This document shows, piece after piece, positions 1 to 64,000 of a DNA stretch of 64,000 nt. The notes beneath the pieces were generated by a model that saw only the letters and a program-made list of their open reading frames with translations, ran no database searches and had not been told where the DNA came from. Where the stretch lies: IMG/VR virus record IMGVR_UViG_3300028591_000131, positions 1 to 64,000 of that record; one strand, 5' to 3'. The position numbers and the translations under genes are program-made. This DNA is from a virus. Taxonomy: Duplodnaviria; Caudoviricetes. Each line of letters begins with the position of its first letter. Positions within the stretch are counted from its first letter, which is position 1.

Positions 1-1456
1 TATCTTTATGCTCATTCATTAAATCACGACACAACACTGCAATTTGATCAATTGGTTCTGAATAACACATAATTACATTCTTAACTTGTGTGACAGCATT
101 GGCATTTTTGCACAGTTTACCAAATCCTACATATTGTGTACTTAAATTTTGTAAACCAATCTGATTTGTTCTTAAAATATCTAATGTTTCGTTTATAAAC
201 GAATTAATACCAGCAAGCATAGTTGTACCTTGTAACTGTTCCACTGCCTGATTATATTGTGTGTCCATACGTTTTGTTGTTTCCAAAGCGTTTTCATATT
301 CAGGAGCATATACATTAAGATATTTCGCTAAATTTGCCAACACAACATCTCTTGTACGATTGATTTTTGTTTGTAATAAATCATTTGTTGTAGTAGTATG
401 AGCCAATGTTTCACCATATTGACGAAAATGTTCAAGGGTTTGTTGATTAATGATATTATCGCTTATAGTATTATTTACAATACCAGAAAGCATATTTTTT
501 AAATTGTTAACAGATTGTATTTCTTCGTGTGTAAATGTTGAAAAAACACGCTGTATAAAGTTTAAAACGGCATTTTTAGCACGTTGTAATATTGATTGAT
601 TAATTGTACTTTCAACAATATTGTCGTTAATCATCTGTGCTACTAATCGACCTAATGCTTCACGTTGAATTAAGTGACTCCTGTTAGATTTGGTATAATA
701 ATCTACAACAGAATCATAGTCATCACCAAGAATTTCTCTTACTAAATCGTCATTATTTTGTAGTAATTGTTCTGCACGTTGTATAATTGGATTATCTTTT
801 ATATTCTCAATAACAAAATGCGCAAATTCCTCAGTTAGTGCATTAAAACCAGCAATATTGTTGGCAATATTTATCACTCCTATAAAACCATCAATTGTAT
901 TATTAAGTGCTTCTGGAACCATTAAACCATCTTCACCATGCAATAATCCAGCTTCAAGTATATTAATATTAATACTATGTGCTTGTAATAAAGTGTTAAT
1001 GGTATTATAAATATTCATTGCTTGTTGTAAATGTTCAGATTGTGCATTTGTTTTTTCATTTCGTTCATATACACGAATTGTCGGTTTACCATCTATGTCT
1101 TCAACCAATGCAACAAAATGTGTATTCTTTGCATTATATTTAATAGCTTGATCTATTTTCGATAAAACACTTGTATTTGTATTAGATACCAATTCTTGTT
1201 CAATTTGTTGACGTTGTACATCAGTATTTAGTATATCACCACTATTTAAAAATGACATAACTGAATCTATTGTAGGTTCGTTATTTGAATCAAATACTAA
1301 TTGGTTTTTATATTTGTTTATGAAAGTATTGGATGTTAAAGCACAATAAATTTGTTTTAACACATTATGATCAGTTATCCATGTTCTTAATTTTTGATAT
1401 AAGATACTGGGTTTACCATTATCTGCATCGGGTATTAATTTACAATGTGTACTCAT
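1..1456 (-). CDS. Large virion cargo/ejection protein, N-terminal part (runs off the left edge)
   Basis: Not in the ORF track. ATG at 1456 gives MSTHCKLIPDADNGKPSILY..., with no in-frame stop in the segments I translated. Contains zincin-like EEFAH (818-832) followed by EALGRL. Lies directly after the virion RNAP, where crAss-like phages encode their largest cargo protein. Confidence 0.8.
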   Translation of the reverse strand, partial: MSTHCKLIPDADNGKPSILYQKLRTWITDHNVLKQIYCALTSNTFINKYKNQLVFDSNNEPTIDSVMSFLNSGDILNTDVQRQQIEQELVSNTNTSVLSKIDQAIKYNAKNTHFVALVEDIDGKPTIRVYERNEKTNAQSEHLQQAMNIYNTINTLLQAHSININILEAGLLHGEDGLMVPEALNNTIDGFIGVINIANNIAGFNALTEEFAHFVIENIKDNPIIQRAEQLLQNNDDLVREILGDDYDSVVDYYTKSNRSHLIQREALGRLVAQMINDNIVESTINQSILQRAKNAVLNFIQRVFSTFTHEEIQSVNNLKNMLSGIVNNTISDNIINQQTLEHFRQYGETLAHTTTTNDLLQTKINRTRDVVLANLAKYLNVYAPEYENALETTKRMDTQYNQAVEQLQGTTMLAGINSFINETLDILRTNQIGLQNLSTQYVGFGKLCKNANAVTQVKNVIMCYSEPIDQIAVLCRDLMNEHKD

Positions 1457-1480
1457 ATTCTTTGTTTATATTATTACAAT

Positions 1481-4400
1481 TTAGCAAATTTTTATACTTT
1501 TCTTTTTAGACTCATTTATTAATTTTTCACGTTCTTCATTACTGAAATTTAATCCACTAATGAAAAATTGTGTAGGATCAAATACAACTGTTTCTGAATC
1601 AAGATCTTCAGATAATTCTAATGGTTCATCTTCTACAGCAACTTGCAGATTTTCGGAATACCAATTATGATAACGATCTGAATTTGTTGTTTTACTATAT
1701 ACAGTATTGTCGTATTGTTCCTTAAGAGCAAAAAATTCGTTTGAAACTCTTAATAATTCAGGATGTTCTGCTTTAGCCATATTTGCAAGTTGTATAAAAA
1801 ATTGATTATACGCTGGAATTTGTTGTATTAATCTTACTGGAGCTAATCGAGTTAATGTTGAACTATTAAACGATAAACCACTGTGATAAAGTTCATAAAT
1901 AAATAATTCTGTAAACAAATCACGTATTTTCTGATCTTTATCAGTCAGCAACTGTTCCCATCCTTCAGTAAGATATAATACATCTGTTGCATTCAAACCA
2001 TAAGATGAGATTGATACTGACGATTCATATTCGTTACCACAATTTAATCTTTGTAAAAACGGATTATTACGATATTCTGGTAGCTGTAACAATTCTGTAC
2101 GTTTTCTTGCTATTTGTAACGGAAAGATGCTTTTATAATATTCACGCACGTTGTTATCGTGACTTAACAACACATCACCATCTTCCGTTGGTAAGTTAAA
2201 TAATACATATGTTAACCAATCATTATAGACTAATCGCAATGAATTAGCTGAACGAAGTGTATTGTTTTGTGGTAATTGAGAAAAATAGTGCATTACTGGT
2301 GCTAAAGCAGATGTTAATGCATCCAATAATAATTGTCTGTTATTAAATACAGATGCTAAAAACGCATTATAATTGCTGCTATTTAAATTTTCAGTAGGTT
2401 TTCTTAATACCGTAGCTAAATTTCTGCTAAAATTCAAATTATCAGCTTCTGGATTTTCTAATTTATCCAGTAAATTGGTAATTTGTTTTTGTGATAAAAC
2501 CATTCTGAATAAATCACCGTTTAATTGTAACGAGGAAGCATTGTTTAAATTAACTATTTTACCGATATCAAATGATTTTGAAGAGATGGATAAAAGTTGT
2601 TTTGCAATTAAAAAGATATGATACTGTTGATTTACGAAATCTGCATCTTCTTTTGTAAAATCGTGCAGTGCCATGTTGGTAATCAAATCATCTCTACTTA
2701 TATTATCGCCTTCATAATCAGTTAATTCAACACCAATCTTTGAAAAGAACGACTCCATTGCCTTGAATATTGCTTGATTTGTCAAATTTTCAGTATAATT
2801 GTCAAGTGTATTCATACGTTTAATTATGGGTTGTTGCAAGAATAGTACAACAGTCTCTAAATCAAAACCCAATCTTAACATAGTAATAACCATGTTGATA
2901 GTACCAATACCGATATTTAAATTATAAAAGGTAGGATCTTTTGCAGTATCTGGAGCTGCAGCAAGAAATTCTGAAAGAGTATCAATAACTGTTGTTACAT
3001 CATCAGATGAATATACTTTATCAAGTATCGGTTTGCTTTCAACTTTGACACCATTTAGTTCAAAGGGTTTTACTCCAGAAATACGTGTGTTCCAAAGTCG
3101 ATTCATACTATGTTGTGTAAGAATTGCAGCGATAATACCTAACAATTTTTTACCAGAAAAATTACGATTGTGAATTGTTTCTTGTGTGTGAACATCATTA
3201 ACATCAGTATCTAATTCTACAGCCTTGAATTTAGTTTCCAAGTCATCATCTGAATATTGTTCAACCGTTGTAAAAGCACTTTCAGTAAATACATCCATAT
3301 CATCTAGTGTTTCATCTGGACCAATTTGAGTCATTTGAGAACGTATTTCTTGATCAAACACAACCATTCTTTCCGACCATCGTGTAATATCAACGTAACC
3401 AGATGGAGTCATTTGATGTAATAAAGCAGCTTCGGAAGTTAAAATAGTACGCATTAATTGTAAAATAGAATTATTAGTTCCAGCTAATGAGATTTCATTT
3501 GCCTCTACTGTATGACCATCTTGTTGTAATTCTGGAAAGATAGTAAATAATTTATCAATATCAAAGTCGATACCCATTAATGCTGGAGCTTCAGAAGGTA
3601 ATTTAATAATACCACCCGTAATATTACTGCTGAATCGTACAACTTTCAGTGGCAACATGGAACAATATCCTTCAGTTGGAATACGATAGGCAACTAATTC
3701 TAGTAATTTAGGATCTTCTTTTTCAATACGTTTCATATCTATTTCGCCAGCATGTTCTCCTTCAGCAATAATGTATTTATTAAAAAGTTTTTTTGAAAAT
3801 AACGGTAATTCACATTCGATATATTTAATAGATTTAGGATTACCAAATTTATCAGTATTAAATACTATTTTTAAAGAATCATCTGTTTCAATTGATTTTT
3901 TCGTACGAATATTATCAGTAACTTGAACTAATTGTCCACCAGGCATTCTCAATTCACAAATTGTATTTTTAATAACCGATGTAATAATTTTTTCTACAAA
4001 CCCAGCAATAACTGGATTATTCAAGTTAAGATTAAAATCTCCAGTATTTAAGTTTAATGCAACTGCATTTAACAAATCCAAATTAGCATCGTCGTCGCTT
4101 TTTATTTGATTCGCTAACCAATTACTAAGTTTTTCTTTATATTGAATATTATCTGGATTATCAATATCATTAAAGATTCTTTCAAACTCTTTAATGTCAT
4201 TGATACCAAAATGATTTTTAATTGTACGATTAACTTCTAATTGTACTTTTCTACCAAGTAAGCCAAAGAATTTTACACGTAATTGTTTACCAGTCATTCC
4301 CGTTTCTGGAATCACAGTATTCTCATAGTCAAGTAAACAATTGCAAATCAATTTAATGATTTGGTTACCCACACGTATATTGTGATCCAAATAGTGACTT

Positions 4401-7400
4401 GGAGTTTCTTGCTGTAATTTATTTTCACCAATATCGACAGATGTAATATATTTAGCGTCACCATTCGATTGTGCAAGATGAGCGTTCATATCAGCAATAA
4501 GTTCATTACTGTCTGTGTAGTCACATATTTTTTTATCAGCAATTGTTCCCTTCGCACCCACTTTAACATTTGATGCAAAATAAATAGCATCTATTTTATT
4601 TACTCGCATCCATTTGACAAGTTGTAACATCGTATCGTCTTTAGATTCTAATAAAGCAACTAAATCCAAGCCGGGAAATTGTGCATTTTTAACTTGTATT
4701 GGAGTTAATTCTCCCATACCATCTTGTTCATTTTCCAGATTTAATGTATATAAAAACGGTTTAATCGTTTCCATAACAAAATCTGTATTATTTAATACCT
4801 TACGAGCTTCTTTCAATAACTCTTTGCGTTGTTTTTCTTTTTCAGCTCCAGTTTTAGTAGGATCGTATTTATCAATAATTGCAACCAACTGTTTGTATAA
4901 TGGATAAAAATCAGTATCACGACCTAATGATTCAAGTAAACGTCCAACATAATCAATTGAAATCAAACCCTGTCCATCGGTAGTATCAATGCCGTTATAT
5001 TTAGACAATTTTGTTTCATATGCAGCTTTAAGTTTTTCATCAACTTCTTTTTTCTTCGTTTTATCAGTAATTTTGCTTGTCCTCCAAAGTCTTGCATTGT
5101 GATAAATACGTTCCAATATTGATTTTAAACTTGTTTGCGTAGTTTTAGAACCATCATCTAATTTAACTTGTAAATTATCAGCATCGACTTTGGTATCAGA
5201 AAACATTACGAAACTGATATTCCGATCTTTACGACTTTGATATCGACTTGAGGAAACTGCATTTTGCTTTGTTCCTGGAGAAACAAATTCAGCGTTACGT
5301 TTTTGAGTATCAGTAACAGATGGATAATAAATTAAATCACCTGTCCACATTTGTTGCATTTGAGTATTGGCATAATGATAATTAGCATACCAAGTATTAA
5401 AAAATTCTTTGTTGTTTACATAAGCAGTTAATTGTTGGATAGCTGTAGTATCGTTTACTTCACAATCTTCTAAAAAGGATATAGTGTTTAATAACTGTTG
5501 ACGATATTTATTTGCTTCATTAAGTAAATAGTTATTAATTTTTTTATTAACTGCGTTATAAAACGGTTCAGGATTAGTTAATTCACGATCTTTAATAATA
5601 TCGTAAATACCTTGTGCAATTATATTATGTCTACGTTTTTTAGGATCATTTATTAATCTTAAATCATCATTGAAAATTGGTAAAAATGTAAATCTAAATG
5701 CACCATTCCCAACTGGAATAACATCAGAACTGGTTTTTGTATGCATATTTTTAACAGTTGTTTTGGTACTGTCTTGTTGCATATCATAGACGTGACACAT
5801 GCGCTCCAGTTCTTGATCAAACAATGTTTCATATCGTTTTTGCATATCAACAGGTAAGGTATTACCTGTAATTTGATCTGGATCAGCAACACGAATGCTA
5901 CCATGAGTACTTTTATCAGATGTTGTAGGAACGATATAGTATCCATTTTCAAAACTTACCATAGAATATAATAAATAATATAAAGAATTAAATTCTTTAT
6001 ACGGAATGTCATCGTATGTAGTAGTCGTGGTCAACGTTACATCACGATTCTGATTAAAAATCAAATCTAACCATGATGTATACGAATCTCCTTCATCAGA
6101 TTGTAAAGCGCGCTGGTGAAATATAGATTTTGAAAACGCTTCTTTTAATTTTGCATAAGCTTTACCAGATGGATTCCTTAATGCGTTAACGAATTTTTGC
6201 AAAAAATTTAACGGTGAGAATGTACTATACGATTTATTACCTGCACGTACTGAAGATTTGGTAATCTTTGGTTCACCTTTATGAATTATCGAAAATGCTT
6301 TAATGTATAGTTGACGTATATCTTTTGTCTTTTCAGCAATGCTGCTTGTTGAATTATTTACTGTAGCCAGTAATTTATCGCACAAAGTTGTCAAACTTAA
6401 TTGATTCAAATTATGTGTATGTCTTGCATATATTTTTTGATTACGTGTGTTTTTATTTTGGATATAACGACCTTGTAAATAGTTTCTGATTGTCGACAAG
6501 GACAGATCGTCAAAACCCATTTCCCTAAAAATATCTAGCAGTTTAGAAGCTAAAACAATAGCAGCACGATCAAAATCAATAATTTGTGCAGTCTCGTTAG
6601 CATAAATACCACTTCTGCTTTGTGGTAAATGTTGTAGTGAATTTTTAAATTCATCAATAGCTTCTTTAATATTTTGTTTAATTTGAGATAATTTTGTTTC
6701 GTTAATAAACAGTTGTGATCCAGTTTCTTCGGTAACATAAAACAATGTTCCATTTACATCATTTTGTACAGTATCACTAATTTGTCCATTAAAAGCTGTA
6801 TTTGCAGCGTGGCGAGTTGTTTGTTCTGGTTTGTTTATATCCTTTACTTTCGATTCACCCGTTGTACTATATTGACGATATATATTATATGCTTTTTGTA
6901 TTGACGACACCAATTTGTCTCGTAATTGGTGGTTGTTTTTAAAACGGTTAAGTAATATACTTGAAAATTCTAGTTTTGATGTTTCTAATCTATCTTTTAA
7001 TTCTTCCCAATCATCAACATCGTGAAACAACATCACTAATGTATCTAAGATGTCTTTTGCTCTGAATGTAACACGACGTCCAAAAACATCACGGTTTTTA
7101 CTTGTGATTCCACTTAACCAAAACATTACGTTTTTATCAACCGCCTTGTATAAATTGACTTGTGTTTGTGAAATTTGTAAAAAATCTCTTGCAACTTCAT
7201 TTTCTAAATCTTCAGGGTCAAGTTCACTATTTTCTTGCTCTGTAGTAGTTTCTAAATCTGTTGCGTCGTTGTCGTCTGTAGTTTGATAATCATATTTGAA
7301 TTTAAAATCCAAAGTACGTCTGGTGAAATTATTTAATTTTGAAAACCAAATGGGTGTGAATTTGTCAATTTCTCCAATAACTTCTAATTTACGCGTTTCA

Positions 7401-8878
7401 TCTGATATTAAACTATGTAAAATCTGTTTAACGCGATCAGAGATTAATTTTTGAAAATTATCAGTTCCAATAGTTTTAATGATTTTAACAAACGGATTGA
7501 ATTTATTTTTCTTAGTAATTCGAATTATTTGTTGTATAATTTCATCACTAACAATTGGTTTTGTACCATCATCATATAAAGCAAAGGTTGATTCTGGGTC
7601 TGTTATAACCGAATATAAAAAATTAAATAATGTATCTTCAAAGATTTTTATAATCGATAATTTTTCGCTGAAAGACAGTGTAGAACGATTGTCAAATTCC
7701 TCACGCAATTTTAATTTGTTGTATAAAACAGGATTGCTAGTTTGTAAAGTACCTAATTGAAAACCGTTTGAGTTTTTTCTACGAAACCGATTTAAAATAG
7801 TATTACGGTTATTTGCTGTCTCAACTTCTATACGTTCAATTTCTTCTTCACTTAACGATTGAGCTTGTTTACGTTTTTCACGAATCGTTGCAATATCGTA
7901 TGTTAAATCTTCTAATATTAAATTTGATAAAGATTTAAAATTCGTTGGTTTTTCTTTCTCATTTTTAGAAAATAAAGTTTTAACGTCTTCCCAAAAAGCA
8001 GTACATATATTTTTTAGAGAAGTAAGCATTTTTGATACAATTGTACGTTTGGCATATAATAATATATCAAAATTTTCTCTTGTAGAATATAGTGCAATCA
8101 TTTCACCAAGTATAGTATCCCATTGTGGATCGGTAAGATTTTGTGGATTATAATGAAATGTTGATATTGCAGTCTGAAAAAAGTCATGAATTTGTTTGTC
8201 TTCCAAAGTATATTCGGATGAATCTTTTTTCAATACATTATTAACCAGTTCTTTTAATGAACTTGATATATTTTTCCAACCAACACGTTCGTTGGAATCA
8301 GGTTGTGATTTTAAATTTTGTACCCATAAGTGTGTATATTCATACAGATAGGTTTTCTGACGCCCAGTGTTGATACTTGTATTGATATATACAACCCCAT
8401 TATGTGATATAGAAATAATTTTTTTCTTCTTTTTACGATCAGGCGAAAATGTATAAATAGCATTGCCAGAAGACTGTGTTTCTTTAACTTTTTGTAACAT
8501 TTCTTTATTAGAAAGAAATTGCACATTATCTCCACCACGTAATTTTAATGCTGGAATTATATAGTTGTCAATAAACGAAGCGTTTAAAAACTTTTTTGGT
8601 GTTTTCAACTTATCATCCCCACGTTTGATTTGTAACATACGTGTAGTATATAATTCTTTGCGAAGTTGTTGTTTTTCTTCTTCGGTTGCGGCATTTTTTA
8701 TTTTTTCTTCACCATTAGTATAGTAAACGTTTTCAGTACCGTCAAAATTATACTTTATATGATGACCATCATTTAATGCCCATACGGTATATGCTGTCAC
8801 ACTACCATACATTTGACATAAATCGTCAAATTCATTTTTAACTTTTGGATTACTTAATACAGGACAAAAATTACTCAT
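1481..8878 (-). CDS. Virion-packaged single-chain DNA-dependent RNA polymerase (crAss-like, phi14:2 gp66-type)
   Basis: 2465 aa. Catalytic DFDID at 3554-3568 (MGIDFDIDKLF), preceded by YRIPTEG; also TDGQG and IKPF motifs. Degenerate zincin motif YEYTH near the N-terminus. Located in the cargo cluster. Confidence 0.93.
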   Translation of the reverse strand: MSNFCPVLSNPKVKNEFDDLCQMYGSVTAYTVWALNDGHHIKYNFDGTENVYYTNGEEKIKNAATEEEKQQLRKELYTTRMLQIKRGDDKLKTPKKFLNASFIDNYIIPALKLRGGDNVQFLSNKEMLQKVKETQSSGNAIYTFSPDRKKKKKIISISHNGVVYINTSINTGRQKTYLYEYTHLWVQNLKSQPDSNERVGWKNISSSLKELVNNVLKKDSSEYTLEDKQIHDFFQTAISTFHYNPQNLTDPQWDTILGEMIALYSTRENFDILLYAKRTIVSKMLTSLKNICTAFWEDVKTLFSKNEKEKPTNFKSLSNLILEDLTYDIATIREKRKQAQSLSEEEIERIEVETANNRNTILNRFRRKNSNGFQLGTLQTSNPVLYNKLKLREEFDNRSTLSFSEKLSIIKIFEDTLFNFLYSVITDPESTFALYDDGTKPIVSDEIIQQIIRITKKNKFNPFVKIIKTIGTDNFQKLISDRVKQILHSLISDETRKLEVIGEIDKFTPIWFSKLNNFTRRTLDFKFKYDYQTTDDNDATDLETTTEQENSELDPEDLENEVARDFLQISQTQVNLYKAVDKNVMFWLSGITSKNRDVFGRRVTFRAKDILDTLVMLFHDVDDWEELKDRLETSKLEFSSILLNRFKNNHQLRDKLVSSIQKAYNIYRQYSTTGESKVKDINKPEQTTRHAANTAFNGQISDTVQNDVNGTLFYVTEETGSQLFINETKLSQIKQNIKEAIDEFKNSLQHLPQSRSGIYANETAQIIDFDRAAIVLASKLLDIFREMGFDDLSLSTIRNYLQGRYIQNKNTRNQKIYARHTHNLNQLSLTTLCDKLLATVNNSTSSIAEKTKDIRQLYIKAFSIIHKGEPKITKSSVRAGNKSYSTFSPLNFLQKFVNALRNPSGKAYAKLKEAFSKSIFHQRALQSDEGDSYTSWLDLIFNQNRDVTLTTTTTYDDIPYKEFNSLYYLLYSMVSFENGYYIVPTTSDKSTHGSIRVADPDQITGNTLPVDMQKRYETLFDQELERMCHVYDMQQDSTKTTVKNMHTKTSSDVIPVGNGAFRFTFLPIFNDDLRLINDPKKRRHNIIAQGIYDIIKDRELTNPEPFYNAVNKKINNYLLNEANKYRQQLLNTISFLEDCEVNDTTAIQQLTAYVNNKEFFNTWYANYHYANTQMQQMWTGDLIYYPSVTDTQKRNAEFVSPGTKQNAVSSSRYQSRKDRNISFVMFSDTKVDADNLQVKLDDGSKTTQTSLKSILERIYHNARLWRTSKITDKTKKKEVDEKLKAAYETKLSKYNGIDTTDGQGLISIDYVGRLLESLGRDTDFYPLYKQLVAIIDKYDPTKTGAEKEKQRKELLKEARKVLNNTDFVMETIKPFLYTLNLENEQDGMGELTPIQVKNAQFPGLDLVALLESKDDTMLQLVKWMRVNKIDAIYFASNVKVGAKGTIADKKICDYTDSNELIADMNAHLAQSNGDAKYITSVDIGENKLQQETPSHYLDHNIRVGNQIIKLICNCLLDYENTVIPETGMTGKQLRVKFFGLLGRKVQLEVNRTIKNHFGINDIKEFERIFNDIDNPDNIQYKEKLSNWLANQIKSDDDANLDLLNAVALNLNTGDFNLNLNNPVIAGFVEKIITSVIKNTICELRMPGGQLVQVTDNIRTKKSIETDDSLKIVFNTDKFGNPKSIKYIECELPLFSKKLFNKYIIAEGEHAGEIDMKRIEKEDPKLLELVAYRIPTEGYCSMLPLKVVRFSSNITGGIIKLPSEAPALMGIDFDIDKLFTIFPELQQDGHTVEANEISLAGTNNSILQLMRTILTSEAALLHQMTPSGYVDITRWSERMVVFDQEIRSQMTQIGPDETLDDMDVFTESAFTTVEQYSDDDLETKFKAVELDTDVNDVHTQETIHNRNFSGKKLLGIIAAILTQHSMNRLWNTRISGVKPFELNGVKVESKPILDKVYSSDDVTTVIDTLSEFLAAAPDTAKDPTFYNLNIGIGTINMVITMLRLGFDLETVVLFLQQPIIKRMNTLDNYTENLTNQAIFKAMESFFSKIGVELTDYEGDNISRDDLITNMALHDFTKEDADFVNQQYHIFLIAKQLLSISSKSFDIGKIVNLNNASSLQLNGDLFRMVLSQKQITNLLDKLENPEADNLNFSRNLATVLRKPTENLNSSNYNAFLASVFNNRQLLLDALTSALAPVMHYFSQLPQNNTLRSANSLRLVYNDWLTYVLFNLPTEDGDVLLSHDNNVREYYKSIFPLQIARKRTELLQLPEYRNNPFLQRLNCGNEYESSVSISSYGLNATDVLYLTEGWEQLLTDKDQKIRDLFTELFIYELYHSGLSFNSSTLTRLAPVRLIQQIPAYNQFFIQLANMAKAEHPELLRVSNEFFALKEQYDNTVYSKTTNSDRYHNWYSENLQVAVEDEPLELSEDLDSETVVFDPTQFFISGLNFSNEEREKLINESKKKSIKIC

Positions 8879-8909
8879 ATGTTTTTTTGTTTTATAATCA
8901 TTACTTTAA

Positions 8910-11900
8910 TTAACAACCAGTTGTGGAATCTTCTTTTGAAGCTTCTTTAATAGCTTGTTTTAACTTATCACTACATTGACTTAAAAAATCCTGGTTCAAT
9001 TCAATACAAGCGGTTTTAAAGTCTATATTGTTCATTTCATTATCTATTTGTTCAATTTCTTCTTTAAATGTATTAAATACAGCATCTAAAGAAGTATAAT
9101 TTTCTTGTGTTTGTGCTGCAACCAAATCAGATTCTACCGCTTGTTCGTTTTGCTCATTATCAGTTTGTTTTGTTTCTTCAATCGGAGCTTCCGTTGTAGC
9201 TTGTGGAGTTTCAGTTTGTACTTGTTGTTTTTGTGTTGCACGTCTACGAAAGACTCCTCGTGTTGTTTGTTTCTCACGTTTTTCACCCAAAACAAACGTG
9301 TAATTCACATTGAATGGTACCAATTCTTGATATAAACCCAATAAACCATCTTTTACCAATCGACGTATATCCAAACGTTCTTTAGCAAATTCCAAAGCAA
9401 ATTTGATATTTTCATCTGCTGCAGTCATTGTATCCATAATAGAAATTTTGGTAATAGACGGCACAACATGCAAATCATTTACCAAATAATCTGTAAATTG
9501 ATCAACACTTTCAAATGGAATATTATAAGTATAACCGTCAACTGGATATTGTAAACCATCAATTCCTTTTGTAGTAATTCGTATTTTCCAATCTGGTGAA
9601 AGATTTTTCTTTCCTGCATTTACATTGACAATTTGTAATGTGCAAGTATCTTTTTCAGCTTGGTTGTCTACTTCCCAATAAACCTTTTTATTGCCACCCA
9701 AATCTTCAGTAGTATTTACACGTTTCTTTTTTGGTAATTGAAACGCGATGGAATTTCTCAAAATAGCATTTAATCCAGCAAAATTTTTAATTTCTGGATT
9801 ATTATACATTTTGGAAATTAAATTTACAACGTCTGTAAGTACACCGTCGTCTTTTTTAAATGGTCTTAAATCACATTTAATATAAGAAAAATCTGATAAC
9901 TCGATAGATTGTGCATTTGATGGTATTTTACCTTCTCTGTGTGTAAATACATATACAACACCAGCAGCAATATCTTGTTTATTATTTAATATCATTTGTG
10001 ATAAGGCAGGTTTACTTAAGTTAACATATTTATCACCATCATAAATATAAACGTTATTTTCTGTACGAAAACAAATAAAATAACTTTGGTTATTATCAAA
10101 TTGATTTTGAATATCATTCATATCAACACCGTCATCGAAAACAGTACGATTGTTGTCGGTTACTTTGTGTACAGCTCCACGCATAGGTGCAGCTTCAAAC
10201 ACACCTTTTAGTTTAAAGAAGTTACCATCCATCCCGGAATTACTGATATCTTCATATTGTTGTGTACCAGGTAAAACATAACCACATAATGTGGGTTCAC
10301 TTGTGTCTGTTAATTTACTATAAACACCAATTACTGTTTCTGTATAATCAGCTGTAACTTGTAATTCAATTGGAGCAAATTGTAATTCCGCACCCGTTTT
10401 TAATAAACGATAATTATATAAATTATAAATACCATCATCCTTACAAAGTTTGTGTATGTGATTTAACAAAGCTACACGTTTTCTTTTTTCTGGATCAACA
10501 CTACGCAAGCCGTTTAAAAGTTTTTGTAGAAAATTCTGAGTTTTGGGTACAGATTTACTGTTTGTGTTGCTATTATTAAACAAATCGTATTCTGTAATTG
10601 GAATAGCTGCTTTACCACTATTTACAGTGTCATCTAATGTTTTAGCCAATTCGCCTTCCTCTTCATCTGTCAAAGCATCAGTTATAGGAACATTTATGTC
10701 AGATTGATCTTGAATTACATTTTCATCTGTATTGTTATTTTGTTCTGTTTGTTCTTGTTGAACTTCTGGCTGTTGTTCCGTTTGTATTGCAAGATCTTCG
10801 TTATCTATCGGATTAATCACTGGATTTTCAGATGGATTGGTTTCTGGTTCTGTTGCGGCTTCTTCACTAATCACTGGGTTTTCCACATTGTCGGGTGTTT
10901 CTGGTACTATAGGATTTTCAGAAGATTGTAAATTTTTAACTGGTGTTTCTGTTTCTTGCTGTGATTCTGTTGTGGTAGATTTATTTGAACGTGTTGTAAA
11001 TCCAGATTCGAATTCGTTAATTGCTTGCATTAATTGATTAAATACATCAATTCGTTTTTGAAACAGTTCGTGTTCACTTTCTCTATCGGGATTATCAATT
11101 ACATTTTGCCAAATTTGAATTACTTTTGGTCTAAAATATTGTACAAAAAGTTTACCTTCAACATCTTCTGTTTCAAATTGGTGTTTAATGGTGTTGATAA
11201 TATGATTAGTTTCTTCTGTCGACGCTCCCTGTTCTAATAAAACATTTCGTATTTGTGCAATTAATGGATCTTTAAATAAGATATATTGTACACCTGGCAT
11301 TTCAACACGAGATTCATAAATACCTAATTGTATAACTTTTGGATTGTCAGTGTTTGTAAAAATATCATCACTGACTGGAATATAAACTTCATGTTGTTTA
11401 CTATCCATAATTCTAATAAACGAAGTATGTGCAATAAAATCTACTCCAATGTGAACTTCGACGTCATCACCAAATTTTGTGACAGTTTCATAACCAAAAT
11501 CTGTCATTTGCAAATCATTCTTTGTCATACCACTAGTTGGCTGTTCTGCCATTAATTTAGTAAAATTTTTAACAGCCTCAACTAAATTATTATATACTTC
11601 CGTCGTAACAATAGTGGGTTTGTGAAATACAGGAATAACGGCTTGTTCAAGATTGTGTGCAAAACGTTTTATAGTTTGATACATTTCGCTTTGTGGATCA
11701 TAACTCGATAAAATATCCTGAAAAGTGGCTTGTATTTCTTGAATTGCCGCATCTATATCATCTTTTGATTGTACTGTGTTTAAAATAGATAACAATTGAT
11801 TCTTTAAAGTAGTTTCAATTGTATTATCATTTTTAATATCTTTCTCCAGTTTATCTAAAGCATCGATATATGCGTCAGTTTGTATTTGTTCATATTGTTC

Positions 11901-14573
11901 TGGTGTTGGAACTGATGTATTGTTTTCACTTTGTTGCTGTTGTGGTTGATTAACATTATTAACCATTTTTTGTACAGCAGCTTCGATTTTATCTAACAAT
12001 TGTGGATTTTGAATATAAAAAGAAAAATCATCCATTAACTTCATTACATCAAACGCATTCTGAATTGTATCGATAGCTTTTTCAGCAAAGTCTTTTGTTT
12101 TTTCAACATCTGTTAATTTAAAACGACCTTTCACTGCAATATCGTCAATAAAATTTTTTGTGATTTGTTGACGTTGTTCCTTAGATATTATTCCGTTTTG
12201 ACGTTTGTCGTTAATTTTTTCTAGTAACTTATCATAATCAATAAAAGCCATTAACTGTTCTGCTTGCTGTATTTCATTTACTGCCTGATGTTGTGGACGA
12301 TCATTATTATCTAACATTTTCATTAATTCAGAATACATCTGATCAACACGTTCACTTTTGTTTCTAGCAAATAACAACATACTTGTCAATAAATCTATTG
12401 ACTTTTGACTTGTACGGTTACCGGCCAAACTCGTTACTTCACGACGAACGTTGTCATAATCCTTGAATGCTTTTTGAATCGCTTCTTTAACTTTTGGGGC
12501 ACGTTGTTGAAATTCTTTAAATGTCATATCTTCTTCAACTCGGCCGCTTTCTTTTAATTGAGTAAATTGATCCTCGTCAATATTTAAATCCAATGTATCA
12601 ATTATTTCTTGATAGTCTTTTAAAATACCAAGATTATTAAACGCTTCAGCTAAACTAATTAACTCTAAAAAATCATTATCTTTATATGACATACGATCTC
12701 CATTTAAAACAGCTTTCTGTTTTAAATTATCATACGCCAGCAGCTTTAATACGTTTTGATATTTAGCTCGATATTCAGGATCTGTATAATATTGGTTAAC
12801 AGTTTCAATACTTTGTTCAAGTAATTTTTGCCTGTCTTGTGCTTCTTTCCAATCAGCAATACCACCAGCCCATTCGATAGTAAATGGTATATTTTGTTTA
12901 ATCATTTGCCACTTGCTTAAACGGTTACCATCTTTATCGGTAGTTTTAATAACATTTCTACGACGTCTGATTGTAGGCATACCTAAACCCATAATACCAC
13001 CAGCAAAACCTTCAACCCAATCGTCTGGATTACCATAGCTTTGTTTCCAAGCATAATTAAATCCTTTCATTTTTGTTTGAAGTTGATCGTTGTATTCACT
13101 ATTTAGTGTGGCATTGTAGGTTTGTGAAAGAACAGCATTTAACTCAGAGCCTTTCATATATTCATTATAAGCGTTTATGAAACTTTGACCCATTTCTTCA
13201 ACAACACCTTCACCAATCATCGCTTTACCAATGTTATAAGTTCTGCTGTTTTGAAACTTACTCCAATTACTTTGTGTCACTTTTTGAATGGTTTTGTCAA
13301 CAGCACTGTGTTGTATATTGACTTTTGGAAATAACTTTTCAATAAAATTGTTATTAAACTTCTTACCAATAGTTGAAAATCCATTTGAAAAAAACTTACG
13401 AAAAACCAAAAAGTTTTCAATGGACAACAACGGTACTTCCGCTGCAAAAACACCTTGACCAGCTGCTAACGCACTATCATATATTTGATCAATAGCCTCA
13501 TTATATACTATAGTATAATAATCGTCATATGACATAGGAGTCCCATCTGCATTTTTAGGTTTGTTTTTTTGATACATTCTTTGAATGTAATCAGGATTTT
13601 CTTCTAAAAATTCATCAAAAAGTTGTGTATTTTTTTCAACAAAATCATACATTTGCCTAGCTCCTTCGTATTGAGCTTCACCAATAGCACCCAATGTTGA
13701 ACCAACAATTTCATCTGCTAAATTTCTACGAGTTTGACGCGCTACCAGCGTTTTGATAGCTTCTTCTTTTTGACTGACAGATAAAGCATTATTTGCAATA
13801 ATACCTTTCATTTCATCACGGATAGCTTTTTGTCCAATAGATTCATATAGTTTAAATGTAGATTTTTTTCCTGCAGCACCCACTAGTTGTGTTACCCCAC
13901 GTACTCCTTTTGTGGCTAATTTAGCAGCAGCCATTGAACCGTATGAAAAACCAAAATTTTTAAGTATATCGTCAAACCAAAAATTTGCAGCACCACCACT
14001 GAAAGGAAGAGCATTTTTTAACCAAAAACGATCTTGTTCAAGATATGATCTATAGTTTGGAAATGTTTGTTCCATCAGCTCTTCTAATTCAATCATATCT
14101 TTGGTTACTTGACTATTTACTATTGCTTTACCCCATCTTTGAAAAAAATTACCATCATAATTTTCTGTATTAAAAGCAACCGTTGGTATTTGAAATATAG
14201 CACTGGCTAAATTGATTGCTGTACTCACAGTTAATCCACCAGCTTTAATTAAGTCATTACCTAACTTACCATACCACGATTGTTCCGAAGCACGTAAATC
14301 AGTAGGATCGGCAGCTTGACTTCCAAGTGTAGCATTTTTATCAAATTTAGAACTACCGAAGTCTGGTGCAACATGATTACTATCAACCCATTTATAACCA
14401 TAATTACCGTATAATTTGTCATATAGTTTACGATCACGACGCCATAAAGTACTTGAATCGATTACACTTTGAGCTTGTTCTAATCCAGCATAATATTGTG
14501 CTAATCTTTCTTCGTCCGACATATTACCCATCATACCACGGGCACGCTCTGTTTGTTCTAATTGTGTTGGCAT
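8910..14573 (-). CDS. Large cargo/ejection protein, probable membrane-channel component
   Basis: 1887 aa. Hydrophobic Gly/Ala segments (GFSYGSMAAA, IVGSTLGAIGEA, EGVVEEMGQ, GFAGGIMGLG), coiled-coil middle, acidic linker, C-terminal Cys. Immediately upstream of vRNAP. Confidence 0.75.
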   Translation of the reverse strand: MPTQLEQTERARGMMGNMSDEERLAQYYAGLEQAQSVIDSSTLWRRDRKLYDKLYGNYGYKWVDSNHVAPDFGSSKFDKNATLGSQAADPTDLRASEQSWYGKLGNDLIKAGGLTVSTAINLASAIFQIPTVAFNTENYDGNFFQRWGKAIVNSQVTKDMIELEELMEQTFPNYRSYLEQDRFWLKNALPFSGGAANFWFDDILKNFGFSYGSMAAAKLATKGVRGVTQLVGAAGKKSTFKLYESIGQKAIRDEMKGIIANNALSVSQKEEAIKTLVARQTRRNLADEIVGSTLGAIGEAQYEGARQMYDFVEKNTQLFDEFLEENPDYIQRMYQKNKPKNADGTPMSYDDYYTIVYNEAIDQIYDSALAAGQGVFAAEVPLLSIENFLVFRKFFSNGFSTIGKKFNNNFIEKLFPKVNIQHSAVDKTIQKVTQSNWSKFQNSRTYNIGKAMIGEGVVEEMGQSFINAYNEYMKGSELNAVLSQTYNATLNSEYNDQLQTKMKGFNYAWKQSYGNPDDWVEGFAGGIMGLGMPTIRRRRNVIKTTDKDGNRLSKWQMIKQNIPFTIEWAGGIADWKEAQDRQKLLEQSIETVNQYYTDPEYRAKYQNVLKLLAYDNLKQKAVLNGDRMSYKDNDFLELISLAEAFNNLGILKDYQEIIDTLDLNIDEDQFTQLKESGRVEEDMTFKEFQQRAPKVKEAIQKAFKDYDNVRREVTSLAGNRTSQKSIDLLTSMLLFARNKSERVDQMYSELMKMLDNNDRPQHQAVNEIQQAEQLMAFIDYDKLLEKINDKRQNGIISKEQRQQITKNFIDDIAVKGRFKLTDVEKTKDFAEKAIDTIQNAFDVMKLMDDFSFYIQNPQLLDKIEAAVQKMVNNVNQPQQQQSENNTSVPTPEQYEQIQTDAYIDALDKLEKDIKNDNTIETTLKNQLLSILNTVQSKDDIDAAIQEIQATFQDILSSYDPQSEMYQTIKRFAHNLEQAVIPVFHKPTIVTTEVYNNLVEAVKNFTKLMAEQPTSGMTKNDLQMTDFGYETVTKFGDDVEVHIGVDFIAHTSFIRIMDSKQHEVYIPVSDDIFTNTDNPKVIQLGIYESRVEMPGVQYILFKDPLIAQIRNVLLEQGASTEETNHIINTIKHQFETEDVEGKLFVQYFRPKVIQIWQNVIDNPDRESEHELFQKRIDVFNQLMQAINEFESGFTTRSNKSTTTESQQETETPVKNLQSSENPIVPETPDNVENPVISEEAATEPETNPSENPVINPIDNEDLAIQTEQQPEVQQEQTEQNNNTDENVIQDQSDINVPITDALTDEEEGELAKTLDDTVNSGKAAIPITEYDLFNNSNTNSKSVPKTQNFLQKLLNGLRSVDPEKRKRVALLNHIHKLCKDDGIYNLYNYRLLKTGAELQFAPIELQVTADYTETVIGVYSKLTDTSEPTLCGYVLPGTQQYEDISNSGMDGNFFKLKGVFEAAPMRGAVHKVTDNNRTVFDDGVDMNDIQNQFDNNQSYFICFRTENNVYIYDGDKYVNLSKPALSQMILNNKQDIAAGVVYVFTHREGKIPSNAQSIELSDFSYIKCDLRPFKKDDGVLTDVVNLISKMYNNPEIKNFAGLNAILRNSIAFQLPKKKRVNTTEDLGGNKKVYWEVDNQAEKDTCTLQIVNVNAGKKNLSPDWKIRITTKGIDGLQYPVDGYTYNIPFESVDQFTDYLVNDLHVVPSITKISIMDTMTAADENIKFALEFAKERLDIRRLVKDGLLGLYQELVPFNVNYTFVLGEKREKQTTRGVFRRRATQKQQVQTETPQATTEAPIEETKQTDNEQNEQAVESDLVAAQTQENYTSLDAVFNTFKEEIEQIDNEMNNIDFKTACIELNQDFLSQCSDKLKQAIKEASKEDSTTGC

Positions 14574-14577
14574 ATAT

Positions 14578-15999
14578 TTACTTTTTTATTGTTATTGGTG
14601 CGATTGTACCACTAAGTGCAACTTTAATATTTTGTAATTCAGATTGTGTCATTTGTGTAAATTTCTCTCTTTGTGTAGTATTCATTGTAGTAGGTGCTGT
14701 AACTGCTTGACGAGCTTCTATTGAATTACGATATGCATCAAAATGATCTTTTGGTAACATTAAATGTTCTGGTTCTAAATAATATATTGTTGGTTTACTA
14801 CCATCTTTATTGGAAGCCTCTAACTTAATATATAATTTTCGATTTTCTGGATCTAATCCGTTTGGATAGCCAATTGAAATAGCAATGTTTTTATCTTTAA
14901 GTTCAATATTTTTAGCAAATTTGCCGTTTTCAGTTAATATATTATTGTATTGTCCACTTGCACTAATAATACCTGTAATAATTTGACCCCAATTATTACC
15001 ATCTTTGCCAGATAAAACAAGTACAGGCTCGTGGTTTGTAAATGCTGTGCCAATACCAAATGGTGTTGTAATTTGACGATCATATAATTGAATTGGATTT
15101 TCTGCTTCTTGTTGCATAGCTTTGGCTATTAATTCAGCATCAGCTCTATCTGCAGCTCTTTGTGCTAATTTCAAATGTTCGGATTGGTAATAATTGCTTT
15201 GGATATCTTTCAAATCGTTGTCTTTAATGTCTGCTTCTTGCTTACCGAGTAAGTTCATCATACCCTCAGACGCATAGAATAACATTCTATTAAAATCATC
15301 AAGATTATTCATTAAATTTTGACCATTTTGATCAATTACTCCATGTTTTTGTAGTATTTGGCTCACAATACTGTTTTCATATGTACCTGGTTGTTTAGCT
15401 TGTTCAAACTCCGGTAAAGTATAACCATATTGAGTTCTTACTAAGTCTTTATATTGTGACCACTTTTCTTTGGTCATATCCACACGATGCGCAGCTGCTA
15501 ATAATTTAGATACTTCAGCAACATCCTTTTTAATAGATTCTCCGCTTACCAATTCCATTTGTGGAATACCATTAATGTATTCGTTAATTGGTCTTGTTAA
15601 CGAACCCTTTAATGCAACTTCTGGATGACTTGTTAAAAAGTTTGACATTTCAGATACGTGTTTTATGCGATTATTTACTGCTAATTGTAATGGTTTGATA
15701 GTTTGCGCATAAGTAACATTTAAATTTCTTAAATTATTATATGTGTTTGCAGTCAAACCATTTGTTGACAGATCGTTTACTGCATTTTCAAGTAAGGATC
15801 TATTTTGTTGATATGTTTGATAAGCTTCTTTATCCAATTCGGGATCTAAATATTTTTCCAAAGCTGCATTTTGCATTTCTAACTCATTCAACCCTTGTGC
15901 CTGTTGTGCCAATATAGCAGTAGCTCTTTGAACTGGAGCAGCTAATTCTTGGTAACTATATGGATTAAATTTTGCTGTATTTATAAATCTTCTAGCCAT
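14578..15999 (-). CDS. Cargo/ejection protein
   Basis: 473 aa helical protein with N-terminal FNPYSYQELAAP motif, between cargo protein 1 and the large cargo genes. Confidence 0.65.
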   Translation of the reverse strand: MARRFINTAKFNPYSYQELAAPVQRATAILAQQAQGLNELEMQNAALEKYLDPELDKEAYQTYQQNRSLLENAVNDLSTNGLTANTYNNLRNLNVTYAQTIKPLQLAVNNRIKHVSEMSNFLTSHPEVALKGSLTRPINEYINGIPQMELVSGESIKKDVAEVSKLLAAAHRVDMTKEKWSQYKDLVRTQYGYTLPEFEQAKQPGTYENSIVSQILQKHGVIDQNGQNLMNNLDDFNRMLFYASEGMMNLLGKQEADIKDNDLKDIQSNYYQSEHLKLAQRAADRADAELIAKAMQQEAENPIQLYDRQITTPFGIGTAFTNHEPVLVLSGKDGNNWGQIITGIISASGQYNNILTENGKFAKNIELKDKNIAISIGYPNGLDPENRKLYIKLEASNKDGSKPTIYYLEPEHLMLPKDHFDAYRNSIEARQAVTAPTTMNTTQREKFTQMTQSELQNIKVALSGTIAPITIKK

Positions 16000-16023
16000 A
16001 ATGTTAATTATTTAAATGTTTAA

Positions 16024-19000
16024 TTATCCCCTTTCTGCGGGTTCAAATTGTTTTGTTGTAGGATTCCAAAAGTATGGAATTCTACCTTGATAATTAAAAT
16101 CTGCATCATATGCATTAGTAGGATCTTTTGCAATTCTCCATCTGTCGTATAACTCACGTCCCAAGTTTCCAAGATTCATTGCAAGATTTTGCATATTAGT
16201 TTCACGTGCATTTTCAACAGCTAATCTTTCCTGTTCTGCAGCAGCATACGAGTTACCCATTATATTTGCGTAATTTGAATAATTAGCAGCTTGTGTTGCT
16301 CTACGAGCTTCTTCATTCGCACGATCTAATTGATTATTGTATTGTAATGCCGCATTGCGGTTTTGATTGTTTGTTTGTAACGCTCTTATATAAGCATCAT
16401 TAACAGCAGCACTTTGATTTGCAGCAGCAAGAGTAGCATATGCGTTTGCTGCAGATGATGACTGTACATTATTTTTATAGAAACCGTATTGTGTATTTGC
16501 ACGTTGATTCGCTTGTGTATCCAAATAATGTTGGTCTACAGGTTGAAAACGTTGGTATTGACCAATTGGATAGCTGCTAACCGGACGATAAGTTGATGCT
16601 ATCTGATTTGCATACGTATAATCTGGATTATCTTGTGTTAATATAGAACGTAAATTATCAAATATAGGGGACATACGTAAAGCAGAAAAGTACCAAGGAT
16701 GTTTTTCAACAGATCCCTGAAATTCTGAATTTGGATTTGGATTTGTTTCTACGTTATTACTTTGATTTGTATTTATATCAGGAGCGATAACATCTTCGTT
16801 TAATACTTCGTCTAAAATACTTTCTGGGGTTGAATTATTTACCAAATCAGCGTTATCTGTTGTTGGATTATATGCAATAATTTCACGATGAATGGGTCCA
16901 AAATTGCCATCTACAGCTTTATCTTTATAATATTGCAAATCATCGTGTTTACCATAAAAACTTGGATTACGTTCTTGTAATCTATTTTTAATTTGTTCCC
17001 AATCGTCATCGGTTAAATTATCAACTTTTGATTTATAATTCGGATTATTATCGTAATTTATATTTCCATTTAAGCCTTTTCTATTTGTAATTGTATATAC
17101 ATTAGGATATTTAGATGGATCTGCATTATATTCTGTACTAGGAATGTATCGTTGAGAATCTGCATTATAATATGAAATCCCACTTAAACTATTAGAAGGT
17201 TGGGATATAACACTTGTTGTTCCATACGAAGTAGGGTTTGTTTGTGAAACCGGGTATGTTTGTGTTGAAGTATTTATATTTTTTTGAGTTGCTGTTTGTA
17301 ATGGATCTATCATTACATTTGATGTCATAACCATTGTTGGTTTATAAGGGGTTACTAAAGTAAGATCTTTCGTTTGCCCAAAAACGTCTTTTGCTAATTT
17401 ATAACGATCAGATCTAGCACTATTTAAAGCCGGTAATGCTGATTTAATTGTTTCTTCGTTTACTAACATTCTATAGATATTGTTACCATGAAAAGCACCA
17501 CGACCGTAAAAATGACCTTTATCGAAAAACGCTTTTTTGAACTGATCCGCTGTTTTAGTGCCATTCACTCTATCATATGCTTCACAAAAAGAAGCATATT
17601 TTGACAAAACTTTAGCAGAATCGTTTATTCTTTTTGTTACTGTATCATATCTATCTTGTTCGTTTTTAGATAGTCTTCCTTCTTCGTTATATTCCCATGT
17701 ATAGTTATATAAACCATAATATGATTCTATAAACTTTAAAACCGCATCCCAAACTTCTGATGGAATTTGTTTACGATATTTATCACTAGTTTTATTTTCA
17801 GTTCCACGATATACATCTGTAGTTAACGGTTTTACTAAGTTTCCCTGTGAATCATAAGCAGAAGCAGCATTTTTTCTGGCTTGAAACGCATTATTAAACC
17901 AACTTTTACCTAAAGGACCTCCGGAGGCATATTCATTTTGAGATTGTATTAATTGTTGTTGTGCTACTACATATTCTTCTGGAGTTAATCCATACTGTGC
18001 AGCTTCATCAGATAATTTTTGATATTCTTGCGCATCAGCTAATCGTTGCATTTGTACATTTAATGTACTTTTATCAAAAGGATTATTCTCACGTTCTTTG
18101 TGTAAATCCAATATAAAATTAGCAGCATCTGCATAAGAATTAAATTTTTTATTGAACAACGTATTGTATTTCGACAAAATATCTGCATTTGGTTGAATAC
18201 GATTTGAAAAAATAAAATCGTTCCATTTTACTTCGCCTTCTTCAACCAAATTGGTATTTCCATTGTCTCCAACACCTTGTGGAATACCACCGTTTTGATT
18301 CATTTCATGTGTGCCACCGGTATTAAATGTTGTTACACCCATTTGCTCTTCAGAACCAAGTGGTCCACCGGCAGCATTATAATTACCAATTAATCTTTGT
18401 TTATACATTGAATGATTCTTATTGTCAATAATATTATTAAGTCCAGTATTATAAGCATTATTAAACGCAATGTTTTCAAGTCGATTAAATCTGGATATAG
18501 CATTTAAATCTTTATTATAAGTTGATCTTTTAGCCGCAATATTTCCTATTGATGCGAGACCACCTCCAATAGCACCTCCCAAAATACCCCATGGACCGAG
18601 ACTTGAACCAGCAATAGCACCCTCTGTAGATTTTTTAAAGAAGTCTCCAAAGAAAGTTTTTGCTGTTGGTTTTTGTAATAACGTATCTTTATTCAAATAC
18701 GTTTTGTGCATATTACCAAGATCTGACAGGTCGTTAATACTATCAGCGTGATAATTTGTATATTTGGGAATTGTTATTGTAGATTTTGTACTATTTACAA
18801 TATCTGCAATATGTCCAGCAGCTGTAGTTGCTAAATCACCAATACCTTTCCAATTAAGTTTAGAATTTGATTGTTGATCTGATGCAGAATATTCAGGAGG
18901 TTCACTTGCTGGATTATACAGATTTTCATCTATCATTTGATCTGCATCTGTAAAATCAATTTGAAATTGATTTGGTTGAGTATCAATTTTTATACGTTCT

Positions 19001-19167
19001 ACCGGCTCACCTTGAAATGTCTCAAATTGCATAAGAGGTGAATCGCCAATTCCATATAAATAAGCATACGGATTGTTTACATTGTTATACCAATTTTCAT
19101 AATTGATTGTTCTTGTACCCATTCTACGTCTGGTTTTACTGTTGAATGGAGGTATTTCATAAGCCAT
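16024..19167 (-). CDS. Cargo protein 1-like (first gene after muzzle)
   Basis: GGTHE...GGIPQG...LVEEGEV..DFIFSNRI motif, glycine-zipper GAIAGSSLGPWGILGGAIGGG, C-terminal Asn/Gln/Ala coiled coil. Start moved to 19167 (MAYEIPP) because the track's ATG at 19194 sits at the predicted transcription start. Confidence 0.72.
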   Translation of the reverse strand: MAYEIPPFNSKTRRRMGTRTINYENWYNNVNNPYAYLYGIGDSPLMQFETFQGEPVERIKIDTQPNQFQIDFTDADQMIDENLYNPASEPPEYSASDQQSNSKLNWKGIGDLATTAAGHIADIVNSTKSTITIPKYTNYHADSINDLSDLGNMHKTYLNKDTLLQKPTAKTFFGDFFKKSTEGAIAGSSLGPWGILGGAIGGGLASIGNIAAKRSTYNKDLNAISRFNRLENIAFNNAYNTGLNNIIDNKNHSMYKQRLIGNYNAAGGPLGSEEQMGVTTFNTGGTHEMNQNGGIPQGVGDNGNTNLVEEGEVKWNDFIFSNRIQPNADILSKYNTLFNKKFNSYADAANFILDLHKERENNPFDKSTLNVQMQRLADAQEYQKLSDEAAQYGLTPEEYVVAQQQLIQSQNEYASGGPLGKSWFNNAFQARKNAASAYDSQGNLVKPLTTDVYRGTENKTSDKYRKQIPSEVWDAVLKFIESYYGLYNYTWEYNEEGRLSKNEQDRYDTVTKRINDSAKVLSKYASFCEAYDRVNGTKTADQFKKAFFDKGHFYGRGAFHGNNIYRMLVNEETIKSALPALNSARSDRYKLAKDVFGQTKDLTLVTPYKPTMVMTSNVMIDPLQTATQKNINTSTQTYPVSQTNPTSYGTTSVISQPSNSLSGISYYNADSQRYIPSTEYNADPSKYPNVYTITNRKGLNGNINYDNNPNYKSKVDNLTDDDWEQIKNRLQERNPSFYGKHDDLQYYKDKAVDGNFGPIHREIIAYNPTTDNADLVNNSTPESILDEVLNEDVIAPDINTNQSNNVETNPNPNSEFQGSVEKHPWYFSALRMSPIFDNLRSILTQDNPDYTYANQIASTYRPVSSYPIGQYQRFQPVDQHYLDTQANQRANTQYGFYKNNVQSSSAANAYATLAAANQSAAVNDAYIRALQTNNQNRNAALQYNNQLDRANEEARRATQAANYSNYANIMGNSYAAAEQERLAVENARETNMQNLAMNLGNLGRELYDRWRIAKDPTNAYDADFNYQGRIPYFWNPTTKQFEPAERG

Positions 19168-19200
19168 ATTATATTGTTTTAACGTTAAAATCATTTAATT

Positions 19201-19210
19201 TGCAAAGATA
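19201..19210 (-). promoter_or_regulatory. Bacteroidota sigma-A-type promoter (-7 box) for the cargo operon
   Basis: Minus strand TATCTTTGCA matches TAnnTTTG; T-tract upstream; TTG about 22 nt upstream. Confidence 0.8.
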
Positions 19211-19211
19211 C

Positions 19212-19253
19212 AAAAAAAAAGAATACGTTTATCAATTTGCGTATTCTTTTTTT
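19212..19253. terminator. Intrinsic terminator (bidirectional shape) after the muzzle gene
   Basis: A-tract, GAATACG (19221-27), loop, CGTATTC (19240-46), T7. Confidence 0.65.
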
Positions 19254-19295
19254 GCAAAAAGTTAAAAATATTTTAGTGTGTTATAAAATTCTGTT

Positions 19296-22200
19296 TTAAT
19301 TACGAATATTTGTCTTTATTGGTTGCTCTGGAATTGTATAGTTTACATTGATATAATGTAGTTTATCTCGATATTCTCTGGACGGTAATACACCAATTAT
19401 CATTGGTTTACCAGCTTTATGTTGTAATTTTATTTTACACCACGGACTTCTGATACGATTCATTGTTTGTTTACCGTTCTTTATTTCACGAGGAATTGAA
19501 GTACGCCACAGTTTAAACTTGTGCTGTGTATTTATAGAATTAAGCATCGAATCTCCAATTTGATAAGTATTGTTCACCCGTATATAATTATAAGGATTAA
19601 TAGATGCATAAGCAACATCATATCCATTTGACGGATCGTATACTTCAGTATGATATTCTATAAAATTAAATACTTTATCATATTGCCCACTTGGATTTAC
19701 TAACAATTCAATATAAGAATCAATACCAGTACCATACAATGAATGTGAATACTTAGAATAATCTTCCCAAATTGCAGATGTATTTTCTGATTCAGGATAT
19801 ATTGAATAGCATTTATCCAGATAATTGAACTTGTATGGTATATTTTCGTAATTATAGAAAGATGTGAAGCAATCCAACGTTTCATTGAAACATATACAAA
19901 ACTCATTATTTGCCCAATAGACATCATTGTTTTTAAGGTCATAATTGGCTTTAAACGCCTTCAAATTGCTTGTAAAGGTATTTATATCCCATAAACAATT
20001 ATCGCTTGAAATATGGGCTTTAGACCACGATTTAAAGCCATATTTATTAGACATGTTCTCTATGCCGAAACCGTTTTCAGATTCACCACATTTATAAAAG
20101 TTTTGAAGTGTTTCATCAATCCAATAAAAACCATATTGTCCCAAAGCAACAGACCACTTGTTTAATGTTCCGATATTTCTGCTTAAATAAGTCACATCTT
20201 GTAATCTTGTGGCATCACTTAAATACAAAGACAATGTGGAATTAGTATCTGTTGGCTCTATTACTTTGCTATTGTAATTCAAAACTGACAAGCCGTGTTC
20301 TTGTAAACAATAAATATTGTCTTTATATGAAATCAGTTTATTGATTGCACCCATTTCACCACTAGTAAGCATCTTGTTTGTTACTGGAACAATACCCCAA
20401 CTATCTATAGTTTCACCATCTTGTTTTTGTGCAGACCACATGATCATTGTAGGATAATGGTCTAATTGCGATGATTGATAATTGGTATCAATTTGTTTGA
20501 ATACATCACAAATATCGTTTTGAATACTATAAACTGGATTTATTTGATGTTGATTGTTATAATAAGGTTGTATTAATGGAGATTGATTTGTATCTGTGAG
20601 AATATTGTGATCCCAATAAATACCATCTATATTATAATAAGATTCAATCATTACAGATGCTGTTTCTGTAACATCATTTTCACCAAATTGTGTAACCGTA
20701 TCTGAAGTTTGTTGTTCCCACAATGTTGAAAAAGTAGTGTCTTTACTGACAGTTTTGAAACAATTGTATCTTTGGAAATATGTATCTCCCTCTAAATATT
20801 TAACTTGCTGTTGTTTGTTTATACTTGTTGAATTTAACCAATTGTCCAAGTTTATAGTTTCACCACACATTTTCCAATTCCATTGTTCAACAGAAACGTC
20901 TTGATAAGTATATGGATTTTTATCTTCAGTTGTTGTATAGCTTGCAATAAGATTTGTGTTATACATATTACTTATTGGTAACAACCAGTAATTTGATTCA
21001 CTTCTTTGCACACTGTTGGAATCACGTACGATTATTTTACTTTCATCTGATATGTTTATCAAATGTTGTTTTTCGATAATTTTCGTAGGATATTGTGAAA
21101 AAACGGAAGACGCATTATTCCAATATGGTTGTGAAGATCTATGCAAATCATTAAAATCAAATTGTTCAAAATGTCCAGTATGAGGATATGTTGAATAATA
21201 CCAATTACCGGCATTTTTAACATGATAGGGTAATAAAGCGTTTGGTCCTGTTGTTGTTTGATACGGAATAGGTTCGTTTATAAATTCTTTATAGTAGAAT
21301 TGTGGAGTAAACGTATCATAGTCAGTATTCAATATATTTATAGTAGGTTGTCCTGCATAAAATTTATCCAACAACATCATTCTGTCATTAGCTTGGTTGT
21401 AATATACAACGTGTGGGGTAGATAAGAAAGATAACTCTACAACTTGTGGTCCTCCTTGATCAAAGAAATTTTTATAATCTTCAATGCGTTCGGGATCTTC
21501 CATTACAGTTCTGTAATTTAAATTATCTCTCGTATCGTTTGCTTGTAATAAACCTGATTTAGTACAAAATTGAGGTAAATATCCACTGAACAATAAGTTT
21601 CCTGCAATATTTGATTTATTCAAATATACACCAGTATCTATCAGTTGTGTTTCGTCTCCCTGACTTTTCAAATTACGGAAACCACGATACCATTTCATTG
21701 CGGCAGTTAAAGTTTGTGTATGATGTCTTAACAAAACATCATTATCCGCAGAATTATTGTTACACAAATAACTATAAAGGTGTGATATTGTACCATGTTC
21801 TGCTTCAACAAACGGTATGCTTGTCAAATCAGGTTCGACATATATTTCTTGAGTTAACTTTGGACTATGATAATACGCACTGTATGTATTAAATGTAAAA
21901 TCTTCATCTGTATTGAAATAATTTGTACAGTTGGAATATAAGCAAGAATGTGTGGTGTTATATTCAGGGCGATTGTTTGTTTCTGTACAACGATAAGCTC
22001 GACTTGAACCACAAAATGGGACATTTCCGGTAGACATAAACGGATATACTACATGTGCGTAATAAGGTTCAAAATAAGATCCTTCAAAGTTTGTTGAAAA
22101 TGGAGCATAGTAATGACAACCATATTCAGATCCTAAATTATAATAATATATTAAATTATCATAGTTTTCAAAGTCACTATATTTTGACAAACTATTTAAC

Positions 22201-25200
22201 ATTAACGCCGTGGATTCAAACACCCACTGAGTCGAATGACGATGCCGTGTGGAAAAATCCCTGTTTTGCGGTAATAACCACGGATGTACCACATGTATTT
22301 TGTTTGTACGGTGTGTATTATCACCAACATTTTTAGTATAAAATGTAAACGGAACATTCGTTGCATAATATGGGAAGAAATAATAGCTGTATGTATTTCT
22401 AAAATCACCATTATATATGGAGTTGACAACATCTCCTATCGAATTAATTAAATTAGGAATTCCCTCAATTGGCAATATTTGGGTACCAACATTTATAGGA
22501 GGATTTGCAGAAGACAGTTTTTGTCTGTTATTAAAGAATTCACTCCAATATATATCATTAGTCTGATCTGCTGTTGATTTTACAGTATTCCAAGTTAAGG
22601 AATATTTTGCCCAATTGTATAATTTTGCATCAAGATCTTCCGGATCGTTATTTGTTGGATTTAATATTGGAAATGTGGAATCATCTAAAAAATCACTGAA
22701 TATAGCTGGAAACTTTTTATCTTTTACATACGGATACGGCGAATTACTTTCGTTTGATACAAAATCCTTATTGATTAATTTATTAGTCTCTCCGTAAAAA
22801 CTAGTCGTCCAATGAAATATTTTATTGTTTAAATTTATTCCACGGCTAAAAAATCTGCCATATTTCGTGGCATCAAATGTTACATCAGATGCTGATAAAT
22901 TATATAAATCGTCATTTGTTATATTCCACGAAGCAGAATCTGGTGCTAAACTTTGAGGTTCACTATAATTGGCAGACATAATAAACCTATTATTATCGTT
23001 ATAAGGATATTGTCTGTGTTTAAAACAGTTAACTAACATTGTATCCAACCACCATGGTCCTGAAAATACCGACATGGGATTATTTTGTAAACGAGGTCTT
23101 GCAGCAAGATTTTTAATATATTGCTCCGTAGCATTATCTAACTGGTTGTTTTCTTTACGTGTTAAGTTAAACATACATTCTCCAGTAACAGTATATAACG
23201 AATCTTTATCCAACATATCGGATTCTTCGTTATCTTGTTCAAATTTTACACTATCTATATCCATACTAGACATAGAATTTGTTATTTGAGCATATCCTAC
23301 GACAGCTATATTTTGATCTTTAAACCACGGTTCAACCTGTTCTCTGAAATTATAATCAATATCAGGAGAATTAAGAGTACAAAAACTTTCATCGACAAAT
23401 ACAGTGTTGTCATAACCAGTTGTATATAAAGAATGATGTGGCACTACACCATATACTTCAGCGAGTTGTTCATACCAATCATCTGCTGTTATGTCTATAG
23501 AATTCACATCACCGTGTGGTTTCAAGTAACATCTTGTTTTATAGTATTCTTTGTTACTTGCAAAGTCAAAAAGATCTAATGGATCTTCACTGGAAAACAA
23601 TAAACTTACACCACCATTTTCAAGATAAAAATAATCATGAATTGAAAAATCGCTGCTTTGTAATTCAGCGTTTATTCTATCTTTTGGAGGTAATGAGTAA
23701 CCGTGTCTAAATTCACGGTACATTGAATTATAACGAATATAATTATCGTTATCAAATGTAGGATTTAATATCCAACCATCGACGGTTTTTACATTATAAT
23801 GATCAAATTGATCAGTAATATCACGTATTGTATATGGATAACTCGGTTTGTTAATAGTTTTATCTATTTGAAATAACGGTAATGGTCTGAAAAACCAAGA
23901 TGGCATTGCAAACAAACCGTTAGCTGTGGTTTTTAAAGTACGTCTTTTACCGCCAACATAAACAGTTGAACAACTAATACCTTGCGTTAATACATCACGA
24001 CACTCATATGTTGGAACTACACATACCGGTTTTATTCTTCGAAAACCTAATTGTGCAAGTTTTTGTAGTTCTGTTTTAAATTCGGGAGTTGTAATTAATT
24101 TTGCAGATGGTATATAGTAATTACTTCTGATTGGCCGATTTGGTTTTGGTTTTGTTATTGTACTAGTAGTATTATCAATTGGTGTAGTTTGTATTGATAA
24201 AGATAATTTACTATATTCTATTTCAGTACGACTTGAACGATCGCATTGTTTGTCACAAATAAATATTACATCACTCCATTCGCCAGTATAATATTGCGCA
24301 ATAATACCGAAACGATACCAGTTGTGTTTCCTAAAACCCATGTAATCAAAATTTGAACCGAAGAATGTTGTTGTATCTGATGTATATTGATACACAGCGT
24401 TTCTTGTTAAATCTTCATATCCTATGAGTTTATCGTAAAACGTTATGTCAGCTTTTCCTGAAAAATCAATATCTTTGATTGATGGAATGCTGCGTTTTAT
24501 ATTACCATAAAACATCCTGTTGTTCTTTTCAGCAAGAGTGTATGGTATGAATGTGTAATTACTTAATTTATGGTCAATATATGTAGTTGTAGAATCTTTT
24601 ACATCTGTCCCATCAAACGTTATTACAGTTGAAAAAGAATTCAAATTTTGATCCAAAGGGCGTTCTACATATTTTAAACTATATTCACTTGCGTTGTTTT
24701 TTGTGAAGTGCTGAAAATATATTCTTATGAAATCAAACTGATGATCTACATTTTCAATATTCACTCTGAACGCAAACTGTGTTTTATATGTACTAGCTTC
24801 ACTACCACCCTGATTAGTATAATTACAATCAAAAAATGGAGACCAGTCAATGATATTGGACTCGGATTGTAAATCATTAAAATATGTGTAGAAGAATCTT
24901 ATCTTGCCCATCGGGAAATTTCCAGGAAGGCTGTTATATTCTTTGGATACACTTAAAACATCATTAAGTTCAAGTGCAAAACCAAGATTTATATTAGATA
25001 ACATACCTGCAGTAGCACTTACAAGATTTACACATCTTGGAACATTGATACCATCGACAAAATAAACCTTTTTTACTAAATTTGTTTCAACATTACCCAT
25101 GGTTTCCAATGGGTATTGCAAATTAAAATTCAATCCGTTGTCGTTGTATATCAACCAACCATATAAATCATTTCCTTTTAATTCAAAACGAATTATAACA

Positions 25201-25571
25201 TCATTTCCTTCGTTAAATACAATTTGTGTTTCGTCTTGTCCGATTGTAGTGTTTGTAGTACATTTACCAAATAATGTCAAATACTTGTCCAAAACACAAT
25301 ATCCCATAACAGCAAATGGTAAAGATGTTATTTCAACAAAATTTATATCGTTTGTGTTGTCAACAAAAAATGAATTTGTAACAAACAATTTACATTTACT
25401 ATTTCCTTTTTCTTGTGTAGCAACTAAAGACGTGGTTTCAGTATCTACACTGAAACGCATATTCAAGTTTTCAAAAGCAAAAGACAATCCTTCTTTACTA
25501 CCGTTAAATAATAAATCAGAATCGTCTTGTCTCATTCCCTTTATAACATATGTATCTGTAGTAAATGCCAT
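19296..25571 (-). CDS. Tail muzzle / tail stabilization protein (P22 gp10-like)
   Basis: 2091 aa. Motifs KGMRQD, AFENLNMRF, YFVDGIN.PR, WYRFGI, EGDTYFQRY, K.DGE.IDSW. Lies between ring protein and cargo genes as in crAss-like phages. Confidence 0.85.
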   Translation of the reverse strand: MAFTTDTYVIKGMRQDDSDLLFNGSKEGLSFAFENLNMRFSVDTETTSLVATQEKGNSKCKLFVTNSFFVDNTNDINFVEITSLPFAVMGYCVLDKYLTLFGKCTTNTTIGQDETQIVFNEGNDVIIRFELKGNDLYGWLIYNDNGLNFNLQYPLETMGNVETNLVKKVYFVDGINVPRCVNLVSATAGMLSNINLGFALELNDVLSVSKEYNSLPGNFPMGKIRFFYTYFNDLQSESNIIDWSPFFDCNYTNQGGSEASTYKTQFAFRVNIENVDHQFDFIRIYFQHFTKNNASEYSLKYVERPLDQNLNSFSTVITFDGTDVKDSTTTYIDHKLSNYTFIPYTLAEKNNRMFYGNIKRSIPSIKDIDFSGKADITFYDKLIGYEDLTRNAVYQYTSDTTTFFGSNFDYMGFRKHNWYRFGIIAQYYTGEWSDVIFICDKQCDRSSRTEIEYSKLSLSIQTTPIDNTTSTITKPKPNRPIRSNYYIPSAKLITTPEFKTELQKLAQLGFRRIKPVCVVPTYECRDVLTQGISCSTVYVGGKRRTLKTTANGLFAMPSWFFRPLPLFQIDKTINKPSYPYTIRDITDQFDHYNVKTVDGWILNPTFDNDNYIRYNSMYREFRHGYSLPPKDRINAELQSSDFSIHDYFYLENGGVSLLFSSEDPLDLFDFASNKEYYKTRCYLKPHGDVNSIDITADDWYEQLAEVYGVVPHHSLYTTGYDNTVFVDESFCTLNSPDIDYNFREQVEPWFKDQNIAVVGYAQITNSMSSMDIDSVKFEQDNEESDMLDKDSLYTVTGECMFNLTRKENNQLDNATEQYIKNLAARPRLQNNPMSVFSGPWWLDTMLVNCFKHRQYPYNDNNRFIMSANYSEPQSLAPDSASWNITNDDLYNLSASDVTFDATKYGRFFSRGINLNNKIFHWTTSFYGETNKLINKDFVSNESNSPYPYVKDKKFPAIFSDFLDDSTFPILNPTNNDPEDLDAKLYNWAKYSLTWNTVKSTADQTNDIYWSEFFNNRQKLSSANPPINVGTQILPIEGIPNLINSIGDVVNSIYNGDFRNTYSYYFFPYYATNVPFTFYTKNVGDNTHRTNKIHVVHPWLLPQNRDFSTRHRHSTQWVFESTALMLNSLSKYSDFENYDNLIYYYNLGSEYGCHYYAPFSTNFEGSYFEPYYAHVVYPFMSTGNVPFCGSSRAYRCTETNNRPEYNTTHSCLYSNCTNYFNTDEDFTFNTYSAYYHSPKLTQEIYVEPDLTSIPFVEAEHGTISHLYSYLCNNNSADNDVLLRHHTQTLTAAMKWYRGFRNLKSQGDETQLIDTGVYLNKSNIAGNLLFSGYLPQFCTKSGLLQANDTRDNLNYRTVMEDPERIEDYKNFFDQGGPQVVELSFLSTPHVVYYNQANDRMMLLDKFYAGQPTINILNTDYDTFTPQFYYKEFINEPIPYQTTTGPNALLPYHVKNAGNWYYSTYPHTGHFEQFDFNDLHRSSQPYWNNASSVFSQYPTKIIEKQHLINISDESKIIVRDSNSVQRSESNYWLLPISNMYNTNLIASYTTTEDKNPYTYQDVSVEQWNWKMCGETINLDNWLNSTSINKQQQVKYLEGDTYFQRYNCFKTVSKDTTFSTLWEQQTSDTVTQFGENDVTETASVMIESYYNIDGIYWDHNILTDTNQSPLIQPYYNNQHQINPVYSIQNDICDVFKQIDTNYQSSQLDHYPTMIMWSAQKQDGETIDSWGIVPVTNKMLTSGEMGAINKLISYKDNIYCLQEHGLSVLNYNSKVIEPTDTNSTLSLYLSDATRLQDVTYLSRNIGTLNKWSVALGQYGFYWIDETLQNFYKCGESENGFGIENMSNKYGFKSWSKAHISSDNCLWDINTFTSNLKAFKANYDLKNNDVYWANNEFCICFNETLDCFTSFYNYENIPYKFNYLDKCYSIYPESENTSAIWEDYSKYSHSLYGTGIDSYIELLVNPSGQYDKVFNFIEYHTEVYDPSNGYDVAYASINPYNYIRVNNTYQIGDSMLNSINTQHKFKLWRTSIPREIKNGKQTMNRIRSPWCKIKLQHKAGKPMIIGVLPSREYRDKLHYINVNYTIPEQPIKTNIRN

Positions 25572-25573
25572 AA

Positions 25574-26425
25574 TTAATGTGTTTTAAATATTAAAGGATC
25601 TGCATTGGATGCAAAATGATTGTCCCATTCATTGTTTTTATTTATTATACCGTGCGCTACATCCGAAAAAGCTTCAAGATCCCCGAGATTTGACATTTGC
25701 ATTTCACTTTCACAAGCACCTACTGCCCAAGCATATGCTTGTTGAGCTTGTTGTAAAATACGAATGTCTATTTCACCATTGTCAAACTTTTCAGTAAAAA
25801 ATTCACTTTTAATATACGCTTTTAAAGCTCTGCGAAAAGCTGCATTATCTGGTATTAATGGGTAGCCTTCATCATCTGTAAGGAAAGCATAATACGATAT
25901 ATCTACAGTATCTTCTCGATTTGATAAATATATATAGCTGTTTTGTATAACGTAATAATTACCTTTTTTTGGTCTGCTTGGCATAACGTGTGTACGTAAC
26001 ATACATATACATTCTGTTTTATTGTAATCGAAATGATATTCCGCACATGTGTTTTGAAATTCACAATGAGTGCAAGATTCACCCTCTATTCTGGGAGTAT
26101 CACATCTGGAAACCACACAACCGTTTCCACAAAAATCGTGGTGATGGTGATGTTTGGGTTTCATATGAAACGTCGAGGTTCCTTTTCTATATGTACCATA
26201 ACGACCTTTCATTTGAACTAATTTCAAATAATCACACGGTAATTTTATTTTATAGTTATCTGTAGAAAGAGTTGCTACTTTATTTATAAACAAACCAGGT
26301 ACTCCAAGTATTTGCATAAATTCTACAGTATAGTCTATTACAGCCTCAAAGGAGAGATTAGCCAATAGTCTTTGCCGTGTAAGACTATCATATATAACTT
26401 TTAAAGAGGTATATTGTTCTGCCAT
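25574..26425 (-). CDS. Tail ring protein (R1-like, P22 gp4-like) with His/Cys-rich insertion
   Basis: MAEQYTSLK, LPCD, DDEGYPLIPDN, Y.WAVG motifs; directly upstream of the muzzle. Confidence 0.8.
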   Translation of the reverse strand: MAEQYTSLKVIYDSLTRQRLLANLSFEAVIDYTVEFMQILGVPGLFINKVATLSTDNYKIKLPCDYLKLVQMKGRYGTYRKGTSTFHMKPKHHHHHDFCGNGCVVSRCDTPRIEGESCTHCEFQNTCAEYHFDYNKTECICMLRTHVMPSRPKKGNYYVIQNSYIYLSNREDTVDISYYAFLTDDEGYPLIPDNAAFRRALKAYIKSEFFTEKFDNGEIDIRILQQAQQAYAWAVGACESEMQMSNLGDLEAFSDVAHGIINKNNEWDNHFASNADPLIFKTH

Positions 26426-26934
26426 AATTTAAAGTTCTTATTAAGTGTTAACTTATTATATATTTTACGATTCAGACTTCTGCAAATATGGAGTTTAAAC
26501 AAATAATGATTGTGAAAACAACCACGTTTTGTTTCATATATTACACGATGATAACTTGGAATATCGTTATACACAAGAATACGATTGTCGTAAGCTTCTT
26601 TATCATCTTGCCAAAATTCTAAAGTTTTTTTCCAATTTACAGGTACGTTTTTTACATATTTACCATTAGGTAACTGTTTTACTTTAGCGTCATATTGTTT
26701 GATGAATATTTCTCCCATTCTATATGGAAACTTTACACGTAGGTACTTAAGCAAATAATCCTCAATTAATTGTTCCATTATATCCATAAGAATTTGTCGA
26801 AACAAATATTCCGGGAATTTCTTTTTTCTTTTATGTATATGATGTTGGTAATAATATCTACAACCGTAAGAATTGTTTATCTTAAAGTTACGTTTACCAT
26901 TAAGCTTTTGTACTTGTTTGAAAAAATCAGTCAT
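26401..26934 (-). CDS. IHF/HU-like protein
   Basis: Basic; VKFPYRMGEIFI and VNWKKT motifs; conserved crAss position between ring genes. Confidence 0.7.
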   Translation of the reverse strand: MTDFFKQVQKLNGKRNFKINNSYGCRYYYQHHIHKRKKKFPEYLFRQILMDIMEQLIEDYLLKYLRVKFPYRMGEIFIKQYDAKVKQLPNGKYVKNVPVNWKKTLEFWQDDKEAYDNRILVYNDIPSYHRVIYETKRGCFHNHYLFKLHICRSLNRKIYNKLTLNKNFKLWQNNIPL

Positions 26935-27709
26935 CTTGGACTTTTTGAGAATTATTCTTATATTTTTCTTTAAGTAACGTGTTCAAATAATTAATTATGT
27001 TACCAAGTTCATCGTTTGAAGAATTCTTGATATCTTTTGATTTCATAGACATTTGGTAAATAAATTGACTTGCGTTGTCTATGAGTAATGTTATTAAACC
27101 TTCTTCCAAAGGAAACTTTGTATCCATTACATCACATACCACATCTTCATTTGAACATCCATCCGGTTGATTGTTGTTAGCAATTATTTTTGCAGCTTTT
27201 TCTGCATCTTCAAATACAGCGGATATTTGTAATGTTTCCAAATCCATTATATCAGAATCAGCTGATTTGACATATAAGTGATTATCTGGACCTATTGTGG
27301 CATATTGTTGGTTTTTTAACCACTTGTTATATCCAACAGCATTAAATCTTGTTGTATTTACAAAGTTAAAATTTGAAGAACAACCAAACGATACTGATGG
27401 ATTAATAACAGTTAATCCTTCATAGTTGTTTAATAGTAATACGTTTGGTATTTCTTCAACACTTCGCATAACCCACATGCCATCATTATTGCATCCACAT
27501 ACATTTTCAGACGGTTCTAATGTTAAATCTATTGTTTGAAAATTTGAATTTGAAATTTGCGCTGCAGTTTTCTGATACTTGTTGCTTAACAGATACGCAC
27601 GTAACTTTGAAACTATATATAAAACGTGTTCCGGTTCAATATAAGAATCATCGTTACTTAATTTACTATGGTCTAAAACCATATATACAATTTCTCTAAA
27701 TGTACTCAT
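26927..27709 (-). CDS. Tail ring protein (R2-like)
   Basis: MSTFREIVYMVLD..K..NDDS, VG.NKWL, AVFED, FPLEE motifs. Start moved to 27709, downstream of the promoter at 27742. Confidence 0.78.
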   Translation of the reverse strand: MSTFREIVYMVLDHSKLSNDDSYIEPEHVLYIVSKLRAYLLSNKYQKTAAQISNSNFQTIDLTLEPSENVCGCNNDGMWVMRSVEEIPNVLLLNNYEGLTVINPSVSFGCSSNFNFVNTTRFNAVGYNKWLKNQQYATIGPDNHLYVKSADSDIMDLETLQISAVFEDAEKAAKIIANNNQPDGCSNEDVVCDVMDTKFPLEEGLITLLIDNASQFIYQMSMKSKDIKNSSNDELGNIINYLNTLLKEKYKNNSQKVQDD

Positions 27710-27741
27710 AATATTATATATCCTATATAAACAATAAATCT

Positions 27742-27751
27742 TGCAAAGATA
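27742..27751 (-). promoter_or_regulatory. Bacteroidota promoter (-7 box) for ring/IHF/muzzle operon
   Basis: TATCTTTGCA on the minus strand, overlapping inverted repeat AAATCTTGC (27736-44) / GCAAGATTT (27772-80). Confidence 0.78.
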
Positions 27752-27801
27752 CACAAAAAATGAATATCCTCGCAAGATTTTAAATAAATGTGAAAATAAA
27801 A

Positions 27802-28200
27802 TTAATTGTTACATACAATTTTCTTTATAATGCCCGCTTCGTGTTGAATCAGTTCTCCTAAAAGATAGCAAGGTTCTTCACTATAAGGTGATATATTGTA
27901 AGATTCCGTTATATGCATTACAGAATGCATGTTTTCATGAGTTAATGTATTCAAAAATTCATCAAAAGAAGAAGCTTGTCCTATTACTATAACGGTTTCT
28001 TTTAGAAATGTATTTGTATACGTAAATCCTACATTCGGTAAACATCTATATAATATATCCCCTACCTCTTTTTTTAGAGACTTGTTAATTTCAAAAAAGT
28101 TTAAAATGTTTAAAATTTCTTCAGCGTCATCACAAGTAGCATTATAATAAATTGTGATGTTCCAATCGTATTTTTTAATATGAAAAAATCTTTCAATCAT
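27802..28200 (-). CDS. Small zincin-like metalloprotease (HExxH)
   Basis: THENMH...EEPCY. Start at 28200 gives an ATGA overlap with the upstream stop. Confidence 0.65.
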   Translation of the reverse strand: MIERFFHIKKYDWNITIYYNATCDDAEEILNILNFFEINKSLKKEVGDILYRCLPNVGFTYTNTFLKETVIVIGQASSFDEFLNTLTHENMHSVMHITESYNISPYSEEPCYLLGELIQHEAGIIKKIVCNN

Positions 28201-28625
28201 AATAAATCTTCCCATTCTATAGCAGTGCCGTTTAATACACAATCTGAATAAAATCTGTTAAACACAAATCCATCTACTTGATCTGGATCATCAATATAAT
28301 CTTTCACAAACATCGCAAGATATTGTTCATTTGGTATGGAAGATCCATAAAAATCTGCTGTAGCCATTGACATTACATACATACCATCATATAAAACATC
28401 ATTTTCGAGTTTTATGTTATAACGAGATAAAATACTGTCAAATCGTTCTTTTGTCAAAGGCGTAATGTTTTCTTTTCTGTTTGTGTTTTTATTGATTTTA
28501 TACATCTTTGAAACTGCAAATTCGTATGCTTTCTTATTAAAATGTCTGCCATAGTTCCTTAGATAAGATCGCATATCATCGGGAATTATATCCCAAGAGT
28601 CCAAAGGTTGTCTGAAACGTTCCAT
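28197..28625 (-). CDS. Conserved hypothetical helical protein (accessory cassette)
   Basis: 142 aa; YL..YG.HF.KK..EFAVS.M and DY.DD.D...G..F.RF..D pattern; coupled to neighbours. Confidence 0.7.
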   Translation of the reverse strand: MERFRQPLDSWDIIPDDMRSYLRNYGRHFNKKAYEFAVSKMYKINKNTNRKENITPLTKERFDSILSRYNIKLENDVLYDGMYVMSMATADFYGSSIPNEQYLAMFVKDYIDDPDQVDGFVFNRFYSDCVLNGTAIEWEDLL

Positions 28626-28873
28626 TAGCGATAACGATTACCGTAACGTTTTTCATTCCACACATCGTCGTCGTAATCACGATAGCGCATATTCATACGT
28701 CTTTCGTGCATCATTTCTTCATCCATAGGCTCTCTGCGAGACATACGTTCACCATACATTTCGTGAGATAATTTATCAAGGCAGAGCATCAGCTTACCAC
28801 TGGCACTCAAGATTTCTTCAGTTAAATCAGCCATTTTAGAAACGTGTTTCTCTGTTATTTCTGTAATTTTCAT
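28625..28873 (-). CDS. Small charged Met/Arg/Glu-rich protein (accessory cassette)
   Basis: 82 aa; repeated YGER/HERR/EKRYG; one-base overlap with the next gene. Confidence 0.7.
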   Translation of the reverse strand: MKITEITEKHVSKMADLTEEILSASGKLMLCLDKLSHEMYGERMSRREPMDEEMMHERRMNMRYRDYDDDVWNEKRYGNRYR

Positions 28874-28878
28874 AATTC

Positions 28879-29382
28879 TTATTTATTAGTTAATTGAGTA
28901 AGAATGTTTTTCACATCAGTTAATGTGTTTTCTATACCAAGCATTTTTGATTCAAGATTGTTTATTTTTTCCTCTTGCTTTTTTTCTTTTGCAATCTGGG
29001 GATTCAAATCCGTAAGAATTGAAGAGCAACTTTGAATAACTTTTTGATGATATTCCACATTGTCGATAATATTCTGACTATAATTTAGTAAAGACTCAAC
29101 TTCTGAATTTATAGCGTTTTTGTCATCACTGACAATTACAGTACCTCCTTCATAATCAAATATTGATTTGTTGGCTGGTAATTGCTTAAATTCGGTTTCA
29201 ACTCCATCAACATTGACCAATACATCAACAACAGTTTCAAAACCATTAATAGACGTTTGAAACGATGTATTATATTTTGGAACAGGGTTACTTACTTTTA
29301 CAACTCGTCCTATCGATAATACAGGAATACGGTTCTTTTTAAGAACATAGAAAACATTTTCAGGTCTTAATGAATTAAACAT
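28879..29382 (-). CDS. Hypothetical protein, beta N-domain plus C-terminal coiled coil (accessory cassette)
   Basis: 167 aa; MFNSLR start, LNPQIAKEK..E coiled coil. Confidence 0.7.
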   Translation of the reverse strand: MFNSLRPENVFYVLKKNRIPVLSIGRVVKVSNPVPKYNTSFQTSINGFETVVDVLVNVDGVETEFKQLPANKSIFDYEGGTVIVSDDKNAINSEVESLLNYSQNIIDNVEYHQKVIQSCSSILTDLNPQIAKEKKQEEKINNLESKMLGIENTLTDVKNILTQLTNK

Positions 29383-29403
29383 AATTGACTATTTAATGTG
29401 AAA

Positions 29404-29739
29404 TTATAAAATATTTAAAATTTGAAGAATGTCGGTGAAACGATCGTAATATACAAGGTATACACCAACTCCAGGAAGATCGGCAACAGTGAGATTATCA
29501 CCACCCGCCATAGTTACGTTACTTGTTATACCTGCCATTGAAAATCTAATTGGAAGTGTTGTGGTAGTACCTTCCGGAATTGCTTCAGAAAGGTACACCA
29601 ACAACAATCCACGGAAAGGACGTCTGTCCCAATCCGGATTAAATTTAAAATCTACAGATGTATCGCTAACTATAACGTTTTGTGACTTAACGGTGGGAAT
29701 TCCGTTAATATTTACATATTGTCTTGGAAAAGTAGCCAT
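29404..29739 (-). CDS. Small beta-rich hypothetical protein (accessory cassette)
   Basis: 111 aa; FRGLLLV, IP.GTT.TLP, GVYLVYYDR. Confidence 0.7.
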   Translation of the reverse strand: MATFPRQYVNINGIPTVKSQNVIVSDTSVDFKFNPDWDRRPFRGLLLVYLSEAIPEGTTTTLPIRFSMAGITSNVTMAGGDNLTVADLPGVGVYLVYYDRFTDILQILNIL

Positions 29740-29761
29740 ATCGTCTGTTAATTAAATTATA

Positions 29762-30739
29762 TTAACCCCAATAGGAACCACCGTTAAATCCATAACCCCA
29801 ACCGTTAAAACTGTTATTCCAACCAAAATTGGGAGTAGTAGAATACACTTGCAAATTAGGATACTGCACACTAACAGTTTCAGGCATCTTGCACTTAATA
29901 TCATCAACTTCGCGAGCAAGACTGTTAAGAGCCACATTAATAGGAGTAACAGCTTGCTGTACGATACCTGCAGTAAAGTTTTGAGACTCCAATTTTGCAA
30001 CTTGAGCTGTCAAAGCGGTAATCTCACGATCTTTACGAGATGATTCCATAGCATCAAGCTTGTTGTCAAGATTGATATAATTACGGTTCATCGTGTCGGT
30101 AAGAGCATAAGTTTGCTGACAATCAGCCAATTGCTGTGCAGCACGTGTAGCAGATATGTTATTGTTTACACTGTTAATGCTGTTTTGAATAGCGTTGGTT
30201 TGCTGACAAATTGCAAGTCTGTTCTCGCAGCAACAATTTTGGAACTGTGCTGATAAGGAAGCATCACCATTTTGAATAGCGTTGATAATTTGCAAAGGAG
30301 TGGTTGCGTTTTGGATAGCCATGTTGTTCAAAACACTTTGAATACCTTGAATAGAAGTATTCACAAGGTTGAAATCTTGGCCAAGCATAGTGCTTAACGT
30401 AGAGATAGCTTGTCTGCTTTGTTCACCATTGGATGTGATAGCTTGCATAATCAGTTCACGACCAGCATCGTTATTAATTTGGTTGCTAAGGAAACCAGCA
30501 GCACCGTTACCACCATTACCACCAAAACCGCCAAATCCGCCGTTATTCCAGCCGAAAATGGATGCAACGATAGCAAGTCCTATTAACTCACCAATCGTGT
30601 TACCAAAGCCACCAAAACCGCCAAAACCACCACCCATACCGGATGCCAATACACCACCTAACATACCGGGAACAATACCGCTACCAAGACCAGTATTACC
30701 ATCGGGATTAAATACATAAGTTTTAGTTTCTTCTGTCAT
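29762..30739 (-). CDS. Gly/Phe-rich coiled-coil protein with CCC motif (accessory cassette)
   Basis: GGFGGFGGFG repeats around hydrophobic LIGLAIVASIFGW, QNCCCENRLAIC, heptad region, aromatic/Gly tail. Start moved to 30739 (MTEETK), downstream of the promoter. Confidence 0.8.
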   Translation of the reverse strand: MTEETKTYVFNPDGNTGLGSGIVPGMLGGVLASGMGGGFGGFGGFGNTIGELIGLAIVASIFGWNNGGFGGFGGNGGNGAAGFLSNQINNDAGRELIMQAITSNGEQSRQAISTLSTMLGQDFNLVNTSIQGIQSVLNNMAIQNATTPLQIINAIQNGDASLSAQFQNCCCENRLAICQQTNAIQNSINSVNNNISATRAAQQLADCQQTYALTDTMNRNYINLDNKLDAMESSRKDREITALTAQVAKLESQNFTAGIVQQAVTPINVALNSLAREVDDIKCKMPETVSVQYPNLQVYSTTPNFGWNNSFNGWGYGFNGGSYWG

Positions 30740-30784
30740 TGTTAATAATTTAAAGTAAATAAATTGTTTTATGTTAGCTAACAA

Positions 30785-30794
30785 TGCAAAAGTA
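30785..30794 (-). promoter_or_regulatory. Bacteroidota promoter (-7 box) for the accessory cassette
   Basis: Minus strand TACTTTTGCA matches TAnnTTTG. Confidence 0.72.
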
Positions 30795-30801
30795 CAAAAA
30801 C

Positions 30802-30831
30802 AAAAAAGCCTGCCCAAAACTTGGACAGGCT
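30802..30831 (-). terminator. Intrinsic terminator
   Basis: Minus strand AGCCTGTCCAA-GTT-TTGGGCAGGCT followed by a T-tract. Confidence 0.8.
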
Positions 30832-30859
30832 AAAACCAAAGTATATGAAAAACAACAAA

Positions 30860-31171
30860 TTACTTTTTGACTTTGTGCGACATGTTGTCTATGTATTCTT
30901 TATCCCAATATAATGACTTAAATCCTTGATATTTACGACCTTTTGGCAAAAATCCTTTCTTTACTCGACGATCAAATTGTCTAACTGATAAGTTTAACAA
31001 ATTTGCCGCTTCTGTCTTGGTATAACCACGAATTTCGCAGTTTTCTATTAATTTATACGCACCATCGATACGTTTGTCACAGACACCACTGCGGTATAGT
31101 TTCATACCAAAGAATAAATAATCAAAAAGATTTAATAGAAATACCCTAAAATCTGTATTTGAATTTGTCAT
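30860..31171 (-). CDS. Helix-turn-helix DNA-binding protein (AlpA/excisionase-like)
   Basis: YTKTEAANLLNLSVRQFDRRVKKGFLPKG...LYW. Confidence 0.75.
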   Translation of the reverse strand: MTNSNTDFRVFLLNLFDYLFFGMKLYRSGVCDKRIDGAYKLIENCEIRGYTKTEAANLLNLSVRQFDRRVKKGFLPKGRKYQGFKSLYWDKEYIDNMSHKVKK

Positions 31172-31523
31172 AGATATAAGTCATAAATGAAGAAATACTC
31201 CCAGTAATTAATATAAGTAGTAGTATTTCGTTAAAAATAATTGCAGTTATAGAAAAAACAAACAGTTGGTCTAAAAAATCAAAAAGCAATGCGACTATCA
31301 ACGTAATATATAAAACTTTAGACCATGTTGAGACGTATAGCGACCTGCTAATTGTATAAAGACCAACTGTTAAAAATAAGGAAGTTCCGAAAAATGTACA
31401 AATAAACGATGTAACAACAATGCCAAGCAAATCCAGTATTATATCAATTAATGTTGCTATGGTTATTACCACCGGACATATTTGCAAAAAACGTATAGTT
31501 TTTCGGATACTTCCTAATATCAT
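31146..31523 (-). CDS. Small multi-pass membrane protein
   Basis: 125 aa with about four hydrophobic helices. Confidence 0.7.
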   Translation of the reverse strand: MILGSIRKTIRFLQICPVVITIATLIDIILDLLGIVVTSFICTFFGTSLFLTVGLYTISRSLYVSTWSKVLYITLIVALLFDFLDQLFVFSITAIIFNEILLLILITGSISSFMTYIYDKFKYRF

Positions 31524-31816
31524 TTACGATGTCCTTTTCTTGCACCCAATCGACCACGAGTTGCTGCGGTTCTTGTACTACCACCACAAGCATATATATC
31601 GATATAAGGTGACCAACCGTTTAATTTACCACCATAACTCATAGGAGTTTGTTGATACATTGCCTCTTCTGGTACTTGTTCTTGAGGCATTTGTTGTGTC
31701 ATTTGTGGTGCTTGTTGCATAACACTCTGTTCTTGTTGTGTTCGTTGTGCAACATAATTTTGTAGCACATCCAATGGAATTTGGTTTAATATTTGAATCA
31801 TCTGTTGTTCATCCAT
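31520..31816 (-). CDS. Gln-rich small protein with MSYGG/YACGG motifs and basic tail
   Basis: 98 aa; own promoter at 31838; 4-nt overlap with the next gene. Confidence 0.65.
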   Translation of the reverse strand: MDEQQMIQILNQIPLDVLQNYVAQRTQQEQSVMQQAPQMTQQMPQEQVPEEAMYQQTPMSYGGKLNGWSPYIDIYACGGSTRTAATRGRLGARKGHRK

Positions 31817-31837
31817 ATTCTTAATTTTTAATTAGAC

Positions 31838-31847
31838 TGCAAAGATA
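31838..31847 (-). promoter_or_regulatory. Bacteroidota promoter (-7 box)
   Basis: TATCTTTGCA with upstream T-tract. Confidence 0.78.
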
Positions 31848-31871
31848 CAAAAAATTTCAATACAAAACGCA

Positions 31872-32378
31872 TTATTGATAAAATTTATAATCATTTAATC
31901 TATTTAACCAACCTTTCAAGAATTTCTTATTATTACCAACTTGTGCAATATTAGTCAACCAAATTTTACGCATTGTCCATAATTTGTCAAAAGTACGTTT
32001 GTAGTTTTTATCGTTTAATAAAGCTAATGTTTTAGGACCCACTATACCATCAGCTGTAGTACCCAAACAAGATTGGATTTTCTTGATTGCTGTTATTGGA
32101 CCACTACCCCAACACATTTGCACACACAAATTAGCAATAGATTGATTTTCTATTAAATCGGCTTTCATTTTATCCCAATAACCAACTTTTAAAATATGTT
32201 TCCATTGTTCATTTGTAATATTACGCAAATCATTACAAGTTTTGAATTTACCGTAATATTTACGAAAAGTTGCTATGGTAATACCTTTCATTGTACAACC
32301 ACCACGATCGTCTTTATCGTTAGCATAACCACCTTCCCATTTTAAAATCAGTGGTATTAGTTTATTGATATCTGCCAT
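31872..32378 (-). CDS. Endolysin, glycoside hydrolase family 108 with peptidoglycan-binding C-terminus
   Basis: WEGGYAND.DDRGG.T.KGIT, DGIVGPKTL, FLKGWLNRL. Confidence 0.92.
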   Translation of the reverse strand: MADINKLIPLILKWEGGYANDKDDRGGCTMKGITIATFRKYYGKFKTCNDLRNITNEQWKHILKVGYWDKMKADLIENQSIANLCVQMCWGSGPITAIKKIQSCLGTTADGIVGPKTLALLNDKNYKRTFDKLWTMRKIWLTNIAQVGNNKKFLKGWLNRLNDYKFYQ

Positions 32379-32403
32379 ATTAATATAATTATTTTATTAG
32401 TAT

Positions 32404-32841
32404 TTATGTTCTATACTGTCTGTAAATTTCAAACGCTTTTATCCGCTGTTTTTCAGTGAGCCAAAGTCCGCTGTTCTTGATATAGCATTCGTATATGTAT
32501 GTTTCGTATTTATGTTTGTCGTCAAGCGCAAAGAAAAGATTTTCAAGTTTTTTGATATCGTTCAACGTAGCCCCTATATATTCACAGAACTCCGGAACAA
32601 GGAATTTTCCAGCTGTCAATGGATCGTTTTGTCGTATACAATCATCTATTAATTCAAGGCCTTTGTTTGGGTACAGAAACCTGTCGGAGCTGTCTTTGCG
32701 CAACATCAGCGCCTGCGGTTGTGGGAACCAATCGTCAAACAAGTGTACATAATCTTTGTCTTTGCTGCAAAAACCATCCATCCCGTCAAAGAAAGCATTC
32801 GAACCCACGACAAAAACAGCGACTTCTTTAGCATTCTTCAT
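32404..32841 (-). CDS. Hypothetical protein, possible minimal pol-beta nucleotidyltransferase
   Basis: VVGS-x13-DKD resembles hG[GS]x(9-13)DxD. Confidence 0.45.
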   Translation of the reverse strand: MKNAKEVAVFVVGSNAFFDGMDGFCSKDKDYVHLFDDWFPQPQALMLRKDSSDRFLYPNKGLELIDDCIRQNDPLTAGKFLVPEFCEYIGATLNDIKKLENLFFALDDKHKYETYIYECYIKNSGLWLTEKQRIKAFEIYRQYRT

Positions 32842-34172
32842 TATGGCGTATAATCTATAAGATTTCTCGTTTTTTGTTCAGAAGAACTATATACTTGCAT
32901 GCTGTCTACTGTCAGAAGATAATAAGGTATTTCCGTTATTGCAAGATTTTCTCCACAATTCGACACGGTGTTTGATCGTATAAAAGAATAATTGGCAGGA
33001 ACCAATACAACATAATAATCACCTAATAGGACAGTTCCATTAAAATCGGCCGGCGAATATGTAAAATATTGTTCATTGTTGAATGTCATTGACCCGGTTT
33101 TGGTATATATCGTCGGTTTTGCATTGGAATATGTCGATGTTTGCAATGCTTCTACATAAGACGCAACTGTTGACAATGACATTTCTTCCATACACCATGG
33201 AACATTGTCCGCTATGAACGATGATGGCCCATAACAAGGTATCGAGTTCCCGTCAATATAAAGAGCGTTCTGGTCAAACATGACGGATCGGTCAGCCATC
33301 GATTGCCAGTAACCGTTTACTTTCTTATGTACATATTCAATGTTTTCCCACACGCCGTTCACTTTGACTTTTACGTTTCGTGCTTTTTTCCAAACTCCGT
33401 TACGCTTAACGTAAACTTTGTTCCCGGAAATATTGAAAACAATCACATGATCGTCGTTTACATTCGACAATGTGTAAATGGCGCTGACAGAACCTCCTGT
33501 TTGCGGTACAAGGTCTGATGTGACATCTATGTAATTGTCGGTAACCTCGACATTTGTAAGGTCGCCGACAATTTCAAAAGATCGTCCGTCTCCAGCATAT
33601 ATGTTTGCACTTGCAGGTGACATCGATACACCCGGTACATTGCTGACAGATGTTATCTCGTATACTATTTGGTTATAGGTATAATTGATATTAAGCGTAG
33701 CACCATAAAACTGGAAATAGTAACTTGTATTTGTACTGCTTGAACCTCGTATTGCATAAAGCTGTATTCTGAAACTTTTGCCTGATATATCCGAAGCTGT
33801 CAATGTGCCGATATCCATATTGAAAGCGGTTGTGCTGGAATCGACCGTATGTGCATTTCCTATTACTTCATTCCCACAAAGTATTTGTGCTATCCTTGTT
33901 TGCACTCTGCTTGCTGTAGTATTGCTAATTGAGCATTTGACTGAACACGATATAGAGTTGATTGTGGCATCCGAAGGAATATTCAGAATTGGAAAATTAT
34001 AAAACACATTTGTAACAGCGTTTTGCCCTCTTGTCAAATATATTCTGGCATAAGTTGCACTTGTGCTATCTGTGTAACCATTTTCCACATCACTGTTTGA
34101 GTAGGAGGAAACACCTGAAAAGCCAGTTGGGTGTTGCGACAACTCGTTTGTTACTATTGTTGATGTACTCAT
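32841..34172 (-). CDS. Tail fibre/spike-associated protein
   Basis: Ser/Thr-rich beta domain, Ig-like YTLSNVNDDH.I, repeated KxNGxW motif. Confidence 0.65.
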   Translation of the reverse strand: MSTSTIVTNELSQHPTGFSGVSSYSNSDVENGYTDSTSATYARIYLTRGQNAVTNVFYNFPILNIPSDATINSISCSVKCSISNTTASRVQTRIAQILCGNEVIGNAHTVDSSTTAFNMDIGTLTASDISGKSFRIQLYAIRGSSSTNTSYYFQFYGATLNINYTYNQIVYEITSVSNVPGVSMSPASANIYAGDGRSFEIVGDLTNVEVTDNYIDVTSDLVPQTGGSVSAIYTLSNVNDDHVIVFNISGNKVYVKRNGVWKKARNVKVKVNGVWENIEYVHKKVNGYWQSMADRSVMFDQNALYIDGNSIPCYGPSSFIADNVPWCMEEMSLSTVASYVEALQTSTYSNAKPTIYTKTGSMTFNNEQYFTYSPADFNGTVLLGDYYVVLVPANYSFIRSNTVSNCGENLAITEIPYYLLTVDSMQVYSSSEQKTRNLIDYTP

Positions 34173-35686
34173 TACGATACTGTTTGAATGTAAATGTCGC
34201 CGTCGCTGCCAGTGGATGACGACGGTGCTGTTGAACCGCTGTAGATGGTAACGCCTCCGATTGTCAAATCACCGCTGCCGAGCAGAGAGTTGCCGTTAAT
34301 AGTCTTGATGTTCTGCCCAGTCGTTTGCGTACCTATAAGTTTATCTTGTTTGGAGTTCCAATCGTCCTGTCCTTCAGACCATGTGCCGTTCAGATACTTT
34401 ATGTATTTGAAAGACAAAAGTTGTCCTGTGTTTTGCACAGCATGAAAACGGCACGACACATCGACGCAAGTTTCAAGATAATATACAGTCGTGTTAGATT
34501 TGCAAACAATTATTTTCCCTGCTGTATATGCATTATAAATATCTGTGATGGTTTTATCCATCGTATGATTAGTTATGTCGTAATTACACACAAGCACTTC
34601 TTCTGTACCACCACCGCCGCTTTGCGTCACCCATTCAACACCTGTCTCGCCGCTGTTGACCGCCAACACCTTGCCTGAGTTTCCGCTCATCGAAGGCAAT
34701 TCGTCCAGCTTATGCTGCAGCGTACCGTAGGTCTTGACGTACCAGTCGCGGAACTGTAAAGGGGTGAGGTTGGAAACGCAACGGACGGAACAAGCAACAG
34801 ATTTAGTGCGTGCAGCATATGCTATAACGGCCGTAGCATAATTCAAATTTAAAACTAACACATTTTCACTACCGCTGCTTAATGTTGTTGTATATATTTC
34901 AGATGAAATCGTAGTATACTCAAATGCACCATTAGACCATCTATGTCCTGTTGGATATATATTTAATCCAGTCGCATTGTTTGTTGATTGGTCGTTACCT
35001 GTATTTCCTGCTACTGCTGTATTCGAATTCCAATACGATGTTGAAGCAAGTGATTTTGATATTTTAGTTGGACTGTTAGAATATATAAAGCGAGATTGTT
35101 TTTGAACGTAATTTACTAAATAATTGTTTATTTCAACATAACTCGGTACATGCCATCCGTTTGGAGCTATTCCTTGTACACCGCTTGGAGCCAAACCACT
35201 TGTTCCCGCTCCATTCATAACAGCAGGCCAATTATACAAATAACCACGTTTCTCCAACGGTATTGAAGATGTTGAATAGTCGTAATAATATGCTGTTGAT
35301 GTACTTGTTGAAGAACCGCCGTTCGGTATCGCCGTACCATCCGCATAATGAGTCGTTCTCAAATGCTCGCCAAGCCACACTTGGTCGCCAATCACGACAG
35401 CACCGTACCAGTTGCCGTCGTAGTCCTGCACTGCGTTCGGAAAATAGAAACCATCATGCAAGTTGGCGTCACCCAATGAAGAGTCCGTTATCTGCTCGTG
35501 GTTGACAGTGCGGTGCGACGGCACAACACTGCTTGCAGGAGTGTTCACAAACTGCTGTTGCGTGGAATCATACTGCAACAAATCGTTAGCAGCAGGATTG
35601 GTGATTTCAATCCTGCTGTCTGTCAACTCAATAGGAGTACCCGCCGTGCCATCCACGACGGGTATCAACTTGTTAGCTTTTGCCAT
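34172..35686 (-). CDS. Tail fibre / receptor-binding protein with Fib_succ_major domain
   Basis: DYDGNWYGAVVIGDQVWLGEHLR...GYLYNW...QGIAPNGWHVPS...SVRCV, then NIKTINGNSLLGSGDL and G.DGDIYIQ tail-fibre motifs. Confidence 0.8.
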   Translation of the reverse strand: MAKANKLIPVVDGTAGTPIELTDSRIEITNPAANDLLQYDSTQQQFVNTPASSVVPSHRTVNHEQITDSSLGDANLHDGFYFPNAVQDYDGNWYGAVVIGDQVWLGEHLRTTHYADGTAIPNGGSSTSTSTAYYYDYSTSSIPLEKRGYLYNWPAVMNGAGTSGLAPSGVQGIAPNGWHVPSYVEINNYLVNYVQKQSRFIYSNSPTKISKSLASTSYWNSNTAVAGNTGNDQSTNNATGLNIYPTGHRWSNGAFEYTTISSEIYTTTLSSGSENVLVLNLNYATAVIAYAARTKSVACSVRCVSNLTPLQFRDWYVKTYGTLQHKLDELPSMSGNSGKVLAVNSGETGVEWVTQSGGGGTEEVLVCNYDITNHTMDKTITDIYNAYTAGKIIVCKSNTTVYYLETCVDVSCRFHAVQNTGQLLSFKYIKYLNGTWSEGQDDWNSKQDKLIGTQTTGQNIKTINGNSLLGSGDLTIGGVTIYSGSTAPSSSTGSDGDIYIQTVS

Positions 35687-35688
35687 GA

Positions 35689-35883
35689 TTATTCGGTTTC
35701 GTTGTCAATGGGTTCCTCTTCTGTCTGCGGCCATTCGCTCATAGACAGCTCTTCAAAATCCTCAGGTCTGCTCAACGTGCCGAGACTTATGGACTCTCCA
35801 TACACAGAGCCGTCTTTTTTGCGAAGGAAATTGCCGTTGTCGGCAGTTATAACCACATGCTTGTCTTTCTCTGTAATAGTCAT
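35689..35883 (-). CDS. Small tail-fibre-associated protein (chaperone-like)
   Basis: 64 aa; ITADNG.FL...YG.SISLG...FEE; between fibre genes. Confidence 0.55.
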   Translation of the reverse strand: MTITEKDKHVVITADNGNFLRKKDGSVYGESISLGTLSRPEDFEELSMSEWPQTEEEPIDNETE

Positions 35884-35900
35884 ATCTTCAAAATTTAATG

Positions 35901-38354
35901 TTAAATGTCAACACGTGTCCATCCTGCGGGTACACCGTTTGCGCTGTTTGTCGGTAAGTCAAGAACTGCCGGACAATAAATTGCTCCTTGTGGAGCAACA
36001 TTCAACAACCAGTTGGTAAATGCATTTGTATTATAGTTTTCAATGTGTACTTCTACTTCATCCAATGTACTACAGCCAGAAAATATTCCATAAATACTAT
36101 AATCGCGTGTTGTTTTGTGATTTATAATCGGTCGACCTTTTATTTCATTGTTTTTGAATAAATTCATAAGACGTCCTTCATCAGAAAGCGTTATAACTTT
36201 CTCCGGGAATTTACATAACAATGATTCCACACAACCATTTACTATAACTCCTGCGGGCAAAGTAAAATAAAAACCGTTACTTGCGCTATAACAAAGTCCG
36301 GTCGGTGTCTCACTCTTATTACGCAAATAAACACGTTCATTACTCGCAATTTGTAAAAATCTGTCTCCTCCTGAATTTGCATTCCACGTAGTCCAGTTTA
36401 CACCGTCCAACGAGTATTCAAAATCAGGATTGCTTAACGCGTTGTTTTTATAAAGTATAATATTGCCTCCTTCGGGTATGATAAAGTTCAAATACCGTCT
36501 GAACGGAGCTATTGCCGTGTTAATCTGCAAATCGTCATACAGCGGCACTTTCTTCAAATCCTTGTTGGAGAAACTTATGTTTTGAGCCGCAGCTGTGGCA
36601 GTACCAAGAGCCGTGATAGCGGTCACAGGAATGTTGCCGCTTGCGACAGTCACGCTGCCTGCGGCAGACTTGCTGATGGAAGCACCTGTAAGCACGGAAC
36701 CGTTGTTGTCGGCAGTGACAGAGGCCGTGAACACAGGCTGTGTGATAGTGCCGACACCGTTAAGCACAGTGGACTGTTCGAAAGCGACGGTCTTATATAC
36801 GCTTTCAGTCTCCGTGGAGACGTTGGTGATGACGTTGACATCGCTTGAAGAGCTTGTAGCGTTCTGCAAAGTGGGTACAAGTACATCCGTTGCGTTTGTA
36901 GCCTTCTTCGGAACGCTGACACTACCTGAAATGGCGGTGTAAACCTCGTCGCCGTATTGCTCGTTGTTGTTCTCCGTGTTCGTGGAGGCGATGTCGCCGG
37001 TGGCGAAACGCTTGGCAGTGTCCACTTCAGCGACAGTGACAGACTGCGAATCAATACCGGTGAGAATAATTGCGCCAACTTTGTCGCTGCCACTTAATGA
37101 TCCAGTTGCCACTGTTGTGCTGGACCCGGATCGTTCAGCTATGTTTTTGTTTGTGGTTGTACTTATATCTGCAAGAACTGTCGCCGCTCCGGAATTGCCG
37201 GTGAAATTTCCTTTCGCATACGTTTCATTTGCAGAGGCTATCTTCAACGAAGGTAAAGTCTTGAAACTTATCACAAGAGTCTCGTTGTCTGCATTTGCAA
37301 AGACGCCTGAAGAGCCGTCCGTTACGGAAGAGTACATATGGATGTCGAGGTTGGCGACAGTGTCCTTCCATTCGTTGTTCTGGGCATTGTTTGTCGTGAT
37401 AGCCTCCACCTTGTTGATAGTTCCTGTGTCCAATGTTCCATACGTGCCTTCTATACTGGTGACAGCCGTGACGCCATTATAATTTACGGTATGAATTTGT
37501 GTCGTTTCCAGTTTGCTGGTCACTGCAGACACAAGGTCGCTTCCGGATATTGTTTTGCTTTTGGCGGGAACGACAGTGTCTGTAATAAGCTTCCTCTTTG
37601 TGGAGCCTGTGAAATCAACAGCCACTGACTCGTTGGTGTCCTGCACGCCCCTGACAGTGGCGGTGGCAATCTTCTTCTTCGTGAACGTCGTGGAGCTCTT
37701 GAGTACCGTTTCCTTGGCGGAATTTGTGGTGTCCAGAGCACTCAAGACGCTTGTCGTGGATGGCGTGATGGCCACGTCGGTGCTGCGTGTCAGCGTGACA
37801 TTGCCCTTTGTCGGTGTCAGCGTGTATGTCGCGTCGGTGACATCAAACGTCGTGTTCGTGCCAAGGACGTTGGCTGTGGTATGCGTCCCGAAAGTCACGT
37901 TGCTAGAAGACGCCTGCAGAGTGGCGTTCTCACCGATGACATTGACACCCTGTCCTTTGTCAAGATCCACAGAATCCATATACGCCAAAGCGCCGAGGTT
38001 GCTCATCTCGGCACCCGTCTCACCAAGAGCTTCCCAGAACTTGACATTCTGGTCGTCTGTGGCTGCGGCATACTCGATGAAGTTGTTGGCACCGTTATCT
38101 CCGTTGTATACAAGATATAACGTCATCGGCATTGCGTCTGCGGGAGCCAGCGTTCCCGTATACACAGTGTCGTTGTAGCGCACGGACACTGTGTTGGGGA
38201 TGTTCGCCACATTGGGGACGCTCTTGCCGTTCCACGCTATGAAATAGTTGATACCACCCGCAAGCATCTCACGAGCGACAGTGTCTTTTATGTTATAAAT
38301 ACCGCCCGGAGAACCGTCAAGGGCGGGAATCAATATTTTACTAATATCTGCCAT
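35901..38354 (-). CDS. Long Thr/Ser-rich tail fibre protein
   Basis: 817 aa; YNIKD.VAR and LGALAY.D N-terminal motifs, Thr-rich shaft, C-terminal EYSLDG..W...WL.NV...G...P.GW domain. Confidence 0.75.
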   Translation of the reverse strand: MADISKILIPALDGSPGGIYNIKDTVAREMLAGGINYFIAWNGKSVPNVANIPNTVSVRYNDTVYTGTLAPADAMPMTLYLVYNGDNGANNFIEYAAATDDQNVKFWEALGETGAEMSNLGALAYMDSVDLDKGQGVNVIGENATLQASSSNVTFGTHTTANVLGTNTTFDVTDATYTLTPTKGNVTLTRSTDVAITPSTTSVLSALDTTNSAKETVLKSSTTFTKKKIATATVRGVQDTNESVAVDFTGSTKRKLITDTVVPAKSKTISGSDLVSAVTSKLETTQIHTVNYNGVTAVTSIEGTYGTLDTGTINKVEAITTNNAQNNEWKDTVANLDIHMYSSVTDGSSGVFANADNETLVISFKTLPSLKIASANETYAKGNFTGNSGAATVLADISTTTNKNIAERSGSSTTVATGSLSGSDKVGAIILTGIDSQSVTVAEVDTAKRFATGDIASTNTENNNEQYGDEVYTAISGSVSVPKKATNATDVLVPTLQNATSSSSDVNVITNVSTETESVYKTVAFEQSTVLNGVGTITQPVFTASVTADNNGSVLTGASISKSAAGSVTVASGNIPVTAITALGTATAAAQNISFSNKDLKKVPLYDDLQINTAIAPFRRYLNFIIPEGGNIILYKNNALSNPDFEYSLDGVNWTTWNANSGGDRFLQIASNERVYLRNKSETPTGLCYSASNGFYFTLPAGVIVNGCVESLLCKFPEKVITLSDEGRLMNLFKNNEIKGRPIINHKTTRDYSIYGIFSGCSTLDEVEVHIENYNTNAFTNWLLNVAPQGAIYCPAVLDLPTNSANGVPAGWTRVDI

Positions 38355-38369
38355 ATTATTATTTTGTTG

Positions 38370-38894
38370 TTAGTTTCTGTTCAATAATAAAGTACCTTCC
38401 TCGTCCACTGGGTAATCGGGATCCACGTTGAGCTTGTTGTTCCAGAACTCTCTTTCGCCCGGATTCAGGTGGCGGTTGTCGTCCTCGATATGCTGTTGAA
38501 GGCTCTCGGCTATATGCTGGTTCACAAACCTGAGGTTTGCCAGCCATGCGTTGCCAGTACCTATTTTCATCTGTGGTGTCGTAATTTCAAGACCATCTGC
38601 GCCAATGACTTTAGCATCTGTATAAATATAAATATCACCTTCTTTTGGTATACATGGATTTGCTGCCCAATATTCTGTGGTATTGTAATATATACCACGA
38701 GCTTTATCCATCCTGACTTTGAATTCCCTGCGACCAAAAAGTGCATTGTCAACTCCTGTACGATAACCCACTAAAAACTCCTCGGGATTACCTTCGGGGT
38801 CGTGGTTATAATTATTTTCCGGTGTACTATATTCGTAACCATCATCGGTTTTCAAATCAAAATCCTCAAACTTCCTAAATTTTATATCAGCCAT
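38370..38894 (-). CDS. Tail fibre protein (Mtd_N/hyaluronidase-N-like domain)
   Basis: W.ANP.IPKEG.I.I..D...KIGTG..W..L.F and HI.D...H....ER..WN.K. Confidence 0.7.
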   Translation of the reverse strand: MADIKFRKFEDFDLKTDDGYEYSTPENNYNHDPEGNPEEFLVGYRTGVDNALFGRREFKVRMDKARGIYYNTTEYWAANPCIPKEGDIYIYTDAKVIGADGLEITTPQMKIGTGNAWLANLRFVNQHIAESLQQHIEDDNRHLNPGEREFWNNKLNVDPDYPVDEEGTLLLNRN

Positions 38895-38905
38895 AGTATT
38901 GTGTT

Positions 38906-39835
38906 TTAGTGAGGGTTCTTTGTTATTTGTGTTATTTCGTAATACACGGAATTGCTTGAAACAACTTTCGTTTTTACCATAACCGTCATGCCCGCCGCAA
39001 CGGATTTTAATGTATCATTCGCTGCGTATACGTTTGTCACGGAAATAAGGCTTGAGTTCGCACTAGCTGAAAACGTCAATGCAACTGTCTGTTCATTTGA
39101 TGAGTTGTCGATGATTATACATTGGCGTTTATCTCGGATGTATATGTTGTGCACAGTCGTTCCATTATCTATGTTGACAACGCTCCATTCATCATAATTG
39201 TCTTCATTCACTAAAGTCCAAGTATTACTATTTGTACCATCATATTTAAGATCACATTCTTGTGAATTTGTGTGACGTAATGATGAAAACATTATTGTGT
39301 CCAGATCGCCGGCTAAAGATAAATAGAAGTATTGACCAGGAAATACGTTTTTACAAATAACAATTTTGTTGTTGGTGTAGGCTGTTACAATTTCTTGTGC
39401 TGTTAAACCAGTTACAGTATATTTACCAGTAGATGAATTGTATTCAGCAGTACAAATTAATACATCGTTGTTTGACACAGCTGAAATAACCTTATCGTTG
39501 TTATTTCCATTTGTGATGGTAATATTTGATCCAGCAGTAAGATTTAAAGATATTTTTCCAAGATTTTGCGAAGATTGATCGTTATTTACTATCACACCCT
39601 CTCCAGACCAATAAGGACCCACATGATATAACAATGGGGTCAGTAAAGAAACTGTGTTATCACCAACAATAAATAAATGATTTCGTTTGTTGTGTGATTC
39701 TTGGTAATATAATGTACTTGCAAATGTATATGGGGAACCATATGGCAATACTACGGAATTAGCTGTTAAAACATCTTCTGCCGTTTGATTATATAAAGAT
39801 CTCGCTCTTGGAAATTTTATTAATGTATCGTCCAT
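38906..39835 (-). CDS. Tail fibre-associated protein
   Basis: LTAGSNITI repeat; VLIC...EI..AY...KIVICK domain shared with 34172-35686. Confidence 0.6.
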   Translation of the reverse strand: MDDTLIKFPRARSLYNQTAEDVLTANSVVLPYGSPYTFASTLYYQESHNKRNHLFIVGDNTVSLLTPLLYHVGPYWSGEGVIVNNDQSSQNLGKISLNLTAGSNITITNGNNNDKVISAVSNNDVLICTAEYNSSTGKYTVTGLTAQEIVTAYTNNKIVICKNVFPGQYFYLSLAGDLDTIMFSSLRHTNSQECDLKYDGTNSNTWTLVNEDNYDEWSVVNIDNGTTVHNIYIRDKRQCIIIDNSSNEQTVALTFSASANSSLISVTNVYAANDTLKSVAAGMTVMVKTKVVSSNSVYYEITQITKNPH

Positions 39836-39844
39836 AATTGTTTG

Positions 39845-40924
39845 TTATTGAATTAATCCCCCGTCTATGCAATGTATTTTAATTATAACCGTATCTTCTG
39901 AATTTGAATTGGTAACCGACATTCTAATATCTGTTCCATTATCGTTCCCATCTGATGCAATTCCTTTTAACATAATTGGAGTATTATCACCAGACAATCT
40001 CAACACTGCAAAATGAGATTCTGCAGGATCTGTTCCAACAATTTGCGAACCTAATGTAGCAGTTAATGTTTGATTTACAGCAGTTCCACCGCCATCACTA
40101 CCCTCTGGAAGAGTATATGTAGTATTCGTATAACCAATAACTCTACCGTAATTATCTACAGATAACGATGTTATGGCATTAAATGTACCTTCGTGAACTA
40201 ACGCTGACGGGGTTGCCGATGAGATGTTTACTGTTACTTGACTTAAATTCAAAGTGTCGGTAGCAGAATCCAAAGTTAAGGTTGTACCGTAGTTTGGTCT
40301 TAGTGTACCAGTAATATCACATAAATGATTTTTATTTAAAGTACTGTTAACCCATAAATAAACATGGTTTGATAATATATCGTTGGAATTATAATTTTCA
40401 AAAACGTTAATGTTGTCACTTAATAAATTCGACCCAGATACAATGTTAATATTGTTAATGTATTCAGAATTAATTAGAGACGATTCGTTATTAAAAACCA
40501 TATGGTTACCTAATACGAGTGCATTTCCAGTCGTAGTAAATGGATTGTAAATTGGATATACTGAAGACTCATACAAAAGTTTAAACGGATTTGTATCTGA
40601 AGCCAAAGATAAAAGCAAAGTATCATATCTAAAAGTTAGATTAGAGACCATTTCACCATTGACAAATACGTTATCCAATTCAAATAAAGATTGACTACCA
40701 GAAGGTAGCGTGTTAGTATACAGATGAGGATTTATACAAACGTTATCAATCCACAATTGACGATGATACGTTTGAACCCAAGGCTCACAAACAATCGTGT
40801 TTAAGTTTGTGATATGGTTATTCATATCAGATATAAGTGGATAATCGTTGTTCATTAGAGTATGATCAATCGGATCCTCTGAATTTCTTGTACGTTTGAA
40901 TCTTATTTTTGAATATTCTGCCAT
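39845..40924 (-). CDS. Tail fibre-associated protein
   Basis: ITSLSVDNYGRV motif, IDGG C-terminus, Asn/Ser/Thr-rich. Confidence 0.6.
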   Translation of the reverse strand: MAEYSKIRFKRTRNSEDPIDHTLMNNDYPLISDMNNHITNLNTIVCEPWVQTYHRQLWIDNVCINPHLYTNTLPSGSQSLFELDNVFVNGEMVSNLTFRYDTLLLSLASDTNPFKLLYESSVYPIYNPFTTTGNALVLGNHMVFNNESSLINSEYINNINIVSGSNLLSDNINVFENYNSNDILSNHVYLWVNSTLNKNHLCDITGTLRPNYGTTLTLDSATDTLNLSQVTVNISSATPSALVHEGTFNAITSLSVDNYGRVIGYTNTTYTLPEGSDGGGTAVNQTLTATLGSQIVGTDPAESHFAVLRLSGDNTPIMLKGIASDGNDNGTDIRMSVTNSNSEDTVIIKIHCIDGGLIQ

Positions 40925-40945
40925 TTTTTCTCAATTTTGTGTTAC

Positions 40946-41419
40946 TTAGGGTATTATTGTACCGCCGTTTATCATTTTAATATAATATGGGTCAATTTGT
41001 GTTCCTGACCCACCAAATTGTCCGGGATGTGTATCTTCATTTTGATCTGAAATATCTAAATATGTTTGTGAACCACCACCGCTAATATCTGTTGTATTGT
41101 CGTAAATCTTTCGCCAACCGTTTACATGATAATTTGCTGCAGTGTTATCCCACGATTGTTTTTCCCAATAATTTACACCACCACTTCTTCGTACCGGCAA
41201 CCAATAAACTCCATTTTTTGACGAATCGCTATCAGAAACAACAGTACAAATAATTCCTTGATATACTGTATTTTGTTCTTGTATTATCCAAGTATCAGAT
41301 GAAAACAAATCATTTTGAGTTCTGATTACAGCACGATCGTCCCACGGCGCATCTAATAATTGTGTTATATTGGATGTTTGGTTAAAAGCTCCATCATACC
41401 TTCTGTTTGCTATATTCAT
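40946..41419 (-). CDS. Tail-associated protein
   Basis: P.DDR.V...Y.G.I..V...NGVY.L motif; GSGTQ.DPY.I. Confidence 0.55.
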   Translation of the reverse strand: MNIANRRYDGAFNQTSNITQLLDAPWDDRAVIRTQNDLFSSDTWIIQEQNTVYQGIICTVVSDSDSSKNGVYWLPVRRSGGVNYWEKQSWDNTAANYHVNGWRKIYDNTTDISGGGSQTYLDISDQNEDTHPGQFGGSGTQIDPYYIKMINGGTIIP

Positions 41420-41426
41420 AACTTAG

Positions 41427-41885
41427 TTATATTATGTTAAAGCTTAATTTATAACGGACACTCTTGTATTCATCTTCGTCTGTATCGTAAGAATAAAAAC
41501 GATATACTCTGTATTGGTTCATATCAGCATCAAGAGGTTGAGCACTTTCTACATGAAACCATTGACTTGTTAATTGAAATGGACTCCAAGAACTTGCACT
41601 TTCATTATATACATAAATATGTCCTTGTTGTAAATCTATCTGATAGTTTATTGGTACAAATATATAATTGTATTGACCTGTAATCAAGGTGCCATCACTA
41701 TTAAAATAATATGGATCTTGTAAGTTATTATTTGAAATTGTACCATTACTTGGAGATGTTGGCAACGGTTGCACGCCCGCCGGTAACACAGTGCTGTCCG
41801 AAGCGAAAGCCGAGTCCCCAAGTATAAACATAGGGACTGGCTCTTGAACTTGCGGTATATACATATTTACATTTATTGAAGGCAT
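41427..41885 (-). CDS. Tail-associated hypothetical protein
   Basis: 152 aa in the fibre block, coupled to neighbours. Confidence 0.5.
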   Translation of the reverse strand: MPSINVNMYIPQVQEPVPMFILGDSAFASDSTVLPAGVQPLPTSPSNGTISNNNLQDPYYFNSDGTLITGQYNYIFVPINYQIDLQQGHIYVYNESASSWSPFQLTSQWFHVESAQPLDADMNQYRVYRFYSYDTDEDEYKSVRYKLSFNII

Positions 41886-41887
41886 GA

Positions 41888-43657
41888 CTACTGGATATTG
41901 CTGTAAAGTTTAAGAGTGTAAACCAACTTACCGGCAGCTGCCGGGTCTTTCACGCTGCAAAACATCAATCGGTTGTTGTAGTAGACACCAAAAGTCCCAT
42001 ACAATAGGTTCTTGGCAATATTTGACGGAGTGTCATCAGCGGGGCATACTTCCAACACGTTATGCTCATCAATCGAAGGTTGTTGGGCAGATTGATAAGC
42101 GCTTGTCTGTGGGTCCCATTTCTGCCAGGTTTGTGTGCCGTTAAGATTGTAATAGCTTTGGTCTTGAGACAAGGCAGCTGGGGTGGATGCAATTGTTATA
42201 CGATAAAGTTCAAATGTAGTACCATCGGCTCCATCTTGACCATCTTGACCATTTTGCCCAGCAGGACCCGTTGCACCTTGTGCACCATCTTGACCATCGT
42301 GAATAATTATTGGTTGACTTAGTGCTTGTCCATCAGCTTTAAATGTCAGTTGAGTTTCTCCATTTCCTTGCGGATCAACTACAAGTGTTATTACAGGACT
42401 ATGACCATCAGCACCAGCTGCACCAGTAGCGCCAGTTGCACCCTGTGGTCCTTGTGGACCTTGTAAACCTTGTGGACCACGTATATTACCAGCATTATCA
42501 AATGTTCCTTGAACCACATCCATCAATACCATTAAATTTCCTTCACTATCGATGTAAGCGTCACCAAGACTTACACAATCTGTAGAACTTGGTTTTATAT
42601 TTATTGCAAAGTTATTAGTGGTACCGCCTTCTTGAATGTTAACAAGACCTTTATCTTCCCAGGTTGTCCCATCATAAGATACTTGAAGTTGATGTGTAGC
42701 AGAGTTTATTCTAACTTGCGGAGTTAAACCATTTGTTCCAGGAGCTCCCTGAACGCCGTTAGTCACATCAAAACTACCTATTACCTGACCATTTTGATCT
42801 ATGCAATTATAAATATTTGTAGCCCCGCTTACAGTCGACGGCAATCCGCCTCCGTCTACTTGAATATCTTCAACACTTCTACCATCTTGACCGTCCTGAC
42901 CATCATGTCCGTCTTGTCCCGGTGTACCAGTGACAGCTTGTGGCACCCATTTGTGAGTGCTGTTATCCCAAGTCAACACATAACCGTTTGTTATAGTACT
43001 AGGAATATTGGTATCTGTCAGTTCCGAAAGTGTTGTTGCACCACCGCTTTGTGGTTTTGGAGCAGGTTTCCAAGTTTGAGTTATCGCACTATAGACTAAA
43101 ATATTTTCATTTTCTACACCATCTGTGTCAACATCTGTTAATTTATTTAACGTTGTTGGAATCGAAGGTTTGTTTAATATAAATGCAGGAGATAAAGTGT
43201 TTGTTTCGTCCCAATTACTTTGTAATTGGTCTCCAACATTTTGAGCAGCCTCCCAACCATTACCAGTCCAAGTAAGAACATAGCCTGGTTGTACATTCAG
43301 TGGATTTTCACTAACATCACCAATATCAGTCAAATGATCAACAGTTGTGGAAATCTCAATTTCGTGCCAATCATCGTTTGCGTCTTTATATTCTATCGTG
43401 TCATTCTTTTCATTGTATCTGATGTTGCAGATATCCCCGTTCATTATATCTTCCAGCCGAAGTTTTACTTCAGGACAATCTGTATTGGAATTATATTGAT
43501 AACCAACAAGAAACACTTTGTTTACGTCTCCATCTTGATCGTGATTATAATTGTTGTCAATATTGCTGGGAAACGTTTGTGGAGAACCATTATCTGCTGA
43601 ATTTTTCAACAGAAATTCCTTAAATCTTTTTACACTTAATTTGCAACCGTTACTCAT
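41888..43657 (-). CDS. Collagen-like tail fibre protein
   Basis: Gly-X-Y tracts (GQDGHDGQDG, GPQGLQGPQG) and three L.D/E.TD...VL.W....W repeats. Confidence 0.8.
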   Translation of the reverse strand: MSNGCKLSVKRFKEFLLKNSADNGSPQTFPSNIDNNYNHDQDGDVNKVFLVGYQYNSNTDCPEVKLRLEDIMNGDICNIRYNEKNDTIEYKDANDDWHEIEISTTVDHLTDIGDVSENPLNVQPGYVLTWTGNGWEAAQNVGDQLQSNWDETNTLSPAFILNKPSIPTTLNKLTDVDTDGVENENILVYSAITQTWKPAPKPQSGGATTLSELTDTNIPSTITNGYVLTWDNSTHKWVPQAVTGTPGQDGHDGQDGQDGRSVEDIQVDGGGLPSTVSGATNIYNCIDQNGQVIGSFDVTNGVQGAPGTNGLTPQVRINSATHQLQVSYDGTTWEDKGLVNIQEGGTTNNFAINIKPSSTDCVSLGDAYIDSEGNLMVLMDVVQGTFDNAGNIRGPQGLQGPQGPQGATGATGAAGADGHSPVITLVVDPQGNGETQLTFKADGQALSQPIIIHDGQDGAQGATGPAGQNGQDGQDGADGTTFELYRITIASTPAALSQDQSYYNLNGTQTWQKWDPQTSAYQSAQQPSIDEHNVLEVCPADDTPSNIAKNLLYGTFGVYYNNRLMFCSVKDPAAAGKLVYTLKLYSNIQ

Positions 43658-44178
43658 TATATTACAGGTTTTACGTTATATTCAAAATAAATATTATCTT
43701 CGTCTTCTTTTACGTCATTGTCGATTATCAAACCACTGTTGGTCAACCAAATCTCATTGTCTAATGCTTGTTGTAATGGCATATCTTCAATGTCTATACT
43801 TCCAATGGGTTCTGTTTCATTCAAAGCTATCAGGTATTTTCTTTCCTCTGGCTGTGACTGAATAAAACCGATGGCTTCCACTACAGGTGTACAGTCGCCT
43901 TCAAGAAGACGTATATTGCAGGTGTTATCCGTGAGACACGATATATTCTGCATGAACACCCGCTCGATTTCAGCAACAAGCTTGTTATCAACCTTCCATT
44001 CGTCAACATCACTTTCGGTTTCATAATAGTACACAAAGTCGCTGTTATTCCTCAAGTAATCGAAAAACCACAGCAAGAGCAGTTTCTTTCTCTCTGACAG
44101 AGAGGCACCGCCCATCTTACGCAGTGTGTTGAAATAACCGACAAATGCGTGTCCAGTTGTCTTCGCTATACTATCCAT
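43657..44178 (-). CDS. Tail hub protein B-like
   Basis: YFNTL...G...LLLL motif, Cys-containing, paired with the next gene. Confidence 0.6.
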   Translation of the reverse strand: MDSIAKTTGHAFVGYFNTLRKMGGASLSERKKLLLLWFFDYLRNNSDFVYYYETESDVDEWKVDNKLVAEIERVFMQNISCLTDNTCNIRLLEGDCTPVVEAIGFIQSQPEERKYLIALNETEPIGSIDIEDMPLQQALDNEIWLTNSGLIIDNDVKEDEDNIYFEYNVKPVI

Positions 44179-44803
44179 TACAGTTACAGTTTCGTGAAGG
44201 TGAGTTCAGAACGTGATAGTATCGCTTTCCACAGGACAGCTTGGAGAATATCATTTCAAGATAAGGACTCTTAGATTCAACAGCAGCCCTTAATGTGAAA
44301 AGTTTAAGTAGTTTATTGAGCAAATCTCTTGGTATTTCGCAGTCATTGCACTTTAACTTTACAGATTCAAGGAGATCACGCTCATATTGCGTGAGGTCAG
44401 CAGCATATCCCTCCACGACAAAATTGCCGTCAGAGTCCACGTCGGCGCAACATATGTTAATATTGCCTATAGGGTTATTGCTTTCATCATACAAATAAGG
44501 TGGTATCACCAGCACCCATTTCACCAGTCTGTCTTTTTTCGGGGCAAAATGGTAGCGTACAAATATACCGGTGATTATTCCATCGTCGTTATATACATTA
44601 CCATGATCGTAATATTCCGGATCGCTTTCAACAAGCTCATATGGATCTGTTGCGTTGTCATAATCAGGCGCGTATTCATATAACCTGATATCCTGCACAC
44701 TGATATGGGCCTCCGCCTCAGTGTAGGTCTCATCAATCGCAACATCAAGCTGGAAAGTGCCGTTACTGAATATTGTCTTTGTTGTTATAGGATTCGTTAC
44801 CAC
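44171..44803 (-). CDS. Tail hub protein A-like
   Basis: GTG start; C.DCEIP and C-terminal NCNCNG; follows the auxiliary capsid gene. Confidence 0.65.
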   Translation of the reverse strand: MVTNPITTKTIFSNGTFQLDVAIDETYTEAEAHISVQDIRLYEYAPDYDNATDPYELVESDPEYYDHGNVYNDDGIITGIFVRYHFAPKKDRLVKWVLVIPPYLYDESNNPIGNINICCADVDSDGNFVVEGYAADLTQYERDLLESVKLKCNDCEIPRDLLNKLLKLFTLRAAVESKSPYLEMIFSKLSCGKRYYHVLNSPSRNCNCNG

Positions 44804-44855
44804 AATCTATTAATTTTACTAACCGTTATTTAATTTGTATGTAAATATAGCAAGG

Positions 44856-44883
44856 CTTTCACCGTCTTGTTCAACGGTGAAAG
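44856..44883. terminator. Stem-loop after auxiliary capsid gene (weak terminator or stabiliser)
   Basis: CTTTCACCGT / ACGGTGAAAG perfect 10-bp stem; U-tract poor. Confidence 0.5.
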
Positions 44884-44922
44884 TCGTGCTTTTAATATTT
44901 ATTTGAAATTTATGTTCAACTG

Positions 44923-46029
44923 TTAATTACCACCTTCAGTTTCAGTATTGTCTTGACTTTGTGTATTTTCAGAAGATCCACAAATCGTATTATAAAATCC
45001 TTCAAGAACGGAGTTCACATTATTTCCACCAGCAGCAGTAGCAACCAGCGTCAACACTTTCTCAGATTTGTCTGAACGAACACCTTCTCCTTGGAAATAA
45101 TAATGAATATCGAGATAATCATACTCGTCGGTATCACCAGGGTTGTTAATCATATAAGCAGTATGAATAACGTTCGGCCAACCGACATTACGATATTGAT
45201 CACCACGCTCACCCATGCAGAAATACTCAAGATCTGCAGTGCGTTTACCGTTACCGATATAATCAACACCTGCAGTGCTGCCAGTACCTGTAGTGTCTTG
45301 GGCGGTACCATAAACACCAACACGGCTGTTATTCTCCAACGGAAGTGAAGTCAAATTCGGATCGTGCCAATTTTCCCAAGTAAGGTTATCAATAACAATT
45401 TGAGTAGGTTTATTGTCAGCAACACCAACATACCAAGGGGCACCAGCTTTTCCTTTTATAGTCACAGTGGTATTACTACCAGTAACAGACAAAAGGTCGT
45501 TATCAAGATTTTTCTTGGCATTGAACGCAAGCTTGATGGCTTCTGCCATTTGTGCACCCCAATCACCATAATTAGTATCGTTGCTATTCATCGGCTGACC
45601 TTTTTCGTTGTAGTTATAACGCATAGCTACAGTCTTGGTTTCAATTTCCTCATCAGTTGCATTCAGGAAACCAGGGAAGCTGAAATTCATATAAAACACG
45701 TCACCCGTTGCATAATCATTAGCATTTAACGTATTGGTAATCAACCAGGACGGAAGATACATACGAAGCCTGGAAGCGGGAGTTTTCGTAATTTTACGAA
45801 TATTTTCACGATGAATAATATCGCTGTGACCGAGTTCACCAAGTGCATTTACATAGAAGAACTCATACGTTTTAGGATCTTCGTGTTGACCCCAATCGTC
45901 AAACTCTTTTAACAAGGTCTTACCGGGATCTTGTAAAGTCGTACCAGCAGCATGTGCTTTAATGTTTGCGTCAGTCATAGTGCCGGTAACAACATAAAGT
46001 TGTCTAACTTGATTTGTACTAAATACCAT
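44923..46029 (-). CDS. Auxiliary capsid protein (crAss-conserved)
   Basis: FSTNQVRQLYV and ADLEYFCMGERGDQYR..GWP motifs. Confidence 0.85.
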   Translation of the reverse strand: MVFSTNQVRQLYVVTGTMTDANIKAHAAGTTLQDPGKTLLKEFDDWGQHEDPKTYEFFYVNALGELGHSDIIHRENIRKITKTPASRLRMYLPSWLITNTLNANDYATGDVFYMNFSFPGFLNATDEEIETKTVAMRYNYNEKGQPMNSNDTNYGDWGAQMAEAIKLAFNAKKNLDNDLLSVTGSNTTVTIKGKAGAPWYVGVADNKPTQIVIDNLTWENWHDPNLTSLPLENNSRVGVYGTAQDTTGTGSTAGVDYIGNGKRTADLEYFCMGERGDQYRNVGWPNVIHTAYMINNPGDTDEYDYLDIHYYFQGEGVRSDKSEKVLTLVATAAGGNNVNSVLEGFYNTICGSSENTQSQDNTETEGGN

Positions 46030-46060
46030 AATATTATAGTTTTAAATTATTTTATTTGAT

Positions 46061-46798
46061 TTATAAATCTCTTGTATCCACTGCAAATGTAGTATTCAAA
46101 TCTCCAACATAAGCAGCTTTTGCCAACTCAACAGCTCTTGCAATTACTTTGTGTTGCAGCACATCGGGTATTTCGGGTTCTGTCGGATCAGACATATTAT
46201 CGATTGTGTATTCAGAATTGTTGTTTTCGTCAACGCCAAAAACCTTTAAATCTACAAGAATTATCGGTTTCGGGTTTCTTAAATAAGTCACGTTATAACG
46301 AGATAATTCATTTTGACTTAATATGTGAAATTCAACATTACCCAAATGACTTTTATCATACCGTATTGCTTTACGCTCATTAGGACGTTTAAACGGGTCA
46401 TTTAAGACGCGATTTATGTCTTCATGTGTAGTTGGTGTAACTTGCATAATTGACCCGTTTAAACAGCCTTCTGAAGCGTTCTGAGCGGTTTCTCGAACAA
46501 CATACATTAAATTGTCCGGTTTACCCACAATATAATCTTTGAAAGAACCGTATTGTTGATAATCAGAAAGGTTTTCTTCATACTCATCAATTAACGTATC
46601 AAGATAACGCCGTACTTCTTCGTCCGATTCAAACGAATTATAATTTGAATTTTTACCACTGTAATACATACGGACAAGTTCATTTTGAGCTTTTGTCAAA
46701 AACAAACTTTTTTCGTACTCATTCAGATTCGGAGCAGCACCACTACTGATGTTGTTATATAAAATATCAAACTCGGAGTCAATCTCTTTTAACGTCAT
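46061..46798 (-). CDS. Tail ring protein (R3-like)
   Basis: EFDILYNNI.S..AP.LNEYEKSLFLTKAQ and YLR.P.PIIL.DL. Confidence 0.82.
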   Translation of the reverse strand: MTLKEIDSEFDILYNNISSGAAPNLNEYEKSLFLTKAQNELVRMYYSGKNSNYNSFESDEEVRRYLDTLIDEYEENLSDYQQYGSFKDYIVGKPDNLMYVVRETAQNASEGCLNGSIMQVTPTTHEDINRVLNDPFKRPNERKAIRYDKSHLGNVEFHILSQNELSRYNVTYLRNPKPIILVDLKVFGVDENNNSEYTIDNMSDPTEPEIPDVLQHKVIARAVELAKAAYVGDLNTTFAVDTRDL

Positions 46799-46800
46799 TG

Positions 46801-47694
46801 TTATGCATTTAATTTACCTTCTAATGTATATTTTAATTCAGATCTTTTAGGATTTGAAAGATAAGCTGCCGCTACATTGATAGTTGGTTCAGAACCAGAA
46901 TCACACAGAGGTGAATTATCTGAAGCAAGATAATAATAATCACCACGCTTCAATATCAACTTTTCAGCAACACACTTACGAATCAATACTTTTGTATGTA
47001 ACAAAGGATCGTTTGCAAATTTTACAAACATCTTTGAATTGTTTGTAATGTGATCTTGTAACCTCGAAAGAATAGTTTCTTGTTTGACTTTATCACTTAT
47101 AGGACGACCATCTAACATTTCCAATATTGTAGCCAAAACATCTCTTTTGTCCATATATTGACCAAGCAACATATAAGCTTCCATCGATGTGTTGAGTTTA
47201 CGCATGTTGGTTTTATCTTCCTCATCGTCCATAATCATTACAAAACGATAAGTCTCACGAGGCTTGTTTTCAAGAGTTTGCAAAGAATCAGCAATAAAGT
47301 TTTTGTTAGCAAGTAAAACTTTATATTTGATATAATCCATAGGTACAGATAAATCCAAAACGGTATCATCTTTACCTAAAGTAACTTCAAAATTATCCCA
47401 AAAGTTATGCTCTCTATTATAAATAGATAAAGCATTTTTTTCCATTCCCATAACGTATTCCAAATAATCTTTTTCGGCATTAGTCAACACGTTGTAATAT
47501 GAGCCGTTTGATTCATAAACGGGTGCTACATATTTAACATGAGATCCTTCTGCAAGACCACCTGCAAGCACGTGTTTGGGATCTCTTATGAGATTTGATT
47601 GTTTTACAATATATCTAACAATAACTTTCTTGTTTGTCAAACAATTTACTAATTCGTTTGTTTTATCTTTCGTTTGTTTATTTTCTTCAGCCAT
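46801..47694 (-). CDS. Conserved crAss protein downstream of MCP
   Basis: NVLT..EK..LE, LDLS.PMDYIKYKVLL. Confidence 0.75.
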   Translation of the reverse strand: MAEENKQTKDKTNELVNCLTNKKVIVRYIVKQSNLIRDPKHVLAGGLAEGSHVKYVAPVYESNGSYYNVLTNAEKDYLEYVMGMEKNALSIYNREHNFWDNFEVTLGKDDTVLDLSVPMDYIKYKVLLANKNFIADSLQTLENKPRETYRFVMIMDDEEDKTNMRKLNTSMEAYMLLGQYMDKRDVLATILEMLDGRPISDKVKQETILSRLQDHITNNSKMFVKFANDPLLHTKVLIRKCVAEKLILKRGDYYYLASDNSPLCDSGSEPTINVAAAYLSNPKRSELKYTLEGKLNA

Positions 47695-47712
47695 TTTCCA
47701 TATATTTAGTTA

Positions 47713-49221
47713 TTATTCGCCTTGCAGAATTGCAGGAATCAAAGAAATAGATCTTGTAGGATCCAAAACAAATACACCACCCCACCACATCTTGTGAATC
47801 TCCGTGGAGTCTTCATCGGTGGTCATGTAGTTGATATTGGTTTCCCCAGTAAACGGATTACGCAAACCAGGAATCATACCTCTTACCTCATCAAGACCTT
47901 TGATTTTGGCAAGTTGAATGTTGGGTTGATCCATGGAACCAAGGTAAGTAATGTCGAATCTGTAAGATTCAGCAACACCACCATCCGGATGCATAATCTT
48001 ATTACGTACGGTGTCATCGTACATAGGATCTATTTCCAGTTTGATAACCACACCATTTGCAGAATGGTATTCAGTAAACTGGAATCCAGCAGACAGAGCG
48101 GTATCATGTAACGGAGAAGAAGTCTTCTTAATCATACCGAGATTATCTGCATTCACCTGGAATGTACGAGTCCAACCGGAAACATCATTCAAAACAGCTT
48201 TGTGGAACATTGCAGCACCACGCTCACCAGTACGAAGAATAAACGTACGATCATTAAGAGCCAATTTGTTAGCAGAAATAGCATACAAAGCATCCTCTAA
48301 CAGCTTCAAGGAGAACTTGGTGTAATAAGTCACATTAGCCATCTCGGTTTGTTCACGAATACCGGAACCCATTTGAATGACGTTACCAGACTTACCATAG
48401 TTCAAATATTCACCATTTGCATTTCTGTTAGAACGACCATACATGAGCAGGTTGTTCTTCTCATCTTGGAATTGTTCCTCAAGTTCATAATCCACATAGT
48501 GCATCCACATATTTTGGACTACAGTCTTGCCAGTCTTGTTGTCAATAAACGGAATACCGACACCCAGTTTCTTATTGATCATAGAACCGGGAACTTTATG
48601 ACGAATACGCAGACGAGACCACTCGTTACGCATTTTCACAGGTGCCATAAAGTGAATATCACCAACACCTCTGGACAGTTCTTTCTCAACAGGAGAATAT
48701 TCAATACTGAATTTCTCACCGCAAAGCAATCTTTCAGCAGGAACACCAGCAGTAAGACCACCCATGGTTTCAACTTTGTAAACAGCATTTGTTCCCTCCA
48801 TACGAGGTTCACCAAGAACTCTCAAAGGATACACTTCATTCAAATTACCGACAATTACATTGCCATCAGCAAACCAATCTTCTGCAAAAACAAGATAGAA
48901 AGGTTCACCGGCAATACCAATATTACCAGACTGTGCAGTAACCACCGTACCAGTAATATCTCTTGCTTCTACCAACGGGATATTTCTACGAGAAGAAGAA
49001 ATAACATCCCATGTGTACTCATCGTCAGTATCAAAAACTTTCGTGGGGAACTGACTAAGATAAGTTTCCAGAGTTTTGCCACGTCTCGTTGCGAGTAATT
49101 GAATCATTACATTCGTGGCTTTTTGAGGCTCATTTTGAAAGATAGCACTCAAGTGGTTCTCTTTAGTCAAGCCCTTCCAACTGGAAAAAGTAATAGTTTG
49201 GAATTTTCCTAAACGTGCCAT
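47713..49221 (-). CDS. Major capsid protein
   Basis: 502 aa; WKGLT.ENHL, SSRRNIPLVEARD, RMEGTNAVYKVE, DPTR.ISLIPAILQG; closely matches the PhiCrAss001-type MCP as recalled. Confidence 0.96.
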   Translation of the reverse strand: MARLGKFQTITFSSWKGLTKENHLSAIFQNEPQKATNVMIQLLATRRGKTLETYLSQFPTKVFDTDDEYTWDVISSSRRNIPLVEARDITGTVVTAQSGNIGIAGEPFYLVFAEDWFADGNVIVGNLNEVYPLRVLGEPRMEGTNAVYKVETMGGLTAGVPAERLLCGEKFSIEYSPVEKELSRGVGDIHFMAPVKMRNEWSRLRIRHKVPGSMINKKLGVGIPFIDNKTGKTVVQNMWMHYVDYELEEQFQDEKNNLLMYGRSNRNANGEYLNYGKSGNVIQMGSGIREQTEMANVTYYTKFSLKLLEDALYAISANKLALNDRTFILRTGERGAAMFHKAVLNDVSGWTRTFQVNADNLGMIKKTSSPLHDTALSAGFQFTEYHSANGVVIKLEIDPMYDDTVRNKIMHPDGGVAESYRFDITYLGSMDQPNIQLAKIKGLDEVRGMIPGLRNPFTGETNINYMTTDEDSTEIHKMWWGGVFVLDPTRSISLIPAILQGE

Positions 49222-49241
49222 AAATAATTTTTTTAATTAGA

Positions 49242-50384
49242 TTAAATATTTAAAGTATAACGTGAATTAGGTTTTTGTTGTTCGCCACGTCCTTTACTGA
49301 CGTATCTGAAACTAGTACCATAATTCTTTTGGTTTTTCAATTTATTTTCCAAATCCCGTATATTTTCATTATTTTTTGTATTTACAACCTTACCAACAAG
49401 TTTATCAAAATTTTTAAACCCATCTGTAATTGTGAATATCGTACCAACTTTTTGTAAAAAATCTTCGGGATTTTCCATTTGATACATTTGCAATTTACTG
49501 TAATAATGCCCGTCTTTACCTAAAACAGAAGGATCGTATACATTGCTTACAATTTTACCTCTTACTCGTTTATCAAGTTTTATACCTGAAAAAGGTTCTT
49601 CCGTTTCCATAATTGTATCTATAACCTTTTTCTGATGAAGTTGCATTTCTGCTTGTCTTTTTTCCTCTTCTAGCTTTGCAGTATTTATCTTGTTGTCATA
49701 CAACTGTTGATAAAATTGTTTTTGAGTTACCAAAGCGTTTTGTGCATCTTCGATATCTGTTCCAGCATCAAAAGACTTTTTCACTTCTCTGTTTACTTGA
49801 TCTTCATTCATACCAAGGTTTTGGTAATAAGAAGCAATAAGATCCTTGCGTAGTTGTGTAATTTGTTCATTTGAATCGTCTTTCAAAGATTCAGGATCAA
49901 TCTTGTTCAAATAGTCTATAGTGTTTTGAATGTAGTTTAATTCTTGTACATCAGCACCATATCCCATTGCATCAAGCAATTCTTGTTGTTTTGAATCGAA
50001 ACGGCTTTTTATTTCAGTTTCAATTGCAGATTTAAATGTGTCAGCATCTGTAATGCTTGCCACACTATCATCATCAAGATATTCGAGAACCCCGTCATTC
50101 TTAAGAGCACTGGCTATGGAAGAATAAAAGTCGGCTGAAGAATTACCAGGTTCTTCTTGAACTTCAGGGTTCTTCGTATCTTGTTTATCTTCATCACCTA
50201 CGCTCTCTGAATCATCGTCAAACAGACTTTCCGGGTCAATGTCAACGATATTCTCGGTGTTATCATTATCATTATTATTATCTGTTTCTTCTACAGAAAC
50301 ATCATCTTTTTGTTCATCATCCTCGTTGCCAAAAAAATTAAAACTCAACGAATCATCAATGTTGTTAAAATCTAAATCTTCCAT
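49242..50384 (-). CDS. Putative scaffolding protein
   Basis: Very acidic N-terminus, coiled coil, directly upstream of MCP. Start moved to 50384 (MEDLDF). Confidence 0.7.
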   Translation of the reverse strand: MEDLDFNNIDDSLSFNFFGNEDDEQKDDVSVEETDNNNDNDNTENIVDIDPESLFDDDSESVGDEDKQDTKNPEVQEEPGNSSADFYSSIASALKNDGVLEYLDDDSVASITDADTFKSAIETEIKSRFDSKQQELLDAMGYGADVQELNYIQNTIDYLNKIDPESLKDDSNEQITQLRKDLIASYYQNLGMNEDQVNREVKKSFDAGTDIEDAQNALVTQKQFYQQLYDNKINTAKLEEEKRQAEMQLHQKKVIDTIMETEEPFSGIKLDKRVRGKIVSNVYDPSVLGKDGHYYSKLQMYQMENPEDFLQKVGTIFTITDGFKNFDKLVGKVVNTKNNENIRDLENKLKNQKNYGTSFRYVSKGRGEQQKPNSRYTLNI

Positions 50385-50394
50385 ATTTTTATAT

Positions 50395-50874
50395 TTAAAA
50401 TTTATAAATAACTCCAACCCCAACCGATGGGCCAAAGTCAAACTTTTTACTATTCAATCCGTATATAGCAGAAAATCCTGCATATACTCCAAATCCAAAA
50501 TGTTTTATTTGTTTGTCAACAGTTTTCGTAATAGTAATTGTGTCTTTTATTATTGTATCGTGCGTTATAACACGTATTTCAAGATTATCAATCACTATTG
50601 TATCTTTTGTGTCACCACTTACTAAAACAGAATCGGTATTGTTAAATACAAATACTGTGTCAATATGTCCTGGTAATTGATAATAGTGATCCACAAAGAC
50701 TGAATCTGTTTTCCTATCCACAATAGTATCTGTGACATGTTTTATTTTTATTGTTGTTTTTTCTTTATCGTTACATTTTACAAACAAAATACTTGACAAC
50801 AAACATATAGTTACAATAAATATTGTGTATATCAATACTATCCACTTAAAAGATTTATTCTTGCTTGTTATCAT
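50395..50874 (-). CDS. Putative spanin-like lysis protein
   Basis: N-terminal hydrophobic helix ending FVKC, DT-rich repeats, C-terminal amphipathic beta strands ending in Phe. Confidence 0.5.
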   Translation of the reverse strand: MITSKNKSFKWIVLIYTIFIVTICLLSSILFVKCNDKEKTTIKIKHVTDTIVDRKTDSVFVDHYYQLPGHIDTVFVFNNTDSVLVSGDTKDTIVIDNLEIRVITHDTIIKDTITITKTVDKQIKHFGFGVYAGFSAIYGLNSKKFDFGPSVGVGVIYKF

Positions 50875-51223
50875 TATTATTTAAAGTTTCTTCTGTTTGT
50901 TCAGTGTCATCTTCATCAAAGTTATCAAAATCAATAGCTATTATTTCACGTAAAGCACAATTTGTTTTTGCACATGTTTTTGTAGTAACATCTACTAGAT
51001 AAGAATATAATCTGCTTATCTTGCGATTAGCCATAATTTGAGCCCTGTTTAAACGGTTTGTTTCTTTTTCGTTATACGTCAATCGTTCACGTATAGCTTC
51101 AAATTCGTCTTTTTGTGTCATAATTGTATCCTGTTTCTTGGAAAATAATTTTGACACAATCAAATGTAAAATTTCTGAAATTCCCAATGTTCCTGCAATT
51201 GCAATTATAATTTCTATTGTCAT
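50855..51223 (-). CDS. Putative holin-like membrane protein
   Basis: One N-terminal TM helix, coiled coil, C.K..C..R motif; ATGA overlap with the portal stop. Confidence 0.5.
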   Translation of the reverse strand: MTIEIIIAIAGTLGISEILHLIVSKLFSKKQDTIMTQKDEFEAIRERLTYNEKETNRLNRAQIMANRKISRLYSYLVDVTTKTCAKTNCALREIIAIDFDNFDEDDTEQTEETLNNNDNKQE

Positions 51224-53688
51224 GACTGAGAAGGTTTTTTATTAGCTTGTTTTCGTTTTATTTTAACCTCTTCAGCTTTTAATTTTAATTCACGTTCTTT
51301 GAACGATTTGTCTTCTTTATGTTGTTGTTCTTCCAAATTCTGTTTACGTTGTTCAAGTCTTCGTTGCGCAGCTTGTTCTTCTTTATCGTGTGCCAATTGT
51401 GCATCAAACTGACGAGCATCTTCTTTTATTTTAGCCATCTCCACTTCTTCGTCAATAAGACTGTCACCGTAGATTTGTTCAGCTTCAATATGGCCTTGAG
51501 TCTGAATTTGTGCAATCTGCAAACGTGTTTCATTGTCACGTTGATTCATCATATCTTGTAGCTCAAGCTTTTGTTGTTCAAGTTGCATACGCATTTCTTG
51601 TTCTTGCTTTTGCAGTTCAGCTTGTTGACGCATTTGTTCTGATTGCTGTTGACGCATTTCGTCTTCCTCTGCCTCAATCATACGCATTGTTTCTGCCAAA
51701 GAATTCGATGTATAAATTTTCATTAACGAAGAGAAACTTATCATTTGATTTTGTAATGCAGCTTGACCTAACATTTCAAGTTTACTTGTCAGATTCTGCG
51801 CATACGGTGAGTTATCAACAACCAAACCATAATCATTCTCACTGAATTCATCACCATCTACATCTAATGTTGCCAAAGAACTATCGGATAAAACGTATTG
51901 AAATTTCTTATTTTTACCTTTCATGGCAAATTTAAGTACTTCCAAATAACATTCCAACACACGTTTCTTTACATCAGAATGTGTATTGAACAACCACTCT
52001 GTGATATATGAAGACTGCAATGTTGAACGTTCGATACCACCAACAGTCTCTCTATTTGCAATTTGACCTTCACGTTGTTTGGAAATACCACAAGCATCGC
52101 TCATTTCATTCTTGATATATTCAAGCATTTGCCAATGCTGTTGTATATAATCTCCGGTGTTAGTACCTATAAGACCACGTGAATTTGACGCAAAATTGCC
52201 TGCTAACTTTCCAGTAGCAGCACCTATGTTACCTTCTTTAAATGAATCTTTGATTGCCAAATGGTTCTTTTTTGCATAAAACAGCCATTGTTCAGGTGTC
52301 CATTTATCAGGAATACTGGCAATATCAAGTTCAAATAATTGTCCAAAATTTGCTTCCATTGCTTCATTTAAACGTTCGTGTACAACGTCATATAAATAAG
52401 CAAACGGTTTCAATGTATCCACTAATGAAAATACCTCATCTTCATTGACATTATAATAACTGCCGATAAATCCGAAATGACATTTGGATGGATTTTCCAT
52501 TGTATTGAATTGTATCTCGCAAGGACGTATTTGCAAATAAACTTCCTTACCGATTTTGTAACCTTCCCAAGCTTCATTAATCCAATAAATTTCTTCTTCT
52601 TCACCGAGACTTTCATCTATTTGATAATCTTCGCTATAAAAATGATACTCAGTATCACCTGTTTCGGGATTGTAAGATTTTACCTTCTTTATTTGACGTC
52701 TTGATTTCCAGAACATATGCAATACACGAATGTTACCATCCGAATCGTACACTTCATTTTGTCCGCCATCTGTAAATAAAACATAATCACCAACTATAGT
52801 GCCTCCCGGAAAATTAAACAGATCGTTAGAATTAATAAAACCTTTGGTTTCATCACGATTCCACATTTCATCAGGATCATCAAGATGAGGTAAATCTTCA
52901 AGATATTTACGATCTTTTTCTGTAAGAATATCTGCAAAAGTGTCATATATTTTACCAAGAGACCAATAGTCTTCATAAATAATAACGTCTGCATCTTCAA
53001 CTCTAGAAGAATAACCACTACGCCAACTATGAAGTTTCATAGGATTCATTCGTTCTATAACGGGTTCTCCACCAGCCATATGACACCAATATATCTCTTC
53101 ACCAACGGTAAGTGCATCCATAAATCCATCAGCAAACAAACTTTGTACATTATTTTCTTTAGTATAATGATTTAACAAAGCATTTGCTCTGATTTCACGT
53201 ATGTCTTGCCAATGATACTTAAATTCTTTCTCTATATTTTGTAATTTCTGTTTGAACTCTTCTTCAGATTTGGATTCTGACTGTATAGCATTTTGTACAG
53301 CTTGAAACAATTCTTCTTGTTTCTTGCGTTCAATCTCGCTTATTGCATTTGGATTTGTACATACTACACGATATTCAAAACGTCTTCCTATCTCTTCACC
53401 GCAAAGCACACGTAACTTGGCGTTCATTACAGGATAATGTTGAATTGTATCCGGAATAAACGCAGAATTCAAACCAGTAGGATTCATAACCAACATTAAG
53501 TCATCCATATGAATTTTACCATTAACCAAATCATAGTTAATCTTTTTATTCATAATAGAAGAACGCACCTTCTCATTATAACGTGAAGATACGTTGTTAT
53601 CGGCCCAATCCAAATGCTTTTTACGCCATTCGTCGTTCTTTTTCTTGAATGGAATTTGTTGCGGTGGAAATGTTTTTATTCTACTCAT
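51220..53688 (-). CDS. Portal protein
   Basis: 822 aa; FPPQ.IP..KK, YDLVNG, IQHYP, GISKQREG....ETVGG.ER; C-terminal coiled coil; next to TerL. Confidence 0.93.
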   Translation of the reverse strand: MSRIKTFPPQQIPFKKKNDEWRKKHLDWADNNVSSRYNEKVRSSIMNKKINYDLVNGKIHMDDLMLVMNPTGLNSAFIPDTIQHYPVMNAKLRVLCGEEIGRRFEYRVVCTNPNAISEIERKKQEELFQAVQNAIQSESKSEEEFKQKLQNIEKEFKYHWQDIREIRANALLNHYTKENNVQSLFADGFMDALTVGEEIYWCHMAGGEPVIERMNPMKLHSWRSGYSSRVEDADVIIYEDYWSLGKIYDTFADILTEKDRKYLEDLPHLDDPDEMWNRDETKGFINSNDLFNFPGGTIVGDYVLFTDGGQNEVYDSDGNIRVLHMFWKSRRQIKKVKSYNPETGDTEYHFYSEDYQIDESLGEEEEIYWINEAWEGYKIGKEVYLQIRPCEIQFNTMENPSKCHFGFIGSYYNVNEDEVFSLVDTLKPFAYLYDVVHERLNEAMEANFGQLFELDIASIPDKWTPEQWLFYAKKNHLAIKDSFKEGNIGAATGKLAGNFASNSRGLIGTNTGDYIQQHWQMLEYIKNEMSDACGISKQREGQIANRETVGGIERSTLQSSYITEWLFNTHSDVKKRVLECYLEVLKFAMKGKNKKFQYVLSDSSLATLDVDGDEFSENDYGLVVDNSPYAQNLTSKLEMLGQAALQNQMISFSSLMKIYTSNSLAETMRMIEAEEDEMRQQQSEQMRQQAELQKQEQEMRMQLEQQKLELQDMMNQRDNETRLQIAQIQTQGHIEAEQIYGDSLIDEEVEMAKIKEDARQFDAQLAHDKEEQAAQRRLEQRKQNLEEQQHKEDKSFKERELKLKAEEVKIKRKQANKKPSQS

Positions 53689-53708
53689 GTTAAATTATTA
53701 TATAAACG

Positions 53709-53718
53709 TGCAAAAATA
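53709..53718 (-). promoter_or_regulatory. Bacteroidota promoter (-7 box) for portal-capsid operon
   Basis: TATTTTTGCA on the minus strand, 20 nt upstream of the portal ATG. Confidence 0.7.
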
Positions 53719-53758
53719 ATAAAAAAAATAACACATTAATATACATATTAATTTCAAA

Positions 53759-56074
53759 TTAACCATTTATAAAGATTCCGTCTACATTTATATTTGTTTC
53801 CGATTTCTTGAAACGGTTTTTCATTTTATTATAAGTATCAAAAAATGAATCAGTTAGAAATTCATTTTTGTATTCTGGACGTTTGGATGGTTCCCCGGAA
53901 TTCAATCTATAAACATCTTCCCGATATAACATCAACATTAGCATCGCGTCGTGTCTGTCAAAGTTACCATCCAAATTGTAAAGAGCCAATTCCTGTAACA
54001 AAGCAATATTACGTACATCCATCAATTGCGGATATGTGGTTTCTATTTCGATATCGTCGACTTTTTCAATTTTACTTTTAGGTTTCAATAACCAATCCCG
54101 AAGTAATCCTCGTGCAAAATTTTGTATCGGCACTGTAGCTCTTACACCATAAGAAGTGTTTCCAAACAACTCACCTTTGACCAAATCTCTGTCTTTCAAA
54201 TAAGAAAACGTAGGTGTCAAAAGATATGTGCAATGTGTTCTGCTAAAATATGAATATAAACCCTTCCAGTTATTTTCATAACAAAGTCTTGCATCATAAA
54301 ACAAACACAAACGTCTGCATATTTCATAAAAATCCTCTGCGAATTTTGGTCTTCCTGTAAACTCTGCAACAATATTGTCTGTAAATACATCGAGTACAAA
54401 TATCGAACCTAAAGACAATGTGCCAGATACATCATTATCATACACATCCGCTCCTGCAATATAACGATTGCGGAACACTTCGTTTGTAGTTTTGTTTATT
54501 TCGGGCATTTTGAATATTTCTATAGCACCTTCAAGCTTATTGTCTTTGTGTGGAAAATGTCTTATCGGTGTATCTGTTGTTGGTTGAAATTCAACTTTTC
54601 CTCCAACTATATTCAATTTGCCAACATAAACATCATCAAAAGCATGTGGATTTAAGTTTAATTCTGCAATACGCGATTGTATATCTGCAACTGGGTATAT
54701 ATTACCACCTACTTTCATTATACAATCTTGTATTGTCAAAGGTAACTCTGCTTTCTTCTGTGTAACAGACAACGGATCACTTGTAGTTGTTTTTGTCTTG
54801 TAACGTTCCATCAAAACTTCAAGTAAAGATCCAGTAACATCAGAATTACCGTCTTCATCGTAAAATCCCTTACGGTTCATATATGCTCCTATAAAGAACA
54901 AACAAGTACCCTTACCCTGTGTGCTTTTATCAAAAACATTAGGCAATGGATACATATGATAACCTTCCGGATGGTAAATCATCTCCAATGCACCTGAGAA
55001 GTCATTTCCTTTTGTACCACCTGTACCAATAACTCCCAATGTACCAAACGCATAACCGCCTTCTTCGGCATTATAAAGAGCCGTATTGTATGTTTCCAAG
55101 AAATTAGGGAACATACCAAACTCTTCAAAGTAAGTACGAACAGCACGTTTACCACGAATCTTACCAGGCTTGTCTTTAATAGACAAACCCATAACTTCAT
55201 TCTTGGTACCACGTTCAATCTGTTGGTCTTCTGAATCAAAATAACCCATACGCCAGTGCATATCACCAAGACTGCTTTTAAGACGTTTTGACGGGAATTG
55301 TGTATTGTCTGCACAAAAGTCTATACAATCCACAAACTTGTTCAAAGTACCATCGTTGATCAAGAATTGTTTATCAGCGGCAACAACAACGTTTTTAACA
55401 GATTTGTTAACTTCTTGATTTTCACCACATATAAACTGTTTAGCCATCATAGCGGCAATAAATAATGACTTGCCGCAACCTCGTCTAGCGATAACTCCAA
55501 AATGTTCACCACCTTGAAAATTATTGTATTTACCACCGTAAACAGCTTGATGTATATAATGTCCCCATAAATATGTCGAATCCCATATTTCAGGAAAATC
55601 AATAACACGGTTACCCTTTTTTTTGCCTTTTTCAACTTTGGTTTGTAAGATAGGACTGTAATTCCAATAAAAATACAAATCTCCCGGTATCCATTCACCG
55701 TCTGAAGGTCTTACCATGCCGTTCCAGATACGATCAATTTCAGTACGTAACCACTTTGCAAACTCACTATTGGGGTTTGCATTGGGTCTCAATGTAGTAT
55801 AACAACCGTATTTTTTATAATGTAATGCAGCTGGTCTGAAATAATCCATATCCTCAAGTATATGAGGATGAATCAAATCAACAATAATCCTACCCTTTTC
55901 ATCTCTTGGTAAATCTTTTGCACGAAGTCTTTTTGAACTTACCATTGATTCAATAAAAGGAACATTGTTTATTACATCAATAAATTCATCCTGTACTTCT
56001 TTGGGGTACATTTTTAATTGGTCTGCCAAAATGGCAGTCTGTTTATCATTAAACAGCAAGTTGATCGAGTCCAT
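53759..56074 (-). CDS. terL: Terminase large subunit
   Basis: Walker A ARRGCGKS, Walker B YFEEFG, GTGG, nuclease YIAGAD.Y...GNFDR.DA; uninterrupted. Confidence 0.95.
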   Translation of the reverse strand: MDSINLLFNDKQTAILADQLKMYPKEVQDEFIDVINNVPFIESMVSSKRLRAKDLPRDEKGRIIVDLIHPHILEDMDYFRPAALHYKKYGCYTTLRPNANPNSEFAKWLRTEIDRIWNGMVRPSDGEWIPGDLYFYWNYSPILQTKVEKGKKKGNRVIDFPEIWDSTYLWGHYIHQAVYGGKYNNFQGGEHFGVIARRGCGKSLFIAAMMAKQFICGENQEVNKSVKNVVVAADKQFLINDGTLNKFVDCIDFCADNTQFPSKRLKSSLGDMHWRMGYFDSEDQQIERGTKNEVMGLSIKDKPGKIRGKRAVRTYFEEFGMFPNFLETYNTALYNAEEGGYAFGTLGVIGTGGTKGNDFSGALEMIYHPEGYHMYPLPNVFDKSTQGKGTCLFFIGAYMNRKGFYDEDGNSDVTGSLLEVLMERYKTKTTTSDPLSVTQKKAELPLTIQDCIMKVGGNIYPVADIQSRIAELNLNPHAFDDVYVGKLNIVGGKVEFQPTTDTPIRHFPHKDNKLEGAIEIFKMPEINKTTNEVFRNRYIAGADVYDNDVSGTLSLGSIFVLDVFTDNIVAEFTGRPKFAEDFYEICRRLCLFYDARLCYENNWKGLYSYFSRTHCTYLLTPTFSYLKDRDLVKGELFGNTSYGVRATVPIQNFARGLLRDWLLKPKSKIEKVDDIEIETTYPQLMDVRNIALLQELALYNLDGNFDRHDAMLMLMLYREDVYRLNSGEPSKRPEYKNEFLTDSFFDTYNKMKNRFKKSETNINVDGIFING

Positions 56075-56612
56075 CTTCCAATAACTTTTTTACACCGTTA
56101 CCACGCATTTTTGCGTTTTCTTCAATATCTGATACAATAGCTTTCTCCGCTTTATTCAAATCCTCAATAAGGCCTGGAATCTGCTTTATTGTAGCTGTTA
56201 TTGTATTTAATGTATAAATGGGTTTGCCTTTGTCATCAACAGCTTTAAGGTCTATTTCCTTTAATTGTACACGTAATTTATTAATAAGTTCCCGTGTATC
56301 CTGAAGCAATAATGAACTTGGTGAGGTTGTTAAATATTTATACACTTCCATGGCTTTTTCTATTGTTTTATCAGGTTTCCATTTTTTAGGAAATCCTTCT
56401 TGTTCCAATATCTTTTCCATACGTGTTTCTTCATCTATAAGAAACATATAATCACTTCTTGGATCACAAAAGAAATAAATAAAACCTAACTCCTGTATGG
56501 CTTTTTCTTTAGTGTCGCTTTTATCCCTGTTCCATATATCACGAAAGGCCTTGATTGCCAAGGCCTCCTCAGAGATATTTAATTTAAATCCTTCAAACTT
56601 AAATAATTTCAT
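56049..56612 (-). CDS. Conserved crAss protein upstream of TerL (possible small terminase)
   Basis: IWNRDKS..K..A..EL.FIYF..DPRS.Y; helical; overlaps the TerL start. Confidence 0.6.
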   Translation of the reverse strand: MKLFKFEGFKLNISEEALAIKAFRDIWNRDKSDTKEKAIQELGFIYFFCDPRSDYMFLIDEETRMEKILEQEGFPKKWKPDKTIEKAMEVYKYLTTSPSSLLLQDTRELINKLRVQLKEIDLKAVDDKGKPIYTLNTITATIKQIPGLIEDLNKAEKAIVSDIEENAKMRGNGVKKLLEDGLDQLAV

Positions 56613-56620
56613 GTGTTGTA

Positions 56621-57013
56621 TTATGATTTAATCGGTTCCCATTCTTCAATAACAAAATCAATATCACGAATATCCAAATACAAATACGGCTTTCCATCAA
56701 GCTCTATTTCCGGAAAAGCATATCCTATTACTTGATTTGAATATTCCTCCATATTATCGTGCATATCACCTTTCTTGTATTTCTTCACAGCATAATTTGT
56801 AGGATCGATACAAACCAAATCTCCTACCTTGACATCACGAACAGAATCACCAACGGCAATAACTGTCTGGTATTCCTTTACACCTTGCTTGATCTTTGTC
56901 GAATCGATAATCTGTGTTCCTGGAATATAAGTTATGTCATCATACATATTTTTTGTCACCAACAGTTTGGTGAACATAGGTTTTATCTTTTTGATATTTA
57001 TTGTTTCTTCCAT
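56621..57013 (-). CDS. GroES-like co-chaperonin
   Basis: IKPMF..LLV, VIAVGD.V.DVKVGD.V, DGK.YL.L..RDI. Confidence 0.8.
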   Translation of the reverse strand: MEETINIKKIKPMFTKLLVTKNMYDDITYIPGTQIIDSTKIKQGVKEYQTVIAVGDSVRDVKVGDLVCIDPTNYAVKKYKKGDMHDNMEEYSNQVIGYAFPEIELDGKPYLYLDIRDIDFVIEEWEPIKS

Positions 57014-57246
57014 ATTTCAGCGAATTTTTTAATAGTTTTTCTATCCAAATACAATTTTCCCAATCCGGGAATGTTAAACGATGTTTTCATCGCATCTAAT
57101 TCTTCATCTGACATTTCGGTATATTCCAAAGACGATATCGTTTTATAAATAAATTCAAATGTGTCGTAGTATATGTTCCGTATATCGCCTTTGGACATAC
57201 CGTACTTGTCAGCTATCTTTTGAAAATCAATTTCAGTTACGTCCAT
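56998..57246 (-). CDS. HU/IHF-like small DNA-binding protein
   Basis: IA.KYG.S...I and FNIPGLGKLY. Confidence 0.65.
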   Translation of the reverse strand: MDVTEIDFQKIADKYGMSKGDIRNIYYDTFEFIYKTISSLEYTEMSDEELDAMKTSFNIPGLGKLYLDRKTIKKFAEIWKKQ

Positions 57247-57631
57247 TGAAACTAAATTGGACTATTAGTTTATAATCTTCACAAGTGTCATCCAACCTCG
57301 GTATCAATTTTGGGTTTATAGTATCTCCAACAATAGCTTTCTTGTCCCGAAGATGTTTCAACATAACTTGAAAATAGTTCGAAGTTACATTAAGTTCATT
57401 ACGTATTTCCTTGCGTATTTTACCACTCATTAGTGTTGTGTTCAATACTTTTTCATCTTGAATCACTTTGGACAACTGATATCTCTTATAAAGTAACATT
57501 GCCATAAGTTCAATATCACGTGGATTTATTTTGTGCAACGGACGTAAGAATTCAACCCAATACTTGAAAAACTGCAAATTCAAGTTAGTAGGTACAGACA
57601 CTACGGTTGTATTCTTAAGCATCTTGGACAT
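57233..57631 (-). CDS. Winged-HTH-like protein
   Basis: IR.EL.V....F......LR.K.....INP.LIP; start moved to 57631 (MSKML). Confidence 0.55.
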   Translation of the reverse strand: MSKMLKNTTVVSVPTNLNLQFFKYWVEFLRPLHKINPRDIELMAMLLYKRYQLSKVIQDEKVLNTTLMSGKIRKEIRNELNVTSNYFQVMLKHLRDKKAIVGDTINPKLIPRLDDTCEDYKLIVQFSFNGRN

Positions 57632-57896
57632 CGGTTTGTACTTCTGTTTCAGTTTCGTCATTAGGATTTTCCATTACCAACACACGCTGGATGTCTTCAG
57701 AACACTTGCCAACGTAATCCTTCGGGAAATACTTTGCCAATTCAAGAACCTTAAACTCAAAATTCAATCTGGCAATCATTTCTGAAAATTGTGTTTGCTT
57801 AAGTCTTTCTGTCATTTCGTTTACTTGAGAACCGAGATAACCACAATATCTTTCAAGTTCTTCGTAAGACATCTTCTTTTCGTTTTTATTCTCCAT
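57615..57896 (-). CDS. Conserved coiled-coil hypothetical protein
   Basis: K.SYEELE...RL.F.FKVLE; promoter directly upstream. Confidence 0.65.
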   Translation of the reverse strand: MENKNEKKMSYEELERYCGYLGSQVNEMTERLKQTQFSEMIARLNFEFKVLELAKYFPKDYVGKCSEDIQRVLVMENPNDETETEVQTDVQDA

Positions 57897-57927
57897 ATTT
57901 AAAAATTTAAGTTAAAAAATTTCAGCC

Positions 57928-57937
57928 TGCAAAGATA
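57928..57937 (-). promoter_or_regulatory. Bacteroidota promoter (-7 box)
   Basis: TATCTTTGCA with upstream T-tract. Confidence 0.78.
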
Positions 57938-57957
57938 CAAAAAAAATTAATACGTTG

Positions 57958-58146
57958 TTACTTTTGCAATAATTTTTTTCCATATTTTTGCTTATATCGT
58001 TTTTCCCAATCGTCAATCATTGTCAATTTGACATTAGTACTACCACAATCTTTGCAATAATTATAATCGTCCATTTTCAATATTGTTAATGAAAGACAAT
58101 CTTCACAAAAGAAAACTGGGATATCGTTATACTCTTTTTTTGTCAT
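57958..58146 (-). CDS. Small zinc-ribbon protein
   Basis: YN..PV.FC..CLSL.I......C..CGST; start moved to 58146 (MTKKEY), below the terminator. Confidence 0.7.
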   Translation of the reverse strand: MTKKEYNDIPVFFCEDCLSLTILKMDDYNYCKDCGSTNVKLTMIDDWEKRYKQKYGKKLLQK

Positions 58147-58162
58147 GTTGTTTAATTTAGGT

Positions 58163-58197
58163 AAAAAAGACACTCCTCGCATGTTACAAGGAGTGTC
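58163..58197 (-). terminator. Intrinsic terminator after the phosphoesterase gene
   Basis: GACACTCCT (58169-77) / AGGAGTGTC (58189-97), T6 on the minus strand. Confidence 0.75.
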
Positions 58198-58206
58198 CAA
58201 AAACAA

Positions 58207-59475
58207 TTAAATATAAAATATGTTCTGTAAACCTTTATAACCATCCCAAAGAAAGGCACTGAGACGTTTTACAGAATGGTAGCCCTGTCTTTTTTCAAAA
58301 GGAGAAGAACCACATATAGTAGGCAAATGACGTGTAATCACACCATTGTCTTCAATAACTTGTTCAGAATGCAAGTGTCCGCAATGTATTTCAATTTGTT
58401 TTGCATTGCTGATATATTCTCTTGCATCGTTGTATAACCATTGATTTAACCTTTTAGCATTCATATCACCGTGTATAAACCCAACAAGATTTGTGCCATA
58501 CATTGTGTATTTACGATCAGTTTGTCTCAAATCAAATTCAATATTTTCATCATTATGAAAATAAGCACCCACTACTGTCATCAAAGTATATCCTAAAACT
58601 GTATCGTGGTTTCCTGGAACATAGATTACACGTATTTTAGGGTTATTTGTGACCTCCTTAATATAATCTATCAACATGATTATATTTTCAGATGCAGAAG
58701 TAAACATCGTTTCAAAACTCACATTTGAACATTGTGGAGTACCTTTTGTTGTGGTTTTCTGTGCATTGTCATAATGCAGTATATCTCCAAGAAAAACAAG
58801 ATCTATATTTGAGGGATCTGTGTTTTTTACAATTTCTCCTATAGCATACACTTTTTCCTCAAACAGATACTCAAAATCTGAAAAAGACTGCACATCTTCG
58901 TTTACTGTAAGTCCGAAATGCAAATCCGGCAAACATATTTCCAAATATTTTTCGTCACGTTTTGACTTTTTGCAACGTTTTTGAATGTCTGTAATTCTCT
59001 TGTGTGAGTAACTACTATCTTTATCATCAAACAATGTATCTACAGTTTCTTCTATAAGTTTTCTTATATTTTGCTCTTTAGATAAAGGTTTGACAGTTAT
59101 CCTTGAAGAATACAATACCTTGTTGTCTTTTGTAGAATTTTGCCAAATTGATGCTGTTGCACTCACTAATTGGAATTCATTTATATCGTAACCGTGAATC
59201 TTTAAAAGAAAATTCGGGTCTTTCAACTCTTCTTGAGAGCATTCCAACAGTTTTTCAGAACATTGTTGACCATTACTTGTGATGGTAACGGTATCTTTGA
59301 AATTATTTGCACATACTTCAACAACAGTATTGGAATTCAATTTTTCTTTTAATCTTTCCAAACGGTGTCTTGCTGTGTCTTTTGACACGTCTTCACCGTA
59401 TATTCTGAAATATTTTTGTCTATTTGTTTCGTCGCTATTCAAAATGCGGCGTATTTGTTCATTATTCAATTCCAT
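58207..59475 (-). CDS. Calcineurin-like metallophosphoesterase
   Basis: All five motifs present: DLHFG, GDILH, GNHD, HGD, GHLH. Confidence 0.9.
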   Translation of the reverse strand: MELNNEQIRRILNSDETNRQKYFRIYGEDVSKDTARHRLERLKEKLNSNTVVEVCANNFKDTVTITSNGQQCSEKLLECSQEELKDPNFLLKIHGYDINEFQLVSATASIWQNSTKDNKVLYSSRITVKPLSKEQNIRKLIEETVDTLFDDKDSSYSHKRITDIQKRCKKSKRDEKYLEICLPDLHFGLTVNEDVQSFSDFEYLFEEKVYAIGEIVKNTDPSNIDLVFLGDILHYDNAQKTTTKGTPQCSNVSFETMFTSASENIIMLIDYIKEVTNNPKIRVIYVPGNHDTVLGYTLMTVVGAYFHNDENIEFDLRQTDRKYTMYGTNLVGFIHGDMNAKRLNQWLYNDAREYISNAKQIEIHCGHLHSEQVIEDNGVITRHLPTICGSSPFEKRQGYHSVKRLSAFLWDGYKGLQNIFYI

Positions 59476-59499
59476 ATTTAATTGTTTATATTAATAATG

Positions 59500-59509
59500 T
59501 GCAAAGATA
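59500..59509 (-). promoter_or_regulatory. Bacteroidota promoter (-7 box)
   Basis: TATCTTTGCA with upstream T-tract. Confidence 0.78.
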
Positions 59510-59543
59510 CAAAAAAAATCAATACAAATTACAAAAAAAGTAA

Positions 59544-60887
59544 TTAATGATGAAATTTTTTTGCATTTTTAGCGAAATTAGCCCTCTTCACAAGTGTAGT
59601 TGAATAATGATCTTTGTTTGCAAGTATTTGACTTGCATACGCTTGTACGGATTTACCAGCACGATTGGCAGCTGCTGTGAATTTGCCGCGATTTTCTGGT
59701 TTAATGTGAATTGAACCTCCTTTTGCATAACTACCTGTATATTGTCCAGATTCTATCAAATCCAAGTCATTTAACATTATCTTGTTTCTACCGAGAGGCT
59801 TTCCTCCCACCGTTCTTGCACTTTCTTTTCTTATAGAATCTTTATCGTCGACATATATAGCCTTTACAAGTTTAGGAAATTGTGTAATACCAGGGTTATA
59901 ATTATAATCTATAAGCCATGCCTGCATTTCCGGGGACAATCTATCGAAAGCGCCAACATCATTATTTGTAGTGTCATAAAATCTTCTTGTTGCTTCAATA
60001 TCTTTACGTATTCTTGCATTTATGAAATCATCGTGCTGTTGTTTTGTAAGGTAACCCTGTCTGTTGTACAGCTTCGTCCACGCCTCGTTTGGATAAAGCT
60101 TCAAACCATCTCCGATGGTCTGCTCTCCGCCTTCCACAGAATCGTAGGCTACATATCTCTGTGTGACAGGATCGTAGCCCACATTCGCATTATTTTCAAC
60201 AAAATGAAGCCTGTTGCGCTGATACGCTACGGGATCACTGCTTTTTGTCATGTTGTTTGTGTTGTTTATGTAACGAAAATAAGAAGGTACGCCAGTATCT
60301 ATCACGGGAACATAAGCACCTGTGCTAGCCGCCAACGATGTGTTTAGCTGTTTCATCAGCCCGGACAATGCCACAGGCTGCGATTGTCGTACTGCGTACG
60401 GGTTTGACATCGTTGTGCCTGCAGGCTGTGCCCTGTTGATGCGGTATGTGCTCATAGGAGGATGCCAAGGACTTCCTTTATCGCCACCAGTATCATATAA
60501 ATTAAAACTGTTAGCTCCCCATTGTCCATACTTGAAACCATTGGCAACTTTATTAATTGCAGAGGGCACAAATGTATTATTTTCCCAACTACCTCCAATT
60601 GCTTCTGGTGTACTATAAACACTTTCATTACTGAATGTAGGATGCCACGGTTTCTTCCACTTGTCTATCATATGATAATTTTGGTCCGGTAAATCACCAT
60701 TCAACCACGCACCACGCAAATCGTAGTCGTAATCACTACGCAAATTCAACGGCAACGTCTGAACCCACTGCTGGTACTGTTGTTCTTGTTGAGGTGTCAA
60801 CTGTGTGTTATAAAACTTATCTCTTTTAGAACCGCCTTTATCGTAATTTCTAGCCCAAGGGTATAATGATTTAATATGTTCGTTCAT
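59544..60887 (-). CDS. Modular protein: HPTFS domain, lysozyme-like domain, basic IHIKPENRGKF domain
   Basis: DYDLRG...H..D.WK.P.HPTFS.ES; E...AYDSVEGG..TIGDG...DY.YN.G..FPK (GH24/T4-lysozyme-like); C-terminal KRANFAKNA. Confidence 0.7.
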   Translation of the reverse strand: MNEHIKSLYPWARNYDKGGSKRDKFYNTQLTPQQEQQYQQWVQTLPLNLRSDYDYDLRGAWLNGDLPDQNYHMIDKWKKPWHPTFSNESVYSTPEAIGGSWENNTFVPSAINKVANGFKYGQWGANSFNLYDTGGDKGSPWHPPMSTYRINRAQPAGTTMSNPYAVRQSQPVALSGLMKQLNTSLAASTGAYVPVIDTGVPSYFRYINNTNNMTKSSDPVAYQRNRLHFVENNANVGYDPVTQRYVAYDSVEGGEQTIGDGLKLYPNEAWTKLYNRQGYLTKQQHDDFINARIRKDIEATRRFYDTTNNDVGAFDRLSPEMQAWLIDYNYNPGITQFPKLVKAIYVDDKDSIRKESARTVGGKPLGRNKIMLNDLDLIESGQYTGSYAKGGSIHIKPENRGKFTAAANRAGKSVQAYASQILANKDHYSTTLVKRANFAKNAKKFHH

Positions 60888-61179
60888 ATTTCGATTTATT
60901 TAATAAATAGTCTTCAAAGTACCAATCTTCAAATTCTTGTTTAGTGCGATTAACTGCAGCGTTTATCACAATTTCATTTGAAGCGTATAATTGTCTGTTG
61001 TATTCAAAATAAAATAACTTGTGATATGGGAAATCATTTGATATATTATCACGTTCTTTGACATAACGTTCAATAAAATTCCCATCAGCCGTATTTATTT
61101 TATCATATGTACGTTTAGCCACATCATAATAAAACCGTACACGACTGGCTAATACACTTGTTCGCTTGTGTTTGTCCAT
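60871..61179 (-). CDS. Hypothetical protein
   Basis: ATG at 61179 lies just after the upstream stop; overlaps the next gene. Confidence 0.55.
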   Translation of the reverse strand: MDKHKRTSVLASRVRFYYDVAKRTYDKINTADGNFIERYVKERDNISNDFPYHKLFYFEYNRQLYASNEIVINAAVNRTKQEFEDWYFEDYLLNKSKYERTY

Positions 61180-61180
61180 A

Positions 61181-61426
61181 TCATTGCTCACTACATCGAA
61201 AACCAGCCGTGCTATCACATGTAATTGTAAATGGTCTACCCCAATCTTTAGGACAATTTATACAATCTTTATGTGGGTTTGTACAAATACCATTTGGAGC
61301 ATAACACGGTACATGCCAAGTTTCAGGATATGGACCGAATGCAGCAAGCTGATCTGATAAATCACGTTCTGCAAGCAATTCAGCAAGACGTTCCTTGCTT
61401 AACTTTAAATAATCTTCTTTACGCAT
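61181..61426 (-). CDS. Small Cys-rich protein
   Basis: YLKLSKERLAELL...PCY.P.G.CTNP..DCINCP; own promoter. Confidence 0.65.
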   Translation of the reverse strand: MRKEDYLKLSKERLAELLAERDLSDQLAAFGPYPETWHVPCYAPNGICTNPHKDCINCPKDWGRPFTITCDSTAGFRCSEQ

Positions 61427-61450
61427 ATGTTTGAATTTAAATTATCAAGT

Positions 61451-61460
61451 TGCAAAGATA
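61451..61460 (-). promoter_or_regulatory. Bacteroidota promoter (-7 box)
   Basis: TATCTTTGCA. Confidence 0.75.
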
Positions 61461-61472
61461 CTAAAATATTAT

Positions 61473-61667
61473 TTACAACCTACCAGTCTTTGTACCAATT
61501 CTACTTTCATCAAATTTTGTTTTTATAGATCCCAAAAGTCTTTTTACATGCGGTAAATCGTTTTGAGATATATAAAAATCCACCACAGTGCGAAATTCTT
61601 CGCTGGTTAGTGCATTTGCTGGTTTACAAAGCAAATAATTTAATCTATTCAAATCGTTTTTGTTCAT
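61473..61667 (-). CDS. Hypothetical protein
   Basis: 64 aa, AT-rich leader, own promoter. Confidence 0.55.
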   Translation of the reverse strand: MNKNDLNRLNYLLCKPANALTSEEFRTVVDFYISQNDLPHVKRLLGSIKTKFDESRIGTKTGRL

Positions 61668-61691
61668 AACTTTAGATTTTAATTATTGAGT

Positions 61692-61701
61692 TGCAAAGAT
61701 A
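61692..61701 (-). promoter_or_regulatory. Bacteroidota promoter (-7 box), first of the late strand
   Basis: TATCTTTGCA. Confidence 0.75.
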
Positions 61702-61873
61702 CGAAAAATTTTTTAATTTTTAAAATTTTTTATTTTTTTTTTTGAAAACTTTGTGGTTGTTAGGGAGAAGAGAATAATGTAGCGACATCCGGGAGGTGTC
61801 TTGGTGTGTGGGTGCTATCCCCATACATTAAGCGTGAAAAAAACATTAGTACAAACCAATTAAATTAACAATT

Positions 61874-62245
61874 ATGAAATTAGTAGATTTCATTAGCGCA
61901 GCAAAAAAATTCAACCATTTCACGGACGTTTGCGATGAGTCGGAAATTGAAAAAATTGTATCTATCATTTCCAGACCTTACGCAGCGTTTACAACTAAAA
62001 ACGGGCAAAACGTCCCAGCTGGTATTAGCTATCAATTAGCTACAAAAGAGGGCGCGTTTAAAGTGAAGTGCACCGAAAAAACTTTCAATGCTTTTGTGTG
62101 TTTAGTTAATAGTAATATTCCGAATACGGAGTACAAAAAGTATGTTACATTGACACATTTTGAGGGCAAAAATGCAGACGGTGAGGAATACGAAGTAAAT
62201 ACATTCACTTGTATTTACAATCCCATTGAGGAGCAGGCTGAATAG
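61874..62245 (+). CDS. Hypothetical protein, first gene after the strand switch
   Basis: 123 aa, AT-rich leader, followed by a terminator. Confidence 0.7.
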   Translation: MKLVDFISAAKKFNHFTDVCDESEIEKIVSIISRPYAAFTTKNGQNVPAGISYQLATKEGAFKVKCTEKTFNAFVCLVNSNIPNTEYKKYVTLTHFEGKNADGEEYEVNTFTCIYNPIEEQAE

Positions 62246-62261
62246 CCTGTTCCCCTTTTTT
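62231..62261 (+). terminator. Intrinsic terminator
   Basis: GAGCAGGCT-GAAT-AGCCTGTTC followed by CCC-T6. Confidence 0.75.
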
Positions 62262-63250
62262 GGGTTAACTGCAGAGCTAGATTAATTTTTTTAACTTTGT
62301 AGTTGACCTAGTTCACGCTTTATTATCCACTTAGATTAAATTAGTCTCGTCTTGGTGGTGTTAACAACAGAGGCTAAGCAATTATTTATTGTGAGGTGGA
62401 ATTTGACGTGTCGTATGACCTTTGAGTGCTGGTGAAAACCCAAGCTCGTCAAATTACAGAGGTGGTTTGGGTCGCACCCAAGGTAACAATAAATAATTGT
62501 TTAAGTTGTTGAGAATGAGAGAGATGATAATAACTCACCATCTCTCTCACTTCCCAGCAATTATCCCCAATTAAAATTGCTAACGTAAAAGTATTAGCAA
62601 TTTTGGGGATATTAATTTTATTAAAAGGTTGTGGATTGTCCTACAAAATCCTCATTAAGTTACTTTCATTTTGTATTGACCTTGTGAGCTTGCTCCCATC
62701 GTTAACCTGCTCTCATTATTAAGCCGATAATGAATGGAGTCGGTAAAACTCTCTGCAACATCAGGGAATTTGGCAATAATCCATCAGTTAGGCTACAGTA
62801 GCTGATGCACGTATTGTTTAATTCTCTGATGCCAAGTAATATGATTTTCTAGACATTTAAAATTATCTGTGGCCTATGTACTGGTATAGAAAATTCCATA
62901 ATCCTGTGACGACAGGTTACATGCTGATAACACTATTGATTTGCAGCAATAGTTGTGATAAGCATTGTAAGTTATCAATGTTCTGCAAGCATTGATAACG
63001 AAAATTATCCTCTGGGTGAGACAGACGTGTCTTGCATCGCGACCAGAGGATTGTGTAATGTGGCTCGTCATTTGATGAACGGTTCCAAGCCCGTATAAAT
63101 ACAGAGGACACAATAAAAAACTCAATATAAAATATCCTTGTGGAGTTGTGGGGTAACTGCGTAAAACAGAGGATTTCCAAGATGTTGAGGACGCCAGTTT
63201 CTTATAGAGACTATAACAAATTAAGCTTGTGATCTTATGATAATAAAACA
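62261..63250 (+). ncRNA. Candidate large structured non-coding RNA or structured leader
   Basis: No credible ORF. At least 10 adjacent long stems, with imperfections mostly G-U on the plus strand (e.g. 62261-76/62295-310, 62376-92/62486-502, 62759-70/62820-31, 62971-82/62988-99). Confidence 0.65.
63050..63114 (+). ncRNA. Twister ribozyme, type P1
   Basis: P1 ATTGTG/CACAAT; U^AA; P2 TGTG/TACA; T2 GCT/AGC; P3 TCAT/ATGA; P4 ACGG/CCGT with loop TTCCAAGC; ATAAA; GAGGA giving T1 TCC/GGA. Matches the twister consensus element by element. Confidence 0.88.
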
Positions 63251-63337
63251 TCTTGTTATTATAAACTGAGTGTGGTAAGGTAAACAATTGATTTGTTGTA
63301 CTATAAGTTTTAGGCGTAAAACACAAAAATTAAAATT

Positions 63338-63835
63338 ATGGATATCTCAAAAATATTAAAAAAATGTCCCGCTGGGACAAAATTATATTCTCCTATATTG
63401 GGAGATTGTTTCCTAAGAAAGGTATCTGCAAACGGAATTGTAGTAACACATATATTAGATCCATTGCGTGAATATCAATTCACAATAGATGGAAAATATA
63501 CTGTGGTAGGAAATATTCCAACTGCAGAGTGTGTATTATTTCCATCTAAAGAAAATAGTGATTGGTCAACATTCCAACAATCTAGGTTAGCAGAATACTC
63601 TACAGAAGAATTGCGTAAAGAACTTAAAAGACGTAATACTGAAGAAAAGGCATTACGTCAAAAAGAGTTCGATTCTGCACACAGATGTAGAAATTGTAAG
63701 TTCTTTGAACTAGAACCAAATACAATATTTGGTAGTCATATTTGCGCTGCTCGTACATGGGGTAAAAACATTAAACGACATTATGTCGTAAATGGTTCCC
63801 ACGGTGTGCAATGTAAAGAATTTGTTCATAAATAA
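63338..63835 (+). CDS. Hypothetical early protein with C-terminal Cys cluster
   Basis: ILK.CP.GTKLYS.I.G...EC.LFPSKEN.DWS.F domain, then CRNC..F...C...C. Confidence 0.75.
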   Translation: MDISKILKKCPAGTKLYSPILGDCFLRKVSANGIVVTHILDPLREYQFTIDGKYTVVGNIPTAECVLFPSKENSDWSTFQQSRLAEYSTEELRKELKRRNTEEKALRQKEFDSAHRCRNCKFFELEPNTIFGSHICAARTWGKNIKRHYVVNGSHGVQCKEFVHK

Positions 63836-63844
63836 AAAATAGAT

Positions 63845-64000
63845 ATGTATTTCTTAATTGGGATTAAAAGCCTATTTTCAGACAGCATAGATGTATTGGA
63901 TCAAGATCCATCATATGATGTATTAGCTAGAATTAAACGTGTAGCTGATATGACATTGAAATCAGATGATCCATATGTTATGAAATACAAACGTCTTGAA
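63845..64000 (+). CDS. Hypothetical protein (runs off the right edge)
   Basis: ATG 10 nt after the previous stop; open to the window end (MYFLIGIKSL...). Confidence 0.55.
   Translation, partial: MYFLIGIKSLFSDSIDVLDQDPSYDVLARIKRVADMTLKSDDPYVMKYKRLE

Follow-up and report, generated by a model that had tools for sequence, protein, structure and literature searches.

Are the three giant cargo proteins of a crAss-like phage packed as separate chains, or are they joined end to end through cysteines at their termini? Crassviruses are reportedly the most abundant human gut viruses. How their RNA polymerase cargo of ~700 kDa is delivered through tail constrictions of < 50 Å is a question raised both in the 2023 atlas of crAss001 (PMC10172136) and in a 2026 paper on phage N4 (PMC13434306). 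We analyzed a 64,000-nt stretch (the window) of a 103,184-bp virus record, in which three such genes, here called A, B, and C, follow one another.

Three giant cargo genes and their termini

The initial annotation of the window had placed cysteines at the facing ends of these three proteins, and each of the four codons was confirmed on the minus strand (Table 1). Protein A starts with MPTQLEQ..., has no cysteine there, and ends with ...STTGC, while B starts with MSNFC and ends with ...SIKIC. Gene C crosses base 1 of the window, which is also base 1 of the record, and its remainder lies at G000:C1:100189-103184; when the record ends are joined the frame stays open, giving a protein of 1483 aa that ends with ...EEDNEE and lacks a C-terminal Cys. 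Gene A is probably the first link of the proposed chain, as the annotation had it, given that A has no N-terminal Cys and the 473-aa protein before it is free of Cys. Cargo proteins 1 and 2 are upstream of the proposed A-B-C chain and outside it. Cysteine was also said to be rare in these proteins, and it makes up 0.42% of A and 0.57% of B versus 1.41% genome-wide. Over the whole genome, Cys occurs at positions 2-8 in 7 of 100 open reading frames (ORFs) and in the last 10 residues in 14 of 100, and the proteins concerned are mostly Cys-rich replication proteins.

Table 1. Positions of the cargo genes, terminal cysteines and modelled segments within the window
Feature	Position	Strand	Basis and assignment
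Gene A, 1887 aa	8910..14573	-	ORF; RNAP-associated cargo protein, gp47 (crAss001) family
Cys1887 of A (TGT, final codon ahead of stop)	8913..8915	-	Translation
C-terminal helical module of A, ~residues 1830-1885	8919..9086	-	AlphaFold2, last 250 aa
Linker of A, ~100 residues, E/P/T-rich, low-confidence	9099..9389	-	AlphaFold2, last 250 aa
Gene B, 2465 aa, virion RNA polymerase	1481..8878	-	crAss001 gp50 / phi14:2 gp66 family; proposed middle link
Cys5 of B (MSNFC)	8864..8866	-	Translation
DFDID catalytic motif, two-barrel RNAP, B residues 1771-1775	3554..3568	-	Motif search
Cys2465 of B (TGC, final codon ahead of stop)	1484..1486	-	Translation
Gene C, N-terminal 485 aa of 1483	1..1456	-	crAss001 gp49 / phi14:2 gp65 family; proposed last link
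Cys5 of C (MSTHC), in unstructured N-terminal tail, residues 1-9	1442..1444	-	Translation, AlphaFold2
Cargo protein 2, 473 aa, no Cys	14578..15999	-	Pfam PF25712 crAss_CARGO2, 7e-22
Cargo protein 1, 1056 aa, one internal Cys	16024..19194	-	Pfam PF25725 crAss_CARG1, 2.5e-33

The assignment of the three proteins is based on homology. Protein B matched the crAss001 'putative RNA polymerase' (gp50) by tblastn (2e-33) and the B family HMM matched phi14:2 g066 (4e-80), the window's B being only ~25% identical to either counterpart; D1771, F1772, D1773, and D1775 are invariant in an alignment of 11 B sequences. An A-family HMM seeded from the window's clade and built from stand-alone proteins only recruited crAss001 gp47 with 1144 bits and gave no match to phi14:2 g067 at E below 1e-3. 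The C family HMM scored 1535 bits against the window's C and matched phi14:2 g065 (1e-92). The portal, large terminase, and major head protein of this phage match crAss-type PHROGs, and the crAss_CARG1 and crAss_CARGO2 domains (Pfam) directly upstream of A-B-C mark a crAss-type structural module. This homology identifies A, B, and C as the RNAP-associated cargo trio of a crAss-like phage. They are homologous to gp47/gp50/gp49 of crAss001 (PMC10172136) and g067/g066/g065 of phi14:2 (bioRxiv 10.1101/2020.03.07.982082), which were found here to follow the same terminal-Cys rule. Megablast of the region against phage records returned no match, PHROGs and Pfam held no family for A, B, or C, and PDB sequences yielded no match to B or to the profiles of A and C.

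Presence in the virion has been established by mass spectrometry for crAss001 (PMC10172136) and phi14:2 (bioRxiv 10.1101/2020.03.07.982082) only, the window's phage being an uncultured metagenomic record, and A, B, and C of this phage are most likely packed and injected as well. In crAss001, gp47, gp49, and gp50 are packaged and need partial unfolding for exit (PMC10172136), and the cargo proteins of crAss001 and phi14:2 are thought to occupy the capsid cargo zone and to leave it partly unfolded (PMC10172136; bioRxiv 10.1101/2020.03.07.982082).

Terminal cysteines across crAss-like lineages

No related loci came from a search with B alone; a search with an alignment of B did recover them. The resulting set comprises 46 crAss-like lineages whose B cores are < 60% identical. 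The paired conservation of orthologous termini, which the initial annotation had named as the check on its idea, proved strong across this set. Stand-alone A proteins carry a C-terminal Cys in 27/27 cases and an N-terminal one in 0/8; stand-alone B proteins carry both, at the N-terminus in 33/37 and at the C-terminus in 37/38; and C proteins have the N-terminal Cys in 41/41 and a C-terminal one in 0/40. Database homologues agree: all 12 of those of A have a Cys within the last 6 residues and none at the N-terminus (0/12), nearly all of 67 B homologues have one at positions 3-6 and another within the last 1-9 residues, down to 23% identity, and the 21 C homologues all have one at positions 2-7 and none at the C-terminus (0/21). 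Across lineages the offset of the Cys ranges from 3 to 8 in the downstream protein, with a mode of 5, and from -1 to -9 in the upstream protein.

These cysteines persist where little else does. Cys1887 is the sole invariant column of the A C-termini (24 sequences, 15% mean identity), C5 of B is at least 90% conserved in an 11-sequence alignment with a mean column identity of 24%, and the C heads (39 sequences, 20% mean identity) are invariant at M1 and C5 alone. Elsewhere in the proteins Cys is scarce, A having a median of one per protein across lineages (0.13% Cys). Phage phi14:2 has 4 Cys in 5398 residues, every one at an A, B, or C terminus: the last residue of g067, Cys3 and Cys2179 of the 2180 residues of g066, and position 3 of g065, the Cys being the only one in g067 and in g065. 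In crAss001, gp47 has a single Cys at 2339/2341, gp49 a single one at position 5, and gp50 has Cys 5, 1334, and 2404 of 2412. The gene of crAss001 gp47 lies on the strand opposite to those of gp50 and gp49. Since A is reversed relative to B-C in crAss001-like genomes, the rule tracks protein identity and not gene adjacency. The annotation had envisaged a chain in gene order; the pairing of the A C-terminus with the B N-terminus and of the B C-terminus with the C N-terminus is supported by conservation and by the gene fusions described below, whereas gene order does not hold as a general principle.

With the cysteines of each protein placed uniformly as the null, log10 P sums to -268 for the 145 terminal Cys found in the 46 lineages, a significance that is overstated in that lineages were treated as independent and are partly dependent, the A-B fusions forming one clade. 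A chance origin of the terminal Cys is excluded. That the pattern as a whole should be chance or an annotation artefact has a vanishingly small likelihood: N-termini are first-ATG calls and are thereby governed by start-codon choice, but the C-termini of A and B are unambiguous, the summed P speaks against it, and of the control ORFs at the loci compared, each at least 300 aa long and other than A, B, and C, only 2/43 have an N-terminal Cys. At the C-terminus 15/64 controls have a Cys; six of these are A proteins that the HMM missed and one is the second half of the B of L072, and most of the others are Cys-rich, such as DNA polymerases ending in ..CW(I/V/R)H and the ribonucleotide reductase of crAss001.

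All five apparent exceptions to the rule are explained, four at the B N-terminus (L086, L020, L022, L029) and one at the B C-terminus (L072). In L086 an ATG lies upstream, and the second Met gives MKIYC; L020, L022, and L029 are A-B fusions and hence have no B N-terminal Cys. The 'split B' of L072 was rejected as a true exception, being a 1-2 nt frameshift relative to L071, as was L009, in which the B gene is broken by ~400 nt and the same gene is continuous in L010.

The cysteines could alternatively mark non-covalent docking or processing motifs, recognized in packaging or by a protease, at the ends of an ancestral polyprotein with no covalent link between them. Motifs do flank the Cys: A tails have an EE(R/K)xxAxxC helix, which in related lineages extends to W..(S/T)xEE(R/K)xxAxxC, B tails have G..(I/L)C, and C heads have CxIIPxV(K/R)N. 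Cleavage of the fused forms has been suggested (bioRxiv 10.1101/2020.03.07.982082). However, these motifs vary widely by lineage and the Cys is the sole invariant residue, and Cys has been purged from the remainder of the proteins, as expected if stray thiols mis-pair. We therefore judge the docking reading improbable. An AlphaFold2 model of the last 250 aa of A has pLDDT values of 64-90 over the final ~60 residues, with a helix at 232-248 that stops two residues before Cys250. Residues 92-188 of this model, where the A1 consensus is of low complexity, have pLDDT < 50, and the linker between the body and the terminal module is probably disordered according to the model.

Gene fusions and shifted breaks

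Fusion of the three proteins into one polyprotein in some phages has been noted before (PMC10172136; bioRxiv 10.1101/2020.03.07.982082). Fusions were called here with the A-family HMM trained on stand-alone proteins only, which replaced an iterated HMM that had taken in A-B fusions and produced suspect matches. A-B fusions occur in L010, L031, L008, L017, L020, L022, L029, and L083. They have no N-terminal or junction Cys and retain the C-terminal one, and the following C protein still has its own; the fusions of L010 (4461 aa) and L031 (4476 aa) have a single Cys each. The B-C fusions of L019 and L066 show the reciprocal picture, with the N-terminal Cys kept, the junction and C-terminal Cys absent, and the tail Cys of the preceding A protein kept. 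That of L019 is 3382 aa long and has its single Cys at position 3. An A-B-C fusion of at least 3868 aa in L081 has no Cys at all.

According to a tree of the B core, B-C fusion arose at least 3 times. Nested within the A-B clade (support 0.997-1.0) are L048, L052, and L053, whose proteins are separate and divided at a shifted position; the Cys pair is located at the new break. An origin of the B-C fusions as artefacts of stop recoding was considered and rejected, as the 21 in-frame TGA of L019 and the 71 in-frame TAG of L066 are spread gene-wide, as in genuine recoding; the L081 fusion reads through without in-frame stops under the standard code.

The A/B pair is lost in A-B fusions and the B/C pair in B-C fusions, which provides a Rosetta-stone argument for the proposed pairing. 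This bears on the possibility that the terminal Cys bond other parts of the virion, such as the portal, the inner capsid surface, or cargo proteins 1 and 2, or that they are joined in another topology (B as a circle with an A-C link, or homodimers). The unfused counts of one Cys in A, two in B, and one in C would allow several pairings, and structural disulfides are numerous in crAss001 virions (PMC10172136). But fusions lose exactly the junction-facing cysteines, L081 has none left, and the pair follows a shifted break, whereas fusion would not make anchoring to a third protein dispensable; moreover, the window's cargo protein 2 has no Cys and cargo protein 1 only an internal one. Bonding to other partners is accordingly a slightly weaker candidate even than the docking motifs.

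A proposed disulfide thread and comparable systems

The reading that we favor, and on the strength of the sequence comparison hold to be likely, is that A, B, and C are joined head-to-tail by disulfides at their terminal Cys in the virion. Cys1887 of A would bond Cys5 of B, and Cys2465 of B would bond Cys5 of C. As the paired cysteines lie at the very ends of the chains, the joined proteins would amount topologically to one unbranched polypeptide of ~5800 residues, with A at its N-terminal end, B in between, and C at its C-terminal end, a pseudo-polyprotein of which some relatives encode the true fusion. Such a thread would hold A:B:C at a 1:1:1 stoichiometry, the partly unfolded cargo would pass the narrow tail in fixed order, and reductants of the host cytoplasm would afterwards part the three proteins. 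In the Crassvirales literature we found no description of terminal-Cys chaining of cargo proteins, and the crAss001 and phi14:2 papers mention neither terminal Cys nor a covalent link among the three (PMC10172136; bioRxiv 10.1101/2020.03.07.982082).

The link is taken to be a disulfide on grounds of parsimony, of other inter-subunit disulfides present in crAss001 virions (PMC10172136), and of the structure of cyanopodophage A4 (Anabaena phage A-4L). Cryo-EM of its virion pre-ejectosome revealed a disulfide between gp27 Cys1715 and gp26 Cys5 (PNAS 2025; PMC12002296). Apart from these two, gp27 (1717 aa in the A-4L record) and gp26 (1114 aa) have no Cys. The two systems resemble each other in having consecutive giant ejection proteins, and in A4 the Cys of gp27 lies three residues from the C-terminus after a long terminal helix; in the window, A and B have a Cys as their last residue, that of A likewise after a modelled helix. 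The gp26 protein starts with MSKHC, which compares with MSTHC of C and MSNFC of B, and the Cys5 of C falls in a modelled coil (residues 1-9) ahead of a folded domain (AlphaFold2, mean pLDDT 83.7). A4 differs in belonging to the Saffermanviridae, in having one link and no RNA polymerase, compared with two proposed links here, one on either side of the vRNAP, and in forming an ordered pentameric ring above the portal; the crAss pattern, unlike that of A4, is an order-wide rule tracked by gene fusion and fission. None of the HMMs for A, B, and C matched A-4L gp25-gp29 in an hmmsearch with E up to 10, and Foldseek of the C N-terminal model against the PDB, A4 pre-ejectosome chains included, gave no match at E < 0.001. 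By this analogy, the likeness would be one of mechanism and not of family membership.

The terminal Cys could be under selection and still serve a different purpose, that of binding a shared metal, either as an inter-protein Zn/Fe bridge or as a 'cysteine switch' that restrains a zincin-like protease of C until ejection. A zincin-like metalloprotease domain has been reported in phi14:2 gp65, the C orthologue (bioRxiv 10.1101/2020.03.07.982082); HExxH is found in g065 and HEFGH in the C part of L081, and a His adjoins the Cys in some termini (MHC..., MSTHC, ...IHCGKNI). Against this, each terminus offers a single Cys, the neighbouring His is not conserved, the window's C has no HExxH, and four termini lie beyond the reach of one protease site. 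The paired loss at fused junctions suits a bond between two partners, and the sole solved case of the terminal-Cys signature is a disulfide (PMC12002296). We consider metal binding unlikely, on a par with the docking motifs.

Some points weigh against a disulfide thread. One is the timing of bond formation, given a reducing host cytoplasm and an anoxic gut; another is that disulfides in purified virions could be a product of aerobic handling. Mass spectrometry of reduced and non-reduced samples of crAss001 virions has reported no cargo cross-link (PMC10172136). Drobysheva et al. proposed that the fused forms are cleaved into their components (bioRxiv 10.1101/2020.03.07.982082), in which case the property that counts may be something other than covalent continuity.

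In a wider form of the disulfide reading, the injected transcription machinery of Crassvirales would be a disulfide-stitched pseudo-polyprotein, that is, a thread of 5,000-6,000 residues with ordered N-to-C passage, reductive unstitching, and interchangeable breaks, and A4 would have arrived convergently at a device general in podophages that eject giant proteins; we regard this extension as evenly poised between true and false. On the same reading, break points would have been freely moved, removed, and created because a terminal Cys pair and a peptide bond are interchangeable. If true, a covalent head-to-tail thread accounts for the 1:1:1 stoichiometry of A, B, and C, the fixed exit order, the near absence of Cys in these giant proteins, and the free interchange of fused and split gene versions. 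The terminal-Cys rule may also serve as a simple sequence guide to where the ejected cargo proteins of uncultured phages end and which proteins they pair with.

The vRNAP of N4 (Schitoviridae), gp50, is a single chain of ~3500 residues ejected via the tail, and the relation of the three crassvirus proteins to the three parts of this enzyme has been posed as an open question (PMC13434306). It is likewise a giant vRNAP with N-terminal, catalytic, and C-terminal parts, arranged as beads on a string, and must unfold for tail passage (PMC13434306). N4 differs in that its enzyme is one polypeptide of another polymerase fold family, with no disulfide stitching.

Identity and terminal cysteines of the three cargo proteins

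The portal, large terminase and major head protein of the window match crAss-type PHROGs, and Pfam crAss_CARGO2 and crAss_CARG1 are assigned to the two genes upstream of protein A. Protein B, the virion RNA polymerase (vRNAP), shares about 25% identity with proteins annotated 'putative RNA polymerase' in crAss001 and numerous further crassviruses, and carries the DFDID catalytic motif at residues 1771-1775. Its family HMM matches phi14:2 g066, a structurally characterised vRNAP, at 4e-80, the HMM of protein C, the giant protein after B, matches phi14:2 g065 at 1e-92, and an A-family HMM seeded from the window's clade recruited crAss001 gp47. Judged by these matches, A, B and C are the three crAss-type 'RNA polymerase-associated' cargo proteins, whose crAss001 counterparts were detected in virions and assigned to the capsid cargo zone (PMC10172136).

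The four terminal Cys codons reported in the initial annotation were all recovered at the same positions by ORF listing and direct reading (Table). Its further remarks also hold, in that direct reading of the A start found no N-terminal Cys, the 473-aa protein upstream of A contains no Cys at all, and Cys makes up only 0.42% of A and 0.57% of B, versus 1.41% genome-wide. The window covers bases 1-64000 of a 103,184-bp IMG/VR virus record that is cut inside gene C, and the C frame stays open across the joined record ends (1-1456 + G000:C1:100189-103184, the latter from the full record), giving 1483 aa that end in ...EKLEEDNEE and have no C-terminal Cys; relatives' C proteins measure 1430-1435 aa. 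Since joining the ends restores this frame, the 'linear' record acts like a genome that is complete and circularly permuted. The local pattern is thus a Cys at the tail (C-terminal end) of A, at both ends of B and at the head (N-terminal end) of C.

Table. Positions and termini of the cargo proteins and associated features in the window
Feature	Position	Strand	Remarks
A, 1887 aa	8910-14573	minus	starts MPTQLEQ; ends ...EDSTTGC, Cys codon 8913-8915
B, 2465 aa	1481-8878	minus	starts MSNFC, Cys codon 8864-8866; ends ...KSIKIC, Cys codon 1484-1486
C, window part	1-1456	minus	starts MSTHC, Cys codon 1442-1444; runs off base 1
A linker, ~100 residues	9099-9389	minus	E/P/T-rich low-complexity, probably disordered; directly before C-terminal helical module
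Collagen-repeat tail-fibre-like protein, 589 aa	41888-43657	minus	starts MSNGC (Cys5); Pfam Collagen; tail-fibre PHROGs

Conservation and anatomy of the protein ends

Across 67 database homologues of B, a Cys at positions 3-6 together with one in the last 1-9 residues is near-universal, and the pattern persists down to 23% identity and in proteins of about 2620 residues that contain only 3-4 Cys. In the few that lack the head Cys, the annotated start lies 12-25 residues downstream of the usual one, suggesting that it was mis-called. A homologues carry a Cys among their last 6 residues (12/12) and none at the N-terminus (0/12), while those of C have one at positions 2-7 (21/21) and none at the C-terminus (0/21). 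The full pattern, with the same gene order, is found in three relatives (B identity 49%, 49% and 30%).

A profile search of IMG/VR yielded 80 loci, grouped into 46 clusters at <60% B-core identity. Among cluster representatives, an N-terminal Cys was present in 33/37 B, 41/41 C and 0/8 A proteins, and a C-terminal Cys in 37/38 B, 0/40 C and 27/27 A proteins, so the paired conservation of terminal Cys, which the initial annotation set as a check, holds in orthologues. The five exceptions among B proteins are each accounted for: L086 was called from an upstream ATG, with MKIYC at the second Met; L020, L022 and L029 are A-B fusions; and L072 bears a 1-2 nt frameshift relative to the near-identical L071. 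Among 39 aligned C N-termini (20% mean identity) M1 and C5 alone are invariant, and among 24 aligned A C-termini (15% mean identity) this is true only of the terminal Cys; Cys accounts for 0.13% of residues in A proteins, the median count being one. Control ORFs from the same loci (non-A/B/C, >=300 aa) have an N-terminal Cys in 2/43 cases and a C-terminal Cys in 15/64. Six of these 15 are A proteins missed by the HMM, one comes from the downstream half of the frameshifted L072 B gene, and most of the others are rich in Cys, among them DNA polymerases and the ribonucleotide reductase of crAss001.

The same arrangement is seen in the named phages. In crAss001, gp47 (2341 aa) has its sole Cys at 2339, gp50 (2412 aa) has three Cys, at 5, 1334 and 2404, and gp49 (1349 aa) has its sole Cys at position 5. 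The chain had been proposed to run in gene order, which fits the window and the three relatives with its gene order and fails in crAss001, where the gp47 gene lies on the strand opposite to gp50-gp49; the Cys rule therefore follows the proteins rather than gene adjacency. The phi14:2 trio has four Cys in 5398 residues, all at predicted ends: the last residue of g067 (1797 aa), positions 3 and 2179 of g066 (2180 aa) and position 3 of g065 (1421 aa).

In four crAss001-like loci (L038, L039, L043 and L045) gp50 is 2608 aa long instead of 2412, with an insertion of ~196 residues and the same termini and three Cys. At L015:8283-9320 (+), after a B gene ending ...LLKCK, a 345-aa ORF starts MSC and ends ...DRVC, which makes it a candidate for an additional short link. 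In L075, L077 and L082, B reaches ~3800-3960 aa with helicase-type inserts (MGCVNKSS... to ...FHKYC); no recognisable C gene was found within 2 kb after B, where a 796-aa minus-strand ORF lies instead, so C may be sited elsewhere in these 115-128 kb genomes.

The terminal Cys lies at -1 to -8 in A tails, mostly at -1 in B tails, at 3-7 in B heads and mostly at 5 in C heads. The helix-like motif (W)..(S/T)xEE(R/K)xxAxxC recurs in A tails, and many C heads read CxIIPxV(K/R)N; that the Cys belongs to non-covalent motifs is considered very improbable. AlphaFold2 predicts a free coil for residues 1-9 of C, followed by a confidently modelled domain (mean pLDDT 83.7). For the last 250 residues of A the model is largely of low confidence, the linker included, a stretch that resembles a flexible tether for the linking end; the last ~60 residues fold into a helical module (pLDDT 64-90), with its terminal helix stopping two residues before the Cys.

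Gene fusions and shifted breaks

Fusions were mapped with the B and C HMMs and an A HMM trained on stand-alone proteins only. Eight loci (L008, L010, L017, L020, L022, L029, L031 and L083) encode A-B fusions, in which the A C-terminal domain, to HMM position ~2061 of 2063, lies directly upstream of the B region. All of them lack the N-terminal and junction Cys and keep the C-terminal Cys, which in those of L010 (4461 aa) and L031 (4476 aa) is the last residue and the sole Cys; the head Cys also persists in the C protein downstream. The B-C fusions of L019 (3382 aa, sole Cys at position 3) and L066 (3903 aa) keep the N-terminal Cys and lack those at the junction and C-terminus, and the A protein before them has its tail Cys. 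In L081 (391-11997, +) one uninterrupted frame, which extends past the contig start and covers at least 3868 residues, encodes A, B and C regions with zero Cys; its C part contains a HEFGH zincin motif.

Stop-codon recoding as an artefactual source of the B-C fusions was ruled out, because recoded stops are spread along the genes: L019 has 21 in-frame TGA in the B-C gene and 16 in A, and L066 has 71 in-frame TAG in the B-C gene and 44 in A. Read with the standard code, L081 is free of in-frame stops. Late genes of L019 and L066, as well as of L050 and L064, stay open only with recoding, in keeping with the known reassignment of TGA and TAG among certain crAss-like phages. The A-B fusion gene, continuous in L010:2921-16306, is broken by ~400 nt in the close relative L009:9751-10148, where a 673-aa ORF after the gap carries ...PFEEC, the C-terminus seen in L010; an intron, a mobile insert and an assembly error are candidate causes of the interruption.

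All A-B fusions fall in a single clade of the B-core tree (support 0.999), and B-C fusion arose at least three times (L066, L019, L081). Nested within the A-B clade (support 0.997-1.0), L048, L052 and L053 yet encode two proteins again, with the break shifted: the first ends near A-HMM position 1300-1330, and the N-terminus of the second corresponds to A-HMM positions ~1450-2020 (E 4e-12 and 2e-12; BLAST concurs). The former ends ...KEKC or ...KKCK and the latter starts MAC..., so the Cys pair tracks the chain break, not the homologous position. This pattern is what bonds between A tail and B head and between B tail and C head would predict. Bonding of the terminal Cys to other partners, or in other topologies, is given little credence, as alternative pairings and anchoring by a third protein are countered by the Cys loss at fused junctions and by the pair at the shifted break.

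A probable covalent head-to-tail chain and its precedent

Taken at the level of sequence, these data strongly support a selected, pairwise, head-to-tail link of A to B and of B to C. A disulfide would be the simplest chemistry, with a solved precedent in cyanopodophage A4; metal bridging or a cysteine switch seems very unlikely. We consider it probable that A, B and C form a covalent chain, in which the A tail Cys would bond the B head Cys, and the B tail Cys the C head Cys. Because both partners sit at chain ends, the product would be topologically one linear polypeptide, a thread suited to passage through a narrow channel, which would explain both the evolutionary interchange of peptide bonds and Cys pairs and the purging of other cysteines. 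Ordered ejection may be the function of such a thread, and A, B and C may be released reductively.

The crAss001 atlas describes inter-subunit disulfides in gp57, tail hubs and ring proteins, places gp47, gp49 and gp50 in the capsid with the argument that they need partial unfolding for exit, and includes MS on both reduced and non-reduced samples; it makes no mention of cargo cross-links or terminal Cys (PMC10172136). According to the phi14:2 vRNAP preprint, some phages encode the three proteins as a fusion that is 'likely cleaved'; cysteines are not mentioned (bioRxiv 10.1101/2020.03.07.982082). A 2026 N4 paper still treats the relationship of the crassvirus trio as an open question (PMC13434306). 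Full-text searches combining Crassvirales with disulfide, cysteine or ejection returned nothing beyond the crAss001, phi14:2 and N4 papers, and we found no description of a head-to-tail Cys chain in Crassvirales in the searchable literature.

The A4 cryo-EM structure shows the gp27 C-terminal helix inserted into gp26 and locked by a disulfide, gp27 Cys1715-gp26 Cys5 (PMC12002296). In the A-4L record, these are the only cysteines of gp27 (1717 aa) and gp26 (1114 aa, MSKHC...); the A, B and C HMMs found no homology to either protein. The crAss chain would be an order-wide conserved, multi-link form of this device, of which A4 is the one observed case. Cys5 of the 589-aa tail-fibre-like protein may form a docking disulfide, distinct in kind from the cargo links, by analogy with the crAss001 fibre protein gp22, whose N-terminal 26 residues dock into disulfide-stabilised tail hubs.

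Follow-up and report, generated by a model that had tools for sequence, protein, structure and literature searches.

Conserved, exchangeable RNA modules bordered by predicted self-cleaving ribozymes in an uncultured crAss-like phage

What occupies a gap of 1,092 nt without genes in the plus-strand arm of an uncultured crAss-like phage? The gap lies near the end of the window, by which we mean the whole stretch of 64,000 nt that was analysed; it is the start of a virus record of 103,184 bp whose terminase is ~50–54% identical to those of the uncultured crAss-like phages cr108_1, cr85_1 and IAS virus. The minus strand is filled up to position 61667 with giant ORFs and structural genes, and the plus-strand arm begins at 61874 with an ORF of 123 aa; the gap separates this ORF from one of 165 aa at 63338. 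No function could be assigned to the neighbouring ORFs from Pfam or PHROG, and the 165-aa protein gave no PDB or atlas lead and has no recognisable function. The phage has no tRNA gene in the window and two in the plus-strand arm; five distant crAss-like genomes (L016, L017, L022, L024 and L027) carry ~9–22 tRNA genes upstream of the terminase gene and on its strand. An earlier note on this DNA had read most of the gap as one discrete RNA of 750–800 nt, densely structured, belonging to no known family, transcribed, possibly from a promoter of its own, in the first-expressed region, ended by a twister ribozyme and perhaps serving as a decoy, sponge or anti-defence RNA.

The structural part of this reading holds up well. 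Every stem that had been listed is found in the sequence, as are both GACG loops (62908–62911 and 63024–63027). The 811 nt at 62246–63056 fold with −260.1 kcal/mol, against −191 ± 7 kcal/mol for dinucleotide shuffles (z −9.6), so that the claimed density of structure is borne out, and a sliding scan of 200 nt gives z-scores of −3.4 to −5.5 across most of 62100–63100. The minus strand of the same stretch is equally extreme (−225.7 kcal/mol, z −9.7), and thus the z-score reveals dense inverted repeats and not which strand matters. In absolute terms the plus strand folds 34 kcal/mol better.

We took advantage of relatives in metagenome assemblies. About 20 homologues of the 165-aa protein (49–78% identity) were found there and their contigs were fetched; together with one metagenome pattern scan, these yielded eight sequences that cover the RNA region in whole or in part, all from uncultured crAss-like phages: the window, L031, L032, L039, L042, L043, L048 and L050. 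Three contigs, L032, L033 and L034, are identical in the RNA region, L043 and L048, both partial contigs, span the 3′ part of the conserved core described below, and L050 holds modules 2 and 3 only. The non-coding region is 82–95% identical in nucleotides across the relatives, compared with 74–78% for the adjacent 165-aa gene in most of them, and the RNA is therefore better conserved than the neighbouring genes. As to the first ORF of the arm, L031 carries the window's own (93% identical in protein), and those of L038, L039, L042 and L050 share 20–29% protein identity with it. Just seven closely related versions underlie these comparisons, and a recent swapping of modules among the phages could account for much of the conservation.

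Further members proved scarce. Among 50,697 deposited phages, blastn with the region returned no match. In IMG/VR, searches with the flanking proteins, a 447-aa neighbour and the terminase recovered distant or partial loci only, from which the RNA is absent, and a search for an invariant 20-mer found nothing; the same 20-mer in JGI metagenomes gave one true homologue and four chance matches. No members were added when distant crAss-like genomes and 34 fetched loci were searched with DNA and covariance models, nor did a covariance model of module 5 add any.

Read from its 5′ end on the plus strand, the region opens with a terminator-like hairpin detected by consensus scan (62230–62253, followed by T6; whole element 62230–62259), which overlaps the stop codon of the 123-aa ORF, is kept in L031 and L039 and agrees with the terminator that had been proposed upstream of the hairpin at 62260. 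That hairpin, module 1 (62260–62311), pairs 62260–62276 with 62295–62311 over 17 bp, five of them G-U (the 16-bp version described earlier has four), and is kept in L031 with one change of C-G to U-A and with G-U changes. Module 2 comes in two parts: the 5′ part (62323–62378), which is 85–92% identical in L031, L039 and L050, and, resuming at 62502, the 3′ part (62502–62615), with two strong hairpins at 62505–62561 (including the stem 62516–62549) and 62562–62611. Between the two parts sits a three-way-junction domain (62379–62501) closed by an 18-bp stem (62375–62392/62486–62503), with inner helices 62401–62407/62448–62454 and 62466–62472/62476–62482. Module 3 (62622–62696), where the conserved core starts, has an AAGGU/ACCUU closing helix around a covarying hairpin and is found in L031, L032, L039, L042 and L050. 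Module 4 (62697–62899) consists of an interrupted hairpin of 27 bp (62759–62831), a second hairpin (62866–62890) and conserved single-stranded linkers. Module 5 (62900–63051) is the most conserved block, with 92% mean column identity in seven sequences, and is a row of hairpins: 62903–62916 (GACG loop), 62917–62970 (AUUUGCAG loop), 62971–62999 (CUGCA loop) and 63007–63051 (GACG loop and a 7-nt bulge).

The relatives do not treat this stretch as a unit, and the claim of one discrete RNA of 750–800 nt did not stand: only 62622–63051 is kept together. The stretch is a mosaic of separable modules around a core of ~430 nt (62622–63051), and the 5′ hairpins at 62260–62615 are accessory. Modules 3–5 stay joined in the window, L031, L032 and L042. 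L039 keeps modules 3 and 5, with an unrelated module between them that it has in common with L040, and L050 has module 3 alone of the core. The two parts of module 2 recur in L031, L039 and L050, and the three-way-junction domain is unique to the window phage: it is absent from L031 and L050 and replaced in L039, and no second copy of it was found in the genome or in the fetched loci. In L050, a RAGATH-1 hammerhead directly 3′ of module 2 and then a 158-aa ORF separate the 62502–62615 hairpins from module 3; in L039 only a hammerhead remnant follows module 2. Since module 2 and the core are cut apart in relatives, the RNA of the window looks like a fusion of two units. The core has varying neighbours on both sides, which argues for its autonomy: upstream a 123-aa ORF, a 132-aa ORF, or a hammerhead with a 29-aa ORF; downstream a leader, a tRNA or a 105-aa ORF.

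The site within module 2 (62378/62502) has received two unrelated structured inserts, of 123 nt in the window and of 145 nt in L039 (L039:2114–2258). The latter is flanked by an 11-nt direct repeat, CTAAGTTGTTG, and this repeat, as read from the sequence, suggests that a small mobile element was inserted or that the site is a hot spot of recombination.

Which strand is under selection was apparent from an alignment of 62705–63056 in seven sequences, for which a consensus fold was computed with RNAalifold. The fold recovers the hairpins of the earlier note, and standard pairs make up 98.5% of the cells in its 87 consensus pairs. Nine pairs in this alignment of modules 4 and 5 carry two-sided, compensatory changes, a number reached by none of 500 column shuffles and falling to 0–1 when the partners are slid by 1–3 columns; four of the nine lie in the terminal stem 63007–63015/63043–63051. 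Paired cells are G-U in 70 instances against one A-C (21 pair columns against one), which speaks decisively for selection on plus-strand RNA and against a palindrome maintained in DNA, and together with the compensatory changes upholds the earlier interpretation of the G-U bias. An alignment of module 3 (62615–62760) adds four pairs that change on both sides. In the 3′ hairpins of module 2, all 38 predicted pairs are kept in four sequences, with several one-sided G-U changes and no double changes. We conclude that the region is a folded, conserved non-coding RNA read from the plus strand.

Conservation is not confined to the helices. Variable columns make up 38 of the 159 unpaired and 37 of the 174 paired positions; unpaired columns are thus as conserved as paired ones, and loops and linkers must also be under sequence constraint. 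Two long-range helices of the minimum-free-energy fold (62843–62849/63000–63006 and 62659–62665/62834–62840) were dropped from the model because relatives, on our reading of the alignments (A1 and A2), do not keep them. No long-range or tertiary pairing is supported in the relatives, and the core may be a string of independent hairpins. The invariant loops AUUUGCAG (62939–62946) and CUGCA (62983–62987), in adjacent hairpins, share 5 nt of complementarity (UGCAG with CUGCA), and each holds the palindrome UGCA. Judging from these letters, the two loops could contact each other, and loops so self-complementary could make such contacts within or between molecules.

Immediately 3′ of the core, at 63052–63112 on the plus strand, lies a match to the Twister-P1 ribozyme (Rfam RF03160; 56.4 bits, E 2.2e-11) that is full-length (model positions 1–68) and below the gathering score of 67.2; homologues score 50.4–61.6 bits, and relative to the model the window's copy has a P4 hairpin shortened by 7 positions. 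The ribozyme is conserved, with invariant core blocks, across six sequences, and it has the conserved core nucleotides, the P1, P2 and P4 helices and the T1 and T2 pseudoknots with support from covariation: P2 alternates between G-U and G-C, P4 changes on both sides and T2 goes from C-G to U-A in L048. The scissile site of twister is a U-A step (PMC6154101), which aligns to U63056/A63057. This is the 3′ end that had been proposed at 63056/57, and cleavage there is predicted for what is a conserved, functional-looking twister. In L042 (1195–1410) and L043 (310–522), P4 contains an insert of 38 nt with a hairpin of its own, and Rfam misses these twisters; in both contigs a tRNA gene lies ~25 nt after the twister, directly before the homologue of the 165-aa gene.

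The ribozyme at this junction is not always a twister. In L031, a type-I RAGATH-1 hammerhead with all of its core blocks (CUGAUGA, GAAA and GUC) follows module 5 and replaces the twister. RAGATH-1 (RF03152) scores are 43 bits in L031 (below the gathering score of 56.3), 61.1 in L032 and 57.2 in L037, and stems I and III, as well as the pseudoknot between the 5′ hairpin loop and the loop of stem II, covary among five copies. L032 has both classes, a hammerhead upstream of the core and a twister downstream, from which excision of an RNA of 584 nt is predicted. The exchange of class at a fixed junction indicates that cleavage at the core/ribozyme boundary appears, on sequence grounds, to be the selected feature. 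The predicted hammerhead cut falls 24–26 nt before the next start codon in three contigs (L031:1269/1293, L032:2306/2331 and L050:752/778), a spacing with which the hammerheads look like makers of short 5′-OH mRNA leaders; the ORF that follows the hammerhead in L032 has only 29 aa. The twister keeps no fixed spacing, the next start codon being 281 nt away in the window and a tRNA following in L042.

The promoter suggested for the RNA fared less well. A −7 box, TAACTTTG, does lie at 62292–62299, inside the hairpin of module 1; it is replaced in the closest relative, L031, where the hairpin is kept, and a separate promoter at 62292 is therefore unsupported. When held against the Bacteroidetes-type promoter (TAnnTTTG with a −33 TTTG 19–21 nt upstream), the box has its nearest TTTG 29 nt upstream, and −7 motifs are not above chance in number across the window. 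Counts of a TTGTGG-type motif as phage promoter were uninformative. A different stretch of ~100 nt, at the divergent switch (61700–61799; an A/T tract, then AACTTTGTGGTTGTTAGGGAG), is 88–92% identical in L032, L033, L034, L039 and L042, matches L031, L038 and L050 in shorter parts at ~80–87%, and matches L035 and L040 more weakly. In most of these relatives it is conserved above the first ORF that follows it, and the plus-strand arm may have its promoter and leader here. On the minus strand a perfect Bacteroidetes-type −7 box, TATCTTTG, occupies 61694–61701, ~27 nt upstream of the start of a leftward ORF of 64 aa.

We compared the region with known RNAs. An Infernal/Rfam check of 62246–63051 gave no family match, in keeping with the view that the RNA is of no known family; with Rfam 15 at E ≤ 10 the same stretch attracted only chance-level miRNA and snoRNA matches, and Rfam at gathering scores had no match in the whole window. 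Covariance models of GOLLD, ROOL, HEARO, OLE, raiA, tmRNA and introns did not match 62246–63051. The closest in kind are the RAGATH motifs, which were found by searching near twister and hammerhead ribozymes (PMC6765202, PMC6154101): they too are uncatalogued folded RNAs directly beside a twister or hammerhead in a phage gene neighbourhood, and RAGATH-1 hammerheads occur in the relatives of this phage. The core nevertheless matches no RAGATH model at E ≤ 10 and is much larger than most such motifs, and it differs further in having a 3′ end that would be ribozyme-made, by a class that is exchanged at one junction.

Another parallel is the crAss-like Cellulophaga phage phi14:2, in which early, abundant and persistent long non-coding RNAs come from the g004–g006 intergenic regions of the rightward arm (bioRxiv 10.1101/2020.03.07.982082). 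In both phages the rightward arm has long stretches devoid of ORFs within its first kilobases, and in phi14:2 these have been shown to be transcribed early and to persist; by analogy, the region studied here may also be first-expressed. The phi14:2 RNAs have no sequence or model similarity to the RNA of the window, a search of positions 1–9000 with the module 5 model found nothing, and no Rfam ribozyme was detected in the lncRNA regions at E ≤ 0.01. Of the two published lncRNA regions of phi14:2 itself (L051, NC_021806), one, at 4031–4502 on the plus strand, matches tmRNA (RF00023; 46 bits, gathering score 47, E 6.8e-16), and the folding of the other, at 2905–3589, does not exceed that of shuffles (z −0.3). 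The more distant relative L019 has a tmRNA-type match as well, short and at 49.8 bits. In kind, the RNA described here belongs with the ribozyme-associated structured RNAs of phages and with the early lncRNAs of phi14:2.

GOLLD (RF02032) and ROOL are giant ornate RNAs of phages and prophages (bioRxiv 10.1101/2024.12.08.627333, Kretsch et al.). The likeness lies in a large structured RNA within a tRNA-rich phage region; neither GOLLD nor ROOL was matched in the window or the rest of its genome, and the present RNA differs in that its modules separate in relatives and show no sign of a compact tertiary or multimeric fold. L038 has a GOLLD-like RNA at 1695–2091 on the plus strand (68.4 bits, E 1e-15, below the gathering score of 150), in an 807-nt gap ~0.4 kb downstream of its homologue of the 165-aa gene.

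Intercistronic processing signals offer a last comparison, as represented by the RNase III hairpins of the early region of phage T7 and by RiboJ, an engineered ribozyme insulator. There, as here, hairpins and cleavage lie between cistrons of an early operon and the resulting ends are protected by structure. In contrast to the T7 signals, the predicted cut is made by the RNA itself and not by RNase III, and the structured part, 430–800 nt with conserved loops, goes far beyond what a processing signal needs.

The explanation that we favour is that the gap would be expressed as a plus-strand, non-coding, hairpin-dense transcript built of exchangeable modules. Its core of ~430 nt comprises about ten helices, invariant A/U-rich linkers and the invariant loops (the two GACG loops, AUUUGCAG and CUGCA). 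The twister would cut itself at U63056/A63057, 5 nt past the last hairpin of 45 nt; with a cut so close to a strong stem, the upstream RNA would end in a protected 2′,3′-cyclic phosphate and should resist 3′ exonucleases. Downstream, the leader of the 165-aa ORF (63113–63337, plus strand; parts kept in L032, L035, L039 and L048) would give a message that begins with a 5′-OH and the folded twister body. The ribozyme would thus make the 3′ end of the core and insulate the next cistron, and the core would be a stable product whose loops and linkers offer a platform to which a protein or another RNA binds. The hairpins at 62260–62615 would in relatives be the 3′ tail of the first small ORF, severed by the hammerhead, and have here become fused to the core. 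We infer that the region is transcribed and cleaved in vivo, and that the core is stable and acts in trans. A core that is a stable RNA product with a ribozyme-made 3′ end, acting through its invariant loops and linkers, has in our judgement about an even chance of being the right description. Some considerations weigh against it. In every genome the RNA is preceded by a short same-strand ORF, whose 3′ UTR it could be; the long perfect stems might be substrates of RNase III and be cut up; and the phage, so far as its genes can be read, appears to be without an obvious RNA-binding partner, a search for TROVE, RtcB and reverse transcriptase genes having found none.

The main rival builds on the first of these points. 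On this view the RNA punctuates the operon in cis only: as 3′ UTR of the first ORF it would guard that message from 3′ exonucleases, and the ribozyme would separate the cistrons and give the next one a clean, stable 5′ end, with no RNA acting in trans. Such an arrangement accommodates the short same-strand ORF that always precedes the RNA, the module 2 hairpins that are followed by a hammerhead in L050 or its remnant in L039, and the short distance from hammerhead cut to start codon in L031, L032 and L050, and bacterial ribozymes have been suggested to process polycistronic transcripts (PMC6765202). It accounts poorly for the size of the core and the conservation of its loops: a generic stabiliser needs no 430 nt whose loops and linkers are conserved above the genes that it protects, nor should it stay constant while the upstream ORF differs between genomes. 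The twister, being 281 nt from the start codon here and next to a tRNA in L042, also defines no fixed mRNA leader. We therefore consider a purely cis-acting 3′ UTR and insulator possible and somewhat unlikely.

A bolder form of the stable-product reading takes the RNA from the core to the ribozyme cut as a new class of ribozyme-delimited phage RNA. In some phages it would be excised at both ends, with 5′-OH and 2′,3′-cyclic phosphate termini that the host RtcB could join, and it would fill the niche of GOLLD or ROOL and the phi14:2 lncRNAs: an early RNA, abundant and swappable, whose invariant loops let it bind a host or phage factor or assemble with one. This we put forward as speculation that is improbable as a whole.

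Lower still we place the proposal that these are selfish or decaying mobile RNA modules, ribozyme-linked cassettes that spread by recombination or insertion without benefit to the phage. The mosaic content of modules in every relative is what such cassettes would leave behind, as are the two unrelated inserts at one site, one with its direct repeat, and near the RNA region lie HNH genes and a group I intron that carries a LAGLIDADG gene. Against this, compensatory and G-U-preserving substitutions point to continuing purifying selection on the fold, no extra copies exist in the genome, and the core always has the same position and orientation beside a ribozyme; a selfish origin without function seems to us a poor prospect.

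Function at the level of DNA and coding are both effectively excluded. A role of the inverted repeats in DNA, for example in an origin of replication, in binding sites or in cruciforms of the divergent gene switch 0.6 kb away, with RNA folding only incidental, would be compatible with that location and with the equally extreme z-score of the minus strand; however, symmetry in DNA predicts both kinds of one-sided change in equal number, and these changes nearly always yield G-U on the plus strand, and the region has a fixed ribozyme at its end, meaningful only as RNA and replaced by the other class in L031, which makes such a role highly improbable. Small proteins are less probable again, as the ORFs that do exist in the window (39–47 aa on the plus strand, 150 aa on the minus strand at 62874–63326) match no PHROGs family and are each broken by stops or frameshifts in homologues, which show indels of 1–2 nt and no codon periodicity (variable sites by codon phase 28/25/22), and with the 150-aa ORF not conserved and no other conserved ORF in the region this reading was rejected.

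Few gut viruses match the crAss-like phages in abundance, and the RNA biology of the early regions of these phages is almost unexplored. The role of self-cleaving ribozymes in bacteria and phages is itself an open question (PMC6765202), for which this locus provides a natural experiment: two unrelated classes of ribozyme at one junction, behind the same conserved RNA. The exchange of class, taken with the ribozymes on both sides of the core in L032, points to precise excision of the RNA as the selected function. The locus defines a testable RNA of about 430–580 nt, and it illustrates how exchangeable modules in a chain can look like one giant RNA.

Follow-up and report, generated by a model that had tools for sequence, protein, structure and literature searches.

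Positions 63052-63112 of the window (the whole stretch of DNA analysed here, 64,000 nucleotides, or bases 1-64000 of a 103-kb virus record in IMG/VR with a genome of 103,184 bp) make up, as read from the sequence, a complete type-P1 twister ribozyme on the strand of the downstream genes. It is quite probable that this twister is functional: it is predicted to cleave, and the chief conserved role that we infer for it is to form the 3' end of the RNA upstream of it and to insulate that RNA. The Rfam twister-P1 model (RF03160), with which an earlier note on this DNA had proposed to check its reading of the site, aligns end to end with the plus strand at 63052-63112 (model 1-68 of 68) and scores 56.4 bits, below the gathering cut-off of 67.2 bits, which is an annotation rule and not a property of the RNA. 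The E-value is 7e-12 in a search of 801 nt and 2.1e-13 in a search of the 103,184-bp genome, of which this is the sole twister. The elements that the earlier note had placed in order at 63050-63114 are all present by direct reading, as follows.

63052..63112, plus strand: type-P1 twister, full RF03160 match, with P1 extendable to 63050-63114
63052-55 with 63109-12, plus strand: stem P1, from the RF03160 alignment and RNAalifold
63056..63057, plus strand: predicted scissile U^A bond, aligned to model U5-A6
63059-62 with 63100-03, plus strand: stem P2, three Watson-Crick pairs and G63062-U63100
63059..63103, plus strand: region enclosed by P2, holding the 5' GC of T2, P3, P4 and loop L4
G63063-C63090 and C63064-G63089, plus strand: pseudoknot T2, two G-C pairs, complementary by direct reading
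63065-69 with 63074-78, plus strand: stem P3, short, including a G-U pair
63079-82 with 63091-94, plus strand: stem P4, from the RF03160 alignment and RNAalifold
63083-90, plus strand: loop L4, from the RF03160 alignment
U63084-A63108, C63085-G63107 and C63086-G63106, plus strand: pseudoknot T1, read directly
G63104, plus strand: conserved guanine, first G of GAGGA, by direct reading

The stems described as essential in twisters, P1, P2 and P4 (PMC5408937), are all found at 63052-63112, P2 with four base pairs, and the strands of both predicted pseudoknots are complementary. In known twisters, T2 joins the conserved GC of L2 to L4, and T1 consists of three Watson-Crick pairs between L4 and L1 (PMC5408937). 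The coordinates given earlier for T1 (UCC 63084-86 with GGA 63106-08) and for the U63056/A63057 site are correct on direct reading. For T2, the two G-C pairs (GC 63063-64 with GC 63089-90) stood and the third proposed pair, U63065-A63088, did not, because U63065 pairs with A63078 and closes P3 in both the RF03160 alignment and RNAalifold. The order of elements is that of type-P1 twisters (RF03160, clan CL00120; PMC5408937, PMC6154101): P1, U^A, P2, the GC of T2, an optional P3 and P4, an L4 loop with CCAAGC, then UAAA, P2', GAGG and P1', with two pseudoknots and a cut 5 nt into the motif. Unlike the typical RF03160 member, the phage-typical subtype found here has U-A for C-G as the third pair of T1, and a short P3. 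In the RF03160 alignment, the unpaired consensus nucleotides are complete (UAA, GC, GGU.CCAAGCCC, UAAA and GAGG); the three departures from consensus all fall at paired positions (model pairs 10-57, 14-34 and T1 40-64), and each is a C-G to U-A double change compensated by the partner. When 471 nt of context are folded, the minimum-energy structure keeps the helices of the twister between flanking hairpins (z -4.5).

Twister cleavage yields a 2',3'-cyclic phosphate and a 5'-OH (PMC5408937, PMC8782182), and in the rice twister the cut site is U6-A7 and the guanine named is G45 (PMC6154101). By analogy, after cleavage at 63056/57 the upstream RNA would end in ...UGUGU carrying a 2',3'-cyclic phosphate, and the downstream RNA would begin at A63057 with a 5'-OH. 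G63104 would then be the general base or catalytic guanine; it is presumably the counterpart of rice G45, which we take to be the first G of GAGGG.

A default Rfam gathering scan of the whole window returned no match, and the twister appears only in E-value mode. Other phage twisters with the UUCC/GAGGA pair behave in the same way (10/10 at 47.4-65.7 bits, all below 67.2), and the subtype as a whole spans 47-66 bits over 11 cases, all under the RF03160 cut-off. It is the curated cut-off, and not the sequence, that accounts for the shortfall of the score at 63052-63112. Among twister-like cases in IMG/VR, a UUCC loop occurs with GAGGA in 51/52 and a UCCC loop with GAGGG in 14/14, so that the third T1 pair covaries in 65/66 phage twisters and the U-A pair represents true covariation. 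Of the 86 IMG/VR stretches that contain a 16-mer around L4 with UUCC, the majority are clearly twisters. Because the U-A subtype lies under the Rfam cut-off, routine annotation undercounts phage twisters.

The genome that carries the ribozyme was earlier assigned to a crAss-like phage, which is borne out by PHROG matches to crAss-type terminase, portal and head proteins and by a major head protein 64-66% identical to those of Steigviridae (crAss001, cr111_1, cr106_1 and cr112_1). The genome also has giant ORFs of RNA-polymerase size (1887-2465 aa). The structural and polymerase-sized genes run leftward from ~61.7 kb and the opposite arm runs rightward from 61874; the twister lies ~1.2 kb into the rightward arm, after a 123-aa ORF, a terminator-like hairpin and an ORF-free stretch. 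The surrounding features are as follows.

61874-62245, plus strand: 123-aa ORF, preceding the terminator-like hairpin
62230..62263, plus strand: intrinsic-terminator-like hairpin and U run, left bound of the non-coding stretch
62625..63051, plus strand: conserved, ORF-free structured RNA, preceding the twister in every twister-bearing relative
63008..63050, plus strand: stable hairpin abutting the twister (CCUCUGG...CCAGAGG, inner stem with a GACG cap)
63118..63337, plus strand: structured leader, ending in a conserved pre-start motif at 63302-63327
63338..63835, plus strand: gene 63338, 165 aa, the first sizeable downstream gene, with 65 homologues and no family assigned

Relatives were found by way of the 165-aa downstream protein, whose 65 homologues led to the contigs examined. 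A blastn search of 62300-64000 against a phage collection gave no match, and a search of IMG/VR with the 165-aa protein gave no relatives. The terminase led to seven IMG/VR fragments, of which five were scanned without finding a twister; these are 6-27% complete and may miss the site. Syntenic twisters were detected by Rfam in the relatives L100, L101 and L103/L104 (57.5-61.6 bits). In L189, P3 is expanded by ~50 nt; the Rfam scan missed this twister owing to the long insert, and it was accepted on its sequence and correct fold. There are thus five twister-bearing loci, with four distinct sequences, all in the same place. The differences among their twisters keep the pairing: G-U pairs become A-U or G-C (G63062-U63100 of P2 is G-C in relatives), a pair is added, or the P3 stem is wholly new. 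RNAalifold recovered P1-P4 unguided on the clade alignment, and the core is near-invariant over five lineages in which the flanks have been swapped. No twister was found at the homologous junction in L105 and L107, in the shorter upstream sequence of L099, or in the named Steigviridae crAss001, cr111_1, cr106_1 and cr112_1. Since some relatives have the homologous junction without a twister, the ribozyme is dispensable; judged by these comparisons, it is a clade-specific, optional element.

What precedes the ribozyme is less variable than what follows it. The 62625-63051 block has 82-91% DNA identity among relatives, versus 76-85% for the neighbouring gene, and its hairpins show compensatory and G-U changes; RNAalifold on 62903-63051 plus the twister gave 69 pairs, eight with compensatory changes and one broken. 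The hairpin at 63008-63050 (about -21.5 kcal/mol) is kept in L100, L101, L103 and L189, where one C-G pair is replaced by U-A and G-U changes are seen, and in L103 and L100 an additional hairpin lies between the upstream block and the twister. Hairpins directly against the 5' edge are enriched more widely: in 29 phage twisters, some of them related to one another, the median is -10.9 kcal/mol, as against -4.3 kcal/mol for controls taken simply at random positions (p about 1e-6, Mann-Whitney). The upstream block is constant in all five twister loci, and the downstream sequence differs in 3/4 distinct sequences. Because the upstream ~430 nt are constant and the downstream part variable, the constant partner of the twister is the upstream RNA and not the leader of gene 63338, and by this comparative reading the ribozyme is tied more tightly to that RNA than to the gene. 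Having a structured RNA rather than a gene as its constant partner draws attention to the formation of the 3' end of a non-coding RNA. The RNA at 62625-63051 (as well as 62261-62624) is conserved, ORF-free and structured, with two GACG-capped hairpins, and 62625-63051 matched no Rfam family.

A different role is suggested by the gene side. The twister might mainly trim the 5' leader of the gene 63338 mRNA, giving a 5'-OH, structure-capped message with altered stability or translation, the upstream RNA being discarded; we regard this as possible, if on the doubtful side. It is on the same strand as gene 63338 and 225 nt from the ATG, on many other phage contigs a start codon or Shine-Dalgarno sequence follows a twister by 10-50 nt, and mRNA processing has been proposed as a role in reviews (PMC6765202). 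The earlier note had the ribozyme separate a structured upstream RNA from an RNA with a ~280-nt leader, which agrees with the 281 nt that a cut at 63056/57 would leave before the ATG at 63338. Its tie between the ribozyme and gene 63338 is weak, to judge by the relatives, which have other ORFs, other sequence or a tRNA there: the twister is followed by an 80-aa, 76-aa or 55-aa ORF in three of them and by tRNA-Met in L189, and in L100 and L101 downstream homology ends at the 3' edge of the twister. This downstream partner is not kept while the upstream block is constant, and conservation of the RNA that would be discarded exceeds that of the gene and includes compensatory changes. Among twister-bearing relatives, the leader at 63118-63337 is common to L103/L104 only, and L105 has the same leader and gene without any twister. 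Type-I hammerheads in L105 and L103 would cleave 24-30 nt ahead of a start codon, a point in favour of leader trimming as such; going by their placement, 5'-end trimming of messages would also occur in this clade, from hammerheads.

The leader has features of its own. A partial second copy is found at genome 68488-68639. The 26-nt motif before the start codon (63302-63327) is 100% identical in L100, L101 and L102, the overlapping stretch 63304-63333 is 97% identical in L103/L104, and further copies of the motif precede other genes (genome 68627) and follow the tRNA of L189; the motif might act as a signal for translation or processing. As a general promoter, GTAAAACACAAAA was rejected, with only three sites in 103 kb. 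In L099, a GOLLD-like match (1695-2091, 68.4 bits, E 1e-15, cut-off 150) lies directly downstream of the homologue of the 165-aa gene.

For the reading in which the twister serves the upstream RNA, the following course of events is proposed. Rightward transcription would produce a long RNA whose start would lie within the divergent control region around 61.7-62.3 kb or past it. The twister, when all 61 of its nucleotides had been transcribed, would fold P1, P2, P3, P4 and the two pseudoknots and cut between U63056 and A63057. Cleavage in a P1-type twister falls 5 nt inside the motif, so the upstream product would be the conserved structured RNA (at least 62625-63051), with a 3' end made up of the strong hairpin 63008-63050, six nucleotides and the 2',3'-cyclic phosphate. 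The downstream product would have a 5'-OH and retain the compact body of the ribozyme as a cap-like fold at its 5' end, followed by the leader and gene 63338. The cut would let the non-coding RNA and the message downstream meet separate fates with no protein involved. Its main conserved job would be to form the 3' end of the upstream RNA and to insulate that RNA, any change to the downstream message being a by-product or else a second function. We infer cleavage in vivo, the transcript start, the timing and the consequences for stability, and the upstream RNA and the twister might not always be co-transcribed.

In crAss001, an early operon lies at the genome end and the middle genes have replication functions (PMC8375218). 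An "early region" label for the twister site is plausible, going by position and synteny with crAss001 alone. Sigma-70-type promoter matches were no commoner than in shuffled sequence, and no Bacteroidota-type start could be fixed upstream of the 62625-63051 RNA. A repeated GTATCTTTGCAACT motif on the minus strand (61440-61480 and 61680-61700), upstream of two small leftward ORFs, fits as a candidate element the Bacteroidota -7 promoter consensus, TAnnTTTG. Rfam detected no other ribozymes or known RNAs in 61400-62750, and in the rest of the genome the RNA scan returned two tRNAs only. The sole long antisense ORF, at 62874-63326 (150 aa), was rejected as a gene: it has no glutamate and no family match, and relatives have no minus-strand gene calls over the homologous stretch. 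An intact LAGLIDADG endonuclease ORF is present at genome 65243-65848 (PF03161, E 4.5e-22), and Rfam found no group I intron in that region at E 0.01.

Hammerheads also occur in this clade. RAGATH-1 type hammerheads lie in the same arm of relatives L103 (1249-1311), L104 (987-1049), L101 (4630-4694), L102 (2168-2232), L105 (1975-2041) and L190 (695-757), at 53.6-61.1 bits with a cut-off of 56.3; L100 has an apparent hammerhead remnant with its core deleted, and no RAGATH-1 hammerhead was detected in this window. In L103, a hammerhead and the twister bracket about 575 nt, and this bracket is the basis for a further reading, in which the twister would be dedicated to forming the 3' ends of structured non-coding RNAs (~430-800 nt) that make up an unclassified family in one crAss-like clade. 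The two ribozymes of L103/L104 would then free a near scar-free RNA with a 5'-OH and a 2',3'-cyclic phosphate, ends that RtcB-type ligases of the host join, and so defined or even circular. We advance this tentatively and consider it unlikely; if true, it would mean a defined or even circular phage RNA made entirely by ribozymes. A 403-aa RNA ligase is encoded outside the window (genome 94109-95320, plus strand; PHA02142 OB-fold plus RNA_ligase domain, phrog_968), and it was rejected as a sealing partner for the ribozyme ends because it requires a 5'-phosphate and a 3'-OH. No RtcB, AAA_33 (PNK-type) kinase or TROVE (Ro-type) proteins were found in the genome.

It is quite improbable that the element is kept chiefly as a DNA recombination cassette, or as a regulated switch that works through competing CAGAGG motifs. 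Mosaic breakpoints do fall exactly at the 3' edge of the twister, and unrelated hairpin-twister cassettes in JGI contigs are identical across differing flanks and occur twice on one contig. A recombination role is nevertheless compatible with cleavage, and alone it would not keep the catalytic nucleotides and the compensated pairs. For a switch, CAGAGG occurs three times within 130 nt (63044-49, 63102-07 and 63167-72), yet the context fold retains the active secondary structure, the upstream hairpin forms before the 3' half of the twister is transcribed, and no ligand- or protein-binding element was identified. More improbable still is that the site only resembles a twister, by decay or by chance, and has lost its cleavage activity: the score under the gathering cut-off, the G-U pair in P2, the short P3 with its G-U pair and the unremarkable fold energy of the twister alone (z -0.85) speak for it, and are outweighed by the E-value of 7e-12, a conserved core that has lost no nucleotide and is near-invariant in five lineages with swapped flanks, and the ten of ten other phage twisters of the same subtype that are also under the cut-off.

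The crAss-like phage twister is a fresh example of a ribozyme class already known, in a type of setting also known, and not a new class. Twisters next to phage genes have already been described (PMC6765202, PMC8782182, PMC5408937), and the role of bacterial and phage twisters is an open question (PMC5408937, PMC6765202). Like the twisters and hammerheads reported near phage-type genes, the present one lies between small phage genes, with a function that is equally unproven (PMC6765202, PMC8782182, PMC5408937). The clustered ones recur at many junctions between genes; this one is present once per genome, in a crAss-like (Crassvirales) phage, and always accompanies one conserved structured RNA of ~430 nt. 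In this genome a ribozyme bounds the non-coding RNA at its 3' end only, whereas L103 also has the hammerhead ~575 nt upstream. A literature search brought up no description of a twister in a crAss-like phage. With an uncultured gut phage and a ribozyme class already known, the gain is incremental; a clean natural comparison is offered by close crAss-like genomes in which this junction holds a twister, has a hammerhead close by or lacks any ribozyme.

Twisters were also seen in other settings. The JGI metagenome contigs L109-L125, found by a pattern scan, carry identical hairpin-plus-twister cassettes ~20-30 nt before start codons, with mosaic flanks on both sides and two copies on L122. These were rejected as relatives of this crAss-like phage, being a different and unrelated family, and the cassette looks like a mobile regulatory one. 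On other phage contigs, a twister lies within an array of over a dozen tRNA genes (L023, 5078-5134), and twisters are found near group I introns (L009 and L036).
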